The notes: a model not told the origin generated them from the sequence alone. Positions 1 through 42,617 are shown, counted from the stretch's first letter. The stretch: DNA of 42,617 nucleotides from Actinomycetota bacterium (GCA_045805245.1 JBJMLP010000226.1:1-42617), one strand, 5' to 3'. Translations and numbers: made by a program.

Positions 1-682
1 CCAGATCGCCCGCGTGATACGTGGCGCCCAGATCGCGAGCGAGCTCCGGTTTCGCGCCGTCCGTCACCACATCGAGCACGTGCATCTCGAAGCCGCGCTG
101 GACGCCCAGCATCGTTCCGAACAGCCCGAGCGGACCGGCGCCGGTGACGAGCGCCTTCTTCGGCTCCCAGCGTGAGCGGGAGCCGATCCGCTCCACGTGA
201 TCCCACGCCTTCGCGGCGACGCTGATCGGCTCGATCAGGACGGCGTGCTTGCCGAGCGAGGCGTCCACCTTGATCGCCGCGTCCGGTGGCACGCGGAACC
301 GGTCTCGCATGAAGCCGTCGAGACCCTTGATGCCGTGCTCCGTGTACCGGCCGTTCGTGCACATGTCCCACTCGTTCGCCGCGCACTGCGGACACGGGAC
401 GGGATCCGGCCGCCGGACGAACGCGACGAGGTGGTCGCCCGTCTCCCATCCGCTGCCGTCGGGAGCCTCCAGCACGCGTCCGAGCGACTCGTGGCCGAGG
501 ATCAGACGCTCTTTGCCCGGCGGCGCCTCTCCGTAGGCGCCCTCGACGATCTCGTTGTCGGTTCCGTCCACGCCGACCGCCAGCGTCTCCACGAGGACGG
601 ATCCCTCCTCGGCGCCGGGATCGGGGACCTCGAGGAGCTCCGCGCTCCCCTTCCGCTGTGGAACGACCGTGACCGCTCGCAT
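1..682 (-). CDS. Zn-dependent medium-chain dehydrogenase (glucose/alcohol dehydrogenase-like); C-terminus runs off the left edge
   Basis: My own minus-strand translation from ATG at 680-682 gives MRAVTVVPQRKGSAELLEVPDPGAEEGSVLVETLAVGVDGTDNEIVEGAYGEAPPGKERLILGHESLG, which includes the GHE zinc motif. It is absent from the ORF track because it is truncated by the window edge. The 197-925 plus-strand ORF is its shadow frame. Confidence 0.75.
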   Translation of the reverse strand, partial: MRAVTVVPQRKGSAELLEVPDPGAEEGSVLVETLAVGVDGTDNEIVEGAYGEAPPGKERLILGHESLGRVLEAPDGSGWETGDHLVAFVRRPDPVPCPQCAANEWDMCTNGRYTEHGIKGLDGFMRDRFRVPPDAAIKVDASLGKHAVLIEPISVAAKAWDHVERIGSRSRWEPKKALVTGAGPLGLFGTMLGVQRGFEMHVLDVVTDGAKPELARDLGATYHAGDL

Positions 683-921
683 GGCGCCTCCTGTTGGTTC
701 GGTGGTTTCCGCCTCGGTGTGGCCGGAGGTGGAGAGCGTTACAGCCCTGCCGGACCCGGCGCGGCCTCGAACGATACGCTTCCCACCGACGCGCATGGCC
801 CGTCCGAACCGCGTCGTTCGGCGCTCGGGGAGGCCGAAAGGCCCGTTGACCTGCCGATAAACAGCCGCCATCCTGCGGGCGTACAGTTCGTGACCTCGGA
901 CACGCCGAGCGAAAGGGGCCG

Positions 922-2946
922 ATGACCCGGGCGTCAGACGAGCTCAAGCGGCTCCGGAGCCTCATCTCCGACCTGGACGCCATCGTCTGGGAGGCCGAGC
1001 CCGAGACCCTCCGCTACACCTTCGTGAGCGAGCGCGCCGAGGACATCCTCGGCTACCGCCCGAGGGACTGGATCTCGAATCCCGAGTTCTGGGGCGACCA
1101 CATCCATCCCGACGACCGCGCGGCGACGATCTCGTTCAGCCGCGCCGCGGTCGCGCGCGGAGACGACTACGACATGGAGTACCGCTTCGTCGGCTCCGAC
1201 GGCTCGATCATCTGGATCCGCGATCTCGTCCACGTCGTACCGGACGACCAAGGGCACCCCGCGTGGCTCCGCGGGCTCATGGTCGACGTGACCGGCCAGA
1301 AGATGACGGAGCTCCGTCTCCAGGAGGCCGAGGAGAAGTACCGCACGCTGGTGGAGCGACTGCCGGCGATCGTCTACACCGAGGCCGGCAACGCCGCGAT
1401 CAACGCCGTGTCCTACATCTCCCCGCAGGTTGAGCGGATCCTCGGCTACGCCGGGGAGGAGTGGCTCCGCAACCCGGAGCTCTGGCGAAGCGTCGTGCAT
1501 CCCGACGACCGGGCGCGGGTGGAGCTCCAGAACCAGCGCGCGTTGAAGGCGGGCACATCGTTCGTCTCGGAGTACCGCGCGTTGTCGCAGTCCGGAGAAA
1601 CGGTGTGGTTCCGGGACGAGGCGGTGCCGCTCCGCGATCCGAACGGGGAGATCCTTTCGTGGCAGGGCGTGATGCTCGACGTGACCGCGACGAAGCGTGC
1701 GGAGCAGCAACTCGCCCGCGCGGAGCGCCGGTACAAGACCCTGGTCGAGCAATCGCCCGTCGTGACCTACATCGACGCGTTCACGAACGGCGAGGGCGCC
1801 GGTTCCGTCGCGTCCGCAGCCGAGGAGTCGACGATCTACATCTCGCCACAGGTGGAGGAGCTCCTCGGCTACACGGCGAAGGAGTGGACGAGCGATGAGA
1901 GCCTGTGGGAGCGCATCCTGCATCCGGACGACCGCGAGTGGGTGCTCGCTCAGTCACGGAGGCACGGCCGGAGCGGGAAGCCGTACGGCCTGGAGTATCG
2001 CCTCCAGAACAAGGACGGGAGCGTCGTCTGGGTCCACGATTGGGCCATCGTCATCCGGGACGACGACGGGAACCCGAAGTACTGGCAGGGGGTGATGGTC
2101 GACATCACCGGCGAGAAGCGTTCGGAGGAGTTGGAGGAAGCGCTCGCGCGTGAGCGCCTGTCGACCGATCAGCTGCGCGAGGCCGACGAGATGAAGAACA
2201 CCTTCCTTCAAGCCGTCTCGCACGACCTCCGCACACCGCTCGCCGCGATCCTCGGCATGGCGCTGACGCTCGAGCGCGACGACGTCCAACTCGAGCCCGA
2301 GGAAGCGAAGGAGATGGCCGGGAGGATCGCCGCCAACGCGCGGAAGCTCGACCGGCTCGTGAACGATCTCCTGGACCTCGACCGGCTCGGACGCGGCATC
2401 GTGGAGCTCGAGCTCCAGCCAGTCGACGTCGGAGCGCTGATCTGGCGGGAGGTCGCCGAGTCCGGCGTGATCGCAAAACGACGTGTGCATATCGACAGCC
2501 AGCCGATCACCGTGATGGTCGACGAGGCGATGGTGGAGCGCATCATCGAGAACCTCCTCGCGAACACGGTGCGGCACACGCCGGCGAACACCTCCGTGTG
2601 GGTCTCCGTCCGCGAGGCCGACGGCGGAGTCGTGATCGCGGTGGAGGACGACGGCCCCGGCGTTCCGGAGGAGCAGCGCGACGCGATCTTCCAGGCGTTC
2701 CGCCGGGGGCCCGAGGGAGCCGGCGCGGGCGTCGGCGTGGGGCTCGCGCTCGTCGCGAGGTTCGCGGAGCTCCACGGCGGCCGCGCCTGGGTGGAGGAGC
2801 GCGAAGGCGGCGGCGCGTCGTTCAAGGTCTTGCTCTCGAGCGGTCCGAACGCCGAGACCGAACCGCCGGGGGACGAAGAGGAACCCGACGGAAGCCCCGA
2901 GAGCAACGGCGACGGGTCCTCGCCCTCCGAGGAGCAGGGCTCCTAA
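922..2946 (+). CDS. Sensor histidine kinase with three tandem PAS domains, HisKA and HATPase_c
   Basis: Three repeats each end in W..(I/V/L)HPDDR: FWGDHIHPDDR, LWRSVVHPDDR, LWERILHPDDR. The H-box is FLQAVSHDLRTPL. N and G boxes are present (NLLANTVRHTP, EDDGPGVP, GVGVGLALV). Confidence 0.9.
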   Translation: MTRASDELKRLRSLISDLDAIVWEAEPETLRYTFVSERAEDILGYRPRDWISNPEFWGDHIHPDDRAATISFSRAAVARGDDYDMEYRFVGSDGSIIWIRDLVHVVPDDQGHPAWLRGLMVDVTGQKMTELRLQEAEEKYRTLVERLPAIVYTEAGNAAINAVSYISPQVERILGYAGEEWLRNPELWRSVVHPDDRARVELQNQRALKAGTSFVSEYRALSQSGETVWFRDEAVPLRDPNGEILSWQGVMLDVTATKRAEQQLARAERRYKTLVEQSPVVTYIDAFTNGEGAGSVASAAEESTIYISPQVEELLGYTAKEWTSDESLWERILHPDDREWVLAQSRRHGRSGKPYGLEYRLQNKDGSVVWVHDWAIVIRDDDGNPKYWQGVMVDITGEKRSEELEEALARERLSTDQLREADEMKNTFLQAVSHDLRTPLAAILGMALTLERDDVQLEPEEAKEMAGRIAANARKLDRLVNDLLDLDRLGRGIVELELQPVDVGALIWREVAESGVIAKRRVHIDSQPITVMVDEAMVERIIENLLANTVRHTPANTSVWVSVREADGGVVIAVEDDGPGVPEEQRDAIFQAFRRGPEGAGAGVGVGLALVARFAELHGGRAWVEEREGGGASFKVLLSSGPNAETEPPGDEEEPDGSPESNGDGSSPSEEQGS

Positions 2947-3863
2947 GTCATCTGCGCCAGAACGACGAGCGACTCCGCGTCGGCCCGGATCCTGGCGGAC
3001 GCCTGCAGGTGCTCCAACCATCCGGACGGAAGCCCCGACGCTCCGGCGGCGGCGCCGAGCAGCGCTCCGGCCACCGCCGCGTTCGTGTCGGTGTCTCCAC
3101 CGAGCCGGACGACGTGGAGGAGCTCCTCCTCGACGTCGAGCGATCGAGCGACGGCCTGGAGGCCGATCGCGGCGGTGTAGAGGCAGAACCCCTGATCGGG
3201 ACCGTCGACCGCGCGTTCGGATCCGACCGCGTCGACGAGGAACTCGAGCTCCTCTCCGCCCGGACGATCGAGGGTGACCTCCACGGACTTCCGCACTGCC
3301 GTTTCCGGGTCGTCGCCGCGGACGAGCGACGCCGCGGTGAGCGTGACCGCGACGACGGCGGTCCGGCAGCGTTCGTCGTAGTGCGTCAGCGCGGAGAGCC
3401 ACGGCGCGACACCGAGGAGCGTGATCGGGCGGTTCGCGTAGGCCACCCCGAGCGGTGCGCAGTACATCACGGAGCCGTTGCCGGCGGAAACCTCGGGCCC
3501 CCGCTCCTCCCAGACCGCCTGCGCGGCCGCCTCCGGGTCCTCCCCCGCCTGCACTCGGCGGAGGACGCGCCGCGTCAACGCTCCGACGTCCTGCGGATCG
3601 GAGTTCAGCCACTCCACGTGGCGAGCCAGGAGGTCGTGCGGGACGAGGGAGCCGTGATACGCGAGGCTCCGCACGAGATTGAGGGCCATCGCGGTGTCGT
3701 CGGTCGTCGTGCCCGGAGGCAGCCCCATCCACGGGCGTTCGAACGGAACGAGTGGGTCGGGGATGTCATCGCGCCGGGAGAACTCGAACGGGGCTCCCAG
3801 CGCGTCGCCGAGCGCGAGCCCGAGCACGGAGCCGACGACCCGGTCGGCGATGTCGGCAGCCAC
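2943..3863 (-). CDS. ADP-ribosylglycohydrolase family protein (DraG/ARH-like)
   Basis: Motifs LGLALGDALGAPFEF, TDDTAMAL and GGDTDTNAAVAGALLGAAAG. The start was moved to GTG at 3861-3863 (VAADIADRVVGSVLG), which gives the family-typical ~306 aa. The track's longer start (4112) and the M at 3995 would overlap divergent rpsD. Confidence 0.8.
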   Translation of the reverse strand: MAADIADRVVGSVLGLALGDALGAPFEFSRRDDIPDPLVPFERPWMGLPPGTTTDDTAMALNLVRSLAYHGSLVPHDLLARHVEWLNSDPQDVGALTRRVLRRVQAGEDPEAAAQAVWEERGPEVSAGNGSVMYCAPLGVAYANRPITLLGVAPWLSALTHYDERCRTAVVAVTLTAASLVRGDDPETAVRKSVEVTLDRPGGEELEFLVDAVGSERAVDGPDQGFCLYTAAIGLQAVARSLDVEEELLHVVRLGGDTDTNAAVAGALLGAAAGASGLPSGWLEHLQASARIRADAESLVVLAQMT

Positions 3864-3971
3864 GTCGAAGGAGCCTATCTGCCGGCGGTCGCTGCCTGCG
3901 CCAGGACCGGAAGGCTGCTCGCTTGGGCACGAGGTCACGTCCCCGCGGGCGCTGCTAGGCTTGCCGGACCG

Positions 3972-4583
3972 ATGGACAAGCTCGGACCCCGACATCGCAT
4001 GTGCCGCCGCGTGGGCGAAGCCCTCTGCGGCCGGCCCAACTGTCCCTCGCTCAAGCGGCCCTATCCGCCCGGCCAGCACGGCCGCGGCCGCAAGCGCCCG
4101 ACGGAGTTCCACATGCGTTTGGTCGAGAAGCAGAAGCTCCGCGCGATCTACAACGTCGGCGAACGGCAGATGCTCAACTACTTCACCCGCGCGAACTCCC
4201 GGAAGGGCGTCACGGGCGAGGAGCTCCTCCGCGAGCTGGAGTCGCGGCTCGACACGGTGGTCCTCCGGCTCGGCTTCGCGCTGACGATGCGCCAGGCCCG
4301 CCAGCTCGTCTCACACGGGCACGTCACAGTGAACGGAAAGCGCGTCGACGTTCCGAGCGCGAAGGTGAAGCCGGAGTCGACGATCGAGGTGGTTCCGAAG
4401 GCCCGCGCGTTCGTCGGCGTCCGCGAGGCGCTGGAGATCGCCCCCGAGCCGCCGGGCTACCTGTACCGGAACAAGGAGCAGTACCAGGGAACGCTGTCGC
4501 GTCTCCCGGAGCGCGACGAGGTTCCGCTGCCGGTCTCGGTAGAGGAGCGCCTCGTCGTCGAGTACTACTCCCCGCGTACCTAG
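3972..4583 (+). CDS. rpsD: 30S ribosomal protein S4
   Basis: This is the tail of the 2598-4583 ORF: MDKLGPRHRMCRRVGEAL...RPYPPGQHGRGRKRPTEFHMRLVEKQKLRAIYNVGERQ...LESRLDTVVLRLGFA.TMRQARQLVSHGHVTVNGKRVDVPS. It has the classic S4 N-terminus and S4 RNA-binding domain. ATG at 3972 is in frame. Confidence 0.93.
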   Translation: MDKLGPRHRMCRRVGEALCGRPNCPSLKRPYPPGQHGRGRKRPTEFHMRLVEKQKLRAIYNVGERQMLNYFTRANSRKGVTGEELLRELESRLDTVVLRLGFALTMRQARQLVSHGHVTVNGKRVDVPSAKVKPESTIEVVPKARAFVGVREALEIAPEPPGYLYRNKEQYQGTLSRLPERDEVPLPVSVEERLVVEYYSPRT

Positions 4584-5200
4584 GCGTCCGGGATGTCCGA
4601 AGGCTCCAGCGCGCTTCGTACGAACCGCACGACCTCTCGCTCACGCATCTTGAGCGCCGTGCGGCTCTTGTCCTCTCCGACGACCGCGCGGAGCACGCTC
4701 GCTTCGGTGAGCGACCCGATCACCGCCGTGTAGAGCGTGAACAGCAGCAGCGCCGGATCCTGGCGGCGGATCGTTCCTTCCTTCATTCCCGCCTCGAGGA
4801 ACGCCATCGCCCGGATCCGCAGCGGCTCCAGTGCGCCCGCGAATCGCTGGAACGCGTCCGGACCGATCCTTCCCGCCTCCCGGACGAACATCGGGAACTC
4901 CGGCCACTCTCCTGCGAGCTTGAACACCGCGTGGATGACGGCCTCCCCGCGACCCCACGTCGATTCCGTCTCCTCGATCGAGTCCGTGATGACCTCCGCC
5001 AGTCGGTCGCCGGCAGCCGCGAGGCACGCCTCCAGCAGCGCCTCCTTCGTCGGGAAGTAGTAGAGGAGCGTCTGCTTGCGGATGCCGACCGCCGACGCGA
5101 TCGCGTCGAGCGACGTCGCGTTGTAGCCGTCCCGGCCGAACGCCTGGATCGCCTCCTCGATCAGGAGGTGCTTGCGCTGCTCGCCACTCGGGCGCGTCAT
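4580..5200 (-). CDS. TetR/AcrR family transcriptional regulator (last gene of the lipid-type operon)
   Basis: Starts MTRPSGEQRKHLLIEEAIQAFGRDGYNATSLDAIASAVGIRKQTLLYYFPTKEALL, a typical TetR N-terminal HTH. Its ATG at 5198-5200 overlaps the upstream stop at 5197-5199 (ATGA). Confidence 0.9.
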   Translation of the reverse strand: MTRPSGEQRKHLLIEEAIQAFGRDGYNATSLDAIASAVGIRKQTLLYYFPTKEALLEACLAAAGDRLAEVITDSIEETESTWGRGEAVIHAVFKLAGEWPEFPMFVREAGRIGPDAFQRFAGALEPLRIRAMAFLEAGMKEGTIRRQDPALLLFTLYTAVIGSLTEASVLRAVVGEDKSRTALKMREREVVRFVRSALEPSDIPDA

Positions 5201-6102
5201 GTCCAGGCCGACGGCTTCGCGCGGCGCGGCGACTTCGATCCCTCCCAGACCCGGAGCCAGGAGGGGCCCTGCGGTCCCGACGACGCCGGCGTCTCGCCTT
5301 GTTCCGCGCGCCGGAGCGCCTCCCACCACGTCGTGCGGTCCTCGTCGAGGAGCGCCGCGATCGCCTGCGTCATCCTCCGGGAGAGGTCCTGATGCGACTC
5401 GCCCTCCTCCGGGTACAGCGGCCGTCCGTACCGCATCGAGATCGGCGGACGACCCGGCCGAGGCCAGCTCCGCCCCTTCGGCATCGCCGCGTACGCGCCT
5501 CTGATTCCGATCGGGACGACCGGGATCCCGAGCTCGATCGACAGTCGCGCCGCGCCGTGTCGGAACCGCTGCGTCCACCCGTCCGGAGACCGCCCCCCTT
5601 CCGGAAAGACGACCAGGCTCCAGCCGTCGCGAACGAGCTCCTTCGCGGTGTCGGTCGCGCCGCTGCCGCCGGCCCGGTCGATCGGAAAGGCGGCATACGC
5701 GAGGGCGGTGAACGCGCCGCGCCACCAGACGTCGAAGAAGTAGTCCTTCGCGGCGCCGACGGCGGTCTTCTCGCGGAACCGGTCCGGGAGCGTCGTCATG
5801 ATCAGCGAGGCGTCGAGGTGGCTCGTGTGGTTCGAGACGAACATCACGGGTCCGCGTACGCCCGCCAGCCGATCGCGCCCGTAGACGCGCGGCGCGGTCT
5901 CGTTCCAGACGACCGGCCGCAAGCCGTAGCGGAGGATCAGCTCTCTCGCCGCCCCCGCAGCCGGGGTTCGCGCCCAAGCGGTCGGGAAGATACCCGGCTC
6001 CTTCTCGGTCGCGTACGGCTCCGCGGAGCGTGGGACGAGCGGCCGGCGTCCCCACCGCCAGCCGCGGGCGATCTCGCTGAGCTCGTCCTTGACGCTCGCC
6101 AT
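5197..6102 (-). CDS. Lysophospholipid / 1-acyl-sn-glycerol-3-phosphate acyltransferase family protein (PlsC-type)
   Basis: HX4D motif NHTSHLD, motif III FPEGGRS, and VVPIGIRGA. Its ATG at 6100-6102 shares one nucleotide with the upstream stop at 6102-6104 (TGATG). Confidence 0.88.
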   Translation of the reverse strand: MASVKDELSEIARGWRWGRRPLVPRSAEPYATEKEPGIFPTAWARTPAAGAARELILRYGLRPVVWNETAPRVYGRDRLAGVRGPVMFVSNHTSHLDASLIMTTLPDRFREKTAVGAAKDYFFDVWWRGAFTALAYAAFPIDRAGGSGATDTAKELVRDGWSLVVFPEGGRSPDGWTQRFRHGAARLSIELGIPVVPIGIRGAYAAMPKGRSWPRPGRPPISMRYGRPLYPEEGESHQDLSRRMTQAIAALLDEDRTTWWEALRRAEQGETPASSGPQGPSWLRVWEGSKSPRRAKPSAWT

Positions 6103-7685
6103 CAGTGCACGTCCGCGATCGCGAGCGGCGGGTTGTGGAAGTACGTCATCGACGGACTCCGCCCGACCGTCTCGCCCGCCATCTCCAGCGCGTCGGAGAA
6201 CGACGTCGCGGAGCGGAACCCCATCCTCGCGGCCGCCTTACGGTTCCCGCCGACGAAGATCACGTCTCCCAGATAGTCGAGCGCGTGCGCACCCCAGTAC
6301 CACATGTAGAACGGATGCACGCCGTGGTACGCGTAGCTCGTCCGGTACAGGTGGATGTACCAGGGATCGGTCGCGTACTTCTCCTCGTATTTCGACTCGA
6401 TCGTGCTCGGATCCGTCGTCGCCGCCAGGACCTCCTCGTAGAAGTCGACGTAGGAGGGATGGTGGATCTGGTTGAACTCCGGCTCCAGCGGATGGAACAG
6501 GATCATCGCGCCGCCCGGGCGCACGAGCGGCTTGTTGCGGTACATGTTGAACAGATATCCGAGTCCGAGGCAGTGCGCGAGGATCGGATTCATGATCGAG
6601 TTCACGTTGTAGGGGCAGATGTACGGCAAGCCAACGACGAGGATGTCCGACTGGCCCTGCACCTCCACGAGTTGCTGCTTGTGGAGATTCGAGAGCGTGA
6701 TCTCGTGGACGGCCTCCGTCTCCCCCGCGGTGACGCCGGTGATCTTGTACGGCGCCTCGATGCGGCGGAACACCTCCCGCCGGATGCGGGAGGGCGCCAT
6801 GTCGTTCGCCTTCTTCGCCGCGTAGAACATCCCCTGGTCGGCGACCGACCACTCCCACTCGCGCTTGTTCAGGAATCCGAACTGCTTCGGGAACGTGTCG
6901 TTGTTGAGCGTCGTCTCGATCGTGAAGATGCGGACGTGGTCGGCGAGGAGCCTTCCCATCCGCGTCGCGGAGTCGTGGATCGCGGAATGTCCCTCCCGCG
7001 GATCCATGTACGACCGTGAGTGGAGCATCGTCTCCACGTTGTGGTGGTGCTTGAGAGACTTGTAGCTCGCGAGGCCGACGGGAACGGACTTGTGGCCGCC
7101 GTCCATCGCGACGAGGTTGATGTTCACGTAGACGATCAGGTCCGACTCCGCGGCGCGGCGGTTGATCTCCACGTCCTCGCCCTTGTCGGTCTTTCCGATA
7201 TGGAGGAGGTTGTCGCGGTCCTCCGCATCGTGATTCTTCAGATGCTTCGGATAGAAGGAGCGGAACACTCGCTCGCCGACCGCGCGGCGGATCTCCGCGG
7301 CTGTCATCCTGCGGTGCAGCGAGTTCGCGACGACCAGCTCAACGTCCTCGACGCCTGCCCGCGCCGCGAGCTCGATCACGTGCTCGATGATCCGTTGGCG
7401 GATGTCGGGCGCCACCATCGGTGGAAGCGGCAGCGAGATGTCGTCGAACGCGATCGTGAGCTTCATGCCGGGCTTCAGGAGCTCCGAAAGCGGTTCGGAG
7501 TTCTGCGGATGAAGCAGCGCCTTCCGGATCGCGGCGTCGACGTCTCCGATCCCGGGGAGTGGATCCGGCGGATACACCACCCGCGTCCCCATCGGGAATT
7601 TCTGCAGGCGGAAGCCCTCTCCTTCGTGGACGAGAAGCGGCGGCGTGCGCTCGTCCACGTCCAGCACGAATCCTGGTCTCGTCAT
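6102..7685 (-). CDS. LarA-like (lactate racemase N-terminal domain / DUF2088) protein, ~527 aa
   Basis: The real product starts MTRPGFVLDVDERTPPLLVHEGEGFRLQKFP...KLTIAFDDISLPLPPM...VANSLHRRMT...NINLVAMDGGHKSVPVGLASYKSLKHHHN. The family call rests on my recognition of the DUF2088/LarA N-terminal pattern. The upstream 356 aa of the 883-aa track ORF are Arg-rich shadow frame. ATG at 7683-7685 overlaps the upstream stop at 7682-7684. Confidence 0.7.
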   Translation of the reverse strand: MTRPGFVLDVDERTPPLLVHEGEGFRLQKFPMGTRVVYPPDPLPGIGDVDAAIRKALLHPQNSEPLSELLKPGMKLTIAFDDISLPLPPMVAPDIRQRIIEHVIELAARAGVEDVELVVANSLHRRMTAAEIRRAVGERVFRSFYPKHLKNHDAEDRDNLLHIGKTDKGEDVEINRRAAESDLIVYVNINLVAMDGGHKSVPVGLASYKSLKHHHNVETMLHSRSYMDPREGHSAIHDSATRMGRLLADHVRIFTIETTLNNDTFPKQFGFLNKREWEWSVADQGMFYAAKKANDMAPSRIRREVFRRIEAPYKITGVTAGETEAVHEITLSNLHKQQLVEVQGQSDILVVGLPYICPYNVNSIMNPILAHCLGLGYLFNMYRNKPLVRPGGAMILFHPLEPEFNQIHHPSYVDFYEEVLAATTDPSTIESKYEEKYATDPWYIHLYRTSYAYHGVHPFYMWYWGAHALDYLGDVIFVGGNRKAAARMGFRSATSFSDALEMAGETVGRSPSMTYFHNPPLAIADVH

Positions 7686-8899
7686 CGGTTGAGCTCCCCT
7701 CGGTTCTGCATCGGATCGAACGCGACCTTCACGGTTCCGAGCTTTCCAGCGCCGAACGCGTGGTCGATCGCGTCGCGCCAGCGATCCAACGGATACGTCG
7801 CGCCGACGAGGCGCTTGATGGGCGCGTCGGCGGTCAGTTCCAGGGCGATGTCGAAGCTGGACCGCGTCCTGCCGTTCAGCTGCTCCTCGCCGCTCGTGTA
7901 CGCGCCGACGAGCTCCAGCTCCCGGAACCACACCGGCGTCAGGTCTGCGCCGGATGGGATCCCGGTCAGGATCACCCGGCCACCCGCCTTCGTCGTCCGC
8001 AGCGCGAGGTCGAGGGAGCTCCTCGACCCGACGCACTCGAGCGCGACATCGACGCCCCCGAGGAGGAAGGGCGTTCCCCGCTCCGGCGTGAGCTTCACGG
8101 AGCGCGTCGCGCGCCGGAGCGATCCGATCGCGCGGTCGGGCGTCACGGTCTCGGAGGCGCCGAGCTCCATCGCGAGGTCGCGCTGATGCTCGTGCTTCGC
8201 CACGACCGTGATGCGTCCCGCGTCGGTGAGCTTCCGCAGTGCCAGCGTGACGAGCAGTCCGACGGTTCCGGCGCCGATGACGAGGACGTCGGCGTCGGGC
8301 TCGACACGGGCCGCCAGCGCGGCGTGAACGGCGCAGGCGAGCGGCTCGATCAGCACCGCGGGCTCGTCGTCGATCGCGTCGGGAACCTCGTGGAGCTGCG
8401 ATCGGTGCGCGACCAGCATCCGGCTCCAGCCGCCGCCGGTGTCCTTGCAGTAGCCGGTCTGCAGGCCCGCGGAGAGATGTCCCTCCGTCACGTGATCGCA
8501 GCGGCCGAGGTGGCCGGACGCGCACGCGGCGCACGGCGCGAGGCCGCGCGCGTAGCAGTTGAGCACCGGGTCGAGGACGACGCGCGTGCCGGCGGAGAGG
8601 CCGTCCGCGTCGTCGAGCAGCTCTCCGACGACCTCGTGGCCGGGAACGAACGGCAGCGACACGAGCGGAGAGAAGTAGAAGCTCGACTTGCCTGCGAGGA
8701 GGGCGAGATCCGAACCGCAGATGCCGGACAGGCGTGGACGGACGCGGACCCATCCGTCGGCCGGCGGCTCGGGATCACGCTTGTTCACCAACCGGATCGG
8801 CGCGAGCGGGCCGGAGAGCAATCCGGGGACCCGTTCTCCGACCGCCTTCGCGGCGAGGAAGCGCGGGGCGGAGCGGAAGAGCTCCAGCGCAAGGCTCAT
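7682..8899 (-). CDS. Zn-dependent alcohol dehydrogenase (MDR family), ~405 aa
   Basis: Starts MSLALELF. Contains GICGSDL, GHEVVGEL, a structural-Zn Cys cluster (CYARGLAPCAACASGHLGRC) and the Rossmann motif VIGAGTVGLL. ATG at 8897-8899 overlaps the upstream stop at 8896-8898 (ATGA). Confidence 0.88.
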   Translation of the reverse strand: MSLALELFRSAPRFLAAKAVGERVPGLLSGPLAPIRLVNKRDPEPPADGWVRVRPRLSGICGSDLALLAGKSSFYFSPLVSLPFVPGHEVVGELLDDADGLSAGTRVVLDPVLNCYARGLAPCAACASGHLGRCDHVTEGHLSAGLQTGYCKDTGGGWSRMLVAHRSQLHEVPDAIDDEPAVLIEPLACAVHAALAARVEPDADVLVIGAGTVGLLVTLALRKLTDAGRITVVAKHEHQRDLAMELGASETVTPDRAIGSLRRATRSVKLTPERGTPFLLGGVDVALECVGSRSSLDLALRTTKAGGRVILTGIPSGADLTPVWFRELELVGAYTSGEEQLNGRTRSSFDIALELTADAPIKRLVGATYPLDRWRDAIDHAFGAGKLGTVKVAFDPMQNRGELNR

Positions 8900-11178
8900 C
8901 TCGCGACCGCCGGTCTCGGCAGGCGCACCCGCGGAGAGCCCTCCGCCATCCCCCACTCCTCGATCGGCCACCGACGCCTGCGGGCGACGCGGAGCAGCGC
9001 GGCATCCGGGCTGACCACCACGGGGTTGCCGACCGCGCGGAGGAGCGGCAGATCGGAATGTGAGTCCGCGTACGCGTAGGACTTCTTCAGGTCGGCCCCC
9101 TCGGACTCGGCGTACCGGCGAAGCCACGCCGCTCGTGCCTCTCCGACGAGCGGAGGGGCGGCCAGGTAGCCGGTGAACCGGCCGTCCTTGACCGCGAGCC
9201 TCGCCGCGATGACGAGGTCGAACAGCGGAGCGAGCGGCTGCACGAACTCGTCCATCGCGGCCGTCACCAGGATCGTCCGATGACCCGCGGCTCGGTGCTC
9301 ACGGATGCGCCGGATCCCTGCCGCGGAGACCTTCTGGTACATGAACTCCGCGACGACGTCGCGCACCAGCTTCCGCACGCCTTCCACCGACGCTCCCTCG
9401 TACCGGCGGTAGAACGTGCGAAGGAACTCTCCGCGGTCGCGCCGGTCCGCCATCAGGTACGACGGGATGCGCGCGGCGACGGAGAGCATCTCCTTCGGCC
9501 AGTCGTCCGGCGCCAGGTCGGCGAGCCGCGCCCACACGTAGGACTCCACGACGTTGGAGGTGAGGATCGTGCCCTCCATGTCGAACACCGCGAGACGGAG
9601 CTCCTCCCCCTCGGCGATGCGCACCTTCGGCGTCGTCCGCCTGGTGGAGAGGTTCCGCAGGCTCGCGGTCACCGCCGGACAGTGGACGTCCTGGAGGTAG
9701 TGCCGCCAGTCGATCACCGCGGAGTCGAAGTAGAACGCGGCGCGATCCCCGTCGCCGAGCGCTCGGTACAGCCCGAGCGTTCGATCGTCGGTGTAGATCA
9801 CCTCCGCCTCGGTGTACGCGCCGTAGAGATCGGCATACCGGCGGATGAAGTCGAGGCGGTTCTTGTCCTTGTCGACGCGTCCCACCAAGTCGCGCATCCG
9901 CTTCGACTTCGGTAGGTGCGTCACCACGCGGTCGGCCGCCTTCGCGAGCTTCTCGCCGGTGGAGAGCAAGCGCTCCACGCGGAGCGCTCCTGGGAAGCTC
10001 CACTCCGGCACGCGGATCTCGCCGCGCCCGCGCTCCGGGAGCGGATGCTGCTCGAAGTACTCGCGCACGATCTCGTAGAGGCCGTGGTACTGGAGCGGGT
10101 GCCGGCTGCCGGAGCTGACGTGGAAGTACTGAGCCTTGGCCGGCTCCGGGGGCGTCGCCGCCACCACGAGCATCGCGTTCACGACGAGATCGACCGGGAT
10201 GATGTCGACGATGCCCTCGGGGATCCCGGGGAACTCGGGGATGTTCCCCTGCCCGTACGCGAGGATGATCGGCTCCGCCATCTTGAAGCCCTCGATCCAT
10301 CCCGGCGCCGGGTGCTCGAGCGCGCTCTCGATGATCGAGGGCCGCACGATCGAGAGCGGAAGGTCGGCGTCGCGCGCGAGCTCCTCCACGGCGCGCTCGC
10401 CCATCGCCTTCGTGAACGTGTAGAGGTCCGGCCATCCGAGCGTCTGCGCTCGCGCGCGCCCGTAGTTCACGAGGCGCTTCGTGACCCAGTCCTTGCGCCG
10501 CTGCTCCGCGTCGCCGGCGACGGTCTGGGGACCCGCGCGCGAGTGTTCCTTGCGCGCCTCCTCCATGAAGTGGTCGAGGAGCTCGGGCTTCCGGGAAGCG
10601 GCCTCGACGTCTCGACGGGCGGTGAGCGCGAGGTCCGCCTCCGTGCGCCAGTCGACGCGATGGTCCAGCGTCGCCTCGGGAACGACGCCCTTCTTCATGC
10701 CGGCGACGTAGGCCGTGGAGACGTGGACGAGGTGCGGCGTCGAGCCGCTGGCGCGAACCGCCTCGTAGAACTTGACCGCTCCGAGGAGGTTCGTCTGGAA
10801 GCCCTCGTCGATCGGCGGATCGAAGGAGACCTCCGCGGCACAATGCAGGACGACGTCGAGATCGCTCGGGAACGGCGGAGGTGCTTTCGTGAAGTCGCCG
10901 TCGACGATCTCCACTCGGTCATCGAGAAGCTTGATGAGGCCTTCGTCTCCGTGCTCCTTGCGAAGGCGGTCGAACGAGGGCCGCTTGATGAGGGTCTCGA
11001 TCCGATCGCGACCGGTCGCTCCGAGCTGCGGCCGAACGAGGAGGACGATCTTGGCGTCGGGGACCGAGGAGAGGACCTTCTCGAAGACGGCCTGCCCGAG
11101 GAATCCCGTCACACCCGTGATGAGCAGGCGTTTTCCGGCGAGTCGGCCCGCGACGGGGGCGGAGGAGTTCTCTACCAT
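8896..11178 (-). CDS. Fusion protein: fatty acyl-CoA/ACP reductase (NAD_binding_4 type SDR) N-terminal, HAD-IB hydrolase C-terminal
   Basis: N-terminal part has LLITGVTGFLGQ (Rossmann), catalytic YTFTK and VSSG.RHPL. C-terminal part has AVFDMEGTIL (HAD motif I, with Glu where the second Asp is expected) and YADSHSDLPLL (motif IV). I prefer ATG at 11176-11178 (MVENSS) over the track's TTG at 11214, because a promoter-like element sits exactly upstream of it. Confidence 0.85.
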   Translation of the reverse strand: MVENSSAPVAGRLAGKRLLITGVTGFLGQAVFEKVLSSVPDAKIVLLVRPQLGATGRDRIETLIKRPSFDRLRKEHGDEGLIKLLDDRVEIVDGDFTKAPPPFPSDLDVVLHCAAEVSFDPPIDEGFQTNLLGAVKFYEAVRASGSTPHLVHVSTAYVAGMKKGVVPEATLDHRVDWRTEADLALTARRDVEAASRKPELLDHFMEEARKEHSRAGPQTVAGDAEQRRKDWVTKRLVNYGRARAQTLGWPDLYTFTKAMGERAVEELARDADLPLSIVRPSIIESALEHPAPGWIEGFKMAEPIILAYGQGNIPEFPGIPEGIVDIIPVDLVVNAMLVVAATPPEPAKAQYFHVSSGSRHPLQYHGLYEIVREYFEQHPLPERGRGEIRVPEWSFPGALRVERLLSTGEKLAKAADRVVTHLPKSKRMRDLVGRVDKDKNRLDFIRRYADLYGAYTEAEVIYTDDRTLGLYRALGDGDRAAFYFDSAVIDWRHYLQDVHCPAVTASLRNLSTRRTTPKVRIAEGEELRLAVFDMEGTILTSNVVESYVWARLADLAPDDWPKEMLSVAARIPSYLMADRRDRGEFLRTFYRRYEGASVEGVRKLVRDVVAEFMYQKVSAAGIRRIREHRAAGHRTILVTAAMDEFVQPLAPLFDLVIAARLAVKDGRFTGYLAAPPLVGEARAAWLRRYAESEGADLKKSYAYADSHSDLPLLRAVGNPVVVSPDAALLRVARRRRWPIEEWGMAEGSPRVRLPRPAVAR

Positions 11179-11209
11179 GCGGTAGATACTGGCATCTACC
11201 AGTTGGTAG
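11172..11209 (-). promoter_or_regulatory. Two copies of the palindrome CTACC-N4-GGTAG (11172-11185 and 11196-11209); candidate operator pair for the operon-encoded TetR
   Basis: Read directly: tCTACCatgcGGTAGa, then a 10-nt spacer, then CTACCagttGGTAG. The centres are 24 bp apart. One copy covers the ATG/TSS and the other sits in the -35/-10 spacer. The stretch is locally AT-richer than its surroundings. Confidence 0.5.
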
Positions 11210-11214
11210 GTCAA
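11186..11214 (-). promoter_or_regulatory. Sigma-70-like promoter for the lipid-type operon, predicted leaderless
   Basis: Minus strand reads TTGACC (11214-11209), a 17-nt spacer, CAGTAT (11191-11186), 7 nt, then ATG (11178-11176). There is no Shine-Dalgarno, and the spacing places the TSS at or next to the A of the ATG. Confidence 0.45.
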
Positions 11215-11239
11215 CTCGTTACCCGGACGCCGGCGGGCG

Positions 11240-14200
11240 TTAGTTCCTTGCTTTCAGTTCCTCGAGGACGGCCTTCGCGTTCGCCTCTCCGACCACGTTG
11301 CCCTTGCGCCGCAGGAGTTCCAGAGCCTCCTCCACCACCGACTCCGCTTCGCGGTCCCGGTCCTGCAAGCGAAGCACCTCCGCCAGGCTCATCAGCGCAT
11401 GAGCTTGCAGGTTCAGGTAGTCGGTCTCGCGCACGAGCGCGGCCGCCTCGCGCGCGAAACGTTCCCCTTTCTCCTGTTCGCCGAAGCGCGCCAAGGACTT
11501 CGCGCGGAGCTGGCGCCATCGCACGCCGGCGTCGGCGTCTCCCTCGATCGTGATGGTCTCCGCGAACTCCGAGAGCTTCAACGCTTCGTCGTAGCGACCC
11601 TCCGCATAGATCGCGTCTCCGAGGTCCGGAGCCACGCTGGAGAGATGGCCGACGTCGTTGATCCGATCGAGCATCTCGTACGCGACGCGAAGCTCCGCCT
11701 CCGCCTTCGCCGGTTCCCCCGCGAGCATCTCCAACGCCCCCGAGTCACGGTGAACGGCCGCGAACGTCACCTGATCCCCGAGCTCCTGGGCGAGCCTCCT
11801 CCCCTCGGCGATGCTGGCACGACCCTCGTCGAACATGCCGCGCATCGAATCGAGCTCCGCCCGGGTCCTCGCCGCGGCAAGTTGAACGCGCGGATCGCCG
11901 ACGCCGTCTTCGACCAACTCGTCCAGACGCCGGAGCCCCTCCTCCACAGGCACCGGTCCGACGTCCAGCCCGAGGAGGAGCCATCGGAGGATCTCTCCGC
12001 GCTGGCGGACGTCTCCCGCGCTCGCGGCATGGGCGAGGGCCTGCTCCAGCATCTGCCCCGATTCCGCGACGTGGCCCTGCCAGAACCTGACGGTGCCGAG
12101 GATGCGCTCCGCCTCGGACATCCCGAGGTCGTCGCCCCATTCCTCGAAGGAAGCGAGGTAGCCCCCGGCCTCCGCGAGCGCGGCCGCCTGCTCGATGTCG
12201 GGATCGAGGAGCAGACGCGCGAAGACCCGGCGCAGCGAGGCGCGCGCCTCCAGCAACGGGTCGTTCGCGGCGCGAGCGGCCTCCACCGCATCCGTGAGGG
12301 TGTCCTCCGCTCGAGCGATATCGACGTACGCGAGGGCGACGCCGAGCTCCGCGAGCAGCTCCGCGCGGAAGTGATCTCCGTCGGGGAGAAGCTCCACCGC
12401 CCGATGGAACAGGTTGACGGCGGACTTCACCTCCCCCCGGTCGAGTGCTCGGCGTCCCGCGCCGCCGAGCTCTCCGGCAGCCTCCTTGGCAAGCGCCGTG
12501 GTGTGTTCGTCCGGCGGCCCGAGGTCCACCGCGTACCGATACGCGCTCTCGAGATGGGCACCTCGAACCTCTCCGAACTCCGAAGCGCGGTCTCCCGCCT
12601 TCGCCAGAAGCCACGACGCGAACCGCGCGTGGAGATCCGCCCGCGCACGCTTCGGCGTGGAGTCGTACGCGGCGTCGCGAACGAGGACGTGACTGAAGCG
12701 GAACGCGTCCTCTCCCACGAATGTCGAGGCATCCGGCCGAACGAGCTCCTTCCGAAGCAGCGTCTGGAGGTGTGAGCCGACCCGCGGGCGGTCGCCCTCC
12801 GGCGAGAGCTCCGTGATGGCTCCCCACCAGAACGTCCTCCCGATCACCGAGGCGCGTTGCACGACCGCGCGTTCGTCGGGCTCCAGCTGGTCGAGCCGCG
12901 CCGCGAGCAACGCGTGGATGGTTCCGGGCACGTCCACCTCCGAGAGGTCGCCGGTCGGCGTCCAGTGACCGTCGCTCCGCTGGAGACGGCCCTCGTCGAT
13001 CAGCATCCGCAACATCTCCTCGACGAACAGCGGATTGCCCTCCGCCGCGGAGGAGATGCGTTCCCCGGTATCGCCGGTCAGGCCGGCCGCTCCGAGGAGG
13101 TTGGCGATCAGCTCCTTCGACTGGGCGTCGGTGAGCGGCTCGAGCTCGATCACCCGGGTTTCGCGAAGCCAATCCGGGCGGAGCTCGCGAAGGTCCGGGC
13201 GCGACGTGCAAAGCAGGACGATCGGATGACCGGTGCTGAAGCCGATCACGTACTGGAGGAGATCGAGGAACGTCGGCTCCGCCCAGTGGAGATCCTCGAG
13301 CACGACCATCAGAGGACGTTCCGCCGCCACGATCTCCAGGAGGCGGCGCACGGCCCAGAACGTCTGCTGGATGTCACCGGTCGCCTCCGCAAGACCGACC
13401 GCGGCTGCGAGGCGCTCCGCGACGTTGTTCCCGTCGACCGCGTCGACGGTGACCGCGACGATCTTCGAGCGACGCTGTTCGGGCCCGTCGGCGTCCACGA
13501 CGCCCGCCGCGGCGTCGACGAGCTCCACGACCGGAAGAAGGCTGATGCCCTCGCCGTAGGGCAGGCACCGCGTGGACAACACGTGGGCTTCGTCGCCGGT
13601 CCTCGTCACGAACTCGTTGACGAGACGCGTCTTGCCGAGGCCTGCGTCGCCGAGGACCGTCGAGGAGCCGCACGCTCGCCGCTCCACGGCATCGTCGTAG
13701 GTCCGCTGGAGGGCCCGCAGCTCTTCCTCGCGGCCGACGATCGGAGAGTCGAGACGCCTTTCGAAGGGAACCGCGACGTTCAGCACCTCCAGCAGGCGGA
13801 ACGCGGGCATGCGCTCGCTCTTTCCCTTGAGCTCGAGCGGATCGACGGCGTCGACACGGACTGCGTCCCGGACGAGGCGGCGTGTCTCCTCACCGAGGAG
13901 GATCTCTCCCGGCTCGGCGGCCTGCTCGAGGCGGGCCGCGACGTTCACGGCATCTCCGGTCACGAAGGTCTGGTCATCCGTGGGATCCACGGCGACGACC
14001 TGCCCCGTGTTCACGCCCGTCCGGATCTCCAGGTGCGCGCGCCAGCCGCGTTCGAGCTCCGCGTTCAACGTTGTGAGGAGATCGCGCATCTCCGAGGCGG
14101 CGCGGAGGGCCCGGAGCGCGTCGTCCTCGTGGACGGTCGGAACGCCGAAGACCGCCATCACCGCGTCCCCGATGAACTTCTCGACGGTGCCGCCGTGCCG

Positions 14201-14335
14201 CTCGATCGCGGCCCGCATCTCATCGAAATAGCGCGACATCACGCCGCGGAGCGACTCCGGATCGAGCTGTTCTCCCAGCGAGGTGGAGCCCACCACGTCG
14301 GAGAACAGGATCGTGACGGTCTTGCGGACCTCCAT
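11240..14335 (-). CDS. Class III adenylate/guanylate cyclase fused to a STAND-type P-loop NTPase and C-terminal TPR-like repeats (1031 aa)
   Basis: Cyclase motifs TILFSDVVGST, EKFIGDAVMAVFG and GDAVNVAARLE. Walker A is LGDAGLGKTRL. A long helical-repeat C-terminus follows. No LuxR HTH was recognised. Confidence 0.88.
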   Translation of the reverse strand: MEVRKTVTILFSDVVGSTSLGEQLDPESLRGVMSRYFDEMRAAIERHGGTVEKFIGDAVMAVFGVPTVHEDDALRALRAASEMRDLLTTLNAELERGWRAHLEIRTGVNTGQVVAVDPTDDQTFVTGDAVNVAARLEQAAEPGEILLGEETRRLVRDAVRVDAVDPLELKGKSERMPAFRLLEVLNVAVPFERRLDSPIVGREEELRALQRTYDDAVERRACGSSTVLGDAGLGKTRLVNEFVTRTGDEAHVLSTRCLPYGEGISLLPVVELVDAAAGVVDADGPEQRRSKIVAVTVDAVDGNNVAERLAAAVGLAEATGDIQQTFWAVRRLLEIVAAERPLMVVLEDLHWAEPTFLDLLQYVIGFSTGHPIVLLCTSRPDLRELRPDWLRETRVIELEPLTDAQSKELIANLLGAAGLTGDTGERISSAAEGNPLFVEEMLRMLIDEGRLQRSDGHWTPTGDLSEVDVPGTIHALLAARLDQLEPDERAVVQRASVIGRTFWWGAITELSPEGDRPRVGSHLQTLLRKELVRPDASTFVGEDAFRFSHVLVRDAAYDSTPKRARADLHARFASWLLAKAGDRASEFGEVRGAHLESAYRYAVDLGPPDEHTTALAKEAAGELGGAGRRALDRGEVKSAVNLFHRAVELLPDGDHFRAELLAELGVALAYVDIARAEDTLTDAVEAARAANDPLLEARASLRRVFARLLLDPDIEQAAALAEAGGYLASFEEWGDDLGMSEAERILGTVRFWQGHVAESGQMLEQALAHAASAGDVRQRGEILRWLLLGLDVGPVPVEEGLRRLDELVEDGVGDPRVQLAAARTRAELDSMRGMFDEGRASIAEGRRLAQELGDQVTFAAVHRDSGALEMLAGEPAKAEAELRVAYEMLDRINDVGHLSSVAPDLGDAIYAEGRYDEALKLSEFAETITIEGDADAGVRWRQLRAKSLARFGEQEKGERFAREAAALVRETDYLNLQAHALMSLAEVLRLQDRDREAESVVEEALELLRRKGNVVGEANAKAVLEELKARN

Positions 14336-14379
14336 CGTGTGGGCAGTCTACGGGGGGCGCCCCTCGCCTTCCGTCTCCG

Positions 14380-15714
14380 TCAGGCGTTCCGAACGGCGGC
14401 ACTCCAGGGCCTCGGGACGGCGCCCCTGAGCTCGATGTTCTCCTTGCCGAGGAACGTCGCGAGCTCGCGGAGAGCGAGCGCGATCCCGGATCCCGCCTCT
14501 CGCGTCACCGGAACACCCGGCTCGGCGAAGACACGGTGCACGACGAGCTTTCCGGCTTTCCGATCGTTCTCCACGTCGATGCGACCGACGAGCTCGTCCC
14601 CGTGGAGGATCGGCAGCGCGTAGAAGCCGTAGATGCGCTTCTCCTTCGGGGTGTAGAACTCCGCGCGGTAAACGAAGTTCCACATCAGCTCCGTGCGATC
14701 GCGGTCGCAGATGAGGTTGTCGAACGGCGAGAGGAGAGTCGTGCGAGGCTCCCAGTTCCCGGTCTGGATGCGCTGGAGGAGCGGAAGATCCTCCGAGTGG
14801 ACGAACCACTCCTCGGGGAGCGGCATGCCCTCTGCGTCGAGAACCTCCACCTGCTCGATGAAGCCCTCTTTGCGGAGGCGCGCGAGCACCCGCGGAAGGT
14901 TCGGATACACGTAGCGGATGAAGTGGCGCACGATGTGTCGCGCCGTCGCGACACCGAGCGCGCGGAGCGATCTCTGCGACGCGATCCGCACCGCCTGCGT
15001 GTCTCCGAGGCGCTCGCGGGGCGCCCACTCCGGCAGCCAGCGCTCCGTGAGGTCCCACCAGCGCTGCGCGCCGGAGCGCCCCACGACCATCAGGAGGCCT
15101 TTCGTCCACATGATGTCGAGCATGCGGCCGACGTTCCGCTCGTTGGTCCAGCCTCCCGACCTCCAATCGCGCTCGGAACGGTCCTCCAGGTCTCGCGAGC
15201 GAAGGGGACCGCGTTTCCGCAACTGCGACACGATGTAGCGACGCAGCGGAGCGCTGTCCGCGTACCACTCGCGGATGCGCCGCGCGTACTCGGCATCGCT
15301 CGTCCATGCCCTGCGCATCTGGAAGCGGTGGATGGGATAGTCCTCCGTCAGCACGATCGCTGCCGCGTGCGCGAAGTATTCGAAGAGCGTGCGGTCCTCC
15401 CACAGCAGCCGGTCGAGCGCCGAAGGGTCGAACGGTCCGACACGGCTCCACGTGACGACGAGATGGCTCTTCGCGACGTAGGAGATCGGATCCAACTGAA
15501 GGCATCCGAGCTCCCGCACGAGGTCGAGGATCCCCTCCGCGTCCGGCGCTGGTCGTGGCCCCGCGAGGCGTTGCTTGGCCACGGCGAGACGGCGCGCATC
15601 GCGAAGCGAGACCTGTCGGAGCGCGCGGGCCGGAGGGGGCACGAGCCGAAGCGTAGCGGCGGCCGCCGACAGTTCCGGAAAGGCGTCCTGACCTCGGTAG
15701 ACTCGCGGCCTCAT
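14380..15714 (-). CDS. Winged-helix DNA glycosylase-like protein (YcaQ/AlkZ, HTH_42 family)
   Basis: VSLRDARRLAVAKQRL...LGCLQLDPISYVAKSHLVVTWSRVG...LFEYFAHAAAI...GFYALPIL.GDELVGRID matches the YcaQ/AlkZ family layout. The start is uncertain. ATG at 15712-15714 overlaps the mazG-like ATG, and GTG at 15640-15642 would leave a 70-bp intergenic region and fits the family N-terminus better. Confidence 0.8.
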   Translation of the reverse strand: MRPRVYRGQDAFPELSAAAATLRLVPPPARALRQVSLRDARRLAVAKQRLAGPRPAPDAEGILDLVRELGCLQLDPISYVAKSHLVVTWSRVGPFDPSALDRLLWEDRTLFEYFAHAAAIVLTEDYPIHRFQMRRAWTSDAEYARRIREWYADSAPLRRYIVSQLRKRGPLRSRDLEDRSERDWRSGGWTNERNVGRMLDIMWTKGLLMVVGRSGAQRWWDLTERWLPEWAPRERLGDTQAVRIASQRSLRALGVATARHIVRHFIRYVYPNLPRVLARLRKEGFIEQVEVLDAEGMPLPEEWFVHSEDLPLLQRIQTGNWEPRTTLLSPFDNLICDRDRTELMWNFVYRAEFYTPKEKRIYGFYALPILHGDELVGRIDVENDRKAGKLVVHRVFAEPGVPVTREAGSGIALALRELATFLGKENIELRGAVPRPWSAAVRNA

Positions 15715-16000
15715 GGAGATCTCCGAGCTTCAGGACGTCCTTCGGCGCACCTATCTCGAGCGCGATGCGCGCCGCGGGCCCGACGCGACCTTCCGGTGGC
15801 TGACCGAGGAGGTCGGCGAGCTCGCGAAGGCCCTCCGCGGCCACGACCGGGAGAACCTCCAGCACGAGTTCGGCGACGTTCTCGCGTGGCTGACCTCGCT
15901 CGCCTCGCTCACCGGCGTCGACCTCCAGACGGCGGCCGAGCACTACGCGAACGGGTGCCCGAAGTGTGGCCACATCCCGTGCGACTGCCGGTTCGAGTGA
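15713..16000 (+). CDS. Small MazG-like nucleotide pyrophosphohydrolase domain protein with Cys-rich tail
   Basis: LTEEVGELAKAL...LQHEFGDVLAWL is the EExxE/D MazG helix pattern. The C-terminus is CPKCGHIPCDC. Confidence 0.75.
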   Translation: MEISELQDVLRRTYLERDARRGPDATFRWLTEEVGELAKALRGHDRENLQHEFGDVLAWLTSLASLTGVDLQTAAEHYANGCPKCGHIPCDCRFE

Positions 16001-17196
16001 TGGAGATCCGCACGCCGACGGAGGAGGAGCGCGAGGAGATCGCCTCGCTCATGAGCATCTCGCTGAACTTCGGTCAGGCCTGGGCGGAGCGCCGCGCGCC
16101 CTTCTTCCGCCTGGGGCAGTTCCTCGTCGCCGTCGACGAAGGCCGCGTCGTGGCGACGTCGGCCGCGCGACCGTTCCTGCAGTGGTTCGGCGGACGCGCG
16201 CTTCCGATGACGGGCATCTATGCGGTCGCGACGCTCCCGGAACACCGCGGCGGCGGCCTCGCTTCGCGGCTCGTGACGCAGCACCTGCACCGTGGTCGCA
16301 ACGAGGGGGCGGTCATCTCCGCGCTCTATCCGGCAGCGCTTCGCCCGTACCGCCGCCTCGGGTACGAGCTCGCCGGCACCTACACCGATCACCGCGTCGC
16401 GCTCTCCGATCTCCCGACGGGCCGGGGTCCGCTCCGTGTCGAGGAGTACCGGCCGGAAGACCTCGATGGAGTCAGGGCAGTGTTCCGCGAGGTCATGGAA
16501 AGGCAGAACGGCCCGATCTACTCAGAGCTCGAGGACTGGTGGACCGAGCGGATCCTCGCGACCTCGGAGCCCGGCGTGCTCTTCAGGGTCGTCGTCGTCC
16601 GGGCAGAGGACGGCGCCGTCGAAGGCTTCTGCCCGTTCCGGCACGGAAAGGCGGGCACTGGTTCCGACCTCGACTTCTCCTTCGGGATCGAGACCTCTCA
16701 CCTGGTCGTTCGGTCGGAGGCGGCGCTGCGATCGCTGCTCGCGTATTTTCGAGGCTTCCGCGGGCTCGGGGAGACGCTGCAGTTCTCCGGACCACCGGCG
16801 GATCCGATCGCACTCCTCGTCGACGAGCAGAAGCTCAAGCCGGCGTGGACGTTCCGTTGGATGCTGCGCATGCTCGACGTTCCCGGAGCGCTCGAGGCGC
16901 GCGGCTACCCGCCGGTCTCGGGCTCGGTGGACATCACGCTTCGCGACCCGGCCTTCCAGGAGGACGACGGTGCGACGTACCACCTCGAGGCCGACGCGGG
17001 AAAGGTCCGCGCGTCGCGGGTCGAGGCCGGACCCGGCGCGACGACGTCGATCGGAACGTTCTCCTCGCTCTTCACCGGATACACGTCACCGGCCGACGCG
17101 GTCCGCGTCGGCGCGCTGGAGGCCGACGACGCGGCTGTCCACCTCCTCTCGGCGCTGTTCGCGGGGCCAGCGCCGTGGCTCCCCGAGTGGTTCTGA
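16000..17196 (+). CDS. Eis-like GNAT acetyltransferase with C-terminal SCP2-like domain (~398 aa)
   Basis: Starts MEIRTPTEEEREEIASLMS. Also contains TGIYAVATLPEHRGGGLASRL and ALYPAALRPYRRLGYE, with an Eis-type central and C-terminal region. Its ATG at 16000 shares one nucleotide with the mazG-like stop (TGATG). Confidence 0.75.
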   Translation: MEIRTPTEEEREEIASLMSISLNFGQAWAERRAPFFRLGQFLVAVDEGRVVATSAARPFLQWFGGRALPMTGIYAVATLPEHRGGGLASRLVTQHLHRGRNEGAVISALYPAALRPYRRLGYELAGTYTDHRVALSDLPTGRGPLRVEEYRPEDLDGVRAVFREVMERQNGPIYSELEDWWTERILATSEPGVLFRVVVVRAEDGAVEGFCPFRHGKAGTGSDLDFSFGIETSHLVVRSEAALRSLLAYFRGFRGLGETLQFSGPPADPIALLVDEQKLKPAWTFRWMLRMLDVPGALEARGYPPVSGSVDITLRDPAFQEDDGATYHLEADAGKVRASRVEAGPGATTSIGTFSSLFTGYTSPADAVRVGALEADDAAVHLLSALFAGPAPWLPEWF

Positions 17197-17672
17197 TGGA
17201 TTTCGCGATCCGCGACGCGCACGTGCGCGATTGGCCGGCGGTCGCGGGATTGCTCGTCGAGCTCGGCCGCGACGTGCCGGAGTCCGCGACGACCAACCCC
17301 TCCCACGTGATCCATTTCGGCGGTCATCTCGCCCGGCGGGAGTGCGTCACGATCGTCGCCGACGCACGAGCCTCCCTGCTGGGGTTCCTCGACATGGAGT
17401 ACCGCCAGCGCCTCGGCCACCACCGGCCGCAGGCATGGGTGAACGACCTCGTCGTGACGGAGAGCGCGCGGAGCCGCGGAGTGGGCAAAGCCCTGCTGGA
17501 CCGCGCGGAGGAGCTCGCGCGAACGCGCGGGTGCTTCCGGATGTCGCTCGAGACCGCGGCTTGGAGGGACCGGACACAGGCCTTCTACCGGCGGGAGGAT
17601 TGGATCGACTACGGCACGTGGTTCATCAAGGTGCTCGACCCGAACTGGAAGCCGCGCAGCGCGGCGCAGTAG
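17196..17672 (+). CDS. GNAT family N-acetyltransferase (~158 aa)
   Basis: Starts MDFAIRDAHVRDWPAVAGLL. The acetyl-CoA motif is VVTESARSRGVGKALLDRAEELAR. Its ATG at 17196 shares one nucleotide with the previous stop. Confidence 0.85.
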   Translation: MDFAIRDAHVRDWPAVAGLLVELGRDVPESATTNPSHVIHFGGHLARRECVTIVADARASLLGFLDMEYRQRLGHHRPQAWVNDLVVTESARSRGVGKALLDRAEELARTRGCFRMSLETAAWRDRTQAFYRREDWIDYGTWFIKVLDPNWKPRSAAQ

Positions 17673-17692
17673 ACCTGCCACACTGCGAGTGG

Positions 17693-17779
17693 ATGTTCAA
17701 TATCGGCGTTCCCGAGGTCGTGATCATCCTCGTCGTCGTTGCCGTCGTCTGGCTGTTGGTGCGCCGGAGCCGGAGGTAG
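17693..17779 (+). CDS. Possible 28-aa membrane microprotein with a TatA-like N-terminus
   Basis: ATG at 17693 gives MFNIGVPEVVIILVVVAVVWLLVRRSRR. It resembles the TatA/E N-terminal TM helix but lacks the FG hinge and amphipathic helix. There is no clear SD. It is squeezed between the GNAT stop and the asd stop. Confidence 0.3.
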   Translation: MFNIGVPEVVIILVVVAVVWLLVRRSRR

Positions 17780-17781
17780 CC

Positions 17782-18807
17782 TCAGCGCGCGAACAGGTGC
17801 TCGGCGATCTGGACGGCGTTCAGCGCCGCGCCTTTCCTGAGATTGTCGCCGCACGCGAACAGGAGCAGCGTCTCCGGCCGCTCGGGCGCCTGCCGGATCC
17901 GCCCGACCAGCACGTCGTCCCGACCGGCCGACTCCAGCGGACTCGGATAGACACCCGCGGCCGGATCGTCCATGACCTCCACACCGGCCGCGTCTCGGAG
18001 GAGCTCCCGCGCCTCGTCCGGCGCGATCGGACGGGAGAACGTCGCCGCCATCGAGACCGCATGCCCGACGGGAACCGGAACCCGCACGGCCGTCGCCCAC
18101 ACCTCCAGGTCCGGCACGCCGAGGATCTTCCGCGGCTCGGCCATCATCTTGAGCTCCTCGCCGGTGTAGCCGCCGTCGGAGAAGTCGGCGATCTTCGCGA
18201 CGACGTTGTAGGCGATCGTCTTTCCGAACACCTCGCCGGAGGGCATCGAGCTCCAGTCGGCGTGACCCATCTCCTCCTCCGACCCGTGGAGCTTCTCGAT
18301 CTGCTCCGCGAGCTCGCGGATGCCTTTCTGACCGGCACCCGACACCGACTGGTAGGAGGAGAGCACGAGCGATCGAAGTCCCGCCGCGCGGTGGAGCGGG
18401 CCCACCGGCATCATCGCCGTGATCGTCGTGCAGTTCGCCACGGCGATGACCTTCGGAGAGCGCTCGAGCGACTCCGGATTGATCTCCGGGATCGCGAGCG
18501 GCACGTCCGGATCCATCCGGAAGGCCGAGGAGTTGTCGATGCAGACGGTTCCGGATGCGGCCGCCGAAGGGATGAACTCCCTCGATACGGTCGCGCCCGC
18601 GGAGACGAGCGCGAGATCCGCCGACGCCAGCGCCTCGGGCGTCAGCGCCTCCACGCGAACCTCGCCGCCGCGGAACGGCAACGCCTTCCCCTGCGATCGT
18701 GGAGAGGCAAGCGGCACAAGCTCATCCAGCGGGAACGAGCGCTCCTCCAGGATGCGGATCATCTCCCGCCCGACGGCTCCGGTCGCACCGACGACGGCTA
18801 CACGCAT
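17782..18807 (-). CDS. asd: Aspartate-semialdehyde dehydrogenase
   Basis: MRVAVVGATGAVG, the active-site stretch VANCTTI, SGAGQKG, and GDNLRKGAALNAVQIAE at the C-terminus. Confidence 0.95.
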   Translation of the reverse strand: MRVAVVGATGAVGREMIRILEERSFPLDELVPLASPRSQGKALPFRGGEVRVEALTPEALASADLALVSAGATVSREFIPSAAASGTVCIDNSSAFRMDPDVPLAIPEINPESLERSPKVIAVANCTTITAMMPVGPLHRAAGLRSLVLSSYQSVSGAGQKGIRELAEQIEKLHGSEEEMGHADWSSMPSGEVFGKTIAYNVVAKIADFSDGGYTGEELKMMAEPRKILGVPDLEVWATAVRVPVPVGHAVSMAATFSRPIAPDEARELLRDAAGVEVMDDPAAGVYPSPLESAGRDDVLVGRIRQAPERPETLLLFACGDNLRKGAALNAVQIAEHLFAR

Positions 18808-18817
18808 GGTGGCTCGC

Positions 18818-19339
18818 TCATCCCGATACCCCCGACGGCTTCGCGGAGGGCTCCCGATCCGCTTCCGAGGCGAGCTCGAACCGTTCGTGGATCACACGGA
18901 CGGCGTCGTCGGCCTGCTCCGCGCGGATCACGCACGACACCCGGATCGAGCTCGTGGAGATCATCTCGATGTTGATGCCCTTCGACGCCATCGCGTCGAA
19001 CATGTCGGCAGCGATGCCCGGGTGGCTCCGCATGCCGGCTCCGACCAGGGAGACCTTCGCGATCCGGTCGTCCGCCGTGAAGCCGGCAGCGCCGACGCCC
19101 TCCACCACGCGGTCCACGAACGACGCGAGCCCCGGGACGTCGTCTTTCGCGATCGTGAAGGAGAGGTCGGTGGACCCCTCGTGGGAGACGTTCTGCACGA
19201 TCATGTCGACGCTGATGCCCTCTGCGGCGATCGCCTTGAACACCGCGGCCGCCGCGCCCGGACGGTCGGGGACGTTCACGATCGTGATCTTCGCCTCGTT
19301 CCGCTCCAGCGCCACGCCGGAGATGAGAGCGTCTTCCAC
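18818..19339 (-). CDS. lysC: Putative aspartokinase beta subunit from an internal in-frame start
   Basis: In-frame GTG at 19337-19339 (VEDALISGVALERNEAKITI) is preceded by GAGGAGG at 19348-19354 with an 8-nt spacer. The position matches where the Corynebacterium lysC-beta start lies, just before the first ACT domain. Confidence 0.5.
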   Translation of the reverse strand: MEDALISGVALERNEAKITIVNVPDRPGAAAAVFKAIAAEGISVDMIVQNVSHEGSTDLSFTIAKDDVPGLASFVDRVVEGVGAAGFTADDRIAKVSLVGAGMRSHPGIAADMFDAMASKGINIEMISTSSIRVSCVIRAEQADDAVRVIHERFELASEADREPSAKPSGVSG

Positions 19340-20062
19340 GGATCCGACCTCCTCGATCCACGTTCCCTCCTCGCCGTCGAAGGAGGAGCGCACGTGGACG
19401 CGCACACCGTTCCTCCGAGCGTACTCGACGGACCGGAGCTGGAGGACCTTCGCGCCGCTCGCGGCGAGCTCGAGCATCTCCTCGTAGGAGACCTTCGGGA
19501 GGAGGCGCGCGGAGGGCTCCACGCGCGGGTCGGCCGGGTAGACGCCGCGAACGTCCGTGTAGATCTCGCAGAAGTCCGCGTCGAGCGCGGCGGCGAGCGC
19601 GACCGCGGTGGTATCGGAGCCTCCGCGGCCGAGGGTCGTTACGTCCGCGGAGGTGGAGACGCCCTGGAACCCCGCCACGATCACCACGTTGCCGTCTTGG
19701 AGGGACTCACGGATACGACCCGGGCGGATGTCCACGATCTTCGCCCTTCCGTGCTGCGTGTCGGTGATGATCCCTGCCTGCGAGCCGGTGTAGGAGGCCG
19801 CCCGCGAGCCCATCGCGTTGACGGCGATGGCAAGGAGCGACATCGCGATGCGCTCTCCTGCGGTGAGCAGCAGATCGAGCTCCCGCGGCTCGGGAACGAG
19901 GGTGATGTCCTGGGCGAGCGAGAGGAGCTCGTCGGTCGTGTCTCCCATCGCGGAGACGACCACGACGACGTCGTACCCCTCCTCGCGGGCGCCCACGACG
20001 CGACGCGCGACGGCCTGGATCCGGTCGCCGTCGGCAACCGAGGTTCCTCCGTACTTCTGCAC
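18818..20062 (-). CDS. lysC: Aspartokinase (alpha form)
   Basis: VQKYGGTSV, VVVVSAMGDTTDEL and LGRGGSDTTAVALAAAL, plus two ACT domains. The start is set to GTG at 20060-20062 immediately before QKYGGTS. The upstream part of the 544-aa track ORF has no kinase similarity. A CTG at 20072-20074 is an alternative start. Confidence 0.92.
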   Translation of the reverse strand: MQKYGGTSVADGDRIQAVARRVVGAREEGYDVVVVVSAMGDTTDELLSLAQDITLVPEPRELDLLLTAGERIAMSLLAIAVNAMGSRAASYTGSQAGIITDTQHGRAKIVDIRPGRIRESLQDGNVVIVAGFQGVSTSADVTTLGRGGSDTTAVALAAALDADFCEIYTDVRGVYPADPRVEPSARLLPKVSYEEMLELAASGAKVLQLRSVEYARRNGVRVHVRSSFDGEEGTWIEEVGSVEDALISGVALERNEAKITIVNVPDRPGAAAAVFKAIAAEGISVDMIVQNVSHEGSTDLSFTIAKDDVPGLASFVDRVVEGVGAAGFTADDRIAKVSLVGAGMRSHPGIAADMFDAMASKGINIEMISTSSIRVSCVIRAEQADDAVRVIHERFELASEADREPSAKPSGVSG

Positions 20063-20185
20063 GATGACGGGCAGGGGAAGCTCCTGACCAGCGGGTTCGT
20101 CGAGCGTAACAGGCGTCTTCCCGCTGTCACGGAACCGGGGCCTCGCGGCATAGTGGGTCGGGATCCCGCTCTCTCGAGAGGCTGG

Positions 20186-20773
20186 ATGTACGAGGACATC
20201 GAGGATGGCGAGCTGCTCGTGCTGTCCCGCGAGGAGCCGGACGCGTTCGGCGTGCTGTACGAGCGCCACGCGGAGGGCCTCCTCGGGTACTTCGCACGGC
20301 GGACGTTCGACCCCGAGGCCGCTGCGGAGCTCGTCGGCGAGACCTTCGCGGAGGCCTTCGCCTCGCGGCGGCGGTTCCGCGACCAGGGTGGCGGCGCGGC
20401 GGGGTGGCTGTACGGGATCGCGCGGCACCAGCTCGGAAGGTACTTCCGGCACGGGTCGGTGGATTCTCGAGCGCGCAGGAAGCTAGGGCTGCCGGAGCGG
20501 GAGATCTCCGCGGACGACTACGAGCGGATCGAGGAGCTCATCGACTTCGAGCAGGTGGGCAAGGCGATCGCGGAGGCGTTCTCCCTGCTATCGGAGGAGC
20601 AACGCGAGGCGATGACCCTCCGCGTGGTGGAGGGACGGTCGTACCGCGAGGTGGCGGAGCTGCTCCGATGCTCCGAGGAGACGGCCCGCGCGCGGGTCAG
20701 CCGGGGGTTGAAGCGACTGAAGCGGATGCTCGGTACGCCGGGCCAGACGATGGAACTCGGAAGGCAGTCATGA
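20186..20773 (+). CDS. ECF-type RNA polymerase sigma-70 factor
   Basis: The region 2 signature is GWLYGIARHQL. The region 4 HTH is LSEEQREAMTLRVVEGRSYREVAELLRCSEETARARVSRGLKRLK. ATG at 20186. Confidence 0.88.
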   Translation: MYEDIEDGELLVLSREEPDAFGVLYERHAEGLLGYFARRTFDPEAAAELVGETFAEAFASRRRFRDQGGGAAGWLYGIARHQLGRYFRHGSVDSRARRKLGLPEREISADDYERIEELIDFEQVGKAIAEAFSLLSEEQREAMTLRVVEGRSYREVAELLRCSEETARARVSRGLKRLKRMLGTPGQTMELGRQS

Positions 20774-21918
20774 ACACGCAGATCGACTATCTGGAGGAGC
20801 TGCGCGAGGACCTCCTCAGCGCTGCGTGGCGGGAGGCGGACCGCGCACCGGCGCGCCGACGGTTCTCGCGAACGCGACGTCTCTCGCGCGGGAATCTGAT
20901 CGCCGCGTGCTTGGCAACTGTCCTCGTCTTGAGCGCCGGCGTCGGCTGGATCGCGCTCGGAGGCGACCACACGCCAACTCTGCTGCGGCCGCAGAGCGAC
21001 ATGCTTCAAAAGACACTGAAAGAAAGAGCATCAGAGAATCAGCAACTCCACGACGCCGCGGGCGCGGAACCGGCGCCGTCAGTTCCTCCATCCGATCAGT
21101 CCTCTCACGTCGGGGCGGCCTACACCACTGGAGGAGCGGCGACCGCCGGAGCGGAGAAGGCGGTCGGAGCACAAGGCGATGGCGCAGACAAGGGGTCGGG
21201 TGCCGCCGCTGCCGGCGCGGAGACAAGTGCGCCGGCAGCCGATTTCACCCGGATCATCAAGACCGCGCAGGTCGGTCTCGTCGTCCTCACAACGGCAAGC
21301 CTCGAAGATCGGTTCGATGCCGCCCGGAGCGTCGCGCATCGGAACGGCGGGTTCGTAACGAAGTCCTCCATCCAGCCCGGCACGACGGGAGAGATTGTCA
21401 TCCGCGTTCCCGCACGCAACTTCGACGCGACGATCACCTCGCTGGAGAAGCTCGGGAGCCTCGAGCACGAGTCGATCAACGGCCAGGACGTCACATCGCA
21501 GTTCGTCGATCTGCAGGCCCGGCTTTCGATCGCGCAGACGCATCGAGACGTGCTTGAGAAGCTCCTCGCGAAGGCGCACTCGCCCGAGCAGATCGTGCGG
21601 ATGCAGAACCTTCTCGACGACGCGCAGCTTAAGGTCGAGCAGCTTCAAGGCGAGATCCGCCTCATCAAGAACCAGACGAGCAAGGCGACGATCGATCTCT
21701 CGATGCGGATGGCAGGTGTTGCGCTCCCGCTGCATGGAGAAGTGAAACACCCCGGACTCGGAAGCGCATGGGCGCACGCCATCGCGGGCTTCTTCGGAGT
21801 CGTCTTCGCGGTCGTGGTGGGGCTCGGCTACCTCGTGCCGATCGCAGTGATCCTCGTCATCGCCTGGCTCGTGTTTCGCCGGGTCCGACGTCGCGAGTCC
21901 GCGCTAGTCGACGACTGA
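20770..21918 (+). CDS. Membrane protein, putative anti-sigma factor with DUF4349-like extracytoplasmic domain
   Basis: Its ATG at 20770 overlaps the sigma-factor stop (ATGA). It has a TM helix (LIAACLATVLVLSAGVGWIAL), an Ala/Gly-rich linker, a coiled-coil-like region (DLQARLSIAQTHRDVLEKLL...LKVEQLQGEIRLIKNQ) and a C-terminal TM pair. No HxxxCxxC zinc motif is present. Confidence 0.65.
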   Translation: MNTQIDYLEELREDLLSAAWREADRAPARRRFSRTRRLSRGNLIAACLATVLVLSAGVGWIALGGDHTPTLLRPQSDMLQKTLKERASENQQLHDAAGAEPAPSVPPSDQSSHVGAAYTTGGAATAGAEKAVGAQGDGADKGSGAAAAGAETSAPAADFTRIIKTAQVGLVVLTTASLEDRFDAARSVAHRNGGFVTKSSIQPGTTGEIVIRVPARNFDATITSLEKLGSLEHESINGQDVTSQFVDLQARLSIAQTHRDVLEKLLAKAHSPEQIVRMQNLLDDAQLKVEQLQGEIRLIKNQTSKATIDLSMRMAGVALPLHGEVKHPGLGSAWAHAIAGFFGVVFAVVVGLGYLVPIAVILVIAWLVFRRVRRRESALVDD

Positions 21919-21936
21919 TCGGCCGGGGAGAAGTCG

Positions 21937-22530
21937 CTACATCTCCCGACGGCCCTCCAGCGCCTGGGAGAGAGTGACCTCGTCGGCGTACTCGAGATCT
22001 CCACCGACCGGGAGGCCGCTCGCCAACCTCGTGACGGATACACCGAGCGGCTTCAGCAGCGCCGCGACATACATCGCGGTCGCGTTTCCCTCAAGGTTCG
22101 GATTGGTCGCGAGGATGACCTCCTTGACGCCGTTCCGCTCCACCCGATCGAGGAGCTGCTGCACACGCAGGTCGTCGGGTCCGATCCCGTCCAACGGAGA
22201 GATCGCGCCGCCGAGCACGTGGTACCGGCCCTTGATGACGCCGGCTTTCTCCACGGTCGCCGCGTCCTTCGGCTCCTCGACGACGCAGATCACCGTCGGA
22301 TCCCGGGTGGGATCGCGGCAGATGCGGCAGAGCTCGCCCTCCGCGACGTTTCCACATTCGCGGCAGAAGAAGATCTTCTCCTTCGCGTCGAGCAGCGCTT
22401 CCGCGAGCCGCTTCGCCTCGTCGGCAGGCGCCTTCACGATGTAGAACGCGAGCCGTTGCGCCGACTTGGGGCCGACTCCGGGGAGCCGCGACAGCTCGTC
22501 GATCAACTGTTGGATCGGGCCCTCGTACAC
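21937..22530 (-). CDS. recR: Recombination protein RecR
   Basis: [24 protein letters not shown] (HhH), [16 protein letters not shown] (Zn finger) and a Toprim region. The GTG start directly abuts the dnaX stop. Confidence 0.95.
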
Positions 22531-24300
22531 CTATGAGCCCTCGGGAGCGGGCAGGTCGGAGGCGCCGAGCTCCGCGCGCATGCGCGCGATTACCTCCTCC
22601 TCGGACAGCGGGTCCTCGTCGTCGTCCACCACCGGGGGACCCGCGACGGGCTCACGAACGATGCACGCGATCTTCGGGGAGATGCCGAACAGCTCCTGAA
22701 GCGCGCCCTGGAGCTCCTCCTCCTTGGCCTCCACCTTCGCGACGATGAAGCGCTGATCGGGCGGGAACGCGAGCTGCAGCGTCGTGCCGTCGTAGGCGAC
22801 CGGCGTCGCGAGTTCGAGCGAGGCCTTCAACACGGGCTTGTGCGCCGACCAGAGGTTGTCGATCAGCGTCTTCCAGGAACGGCGGAGCATCTCCACGTCA
22901 ACGTTCGGAGAGCCGTCCGCCGATTGAGCGAGAGGCGTCGCCGGCGCCGACGCCATGGAGACCTCGTTCTCCTCGGCCTCGGGAATCTCGACGGGGGGCT
23001 CCTCCGCGGCGGCTTTCTTGGAGGACTTCTTCGCAGGCTTCTTCGGCTCGGGCTCCGCCTCGGGCTTCGCGGCGGCAGGGGGCTGCGGAAGCGGCGCGGG
23101 GGCCGGAGGCGCCTCCGTTCCGGCCGCCGACCCCGTGGGAACGCCGGCGAGCCGCTCCAGCCGCTCGATCCGCGAGAACAGCGCCTGCGGGGTGGGATCC
23201 GCTTCCGGAACCGTCGCGCGGATCAGCGCGAGCTCGAGCGTCAGCCGTGGCGAGGTCGTCCAGCGCATGTCCTCCTGCGCCTTCAACAGCAGACCGATCA
23301 CGCGAGAGATCTCCGCCGTGGAGAGCTTCGCCGCCTGCGCGCGGATGCGTTCGTACTCCTCGGGCGTCGTGTCGGTGAGGTCCTCCTGACCGGGAGCGGC
23401 GTTGACGAGCAGCAGGTTCCGAAGGTGCGTGAGCATCTCGGTGTTGACCTGGCGGAGATCGAGCCCGGCCTCGACGAGCCGCTGCACGACCGCGAACACC
23501 GCCTTCCCGTCGCCGACCGCGATCGCGTCGACGAGCTCGTACTGCGCCTCGCCGCGCGGAGCGCCGAGGAGCGACGCGAGCACCTCCTCGGTGATCTCCC
23601 CGGAACCCAGGAGCGATGCCTGGTCGAGGAGCGAGAGCGCGTCACGGAACGAGCCCTCCGACTGGCGCGCCATCGCCGCGGCGGCCTCCGCGGAAAGCGC
23701 GATGTGTTCCTCCTTCGCGATCCGCTGGAGGTGGTCAGCCACGAGGTGCGTGGAGCCGCGACGGAAATCGAACCGCTGACACCGGCCGACGATCGTCGCC
23801 GGCATCTTGTGCGGCTCCGTCGTAGCGAGCACGAATCGAACGCCCGCCGGGGGCTCCTCGAAGACCTTCAGCAACGCGTCGAACGCCTCGCGGGAGAGCC
23901 GCTGCGCCTCGTCGATGATGTAGACCTTCTCGCGTCCCTGCACGGGAGAAGTCGGCGCCTTCTCCCGAAGGTCGCGCGCGTCGTCGACACCGCCGTGCGA
24001 GGCCGCGTCGATCTCCACGACGTCGAGATGCGTACCCTCGCGGATCGTGACGCACTGCTCGCAGACGCCGCAGGGCTCGGGCGTCGGACCTTTCTCGCAG
24101 TTGACCATCTTCGCGAGGATCCGCGCGGTGGAGGTCTTTCCGGTTCCGCGCGGGCCGGTGAAGAGGAAAGCGTGCGCGAGGCGGTTCTCGCTCACCGCTC
24201 CCATCAGAGCGCGAACGACGTGCTCCTGCCCGAGGATCTCCTCGGGACCCTGGGGCCGGTACTTCCGGTACAGCGACTGGTACTCGCGTTCCTCGGCCAA
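22531..24300 (-). CDS. dnaX: DNA polymerase III subunit gamma/tau
   Basis: YRKYRPQ, HAFLFTGPRGTGKTSTARILAK and a Zn module (CGVCEQC). A Pro/Ala/Lys-rich linker and a tau C-terminal domain follow. The track start is TTG at 24298-24300. Confidence 0.93.
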   Translation of the reverse strand: MAEEREYQSLYRKYRPQGPEEILGQEHVVRALMGAVSENRLAHAFLFTGPRGTGKTSTARILAKMVNCEKGPTPEPCGVCEQCVTIREGTHLDVVEIDAASHGGVDDARDLREKAPTSPVQGREKVYIIDEAQRLSREAFDALLKVFEEPPAGVRFVLATTEPHKMPATIVGRCQRFDFRRGSTHLVADHLQRIAKEEHIALSAEAAAAMARQSEGSFRDALSLLDQASLLGSGEITEEVLASLLGAPRGEAQYELVDAIAVGDGKAVFAVVQRLVEAGLDLRQVNTEMLTHLRNLLLVNAAPGQEDLTDTTPEEYERIRAQAAKLSTAEISRVIGLLLKAQEDMRWTTSPRLTLELALIRATVPEADPTPQALFSRIERLERLAGVPTGSAAGTEAPPAPAPLPQPPAAAKPEAEPEPKKPAKKSSKKAAAEEPPVEIPEAEENEVSMASAPATPLAQSADGSPNVDVEMLRRSWKTLIDNLWSAHKPVLKASLELATPVAYDGTTLQLAFPPDQRFIVAKVEAKEEELQGALQELFGISPKIACIVREPVAGPPVVDDDEDPLSEEEVIARMRAELGASDLPAPEGS

Positions 24301-24320
24301 CGCTCCCCTACCTCACGCCC

Positions 24321-24349
24321 GGCGACCGTCCCGGGGAGGACGGCACGCC
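24321..24349 (-). terminator. GC-rich hairpin between ffs and dnaX (possible SRP RNA terminator or processing stem, no U-tract)
   Basis: Forward sequence is ggcgaccgtcc-cgggga-ggacggcacgcc. It forms an ~11-bp stem with one bulge or wobble. Confidence 0.3.
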
Positions 24350-24375
24350 GGACATCGCACGACGGAAGTTCAAAG

Positions 24376-24654
24376 GGTGACCGTGCAGCCCGCCGTTGAC
24401 GTCAGCGAACTCGAGCGCTTCCCCGGTCGGTAGCTCCGGCCAGGCGTCCCTGCGGCACCCACCAGTGCCCGCTTACCGCTGCTTCCTTCCGGACCTGACG
24501 GGGTTCGCAGGTTGGTGTCGCGCAGGACCCGACCATCAACGCTCCGTGCCGGGAGCTGCCTCGGGCCCGCCGGGCCGCGGGCGGGCATTCAGCCCCGCTC
24601 GAGCGGATTGCGGGTACAGGGCACCGCTAGCTCCCCGCCTAGCACGGTCACCGT
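24376..24654 (-). ncRNA. ffs: Signal recognition particle RNA, large (Alu-domain-containing, Bacillus scRNA-like) type, ~280 nt
   Basis: The minus strand contains the invariant domain IV motif GUCAGGUCCGGAAGGAAGCAGC (around 24479-24500). It also has a 5' Alu-domain stretch, CCGUGCUAGGCGGGGAGCUAGCGGUGCCCUGUACCCGCAAUCCGCUCGAGCGGGGCUGAAU. That stretch closely parallels my memory of B. subtilis scRNA. The terminal helix pairs GGUGACCGUGC (24652-24642) perfectly with GCACGGUCACC (24386-24376). The ends are approximate, within a few nt. Confidence 0.85.
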
Positions 24655-24658
24655 GGCG

Positions 24659-24664
24659 AGTATA
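24659..24664 (-). promoter_or_regulatory. -10 element TATACT upstream of ffs
   Basis: Minus-strand TATACT lies 5-7 nt upstream of the predicted 5' end of the SRP RNA terminal helix. No convincing -35 was seen. Confidence 0.45.
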
Positions 24665-24682
24665 CGGCCGGCCCCGGACAGG

Positions 24683-25261
24683 CTATTCCGGCGCTGGTCG
24701 GAGCGTGTTCCGCTCCACGGGGAAGCCCAGCTCCCGGAGCGTCTCCACGACGAAGACGCCCTTCTCGTAGGAGTACTCCAGCGCGTCGGGGACGCCGGAC
24801 TCGACGATCCGGCGCTTCTCCGCCACGTAGGCGTCGCGTAAGGCGCGATCCGCTCGAAGTCGGTCGCGGAACGCGCGCATCTCCCCGATCTCGGGATCTC
24901 CGAGCGGGATCACGTGGAGATGGATCGCGAACACGTCTCCTCCCTCGCGGAGAGACCCCTCGAGCATCGGCCGCTCCGGCGGGAACGGATCCTTGCCGCT
25001 CTGTCGCTGGAACCCCACAGCGACCAGGCCGTCTGTCGCTGACGGGATCTCCGAAGCGTCGAGCGCCAACAGCATGTCCACGACGTTCTTTCCCTCGAGA
25101 CCGGCGACGGACGAGCTGCCGACGTGCTCGGCGGCCGCTCCCGGCGCGGCATCCGCGACGATCTCCGCCACCCGCCGCGCGACCGTGAACGTCCGCGGGT
25201 CGTGCGGATGCGGCCCGAGTCCTCTTCCCGGACGCTCGTTACCGATCGGCGTCTCCATCAT
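24683..25261 (-). CDS. GrpB family protein (UPF0157, nucleotidyltransferase-like)
   Basis: HVGSSSVAGLEGKNVVDMLL, FAIHLHV and RAFRDRLRADRALRDAYVAEK are typical of GrpB. I prefer the tandem ATG ATG at 25261/25258 over the GTG at 25291. Confidence 0.75.
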   Translation of the reverse strand: MMETPIGNERPGRGLGPHPHDPRTFTVARRVAEIVADAAPGAAAEHVGSSSVAGLEGKNVVDMLLALDASEIPSATDGLVAVGFQRQSGKDPFPPERPMLEGSLREGGDVFAIHLHVIPLGDPEIGEMRAFRDRLRADRALRDAYVAEKRRIVESGVPDALEYSYEKGVFVVETLRELGFPVERNTLRPAPE

Positions 25262-25294
25262 CGGCGACACTAATGCGTCGGCTACGCTCACCGC

Positions 25295-26230
25295 ATGGAG
25301 CTTCCCGCGCTCCCGGAGGCGTACACGGCACGCGGCGCGACGATGGAGGACGCTCCGGCCGTCACGGAGCTCGTCACCGCCTCAAACCTCGCGGACGTCG
25401 GCTCGGCGGAGGTCGACGAAGCGGAGATCCGCGCCGTCTGGTCGCGCCCCGTCATGCGGCTCGACCTCGATGAGCACCTCGTGTTCGACGGCGACGGCAT
25501 CCTCGTCGGCTGGGCAGAGATGTACTTCCCGCAGGACGCACAGGGAACGGTTCGCCCCGAACGGCGAGGCGTCGGTCTCGGCGCGCATCTCGTGGCATGG
25601 ACGGAGCACCGCGCGCTGGAGATCGCCGGAGGCGACGACACCCTCGTGCGACAGAGCGCCCACGACACCGATACGGCAGCGCACGCGCTGTTCACCTCCA
25701 ACGGTTACGGACGCGTCTGGGATTCCTGGATCCTGGAGCTGCCCCTCGTCGACAACCCGAGGATCGTCGCGCCGCCCGACGGCGCCACGATCCGGCGCGC
25801 CGAGGCTCACGAGGAACGGGCGGTCCACGACGTCATCGAGACCGCCTTCGGGGAGTGGGAGGGCCGGGAGCCGGAGACATTCGAGGACTGGCACGCGTAC
25901 ATGGCGGGTCGTGCCGGCGGGAACGACCCCCCTTGGATCGTCGCCGAGACGGAGGGGAGCATCATCGCCGCCGCGACGCTGATGTTCTATCCGGACGACT
26001 CCGACGCCTGGATCGACGAGTTCGCCGTCGCGCGCCCGTACCGGCGCCGCGGCGTGGGGAGGTCGCTCCTCACGCACACGTTCTCGGACCTCCGGCGTGC
26101 AGGCGCAGCGAAGGCGCTCCTCAGCACCGACTCCCGAGGCGGAGGAAGGCACCTCTACGAGAGCGTCGGCATGCGCGTCGTGCGGTCCTCCACGAAGTAC
26201 GCGAAGGAGATTCGGGCCGAACGGCCCTAG
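25295..26230 (+). CDS. Two-domain GNAT acetyltransferase (MshD/mycothiol-synthase-like architecture)
   Basis: There are two GNAT halves. The second carries the acetyl-CoA motif FAVARPYRRRGVGRSLLTHTF. At ~311 aa the length fits MshD-like proteins. The specific function is not established. Confidence 0.7.
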   Translation: MELPALPEAYTARGATMEDAPAVTELVTASNLADVGSAEVDEAEIRAVWSRPVMRLDLDEHLVFDGDGILVGWAEMYFPQDAQGTVRPERRGVGLGAHLVAWTEHRALEIAGGDDTLVRQSAHDTDTAAHALFTSNGYGRVWDSWILELPLVDNPRIVAPPDGATIRRAEAHEERAVHDVIETAFGEWEGREPETFEDWHAYMAGRAGGNDPPWIVAETEGSIIAAATLMFYPDDSDAWIDEFAVARPYRRRGVGRSLLTHTFSDLRRAGAAKALLSTDSRGGGRHLYESVGMRVVRSSTKYAKEIRAERP

Positions 26231-27354
26231 ACGGGAACGGGCTCCGGCTGCGCCTCTAGCTCGCCCGCGATCGAGCCGGGAGGAGGCGTGTCGCGCATCC
26301 AGTTCCTCTTCGCGCGCCAGATCAGATAGGTCACTCCGCCGATCGGGATCTGGATGCCGTAGGTGAGGACGCGGAAGATCAGGACTGCGGCGACGATCGC
26401 CGCCTTCTCGCCGGAATCCGCGGCGAGGGTGGTGAGGCCGCCGATGTAGCCGAGATCGATCACGCCGACCCCGCCCGGCGTCACCGGGATCGCGGAGAGC
26501 AGCCGGCTGAACGCGAACACCGCGAAGACGTCGACGGCCGGGAGCTCCTGCTCCGAGACGCCCATGTGCCGGAGCGAGAGCAGGAGCACGAAGAACAACG
26601 CGACGTGGCTCAGCAGCGTCGTCCACGTCAGGCGGAGCCATCGCCGCTCCACGAGGATGATCGTCTCCCGTCGGAACTTCACGGCCTTGTCGCCCATGCC
26701 GACGGGAGCGGGCTTGCGGAACAGCTTCTTCACCCTGCCTATCACTCGGCCCACGAACTCTCCGACGCGCCGGGCCATCGCCTCGCTCCGGAACAGCAGC
26801 GTCAGGAGCACCACCGCTCCGACAAGCACGCCGATACCGATGATCGCAGCTCCGACGAGCGCCGGATACGTGTGGCCCGTGATGACAAGGAGCGCCAGGG
26901 CAACAACGGGGAGCGCGAGCTTCGCGAAGATGTTCCAGATACCGGTGACGCCGACGTAGAGCGTGGCCTCTCCGGCCGTGAAACCCCATGAGCCGAGCAT
27001 CGCGTAGCTGAGGCCGACGGCGATCGCACCGCCCGCGGGGAGCGTGTTCGCGACGGAGGTCGTCGTTTGTGTCGAGACCGCCGCTTGGCGCAGCCGCAAA
27101 CCCGGGAGCGCCGCCTGGTTCGCGAGCCAGTACGTGACCAGGTTGAAGACCGTCGCCGCGAGCAGCGACCAGAACTCCAGCGGCGTGAGCGTGCGGAGCG
27201 CGCGCCACACCGCGCTGTAGTCGGCGAAATGCGGGATCGCGAACCAGAAGATCCCGACGACGATCACGATCCCGACGACGAATGTCAGAATCTGCTTCGT
27301 GCCGATCTTCCTACGCCGGGGCGCAGCCTCCGTCGCCGTGCCTACAGCCGCCAT
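26227..27354 (-). CDS. Integral membrane protein, LPG-synthase-TM / flippase-like (UPF0104) family
   Basis: About 8 TM helices are present. The family-like motif is LLSAIPVTPGGVGVIDLGYIGGL. An SD-like GGGAGAGG lies upstream of ATG 27354. Confidence 0.7.
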   Translation of the reverse strand: MAAVGTATEAAPRRRKIGTKQILTFVVGIVIVVGIFWFAIPHFADYSAVWRALRTLTPLEFWSLLAATVFNLVTYWLANQAALPGLRLRQAAVSTQTTTSVANTLPAGGAIAVGLSYAMLGSWGFTAGEATLYVGVTGIWNIFAKLALPVVALALLVITGHTYPALVGAAIIGIGVLVGAVVLLTLLFRSEAMARRVGEFVGRVIGRVKKLFRKPAPVGMGDKAVKFRRETIILVERRWLRLTWTTLLSHVALFFVLLLSLRHMGVSEQELPAVDVFAVFAFSRLLSAIPVTPGGVGVIDLGYIGGLTTLAADSGEKAAIVAAVLIFRVLTYGIQIPIGGVTYLIWRAKRNWMRDTPPPGSIAGELEAQPEPVPV

Positions 27355-27486
27355 CGGCTGCCCCTCTCCCTTTTTGTGTCCATGAACCTACAGGACCGTC
27401 ACGACCGACGCGACCGCCCAGGCGGCAAGGGGATGCTGCAGTTGGGCAACAGCCCCCGAGTATTTGATGGTTCTGTGATCGCTCGG

Positions 27487-27573
27487 CGGTGGCCGAGGGA
27501 TTCGAACCCTCGAGGGAGTTGCCCCCCTACACGCTCTCCAGGCGTGCCCCTTCGTCCGCTCGGGCAGGCCACC
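27487..27573 (-). tRNA. tRNA-Ser(GGA)
   Basis: Folded by hand: acceptor GGUGGCC/GGCCACC, anticodon stem-loop CACGC-CUGGAGA-GCGUG, a long variable arm, and T-arm GGUUCGAAUCC. CCA is not encoded. Confidence 0.9.
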
Positions 27574-27649
27574 GCAGAGGATTCTACGAAGGAGCCATCG
27601 GTCGCCGGGCAGCCCGACGTTCCCGCATGAGCCTGGAGGTCGGGAGATG

Positions 27650-27736
27650 CGGAGGCGACAGGATTCGAACCTGTGAGGGCCGTGAAGCCCTAACCGCTTT
27701 CGAGGCGGTCCCGTTCGTCCGCTCCGGCACGCCTCC
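27650..27736 (-). tRNA. tRNA-Ser(CGA)
   Basis: Acceptor GGAGGCG/CGCCUCC, anticodon loop CUCGAAA, a long variable arm, and T-arm GGUUCGAAUCC. CCA is not encoded. Confidence 0.9.
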
Positions 27737-27750
27737 GTCGGCGAGTCTAG

Positions 27751-28224
27751 CTAAGCGCTGCTGCCGCGTCTTTCACGGAAGAAGGCGCGGAGGAGCTCGG
27801 CGCAGCGCTCCTCCAGCACACCGGAAGTGAGCTCGAGACGGTGGTTCAACCTCGGGTCGCGAGTGAGATCGCCGAGCGAACCGGCGAATCCCGCCTTCGG
27901 ATCGCTCGCGCCGAAGACGAGCCGGTCGAGCCGGGCGAGAACGGCCGCTCCGGCACACATCGCGCACGGCTCCAGGGTGACGGTGAGCGTGCATCCCTCC
28001 AGGCGCCAGGACTTCAGGACCGCGCTCGCACGACGGATCGCGAGGAGCTCCGCGTGCGCCGTCGGATCGTGCAGACGCTCGCGCTGGTTTCCGGCGTGCG
28101 CGAGGACCTCGTCGCCGCGGGTGACGACCGCGCCGATCGGAACGTCGCCCCACGAGAGGCTCCGCTCCGCCTCGCCGAGCGCGAGCTCCATCGCCCGGAT
28201 GTCCTCGGGTGAGTAGTCCGTCAC
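27751..28224 (-). CDS. tadA: tRNA adenosine(34) deaminase
   Basis: Deaminase zinc motifs HAELLAI and TLEPCAMCAGA. The size is ~157 aa. Confidence 0.92.
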   Translation of the reverse strand: MTDYSPEDIRAMELALGEAERSLSWGDVPIGAVVTRGDEVLAHAGNQRERLHDPTAHAELLAIRRASAVLKSWRLEGCTLTVTLEPCAMCAGAAVLARLDRLVFGASDPKAGFAGSLGDLTRDPRLNHRLELTSGVLEERCAELLRAFFRERRGSSA

Positions 28225-28227
28225 GGA

Positions 28228-28575
28228 CTAGTACTGCCCGATCTCACGCAACCGGTCGTCCGAGATGCCGAAGTAGTGGGCGACCTCGTGCGAGACCGTG
28301 TGGGAGATGCGCGAGCGAAGGGCCTGCTCGTCCGGTCCGGAGACCCGTTCGATATTGAAGCGGTACAGGGCGATGCGGTCGGGCATGACGCCGCTGTAGC
28401 CGGAGTTCCGCCGCGTCAACGGAACGCCCTCATAGCGGCCGAGCAGTGACCGAGACCCGCCGGGGGCCTCGTCCTCGATCATGACCTCCACGTTCTCCAT
28501 GCGCTCGAGCACCCATGCGGGCAGCGAATCGAGCGCCTCGCGCGTGAGTTCTTCGAATCTCTGGAGCGTGACCAC
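28228..28575 (-). CDS. Small metallopeptidase-family protein (DUF1025-like, HExxH)
   Basis: HEVAHYFG motif near the C-terminus, and N-terminal FEELTREALDSLP typical of this family. Confidence 0.7.
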   Translation of the reverse strand: MVTLQRFEELTREALDSLPAWVLERMENVEVMIEDEAPGGSRSLLGRYEGVPLTRRNSGYSGVMPDRIALYRFNIERVSGPDEQALRSRISHTVSHEVAHYFGISDDRLREIGQY

Positions 28576-28596
28576 CGTCCGTGTAGCCTACGCGGC

Positions 28597-29937
28597 ATGC
28601 CGGGAGGCCTCCGCACAGACCTCTACGAGCTCAACATGACGGCGAGCTACCTCCGCCGGGAGATGCACGACGTCGCGACGTTCAGCCTCTTCATCCGGAC
28701 GATGCCGAGGAACCGCGGCTTCCTCGTCGCCGCCGGCCTGGACGACTGCCTCGGATACCTCGAACAGCTCTCGTTCGAAGACGACGACCTCGAGTACCTG
28801 CGGGAGCTCGGATTCCGTCCGGACGACCTCGACGCGTTCCGCGAGCTGCGGTTCACGGGCGACGTCTGGGCGGTTCCGGAGGGGCGCATCGTCTATCCGG
28901 GAGAGCCGTTGCTGGAGGTCAGGGCCCCGATCCCCGAGGCCCAGCTCGCGGAGACCGCCCTCCTCAACGCGATCACCCTCAACACGACGGTCACATCGAA
29001 GGTGGCGCGATGCGTGATCGCCGCGGACGGACGACAGCTCGTCGATTTCTCTCTGCGGCGCGATCAGGGCATCGAAGCCTCTATCGCGGTCGCCCGCGCG
29101 TGCGCGATCGTCGGGTTCGCGGCGACGAGCAACGTCGAGGCGGCGCGACGACTCGGCATTCCCGCGGCGGGAACCATGGCCCACTCCTACATCGAGGCGT
29201 TCCCGACCGAGCGCGAGGCCTTCAATGCGTTCGCGGAGGATCATCCGACACGGACGACGTTCCTCGTCGACACCTACGAGACGCTCGCGGGTGTCCGAAC
29301 GGCGATCGAGGTGATCCGCGAGCTTTCGCTCCAGCCGCCGCTCGCGATCCGGATCGACAGCGGCAACGTCGGAAAGCTCGCTCGTGCCGCCCGGGAGATC
29401 CTCGACGGCGCCGGCCTTCCGGAGGTACGCATCTTCGCGAGCGGAGGCCTCGACGAGTTCTCGATCCACCGGCTGCTCGCCGACGGCGCGCCGATCGACG
29501 CATTCGGCGTCGGAACGCTGGTCGGCGTCTCCGCTGACGCGCCGTACGTCGACTCCGTCTACAAGCTCGTGGAGTACGCCGGCCGCCCGGTCTCCAAGCT
29601 CTCGCTCGGGAAGGCCACGGCGCCGGGAGCCAAGCAGGTGTTCCGCTCGGCGGAGGGCGACGTGATCGCGCTCCGCTCCGAACGAGGACCCTCGGGCGCC
29701 GAACCGCTCCTCCAGCCGGTGATGGAGAACGGCCGGCGCCTGGCCCCGCCCGAACCCCTGGAGACGAAGCGCGACCGTTTCCGACGTGACCTCTCCCGTC
29801 TGCCTCCGAGCGCGGTTCGAATCGAGGATCCCGTTTCGCGAGAGGTCCCCTTCTCCGAGACGCTGCTCCGCCTCACTTCCGAGACGCGCGGGGAGATGCT
29901 CGCGCGCCAGCGCTCCCTCGACTCCGGCACGACCTGA
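28597..29937 (+). CDS. pncB: Nicotinate phosphoribosyltransferase
   Basis: LRTDLYELNMTASYL, GFAATSNVEAARRLGIPAAGTMAHSYI and IRIDSGN. Confidence 0.9.
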   Translation: MPGGLRTDLYELNMTASYLRREMHDVATFSLFIRTMPRNRGFLVAAGLDDCLGYLEQLSFEDDDLEYLRELGFRPDDLDAFRELRFTGDVWAVPEGRIVYPGEPLLEVRAPIPEAQLAETALLNAITLNTTVTSKVARCVIAADGRQLVDFSLRRDQGIEASIAVARACAIVGFAATSNVEAARRLGIPAAGTMAHSYIEAFPTEREAFNAFAEDHPTRTTFLVDTYETLAGVRTAIEVIRELSLQPPLAIRIDSGNVGKLARAAREILDGAGLPEVRIFASGGLDEFSIHRLLADGAPIDAFGVGTLVGVSADAPYVDSVYKLVEYAGRPVSKLSLGKATAPGAKQVFRSAEGDVIALRSERGPSGAEPLLQPVMENGRRLAPPEPLETKRDRFRRDLSRLPPSAVRIEDPVSREVPFSETLLRLTSETRGEMLARQRSLDSGTT

Positions 29938-29951
29938 GAGGAGAATCGCCC

Positions 29952-30716
29952 ATGAGTCCGTTCCGCGTAGGGGTACAGCTCCGCCCGCAGCACTGCACGA
30001 TCGAGGATCTCCGCGCCGCCTGGCGACGGGCGGACGAGCTCGGACTCGACTCCATCTGGACGTGGGACCACTTCTATCCGCTGTTCGGCGAGCCCGACGG
30101 TCCGCATTTCGAGGGGTGGTCGCTCCTCGCGGCGATGGCCTGCGAGACGCGGAACGCGCACTTCGGCATGCTCGTGACCTGCAACACCTACCGGAACCCG
30201 CAGCTCCTCGCCGACATGGCTCGAACGGTCGACCACCTGAGCGGCGGCCGCCTGATCCTCGGGATCGGCTCCGGTTGGTTCGAACGCGACTACGACGAGT
30301 ACGGCTACGAGTTCGGCACCGCGACCGGCCGCCTCCAGGCACTCGGCGAGTCGCTCCCGGTGATCAAGGAGCGTCTCGGCAAGCTGAACCCTCCGCCGGT
30401 CGGGGAGCTTCCGATCCTGATCGGAGGCGAGGGAGAGAAGATGACCCTCCGTCTCGTCGCGGAGCACGCACAGATGTGGAACGGGTTCGGGCCTCCGGAC
30501 CGCTTCCGTCACAAGAACGAGGTCCTCGATCGGTGGTGCGGCGAGATCGGCAAGGACCCTTCGGAGATCGAGCGAACCGTCACGATCGACGAGCCGGAGG
30601 AGCTCGACGCGCTCGAGGAGTTCCTGGATGCCCGGGCCGAGCACGTCATCGTGGGACTCGACGCGCCGTTCGACTTCACGCAGGTGGAACAGGTGCTGGA
30701 GCGGGCACGCAGTTAG
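29952..30716 (+). CDS. LLM-class (luciferase-like) F420-dependent oxidoreductase
   Basis: LGLDSIWTWDHF and GGRLILGIGSGWFERDY. At ~254 aa it is the short LLM family typical of F420-using bacteria. The cofactor assignment is by family only. Confidence 0.75.
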   Translation: MSPFRVGVQLRPQHCTIEDLRAAWRRADELGLDSIWTWDHFYPLFGEPDGPHFEGWSLLAAMACETRNAHFGMLVTCNTYRNPQLLADMARTVDHLSGGRLILGIGSGWFERDYDEYGYEFGTATGRLQALGESLPVIKERLGKLNPPPVGELPILIGGEGEKMTLRLVAEHAQMWNGFGPPDRFRHKNEVLDRWCGEIGKDPSEIERTVTIDEPEELDALEEFLDARAEHVIVGLDAPFDFTQVEQVLERARS

Positions 30717-30719
30717 GAC

Positions 30720-31772
30720 CTAGTGCAGCGCCACCGGGTCGCACGCCCCGTTGTCGTTCGGATGGATGTGGCACAGCGTCGATCCGGCGGTCGGCAGGGC
30801 GAGGCCGACGCGGCGGTAGGCGTCCAGCGATCGCTGCGATGTCTGAACGCGGAAGTCGACGGTCTTGCCGGTCTGCGCGTAGAACGCGCGCGTCTGCGAA
30901 TAGCAGACCCCCAGGAGCTCCGGCCAATCGAGGATCGTCTCTCCCGCGGCCTTGATCCACGTCGCCTTGTCGTGGCTCTTCACCTTGCCACCGCACGCGT
31001 CCCCCTCCACGGAGCCCCACTCCTCGATGAAGAGTGGCTTGCCCCGCCCGACGGCGTATTCGTGCGCGGCGGTGAAGATGTTGCGGAACGACACCCATCC
31101 CCCGCCAGAACAGGTCCCACGGTTGTAACCGTCGGCTCCGACGATGTCCGCGCGTGACGGGAACCATCGCTTCGGGCCCCCGAAGTGCCCGTGGTACGTG
31201 CCGCGCATCAACGTGGCCATCCAGTGAAGGTTGGTCGCGCCGACGGAGGTGAAGACGTCGTAGATGTGATTGTACGCAGCCTTGAATTCCACCGCCGTGC
31301 CGGCGCTGAAATCGTTCTCAGGCTCGGGATTGAACACGAAGTACACGGGCACTCCGAGGTCGCGGAGCGACTGTCCCTTCTCCTCGAGCTCGTCGTCGTA
31401 GCGGCCCGTGGCGATGTCGCTCCATTTCGCCCATCCGGCGCCCCCGCTCTTCTTCGCCACCATCCCGATCAGCGGGATGTGACCCGTCGCGACGCTCTCC
31501 TCGACGACGTCGTTCACCAGGCGGCGGTCGAAGTTGAGGTAGTGGCGCGTGAAGTCGATGCGGCGCCCGATCATGTCTTCGAACGCCTTCACGGAGGCGA
31601 TGCGTTCCGCTCCCCTCGGGGCGACGAACGCTCCCCACATCGCCTTGCTCTTGCGCCTGGCTGCCGCCGACCCTTGCGCCGCAGGCAGGACGCCCGAGGC
31701 CGCGAGGGCGCCCGCTCCCGCTCCGGCGAGCGCGCGCGTCAGGAACTCCCGGCGGGAGAGACCGTCACTCAC
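30720..31772 (-). CDS. Tat-secreted clan GH-A glycoside hydrolase (GH26/GH5-like)
   Basis: Twin-arginine signal SRREFLTRALAGAGAGAL. Also MWGAFV...FNPEPEN...FIEEWGS (candidate acid/base and nucleophile Glu). The start is set to GTG at 31770-31772, which overlaps the sulfatase stop (GTGA). ATG at 31799 is the alternative. Confidence 0.6.
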   Translation of the reverse strand: MSDGLSRREFLTRALAGAGAGALAASGVLPAAQGSAAARRKSKAMWGAFVAPRGAERIASVKAFEDMIGRRIDFTRHYLNFDRRLVNDVVEESVATGHIPLIGMVAKKSGGAGWAKWSDIATGRYDDELEEKGQSLRDLGVPVYFVFNPEPENDFSAGTAVEFKAAYNHIYDVFTSVGATNLHWMATLMRGTYHGHFGGPKRWFPSRADIVGADGYNRGTCSGGGWVSFRNIFTAAHEYAVGRGKPLFIEEWGSVEGDACGGKVKSHDKATWIKAAGETILDWPELLGVCYSQTRAFYAQTGKTVDFRVQTSQRSLDAYRRVGLALPTAGSTLCHIHPNDNGACDPVALH

Positions 31773-33232
31773 GGGAATCCCGGAGGTCTCGGCTGACACA
31801 GTTCTTCGGCCCGCGCGGCCATCCGTTGCGCCACGCCGTCATAGCGGGTTCGGCGCACCACGTTCTGGAGCTCGAACGGGTCGCGGTTGAGATCGTAGAG
31901 CTCGCGTTCGCCCGTGTTGTACTCCACGAAGACGTAGCGGGAGCTGCGCGCGCCGCAGTACGCGGGTACGGAGACGCGCGGTCCCTGGTTCGGTGCCGCC
32001 TGGGAGTTCTCGATGAGGAAACTCCTCCTCCACGCTGAGGGGTCGCCGAGCATACTCCCGTCGAGGATCGGGAGGAGGCTCGACCCCTCCGCGCCGGGCA
32101 TCGTCGTGCCCGCGAGCGCCGCGAACGTCGGCGCGAGGTCGATGTTGAGCGCGAGATCCGGGGAATTCGGTGCATTCTGCGTCAACGGGTCGTACCGCAG
32201 GGCGTACGGCACGCGGATGCTCTCCTCATAGGGATCGAGCTTCTTGTCGACCCAGCGGTGTTCCCCGAGCGAGATCCCGTTGTCGGAGGTGAACACGATC
32301 ATCGTGTCGGAAAGCCTCCCCGTGGCGCGGAGGGCGTCGACGATCCGCTTGACCGCGTCGTCGACCGCGAGGAGGGAGCGGTACTGGCGCTGGTGGAAGG
32401 TATCGATCCGCTTGATCGTCGCGCGGTCGAGCCGAGGAAGGTCGCGGATGTAGCGCGGCTTGTCACGGACGTTCTTCTCGTTGAAGTTCGGCGGCCGGTA
32501 CGGCTTGATGTGGGTGAATCGGTTCCGGTCCCGGGGCGCGGACACCGCGGGGTCGTGCGGCGCGAACGGCGCGAAGTACAGGAACAGCGGCCGCCCGCTC
32601 GCGGTGTCCTGGATGAAGCTCACGGCCTGGTCGGCGAGGAGATCCGTCGAGTAGTCGGAGTGGGAGTGCCCGACCGATTGGACGTTGCCGTCGGTGTTCA
32701 GCAGGTAGTTGTAGTACGCGGCGCTCACGTAGCCGGGGCCGTCGAAGGCCGTCCAGCGGCTCCATCCCGGCGGAACGTAGTCCGTCTTCGCGTAGCCGTT
32801 GAAGTACTTCCCGACGAGCGCGGTGCGGTATCCCGAGCTTTCCAGCTGCGTGGCGATCGTGGTGGTGTCGTTGAAGTCGGCGAAGCCGCCGTGCGGCGGA
32901 GAGTTCTGATAGATCCCCGTCGTGTGGGGATACGCGCCGGTGAGGATGCTCGCGCGGCTCGGGCAGCACAACGGATCGGTCACGAATCCGTTCTCGAACT
33001 TGACGCCCGGTCCCACGACGAAGCGGCGCGTCTGCGGCATCGCCCAGAGCGAGTCGAAGCGCTGATCGTCGGTGAGGATCAGCACGATGCTCGGGCGTTG
33101 CGGCGGAGGCGTCCCGGCACTCACCTGCTGTCGTGCCGAGGTCAAGGCGGGCAGCAGGACGAGCAGCGCCACCAGGGGATACCGGGTGCGCCGGGCGACC
33201 GATCGAAGGCGTGTTCGTGGCGTCGCTCTCAT
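31769..33232 (-). CDS. Secreted Cys-type sulfatase (arylsulfatase / N-acetylglucosamine-6-sulfatase-like)
   Basis: A signal peptide is followed by ILTDDQRFD and the formylglycine motif CCPSRASILTG. Confidence 0.88.
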   Translation of the reverse strand: MRATPRTRLRSVARRTRYPLVALLVLLPALTSARQQVSAGTPPPQRPSIVLILTDDQRFDSLWAMPQTRRFVVGPGVKFENGFVTDPLCCPSRASILTGAYPHTTGIYQNSPPHGGFADFNDTTTIATQLESSGYRTALVGKYFNGYAKTDYVPPGWSRWTAFDGPGYVSAAYYNYLLNTDGNVQSVGHSHSDYSTDLLADQAVSFIQDTASGRPLFLYFAPFAPHDPAVSAPRDRNRFTHIKPYRPPNFNEKNVRDKPRYIRDLPRLDRATIKRIDTFHQRQYRSLLAVDDAVKRIVDALRATGRLSDTMIVFTSDNGISLGEHRWVDKKLDPYEESIRVPYALRYDPLTQNAPNSPDLALNIDLAPTFAALAGTTMPGAEGSSLLPILDGSMLGDPSAWRRSFLIENSQAAPNQGPRVSVPAYCGARSSRYVFVEYNTGERELYDLNRDPFELQNVVRRTRYDGVAQRMAARAEELCQPRPPGFP

Positions 33233-33449
33233 GTTCGGGGCGCCGACGGAGCGCGCGGGCGCCGCGGAAGTGTCTCAGGAGATGGGAACACCTCGCAATG
33301 CAGGCGCGGAACCCGGAAAAGTACCCATCTTTCCACGGCCGCCCCGCCACCTCGCCCGGAGATGACGACGCCTGCGGATCGCGATGGAACCCTTCCGTCC
33401 TCCGCCGTGTCTCTTGGTTCGAGACCCGCAGGACGGAGGAGGCTCTCTC

Positions 33450-34724
33450 ATGAGGTTCCGGAAGATCGCCGCGCCCGTGCTCGTGCTCCCGCTCGCGTTG
33501 GCCGCGTGCACGGGAGGGAGTGAGCCCTCTGCAAGACCGGCGTCATCGAACGCGACGGTGCCGAGCCAGATGCTCGTGCTCGACCAGGGCTCCGGGGTCG
33601 TGGCGATCGATCCGGCGACCGGGTCGCTGATGTTCCGGCGGTCCGGGATCACCCCGCTCCCGGACTGGTCGAAGGGCTTCGCCGCCTCCGATTCGGCCGG
33701 ATCGACCGACGTCAGGGAGATCGACCCGGCGACGGGAGCGACGCTGACGAGCGTGAGCGTCCGCGGCAGGTACGAGATCGGGGCCGTCGCGGCCGACGGA
33801 GACGCCGTGGCGCTCGTGCCACCGACGCATCCCGGAGCGGAGCCGTGGACCCCCGTCGATCGCGCCTCCACGACGATCGCGGTCGCCACCCCCGGAGACC
33901 CCTCCGGCTCCTCGGAGCGCTACCGGCTGCACGGCAACTACGCTCCCGAGGCGTTCTCAACCGACGACTCGGAGCTCCTGATGCTGGAGTACCTGCCGCC
34001 GACGGATCCCGTCTCCTATCGGGTGGTGAGGTTGGAGCTCGCCAAGGGCAACGTCGAGAGCGTCTACGGGCGAACGAAGTTCGCGAAGCCGATGGGGCCG
34101 ATGAGGGGAACGCGCCTGGAGCAGGTTCCCGCGCCCGACGGCACTCGTCTCTACACGCTCTACACCGACCAGCCGGCGGACTACGCCGAGGAGTACTCCG
34201 AGTACGCGAACAAGGGCCACGGCCCGGTCGCGTTCGTCCACACGCTGGATCTCCAGGAGCGATGGGCGTACTGCGTCGATCTCCCGCGCGCGTTCGGGCC
34301 GGGCGAGGCCGCCGCGAAGGCGATCGCGCTCTCGCAGGACGGCTCGCGGTTGTACGCGGTCGACACCGACCACGGCCTGGTCGCCGCCATCGACACGGAA
34401 CGGCTGAGGGTCGTCGGCGTGGAACACGTTCCGTTCGGCCTCGGTGAGCGCGGGCAGACGATGGCGACCGTCAGCAGCGACGGCGGGACGCTCTTCGTCG
34501 GCCGTGGCTCCAAGGTGATCGATCTCCGGCTCGAGAACATGAAGGCCCTCGACCGCTGGTCGCTCGACGGCGCGGCGAACGGCCTCGCGACGTCGTCGGA
34601 TCGGCTGTACGCGGCGACGAACGACGGCGTGCGGATCCTGAACCCGGAGACCGGGACGGCCGTCGGCTCGGTCCCCGTCTCCGGCGTGACGGGGATCGCG
34701 TACCTGGGAACGGCGACCGCCTAG
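33450..34724 (+). CDS. Lipoprotein with predicted beta-propeller fold
   Basis: MRFRKIAAPVLVLPLALAAC has the lipobox LAAC. It is preceded by GGAGGAGG 8 nt upstream. The body has repeated DG..LY.. strand-rich segments (LSQDGSRLYAVD, SSDGGTLFVG, SSDRLYAATNDG). Confidence 0.7.
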   Translation: MRFRKIAAPVLVLPLALAACTGGSEPSARPASSNATVPSQMLVLDQGSGVVAIDPATGSLMFRRSGITPLPDWSKGFAASDSAGSTDVREIDPATGATLTSVSVRGRYEIGAVAADGDAVALVPPTHPGAEPWTPVDRASTTIAVATPGDPSGSSERYRLHGNYAPEAFSTDDSELLMLEYLPPTDPVSYRVVRLELAKGNVESVYGRTKFAKPMGPMRGTRLEQVPAPDGTRLYTLYTDQPADYAEEYSEYANKGHGPVAFVHTLDLQERWAYCVDLPRAFGPGEAAAKAIALSQDGSRLYAVDTDHGLVAAIDTERLRVVGVEHVPFGLGERGQTMATVSSDGGTLFVGRGSKVIDLRLENMKALDRWSLDGAANGLATSSDRLYAATNDGVRILNPETGTAVGSVPVSGVTGIAYLGTATA

Positions 34725-34767
34725 AGACGAGCTCCGTCCGGGCCGTGGTGCGTTCCGGGAAGGGCGG

Positions 34768-36885
34768 TCAGCGCTTCGGACGGCGCCGCGAGGGCTTGTC
34801 CTCAGGCTGCACGCCGAGCTCGCGGCCGAAGCGACGTGGCGGCGTCGTCGCGTCCCCGCGGTCGCGGGCGAACGCATCCTGGCGACCCCAGCGGCCGGGG
34901 ATGTCGAGCACCTCGATGCGGCCGATCCCGGAGGGGAGCGCCGGATCGACGAGGAGGTGATCTCCGGACGGCTCGAGCCCGAGCATCGTCCGCAACAGCA
35001 ACAACGGCGCTCCCGTCGACCAGGCCTGCGGACTGCAGGCGGTCGGATACTGCACCGGGTACTTCGTCTCCGTTCGCGGATAGCCGCCGAAGGCTTCCGG
35101 GAGTCGGCCGAGGAAGAACCGGGCGGCGTCGAGGATCCCCGCCGCGATCCGCGCCGCCTCCTGCTTGTAGCCGTAGCGACGAAGCCCCCAGGCGATGAAC
35201 GAGGAGTCGAACGGCCAGACGGTTCCCACGTGGTAGCCGATCGGGTTGTACCGACCCTCTCCCTCCGCCATCGTGCGGATGCCCCAGCCGGAGAACAGGC
35301 GCGGGCCCATCAGGTGCCCCACGCAGTCCTTCGCCTTGGCCCTGTCGGCGATTCCGCTCCACAGGAGGTGGCCGATGTTCGATGAGAGCGAATCGACCTG
35401 TCGGCCGTCGGGGTCCAGCGCCAGCGCGAAGTAGCGGCCGTCCTCCACCCAGAAGTCGCGATTGAAACGCCGCTTGAGGTCGGCGGCCTCACGCTCGAGA
35501 CGGTCGGCATACGCCGTGTCCTTCCACACCGTCCGAGCGAGACGCGCTGCGCGGACCTTCGCGTCGTACGCATACCCCTGCAGCTCGCACGTGGCACGGG
35601 GGAACCCGGGAAGGTCGCCGTTCCTGAACGCGATCGAGTCCCAGGAGTCCTTCCAGCACTGGTTCTCGAGGCCCGTCTCCTGCTTGCGCTCGTAGGAGAC
35701 GTAGCCGTTCCCGGTCCGGTTGCCGTAGTCGTCGATCCACGCGATCGCACCGCGCGCGGCGGACTCGAGCGAACGGACCAGCGCGCGGTCGCCCGTCCAG
35801 CGTTCGTACTCGTCGAGGAGCACGACGAACAGCGGGGTCGCATCGGCCGCGCCGAAGTATGGGGAATGCGGACGCTCCTCGAAGGCGGTCAGCTCTCCGA
35901 AGCGCATCTCGTGGAGGATGCGGCCCGGCTCCTCCTCGCGGAAGTCGTCGATGCGCGTTCCCTGCCGCTGCGCGAGCGCGCGGAGCGTCGTGGCGGCGAG
36001 GTCCGGCGTGAACGGAAGCGCCTGGAGGCTCGTGAAGATGGAGTCGCGCCCGAACATCGTCATGAACCACGGAAGGCCAGCCGCGGGGAGACTCTGTCCC
36101 GGAAGCGACAGCGGCGAGAACCGGAGCGCGGCCAGGTCGACGAGGCTCCGCTCGTAGATCACCTTCAGCCACTCCCAGTCGGACTCCAGCTGCGGAGCGT
36201 CCGCGAGCCAGCGGTCGAGGCTCCGCTGCATCTCCGTCTGATGTCGGTCGTCGCGCTTGTGCGCCTTGGTCTCCTCAGCCCGGAGTGCCATCCCCATCTG
36301 GGAGGTGACGACGTCGACGTCGGTGCTCCACCGTTCCCCGGGTTCGATCCGGACGCGGAACGTCAGGCCGTGCTCGTCAATCTCCGCGCGCTCGGAGGTG
36401 GTGACCTCCGTCTCCCGTGCGTAGCGCTTCCGCTCGTAGCGGAGGACCAGGCGATCCTTCTCCACCCGGCGCGCGTACTTCCCCTTCTTCTTCAGCGCGT
36501 CTTTGACCTCGAAGAGATCCGCGAAGTCGCTGCCCGCCTCGATCCGGATCGTGAGGTCAGCGGGATCCGCGTCGTGGTTGAAGACCGTGAGCGACTCGTG
36601 GAACCCGTCACCCACCGTGCGGTGGCGGATCACCGAGAGCTTCGCGTCGACGTAGACCGTTCCCGTTCCCGGAACGAGGAAGAAGCGCGTCTCGAAGTAC
36701 TGGAGATCGTCGACCGACAGGGAGTTCAGGCGCTGCCCGTCGACGGTCAGGATCCAACTCGAAAGGAAGCGGGTGTCCCACGCGAACAGGCCGGTCGGAT
36801 CGTCGATCGAGGCCTCGATGTCTCCCCGATCGTCGCTCACGACGAAGGTGTTGCCGTCGAGGATCTTGACGAGGTCGTCGCTCAC
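34768..36885 (-). CDS. Amylo-alpha-1,6-glucosidase / glycogen-debranching-enzyme-like protein (GDE_N + GDE_C)
   Basis: Starts VSDDLVKILDGNTFVVSDDRGDI. Also contains GLPWFMTMFGRDS, ILHEMRFGE, YFGAADATPLF, CWKDSWD and QAWS. GTG at 36883-36885 overlaps the SCP2 stop (GTGA). The 75-aa upstream extension in the track overlaps the SCP2 gene. Confidence 0.85.
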   Translation of the reverse strand: MSDDLVKILDGNTFVVSDDRGDIEASIDDPTGLFAWDTRFLSSWILTVDGQRLNSLSVDDLQYFETRFFLVPGTGTVYVDAKLSVIRHRTVGDGFHESLTVFNHDADPADLTIRIEAGSDFADLFEVKDALKKKGKYARRVEKDRLVLRYERKRYARETEVTTSERAEIDEHGLTFRVRIEPGERWSTDVDVVTSQMGMALRAEETKAHKRDDRHQTEMQRSLDRWLADAPQLESDWEWLKVIYERSLVDLAALRFSPLSLPGQSLPAAGLPWFMTMFGRDSIFTSLQALPFTPDLAATTLRALAQRQGTRIDDFREEEPGRILHEMRFGELTAFEERPHSPYFGAADATPLFVVLLDEYERWTGDRALVRSLESAARGAIAWIDDYGNRTGNGYVSYERKQETGLENQCWKDSWDSIAFRNGDLPGFPRATCELQGYAYDAKVRAARLARTVWKDTAYADRLEREAADLKRRFNRDFWVEDGRYFALALDPDGRQVDSLSSNIGHLLWSGIADRAKAKDCVGHLMGPRLFSGWGIRTMAEGEGRYNPIGYHVGTVWPFDSSFIAWGLRRYGYKQEAARIAAGILDAARFFLGRLPEAFGGYPRTETKYPVQYPTACSPQAWSTGAPLLLLRTMLGLEPSGDHLLVDPALPSGIGRIEVLDIPGRWGRQDAFARDRGDATTPPRRFGRELGVQPEDKPSRRRPKR

Positions 36886-37226
36886 GCGCCCGCCCGATCG
36901 CGCGGAGGTCCGGGGTACAGGCGCTGGAAGCCGAGGAGGAGCGCGACCTGGCCCTGGATCTCGATCTCTCCGCGGAGAGCAGCGGAGACGGCGTTCAGCT
37001 TGCCGGTCGCGAGCCCGTCGGAGAGCTTCGCCTCCATCGTGGCGATGCAGTCGGCCTTCCCCTTGCGATGCGAGACCTTCACTTCGCCGTCGTCGAGCTG
37101 AAGGAACCACGACTCGATGACTTTCCCGTCGCGGAGATCGAGCCGGATCGTCCCCGACAGCTGACGCAGAACCGGATCGTTGTTTCGCGAGGGCAGCGTC
37201 TCCAGGAAGTCGGATGTAGCGCTCAG
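36882..37226 (-). CDS. SCP2 sterol/lipid-carrier-like domain protein (~114 aa)
   Basis: FLQLDDGEVKVSHRKGKADCIATMEAKLSDGLATGKLNAVSAALRGEIEIQGQVALLLGFQRLY is SCP2-like. The track start (TTG 37298) lies inside tRNA-Arg. The only supported start is CTG at 37224-37226, 6 nt downstream of AAGGAGG (37233-37239). Confidence 0.6.
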   Translation of the reverse strand: MSATSDFLETLPSRNNDPVLRQLSGTIRLDLRDGKVIESWFLQLDDGEVKVSHRKGKADCIATMEAKLSDGLATGKLNAVSAALRGEIEIQGQVALLLGFQRLYPGPPRDRAGA

Positions 37227-37271
37227 CCGGGGCCTCCTTGCCGGGTGATCCTTCCGAGGATGTTCGCTCTG

Positions 37272-37346
<75 letters not shown>

Positions 37347-37384
37347 AGCGTTTCGGGTAACGCCGGCCAGTCTACCGGCCCGAC

Positions 37385-38731
37385 TCAGGCGCGAGAGAAC
37401 TGCGGGAGGAGGTCCGCGTGCGCCTCCAGGAGTTCGTCCAGCATCGCCTCGGCCTCGGTCGCGTCGCGATTGCTGACCGGGTCGAGCAGCAGCGCCTCGA
37501 GCGCTGCCCCGCGGTCGCCGTGGACGGCCGCCTCCACGACGCGGTCCTGGATCGCAATCTGCTGGTTGAACAGGGACGTGATCCCTGCCGGGAGCGAACC
37601 CATCGCCAGGCCGCGGACGCCGTAGGAGCCGGCGACGGCCGGGATCTCCACGATCGCCCAGTCCGGCAGCCCGCGGATCGCACCGTCGTTCACGACGTTC
37701 ACCGCGAGCTCGTACTGGTTGCGTCCGCCTGCGACGGCGCCGACGATCATCGGCGCCCGGTCGTCCATCCGAGCGTCGGAGGAGAGCAGCGTCGTCGCGT
37801 CGAGCTCTCCGCGAGCCGCGGCGTGCATCTTCTCCCGCACGTCCTTGCGGCGCTGTTCCACCTCGTCGAGCCGGTCGGCGAACGGATGCCCGTCGGGGCG
37901 CGCCCACGGGAGGTACTCGCCGACGTGGTCGTCGTACTGGGACGGATACAGCCCGTGGAGCTTGAACAACCGCCGGGACACGATCTCGAAGTCGGGGTCG
38001 TACGCCTCCAGACGCTCACGGAACGCGGGGTAGAGATCCTCTCCCGTCCGCCGGTCCCGGAGCTGGGTGATGAAGGTGATGTGGTTGAGGCCGCACGCCT
38101 GCACCTCCAGGAAATCCGCGACGGCCTGCTCCTGCTCCTCCTCCGCAGGGGAGTCCCACTCCGCGGTGATCCACCCCATCACGCGGCCCACCTTCGAGTA
38201 CGCCATCGCGATCCCGTGGCAGAGACCGACGACGCGCACCGACGTGTGGCGCGTCAGCGCGAGGCACACGCGCGTGAGCGGGTTGGAGTAGTTGAGGAGC
38301 AACGCGTCCGGCGCGAGGCGCTCGACGTCCCGCGCGATCCCGAGTACCAACGGGATCTGCCGCAGGGAATGGGAGAGCGCTCCCGGGCCTCCGTTCTCCC
38401 CATAGGTGTGGATCACGCCGTGCGCGATCGGGATCTCCCAGTCCTTCGCCCACGCGTCGAAGCGCGCGACCTCCACGGCGTTGATGACGAAGTCGGCGCC
38501 GGGAATGACCTCGAGCCGGTCGGTCGAGGCCTCCACCTTGAAGGGAGCGCCGAGCTCGTCGTTCGCGGCGGCGACCCAGCCCGCCATCGCGTCGAGGCCC
38601 TCCGGTTCGATGTCGACGAGCGAGACCGTCGCGCCGTCGAGCGTCTCCCGCTCCTCGAACAGGCCGGAGATCGTCGGCAGCCCGAACTCCGTGCTCGCCG
38701 CGCCGACGATCACGATCTTCGGTGCGGCCAC
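37385..38731 (-). CDS. Glycoside hydrolase family 4 (NAD/Mn-dependent alpha-glucosidase/galactosidase-like)
   Basis: KIVIVGAASTEFG N-terminal Rossmann, NYSNPL and the GLCHG metal-site motif. The size is ~448 aa. Confidence 0.85.
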   Translation of the reverse strand: MAAPKIVIVGAASTEFGLPTISGLFEERETLDGATVSLVDIEPEGLDAMAGWVAAANDELGAPFKVEASTDRLEVIPGADFVINAVEVARFDAWAKDWEIPIAHGVIHTYGENGGPGALSHSLRQIPLVLGIARDVERLAPDALLLNYSNPLTRVCLALTRHTSVRVVGLCHGIAMAYSKVGRVMGWITAEWDSPAEEEQEQAVADFLEVQACGLNHITFITQLRDRRTGEDLYPAFRERLEAYDPDFEIVSRRLFKLHGLYPSQYDDHVGEYLPWARPDGHPFADRLDEVEQRRKDVREKMHAAARGELDATTLLSSDARMDDRAPMIVGAVAGGRNQYELAVNVVNDGAIRGLPDWAIVEIPAVAGSYGVRGLAMGSLPAGITSLFNQQIAIQDRVVEAAVHGDRGAALEALLLDPVSNRDATEAEAMLDELLEAHADLLPQFSRA

Positions 38732-38740
38732 GCGCGAACC

Positions 38741-39847
38741 CTACTTCACGTCGAACTCGGCGAAGTGATCCGTTCCGACGGTCGTTCCACCGAGCTCGAT
38801 CTTGGAGAACTCTCCGCCGACGTAGACGTTCTTCGCCGAGCCTCGGATCGTCCACACGGGTTTGTTGGGCAGCGGATGCCAGGACGTCACGAGGTTGCCC
38901 TGGAACGTGAGCGCGGCGAGGCGTGGAGCGGGCTTCAGGTCGACGGTCAGGAAATGGCCTCCGACGATCACCTTCTTGTCGGCGATCGAGACGGCCTGGA
39001 CGTCGCCGTTGCAGAACACCCGCCACAGCTCGTGACCGCTCGAGTTGAAGACCTGAACGCGGCCGCCCTGTCCGGCCTCCGCGACGACGATCATGCCTTC
39101 GTGCTGAGCGATGTCTTCCACCCAGCGATCCGGGTCGGGGTGGACGGCCCAGTCGCCCAGCGTTCCGTTCGAGCGGAAGATCGCCAGATACCGCTCCGGG
39201 TGCCCGTTCACGGCGGTGAACACGCCCCCAATGATGAGCTGTCCGGTCGGCAGCGCCCGGATGACGCGCACCGCTCGGTTGACGGACGGATGCCAGGGCG
39301 TCAGGTGTCCACCGCTCGGGATGTTCACGGCGGCGATGTGCGTACGGTGCTGATTGTTCACCTGTCCGAAACGTCCGCCGAGATAGAGCGTCGAGCCGCT
39401 TACGGAGAGCGAGCGCACGAGCGCGCCCGCATTCACCCTGAGACCCGTCAGCGTGCCGTCCTTCCGGATACCGACGACGCGGTTCCGCACCTGCCCGTGC
39501 ACGCGGGTGAACGTTCCGCCAGCGATCAGGGTGTCGTGATAGGCGGCCATCGCGTAGACGATGCCGTTCGCCCCGGGATTCCACGCCGTGAGCCGGCCGG
39601 TGCTCGCGTTGACCGCCATGAGGTGAGCCCGGGCAACGTGCTGTCCGGAGGGGCCGACCGCGGCGGTGAACTCCCCACCGAGGTAGATCACGCCGCCGAT
39701 CCGGCGGATCGCCCAGACCCGGCCGTTCGCTCCCCAGACCCCGCGCTCAGGCGAGGTGTGGATCGTCGCCGAGGCCGTCGATCCGGCGAGCGCCACGATC
39801 ACCAGGCACGCCGCGACGACGACGCGCGCCCGAAACCTCTCTCCCAT
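38741..39847 (-). CDS. Secreted seven-bladed beta-propeller repeat protein
   Basis: A signal peptide (VVVAACLVIVALAGSTASA) is followed by seven ~45-50 aa repeats. Each has the form V..i...g..lyvGG.F..v.g..r..la......G.l..W.P. Examples are IYLGGEFTAA, LIAGGTFTRV, LYLGGRFGQV, LIIGGVFTAV, VIVGGHFLTV and VYVGGEFSKI. Confidence 0.75.
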   Translation of the reverse strand: MGERFRARVVVAACLVIVALAGSTASATIHTSPERGVWGANGRVWAIRRIGGVIYLGGEFTAAVGPSGQHVARAHLMAVNASTGRLTAWNPGANGIVYAMAAYHDTLIAGGTFTRVHGQVRNRVVGIRKDGTLTGLRVNAGALVRSLSVSGSTLYLGGRFGQVNNQHRTHIAAVNIPSGGHLTPWHPSVNRAVRVIRALPTGQLIIGGVFTAVNGHPERYLAIFRSNGTLGDWAVHPDPDRWVEDIAQHEGMIVVAEAGQGGRVQVFNSSGHELWRVFCNGDVQAVSIADKKVIVGGHFLTVDLKPAPRLAALTFQGNLVTSWHPLPNKPVWTIRGSAKNVYVGGEFSKIELGGTTVGTDHFAEFDVK

Positions 39848-39943
39848 CGCTCTCCTCCGGTGGAATCGGCGGGCGATGACCCTACCGCAAACGCCCCAGA
39901 CGTTCGGGCCGGGTCAAACACTCGAGGAACGCTCCGGAGCCGC

Positions 39944-40708
39944 TCAGGCAGCTCGTTCGAGCTTCCGCACCTTCCAGATGTGCTCGGAGGGAAACGCTCG
40001 CGCCCAGTCCTTCGAGGCGTAGTCCCCGTAGGTGGTCGTCGCGTCCTCCGACGGCCGGAGCTCGATCAGGTCCTCCACCTCGAAGCCGCTCGAGCGGAAC
40101 AGCCGGATCCACTCCCCGTAGGTGAGCTGCCACTCCACGTCGTCCGGCTCGGACATCCGTCCCAGCGCGAAGTAGTCGCGCACGAGCTGCCGCCCCGGCT
40201 GCCCTTCCCCGTCCGGCCAGCACATCCAGATCACGGGGGTGGAGATGTCGAACACCAATCGTCCCCCCGGGCGCAGGACGCGAGATGCCTCCGGGATCGT
40301 GAGATGCGGGTCGGTGAACGACGTCGCACCGTGATCGCAGAAAACGAGATCGAACGAGCCATCCGCGAACGGGAGCTCCTCCGCGCTCGCTCGCACGAGC
40401 GGCATGCGCGTAGCGCTGGCCGCGACGTTCTCGACCGCATGTCGGAGTTGGTTTTCCGAGAAGTCCATGCCGACGACATGGGCGCCGCGGCGGGAGACCT
40501 TGATACCCCCCTGCGCGGCCCCGCATCCGAGCTCCAGCGCGCGGAGTCCGGAGACGCCGCCGAGCGCATGCACCTCGTCCTCAGGGACGTCCCACGTGCC
40601 CCAGCCGAGGAAGTCCCAGCGATTGAGCTGCTTCGCGTGCTCCTCTTGATAGGAGTCGCTCTCCGCCTCCCACGAGCGGAGGTTCGTCCGGACGTCGTCG
40701 CGGCTCAC
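39944..40708 (-). CDS. Class I SAM-dependent methyltransferase
   Basis: Motif I is ALELGCGAAQG. Post-I is VVGMDFS. Also RVLRPGGRLVF. GTG start at 40706-40708. Confidence 0.85.
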   Translation of the reverse strand: MSRDDVRTNLRSWEAESDSYQEEHAKQLNRWDFLGWGTWDVPEDEVHALGGVSGLRALELGCGAAQGGIKVSRRGAHVVGMDFSENQLRHAVENVAASATRMPLVRASAEELPFADGSFDLVFCDHGATSFTDPHLTIPEASRVLRPGGRLVFDISTPVIWMCWPDGEGQPGRQLVRDYFALGRMSEPDDVEWQLTYGEWIRLFRSSGFEVEDLIELRPSEDATTTYGDYASKDWARAFPSEHIWKVRKLERAA

Positions 40709-40830
40709 GCGGAACGCTCCGTGATCCGGCCGAGGGCGTCCTTCGCGGTCGCGTCGATGGAAAGGACACCGGCGAGCCCGCTGAGATCGATCACGAGGCC
40801 GGAGGCGGCGTTGGACACGTCCTCCATCAT
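40705..40830 (-). CDS. Possible 41-aa ORF translationally coupled to the methyltransferase
   Basis: Found by hand; it is below the track's size cut-off. The product is MMEDVSNAASGLVIDLSGLAGVLSIDATAKDALGRITERSA. Its TGA overlaps the methyltransferase GTG (GTGA). It has no SD and starts 19 nt downstream of tRNA-Ser(GCU). Confidence 0.25.
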   Translation of the reverse strand: MMEDVSNAASGLVIDLSGLAGVLSIDATAKDALGRITERSA

Positions 40831-40849
40831 CGCCGACGAGAGCCGGAAG

Positions 40850-40938
40850 CGGAGACGGGAGGATTCGAACCTCCGAGGGAGTTTGACCCCCCTAACCGCT
40901 TAGCAGGCGGCTGCTTTCGGCCACTCAGCCACGTCTCC
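40850..40938 (-). tRNA. tRNA-Ser(GCU)
   Basis: Acceptor GGAGACG/CGUCUCC, D-arm GGCUGAGUGGCCGAAAGC, anticodon loop CUGCUAA, a long variable arm, and T-arm GGUUCGAAUCC. CCA is not encoded. Confidence 0.9.
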
Positions 40939-41042
40939 GGGGCGATTCTAGTGGACGCCCTCCGGACGACCCCTTTCGTTTCTCATGCGGGCCCGGGGGT
41001 AGAGACCCCGACACATCGCACCATTGAGAAAGGGGAAGCACC

Positions 41043-41834
41043 ATGCTCGCCATCGATTTCCAGGCGGGAGCCTCCGAAGCGTGGCAGCACGTCGCCACGT
41101 TCATTCCGAAGTTCCTGGGGTTCCTCGCCATCCTCGTGATCGGCTATTTCCTCGCGAAGGTCCTCGCCCGCGTCGTGGACGACCTGCTGGAGCGGGTCGG
41201 CTTCGACCGCTGGGTGGAGCGCGGCGCCTTGAAAGAGGCTCTCGAGCGGAGCCGCTTCGACGCATCCGACATCCTCGCGATCGTCACGTTCTGGGCGGTG
41301 TTCCTGATCGCGCTCCAGCTCGCGTTCGGCGTCTTCGGCCCGAACCCGGTGAGCAACCTGATCGAGGGGATCATCGCGTTCCTGCCGAACATCTTCGTGG
41401 CCCTCGTGATCATGGTGATCGCCGCCGCCCTCGCGAAGGTCGTGACCGAGATCGTCCGGGCGACCCTCGGAGCGATGTCGGGCGGGGAGGTCCTCGCCCG
41501 GGCCGCGGGAGCCGCGATCCTCGTGATCGGAGTCTTCGCGGCGCTCACGCAGCTGCAGATCGCGCCCGCCATCGTGGTTGGACTCTTCTACGCGATGCTC
41601 GCGATCATCGTCGGCTCCGCCGTCGTCGCCTTCGGCGGCGGAGGGATCCCCGTCGCGCGGCGCTATCTGGAGCGCGCCTCCACGAAGCTCGAGGACAAGG
41701 GCCCGGAGATGCGACGCGCCGCGGAGGGTGCTCCGGAGCGGATCGCGGAGCGCACCGGTGAGCTCCGCGACCAGGTGGTGCGCGGTCCCGAGAGCGACAC
41801 CACGCAGGAGACGCCGACCGAGACGCGGTTCTGA
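41043..41834 (+). CDS. Membrane protein with conserved TM-helix repeats (mechanosensitive-channel-associated TM_helix family)
   Basis: Repeated segments of the type IP.FLGFLAILVIGYFLAKVL.R.V and IAFLPNIFVALVIMVIAAALAKVV are present. An acidic, hydrophilic C-terminal tail follows. Confidence 0.65.
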   Translation: MLAIDFQAGASEAWQHVATFIPKFLGFLAILVIGYFLAKVLARVVDDLLERVGFDRWVERGALKEALERSRFDASDILAIVTFWAVFLIALQLAFGVFGPNPVSNLIEGIIAFLPNIFVALVIMVIAAALAKVVTEIVRATLGAMSGGEVLARAAGAAILVIGVFAALTQLQIAPAIVVGLFYAMLAIIVGSAVVAFGGGGIPVARRYLERASTKLEDKGPEMRRAAEGAPERIAERTGELRDQVVRGPESDTTQETPTETRF

Positions 41835-42487
41835 TGCCGCGCGACGGCAGGCGTAGAAGAGGGGGTTTCTTCGGACCCGGCCCTCGCAGGGGGGGCGGAG
41901 GGCGCGGCTTCGGCGGCCGCCGCCGATTCGCGATGGCGGGCGGAGGGATGGGCGGGGCCCGGCCGCACTACATGCCGCGGAGAGGCGGACGCGGCGGAGG
42001 CTTCCCGCTTATCGCCGGCATCGTCGTGCTCGCGCTGCTCGGCTTGGTGCTGTGGCTCTTCCTCCGGAGCGGAGGCACCGGAGGGAGCACCGAGAGCGCT
42101 CCGTCGAACAATGGGGCGGCGACCTCCTCCGCGAAGGTGGAGTCCAACGGCACCGATCTGCTCGGGCTCGCCGCGGACGGCACGTCCTCGGACTTCGAGC
42201 CTTACGAGAACCAGCCGGTTCACGCGTCGAACGTGCCGGTCGTGTCGACCGTCGGGGACGGCGTGTTCTGGATCGGAACGAGCTCGGAGAACCGGCTGCT
42301 CGTCGTCTCCGCCGGCTCTGCGCCGAGCGTGAACCCCGGCGACGTGGTGTCGATCGACGGAACGCTTCGCGTGCTTCCCGTTGACTTCGCGACGCGATAC
42401 GGCGTGAGCGACAGCATGGACCAGGCGGATCTCCAGCGGACCGGCCACTACGTCGCGGCCGATCGGATCGACACCGGACAGAGCTAG
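41834..42487 (+). CDS. Bitopic membrane protein with Arg/Gly-rich (RGG-like) cytoplasmic N-terminus
   Basis: The N-terminus is MPRDGRRRRGGFFGPGPRRGGGGRGFGGRRRF...RRGGRGGG, followed by the TM helix FPLIAGIVVLALLGLVLWLFL and a ~140-aa extracytoplasmic domain. Its ATG shares one nucleotide with the upstream stop (TGATG). I recognise no family. Confidence 0.55.
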   Translation: MPRDGRRRRGGFFGPGPRRGGGGRGFGGRRRFAMAGGGMGGARPHYMPRRGGRGGGFPLIAGIVVLALLGLVLWLFLRSGGTGGSTESAPSNNGAATSSAKVESNGTDLLGLAADGTSSDFEPYENQPVHASNVPVVSTVGDGVFWIGTSSENRLLVVSAGSAPSVNPGDVVSIDGTLRVLPVDFATRYGVSDSMDQADLQRTGHYVAADRIDTGQS

Positions 42488-42617
42488 CGGGAGAGCCTCC
42501 CCGCACGCTCGAGGAGCTCGAGCGTGCGGTCGATCGGCAGCGCGTGGAGGGTGTTTCCGTTCACGCCGGTCGTCGTCTCCGCCTGGAAGAGCGCATTCAG
42601 GACGGCTTCCTCCACGG
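42484..42617 (-). CDS. C-terminal fragment of a protein resembling P1/S58 (DmpA-type) aminopeptidases; N-terminus lies beyond the right edge
   Basis: My own translation gives ...VEEAVLNALFQAETTTGVNGNTLHALPIDRTLELLERAGRLSR then stop. The family call is from memory of DmpA-like C-termini and is tentative. Confidence 0.4.
   Translation of the reverse strand, partial: VEEAVLNALFQAETTTGVNGNTLHALPIDRTLELLERAGRLSR

Follow-up and report, generated by a model that had tools for sequence, protein, structure and literature searches.

A syntenic five-gene operon of Actinomycetota with a LarA homologue, a candidate counterpart of the Myxococcus xanthus elb ether-lipid cluster

The analysed stretch of 42,617 nucleotides from an Actinomycetota bacterium, here called the window, carries a five-gene operon for a fatty acyl reductase (FAR) fused to a HAD phosphatase, a Zn-dependent alcohol dehydrogenase (Zn-ADH), a LarA homologue, a PlsC-type acyltransferase and a TetR regulator. 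On balance, we favour the reading that this operon is an actinobacterial, domain-reshuffled counterpart of the elbB-elbE ether-lipid cluster of Myxococcus xanthus, repressed by TetR, probably leaderless and serving a predicted ether-lipid route. The most conserved enzyme of the operon is related to the nickel-dependent lactate racemase, and this suggests that a nickel cofactor is at work in a still-unsolved bacterial lipid pathway. A role in a lipid pathway, which an earlier note on this DNA had proposed, is likely.

Rereading and translating the open reading frames gave all four junction overlaps as previously described. Three of them are ATGA overlaps, at 8896-8899, 7682-7685 and 5197-5200, and at the junction of the LarA-like and PlsC genes, TGATG, the base 6102 is common to both. 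A scan of 4400-11500 returned no terminator-like site. The same five genes with 4-nt overlaps are found in a 97% identical relative with independent gene calls, and the ATG GTA GAG start at 11178 is backed by a promoter and operator layout that is kept in relatives. The five genes between 4580 and 11178 form one real operon, and the overlaps, the scan and the conserved layout bear out the claim of a single expression unit that starts at 11178. Overlaps of 4 nt are frequent in high-GC operons, and it is the synteny, with the same order at 80 genome loci, rather than these commonplace overlaps, which is the signal beyond chance. All features are listed in Table 1.

Table 1. Genes of the operon and its candidate promoter and operator elements, with positions counted from the first letter of the window.
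Feature	Position	Strand	Description
FAR-HAD fusion gene	8896-11178	minus	760 aa, clean translation
Zn-ADH gene	7682-8899	minus	405 aa, clean translation
LarA-like gene	6102-7685	minus	527 aa, clean translation
PlsC gene	5197-6102	minus	301 aa, clean translation
TetR gene	4580-5200	minus	206 aa, clean translation; last in operon
-35-like hexamer TTGACC	11209..11214	minus	read from sequence; TTGTCT at the same place in relatives
Candidate operator O1, palindrome CTACCAACTGGTAG	11196..11209	no strand	between -35 and -10
-10-like hexamer CAGTAT	11186..11191	minus	CATAAT in relatives; upstream regions of 13 relatives aligned
Candidate operator O2, palindrome CTACCGCATGGTAG	11172..11185	no strand	encloses the start codon

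The -35-like hexamer, which was not called by a strict consensus scan, lies 17 nt upstream of the -10-like hexamer. As the latter is only 7 nt upstream of the ATG, a leaderless mRNA is implied, and the operon mRNA is probably of this kind. In relatives the O2 palindrome is kept as CTGCCGnATGGTAGAG with the ATG/GTG-GTA-GAG (M-V-E) start inside. The pattern CTACCN4GGTAG has just two matches in the 42.6 kb, O1 and O2, where 0.22 are expected; 12 loci with TetR have it upstream of FAR-HAD, and no locus lacking TetR does. The TetR product has an N-terminal helix-turn-helix (TetR_N, 2.5e-14), and its gene is restricted to the closest relatives, which are the same loci that possess the operators. TetR is thus likely to be an autorepressor binding the predicted operators O1 and O2. 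It would sit on the two palindromes over the promoter and start codon and would be released, presumably, by a lipid ligand.

Profile searches with Pfam and NCBIfam upheld every domain call of the earlier note, and the motifs it cited were found, those of the FAR, HAD and acyltransferase domains being kept in 70-76 homologues. In the fusion protein the reductase domain spans residues ~9-505 and the HAD-IB phosphatase domain residues ~528-740. The former matches NAD_binding_4 (3e-48, 164.6 bits) and, weakly, Sterile (29.3 bits against a cut-off of 35.4). It aligns over its full length, residues 9-504, with the fatty acyl-CoA reductase of PDB 7eoz (E 5e-50), and the motifs TGxTGFxG and YTxTK are conserved among homologues. 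We predict that it is a fatty acyl-CoA/ACP reductase with an aldehyde or alcohol as product. The HAD domain matches PF12710 (2e-33) and TIGR01490 (116.7 bits, cut-off 98.3). Its motif I, FDx(D/E)GT, reads DMEGT in the window protein with Glu at the +2 position, a residue that 31 of 74 sequences share, the other 43 having Asp; the DSxSD motif (here DSHSD) is conserved.

The Zn-ADH consists of ADH_N and ADH_zinc_N domains. Its nearest solved structures are a ketose reductase and threonine, xylitol, sorbitol and butanediol dehydrogenases, which identifies it as a putative MDR dehydrogenase of the polyol or secondary-alcohol type. The acyltransferase (PF01553, 6e-22; PDB 5kym, PlsC of T. maritima, 4e-15) has a 1-acyl-G3P acyltransferase as nearest structural relative, and its NHxSHxD and FPEGxRS motifs are kept in 76 sequences. 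The nearest structural relatives of both enzymes would fit a glycerol-phosphate or DHAP backbone.

None of the 80 genome loci retrieved departs from the order FAR-HAD, LarA homologue, PlsC as far as its contig goes, and among the 79 with contigs long enough to cover the position, 78 have the ADH gene between HAD and the LarA homologue. The earlier note had held that a lack of synteny in related genomes would speak against its reading; because related genomes share the same cassette order, this objection is not borne out. Carriers are spread across many orders of Actinomycetota and include Frankia, Actinomadura, Micromonospora, Actinoplanes, Nocardioides, Kribbella, Streptomyces, Haloechinothrix, Jiangellaceae and many MAGs. 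Relatives of the LarA homologue are encoded in at least 592 species genomes, and no other cassette protein is as well conserved (65-79% identity for the LarA homologue, 44-80% for the rest). Some lineages have genes for an aldehyde dehydrogenase and an acyl-CoA synthetase beside the cassette; AMP-binding genes within a few kb are confined to Nocardioides-type loci. In the literature searched, no report of ether lipids in the cassette-carrying genera came up.

The LarA homologue matches Lar_N (Pfam: PF09861) with 6e-42 and the NCBIfam model NF052592 (LarAH14/15/16) with 914.5 bits (cut-off 740), and its best PDB match is the single-His LarA 9q2u. Four residues are invariant in 81 sequences: D82, the ribose-binding Asp, H124, the catalytic His, K199, the Lys tethering the nickel-pincer nucleotide (NPN), and H215, the Ni-ligand His. 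The reference residues in LarA are the catalytic His108 and His174 of LarA_Lp and the carboxylate-binding Arg, which is Arg75 in LarA_Lp and Arg73 in LarA_Ip. L85 and N190 of the window protein stand at Arg73 and His173 of LarA_Ip, and across the family the former position is L/I/V and the latter N/T/S in 81 of 81 sequences. With other residues in place of the second catalytic His and the carboxylate-binding Arg, the protein is predicted not to be a classical 2-hydroxyacid racemase. The Arg of LarA binds the NPN phosphate as well as the substrate carboxylate, so that Leu at this position also removes a contact to the cofactor phosphate. Of the 80 loci, about 19, belonging to at least five orders, have larB (AIRC), larC (Ni_insertion, 4e-109) and larE (PP-loop) next to the cassette; the 42.6-kb window has none of these genes. 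We presume the LarA homologue to be a nickel-pincer-nucleotide enzyme.

The ether lipid operon elbA-elbE of M. xanthus corresponds to MXAN_1531-1527, and in its published description elbC is listed as being of 'unknown function' (Lorenzen et al. 2014; MIBiG BGC0000871). MXAN_1529 belongs to LarAH group 15, and its locus has the domains Epimerase / HAD / Lar_N / NAD_binding_4-Sterile-AMP-binding-PP-binding-Acyltransferase / Epimerase. As this order agrees with the published one, MXAN_1529 is elbC; elbD is MXAN_1528. The window LarA homologue is 48% identical to ElbC over 521 aa, and ElbC itself scores 848.8 bits on NF052592, above the cut-off. Residues 9-539 of ElbD align with the FAR domain (29% identity, 563 aligned positions, E 8e-51), although this domain is equally near to the Marinobacter-type FAR (176 vs 174 bits). 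Residues 1199-1416 of ElbD align with PlsC (30% identity, E 5e-23), both having HX4D and FPEGxRS. The HAD domain and ElbB are 32% identical over 214 aa (E 4.5e-33), and both exceed the TIGR01490 cut-off. Thus the earlier note's view that the activities are not joined in any characterised pathway does not hold, since FAR, HAD-IB, LarA-like and AGPAT modules occur together in elbB-elbD. It is also predated by Desguin et al. 2020, who tabulated AGPAT, HAD, Zn-ADH and thioester-reductase as the context of LarAH group 14.

Pfam searches detected no AMP-binding or PP-binding domain, the ACS-ACP part of ElbD, in the operon products, and homologues of ElbA or ElbE are missing at E<1e-6 from the window and the 80 loci. 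With the ACS-ACP didomain and ElbE absent, the actinobacterial pathway may differ from the myxobacterial one. In M. xanthus, elbD is genetically required for alkyl-ether glycerolipids and the SDR ElbE, which resembles lipid 3-ketoreductases, is required for ether lipids; the phenotype of an elbB insertion was ascribed to polar effects. An elb cluster is also present in ether-lipid-producing SD4 Acidobacteria. In Pontiella, ElbD homologues are present and ether lipids were not detected.

The eukaryote-type ether lipid route uses FAR1, GNPAT, AGPS, an acyl/alkyl-DHAP reductase, AGPAT and a phosphatase. In this route AGPS forms the 1-O-alkyl bond via a flavin N5 adduct. Genes of this type are MXAN_1676-1674 in M. 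xanthus, where an AGPS knockout had only a minor effect on ether lipids. No FAD-binding or AGPS domain was detected by Pfam among the five operon products. All other steps of the eukaryote-type route would map onto operon modules (FAR, PlsC, secondary-alcohol dehydrogenase and phosphatase), and the nickel-pincer enzyme is the sole module left without an assigned step.

In the proposed pathway, the FAR domain would reduce a fatty acyl thioester to an aldehyde or alcohol, and PlsC would acylate DHAP or glycerol-3-phosphate and act again, at a later step, on the sn-2 position. The LarA homologue may then take the step which has no assigned enzyme, the formation of the 1-O-alkyl bond, with AGPS not being needed in the Elb route. 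Tentatively, and as a minority possibility, LarAH14/ElbC would be the ether-bond-forming NPN enzyme of an AGPS-independent route from acyl-glycerol-phosphate or acyl-DHAP plus fatty alcohol or aldehyde to a 1-O-alkyl lipid. The enzyme could borrow hydrogen, taking a hydride transiently from glycerol C2, or the enolate of the substrate could add covalently to pyridinium C4, in analogy to the flavin N5 adduct of AGPS. The polyol-type Zn-ADH would reduce the 2-keto (alkyl-DHAP) intermediate, for which the M. xanthus equivalent would be the non-homologous SDR ElbE. Finally, the HAD-IB domain would take off the phosphate, and the alkyl(acyl)glycerol so formed would go into ether lipids, either neutral or polar. 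If LarAH14/ElbC forms the ether bond, this would be the first non-racemase NPN reaction and the first nickel-dependent step of membrane-lipid synthesis. Ether lipids would then have been overlooked in many soil Actinomycetota, among them Frankia, Nocardioides, Kribbella, Micromonospora and Actinomadura.

The same genes can be read as a neutral-lipid module with ester bonds only, in which FAR supplies fatty alcohol, PlsC and HAD act in a Kennedy-type sequence (LPA to PA to DAG) or in wax ester synthesis, and a small precursor, a polyol or hydroxyacid, is provided or recycled by the ADH and the LarA homologue. Actinobacterial TAG/wax ester clusters do contain HAD-AGPAT fusions with PF12710, the FAR domain is equally near to wax-ester FARs and to ElbD, and the flanking aldehyde dehydrogenase and acyl-CoA synthetase genes of some lineages would suit such a module. 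However, the cassette and its conserved flanks have no WS/DGAT gene, and this reading, which we hold to be unlikely, explains neither the top conservation and constant presence of the LarA homologue nor why the same modules recur in the ether-lipid elb operon.

Another reading takes the LarA homologue as a true nickel-pincer isomerase of a soluble phosphorylated polyol or sugar-acid, with the operon building an unusual head group or an acylated small molecule, e.g. a signalling lipid. The closest solved structures point this way, as they are single-His LarAs of group 17, which have a sugar-phosphate genomic context and were proposed to act on such substrates. Moreover, the ADH resembles sugar and polyol dehydrogenases, the HAD phosphatase implies a phosphorylated intermediate, and dedicated TetR control is typical of specialised metabolism. 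Nevertheless, the carboxylate/phosphate-binding position is Lys in group 17 and L/I/V here, the surroundings of the cassette have no conserved genes for sugar transport or kinases, and the homology to elb would have to be functionally misleading. We give this isomerase only a slim chance.

The earlier note had suggested that FAR makes a long-chain 1,2-diol by reduction of a 2-hydroxy fatty acyl group, that LarA sets the stereochemistry at C2 and that the diol is acylated to a non-glycerol lipid of the Thermomicrobium type. A FAR, an acyltransferase and a LarA-family protein are all there, LarA enzymes do work on C2 hydroxyls, and a polyol-type ADH could use a vicinal diol. Control of C2 by the LarA homologue is nevertheless unlikely, as inversion requires a second catalytic His, which is missing in all 81 sequences together with the carboxylate Arg, and Frankia LarAH14 had no activity in seven 2-hydroxyacid assays. 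Furthermore, the homologous elb cluster is associated with ether lipids of glycerol and not with diols, the phosphatase would be idle without a phosphorylated backbone, and no fatty acid 2-hydroxylase is present in the cassette or its conserved flanks. Nothing in the analysis supports a diol or other non-glycerol backbone, and we judge this model very improbable. A non-catalytic role of the LarA homologue, as a scaffold or pseudo-enzyme with all chemistry done by the other enzymes, would agree with the two lost canonical residues, the inactivity of LarAH14 in vitro and the Frankia paralogue group 16, in which the Lys is lost, as is the catalytic His in at least one of the listed members, but is hardly credible for the most conserved protein of the cassette with invariant Asp, His, Lys and His cofactor ligands and with larB/C/E co-located in many genomes.

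Compared with known systems, the preferred elb-like operon has in common with the M. xanthus cluster an ElbC-type LarAH, a FAR (NAD_binding_4 + Sterile), an AGPAT and a TIGR01490 HAD-IB, encoded adjacently and in the same direction. In M. xanthus, FAR, acyltransferase, acyl-CoA synthetase and ACP are fused in the 1470-aa ElbD and HAD is separate, whereas in the window FAR is fused to HAD, the acyltransferase is separate and the ACS-ACP module is lacking. The MDR Zn-ADH, which has no counterpart in elb, stands in place of ElbE, and TetR with its operators is added. The host phylum differs as well.

The reductase resembles the alcohol-forming FAR of the Marinobacter Maqu_2220 type (PDB 7eoz) in its full-length alignment and in TGxxGxxG and YxxxK, but it carries a C-terminal HAD-IB and sits in an elb-like cassette instead of beside a wax synthase. 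PlsC-HAD fusions of actinobacterial TAG/wax ester clusters (R. jostii RHA1, plsC-like), whose PF12710 HAD fused to AGPAT was proposed to be a phosphatidate phosphatase in Actinomycetota, have the association of PF12710 with a glycerolipid acyltransferase in common with the window. Here, in contrast, HAD is fused to the reductase, and the neighbourhood has a LarA homologue but no WS/DGAT. The single-His LarA_Sp and LarA_Bw of group 17 (PDB 9q2u, 9q3k, 9q3j) are like the window protein in the Lar_N fold, in the kept Asp, catalytic His, Lys and Ni-ligand His, in the replacement of the second catalytic His, by Asn in the window protein, in a length ~100 residues greater than that of LarA, and in the link to larBCE, seen in its relatives. 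The Arg or Lys for the cofactor phosphate and carboxylate in the LarA superfamily and group 17 is hydrophobic (Leu/Ile/Val) in the family of the window protein. Its neighbours are lipid enzymes, whereas LarA and group 17 are found among glycolytic or sugar genes.

The five minus-strand genes lie head to tail and overlap at every junction, the junction sequences being, in order, ATGA, ATGA, TGATG and ATGA, exactly as the earlier note had claimed. Its domain calls also stood, as each of the five products was confirmed by Pfam and NCBIfam profile searches. A terminator scan found no terminator-like site within the five-gene unit. An exact look-up of the LarA homologue in the assembly index gave no match; a 97%-identical metagenomic relative (L083) was found instead, and it has the identical five-gene set under independent gene calls. 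Hydropathy analysis gave no convincing membrane helix in any of the five proteins; peaks in the FAR and ADH were rejected as helices, being segments of the Rossmann core.

Features of the operon and its promoter, with pairwise comparisons to the Elb proteins of Myxococcus xanthus
Feature	Position	Strand	Basis	Elb match (identity; E-value)
FAR-HAD	8896-11178	minus	ORF + Pfam/NCBIfam	FAR domain: ElbD residues 9-539 (29%; 8e-51); HAD domain: ElbB (32%; 4.5e-33)
Zn-ADH	7682-8899	minus	ORF + Pfam/NCBIfam	
LarA-like	6102-7685	minus	ORF + Pfam/NCBIfam	ElbC (48% over 521 aa; 0.0, 513 bits)
PlsC-like	5197-6102	minus	ORF + Pfam/NCBIfam	ElbD residues 1199-1416 (30%; 5e-23)
TetR	4580-5200	minus	ORF + Pfam/NCBIfam	
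O1 palindrome CTACCN4GGTAG	11196-11209		candidate TetR operator	
O2 palindrome CTACCN4GGTAG	11172-11185		candidate TetR operator, contains ATG-GTA-GAG start	

The G+C content of the window is about 69%, and the flanking genes are ordinary chromosomal ones (rpsD, a cyclase-AAA-TPR regulator, an AlkZ-like gene, asd, ask, recR and dnaX). The segment 6001-8000, which holds the LarA-like gene, has a G+C content of 65% against about 70% in its neighbours, despite encoding the most conserved protein of the cassette. Directly upstream of the operon promoter, at 11240-14335 on the minus strand, is the gene of a 1031-aa protein that joins a class III adenylate/guanylate cyclase to AAA_16 and TPR domains. 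This gene is also present in L083, where a methyltransferase gene sits between it and FAR-HAD, and it is not conserved beside the cassette in other taxa. At the other end of the operon, the TetR gene (stop codon 4580-4582, minus) and the gene for ribosomal protein S4 (end at 4583, plus) converge, their 3' ends overlapping by a few bases with no terminator-like structure detected there. A second MDR Zn-dehydrogenase (ADH_N + Glu_dehyd_C; 2-943, minus; also L083:17001-18182), unrelated to the operon, is found about 3.6 kb past the TetR end and is truncated by the window edge.

Relatives of the LarA-like protein number in the thousands, many of them at 76-84% identity, and a scan with one genome per species found at least 592 species that encode one. 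Among the 80 related loci that were kept, the order FAR, HAD, LarA-like, PlsC is identical in all 80 wherever the contig reaches, and the ADH is located between HAD and the LarA homologue in 78 of the 79 loci reaching that position, one Streptomyces locus being without it. These loci belong to Frankia, Actinomadura, Micromonospora, Actinoplanes, Phytohabitans, Nocardioides, Kribbella, Streptomyces, Haloechinothrix, Jiangellaceae and many MAGs. Within the cassette, conservation is highest for the LarA homologue (65-79% identity vs 44-80% for the others), the TetR gene is found in the closest relatives only, and the catalytic motifs of FAR, HAD and acyltransferase are kept throughout the homologues. 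With gene order kept across the loci, the lack of synteny that the earlier note had named as a refutation therefore does not apply.

In HAD motif I (FAR-HAD residues 532-537, FDMEGT) a Glu replaces the usual second Asp (DxE, not DxD); 31 of 74 homologues have Glu at this position and 43 have Asp. A 2.7-kb contig (L048) binned as Candidatus Velamenicoccus archaeovorus (Omnitrophota) carries the LarA homologue (74% identical), PlsC and TetR arranged as in Actinomycetota, and it is probably actinobacterial DNA that was mis-binned. In L021, L023, L024, L031, L038 and L041, loci of Frankiales/Mycobacteriales MAGs, PlsC is followed by an aldehyde dehydrogenase (PF00171, 3e-159), and Nocardioides-type loci have AMP-binding acyl-CoA-synthetase-like genes 1-6 kb from the cassette. 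Both neighbours fit fatty aldehyde or acyl-CoA intermediates.

The LarA homologue of the window scores 914.5 bits against the NCBIfam model NF052592 'LarAH14/15/16 family' (cut-off 740). These groups of LarA homologues (LarAH) were defined and labelled 'unknown function' by Desguin et al. 2020 (PMC7583248), in whose seven 2-hydroxyacid assays a Frankia LarAH14 was inactive with the cofactor supplied. Their supplement already tabulates AGPAT, PSP/HAD, COG1063 and thioester reductase as neighbours of group 14, and two NAD-epimerases, HAD and long-chain acyl-CoA synthetase as neighbours of group 15. The equivalent of His174 is missing from groups 14 and 15 according to Gatreddi et al. 2025 (bioRxiv 10.1101/2025.08.19.671153), who also determined structures for group 17, a related group with a single His. 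These structures are the best PDB matches of the window protein (9q2u, E 8e-32, vs 1e-13 for Mar2), and the sequence alignment with 9q2u spans both domains.

We mapped the residues of the window protein to LarA_Ip numbering and compared 81 sequences. All 81 keep the ribose-contacting D82, the catalytic His H124, the cofactor-tethering K199 and the nickel ligand H215, whereas the Arg73 position is invariably occupied by Leu, Ile or Val and the His173 position by Asn, Thr or Ser. The protein thus retains the cofactor site but not the machinery to invert a 2-hydroxy acid. The Frankia group 16 paralogues FRAAL3757 and Francci3_2278 (Desguin et al. 2020, supplement) are without the cofactor-tethering Lys, and Francci3_2278 additionally without the catalytic His. 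Their genes also adjoin an AGPAT gene and a HAD gene, and group 16 in Frankia may represent a second cassette that has degenerated.

Flanking ORFs of the 80 loci were clustered and then searched with Pfam. In about 19 of the 80 loci three genes for the nickel-pincer cofactor adjoin the cassette, encoding a PP-loop ATPase (larE-like), an AIR-carboxylase-family protein (larB-like) and a Ni_insertion protein (larC, 4e-109). They were found in Actinomadura, Micromonospora, Actinoallomurus, Actinoplanes, Haloechinothrix, Streptomyces, Thermomonospora and several MAGs. In Streptomyces sp. NPDC057702 (L076:2474-10465) the order is larE-larB-larC-FAR-HAD-LarAH-PlsC on a single strand; this is the only one of the 80 loci without the Zn-ADH where the contig covers its position. 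The adjoining genes are strong contextual evidence that this LarAH family uses the nickel-pincer nucleotide. In the window itself (42.6 kb), tblastn gave no match to larB, larC or larE. An ORF of 291 aa that is conserved among six loci (L040:1943-2818), with no Pfam match, was discarded as a shadow ORF antisense to larC, and many other 'conserved' flanking clusters are antisense shadow ORFs of high-GC DNA.

Upstream of FAR-HAD, a strict sigma-70 scan gave no promoter, and promoter and operators became visible only by aligning the upstream regions of relatives. The conserved layout is TTGtCTACCnnnnGGTAGA, a spacer, CATAAT and CTGCCGnATGGTAGAG, which reads as a -35 element directly next to O1, followed by a -10 element and O2, with the start codon 7 nt past the -10. 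The palindrome CTACCN4GGTAG occurs only twice in the window (0.22 expected) and lies upstream of FAR-HAD in 12 loci that carry TetR and in none without TetR. The operon transcript is thus predicted to be leaderless, TetR-repressed and to start at 11178. In the MAG contig L015 (2140-2200) the module (TCTACCAACCGGTAGA ... CATAATCTGCCACATGGTAGAG) is located between the FAR-HAD and ADH genes and not upstream of FAR-HAD, which suggests that the transcription unit is split differently there.

The earlier note had stated that no characterised pathway links these activities. This was wrong, because a homologous set of modules makes up the elb ether-lipid operon of M. xanthus. Genetic knowledge of the Elb route dates from 2014; the published work reports elbD (MXAN_1528) as required for alkyl-ether lipid and plasmalogen formation, describes the steps from fatty acid to ether lipid as unknown and calls elbC 'a protein of unknown function'. 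The M. xanthus locus matches the published elbA-elbE description exactly and encodes, in order, an Epimerase protein (326 aa), a HAD protein (PF12710, 221 aa), a Lar_N protein (536 aa, MXAN_1529), a NAD_binding_4-Sterile-AMP-binding-PP-binding-Acyltransferase protein (1470 aa) and a second Epimerase protein (342 aa). As the Lar_N protein sits at elbC, ElbC is a LarAH14/15/16-family protein; it scores 848.8 bits against the family profile, and MXAN_1529 is listed as group 15 (Desguin et al. 2020 supplement, PMC7583248). A literature search for a link of ether lipids to lactate racemase or LarA found nothing, so as far as checked the ElbC-LarA connection has apparently not been described in print.

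By the pairwise homologies the two phyla share these modules but fuse them differently: Actinomycetota have FAR-HAD and a separate acyltransferase, M. xanthus has FAR-ACS-ACP-AT and a separate HAD. Recurrence in different fusions across two phyla is classical evidence that the modules work together. The operon therefore appears, judging by homology, to be an actinobacterial variant of the elb-type ether-lipid cluster. The ACS-ACP didomain of ElbD is missing from the cassette, the window Zn-ADH is without an Elb counterpart, and no ElbA/ElbE-type SDR homologues were found near actinobacterial cassettes. Of the lipid pathway read from the operon by the earlier note, the conserved lipid operon held, the absence of anything comparable did not, and no support was found for 1,2-diols.

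Several points count against an ether-lipid product. A literature search gave no report of ether lipids in the actinobacterial genera carrying the cassette, Pontiella has elbD homologues yet showed no ether lipids, and the FAR domain is at least as close to wax-ester FARs as to ElbD. A search on alkylglycerol monoethers returned nothing relevant. An A-factor-like pathway (acyl-DHAP-derived butyrolactone) was dropped for want of an AfsA homologue and because of the FAR domain. On balance we lean towards the operon making an ether glycerolipid.

The operon bears on how aerobic bacteria make alkyl-ether glycerolipids without AGPS and on the role of LarA homologues without the second catalytic histidine, among them groups 14 and 15, for which in vitro assays gave no activity. 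That the core enzyme of an elb-type cluster is a nickel-pincer LarA homologue is apparently a new finding and makes both questions directly testable. Three results, namely the LarAH14/15 membership of ElbC, the re-fused modules in Actinomycetota and the adjoining cofactor genes, lead to a specific hypothesis that can be tested, with several cultured organisms to choose from. If true, nickel-pincer chemistry would be widened, lipid synthesis would gain a nickel requirement and Actinomycetota would be possible sources of non-isoprenoid alkyl glycerol ethers, which serve as environmental biomarkers.

Homology, conservation, residues and context are demonstrated, and from them we infer a mechanism by mapping the modules onto the eukaryote-type route (FAR1, GNPAT, AGPS, alkyl-DHAP reductase, AGPAT, phosphatase), in which each step but AGPS finds an operon module. 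The FAR domain would take the FAR1 step and PlsC, nearest to 1-acyl-G3P acyltransferase, the acyltransferase steps. The Zn-ADH, nearest to secondary-alcohol/polyol dehydrogenases, could act as alkyl-DHAP reductase (ElbE in M. xanthus resembles lipid 3-ketoreductases), and the HAD-IB domain, whose family has been proposed as phosphatidate phosphatase in Actinomycetota, as the phosphatase. The only module left without a step is the nickel-pincer enzyme, and the only step left without a module is ether-bond formation, which is why we tentatively propose, while rating it unlikely, that LarAH14/ElbC stands in for AGPS and forms the ether bond. It might do so with a hydride borrowed from glycerol C2 or through a covalent adduct at the pyridinium C4; one catalytic His would suffice since no inversion is needed, and the position that formerly bound the carboxylate, now hydrophobic, would suit a lipid substrate. 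For M. xanthus, the published work reports that knockout of AGPS (MXAN_1676) had only a minor effect, that an i15:0 aldehyde is elbD-dependent and that ElbE is required.
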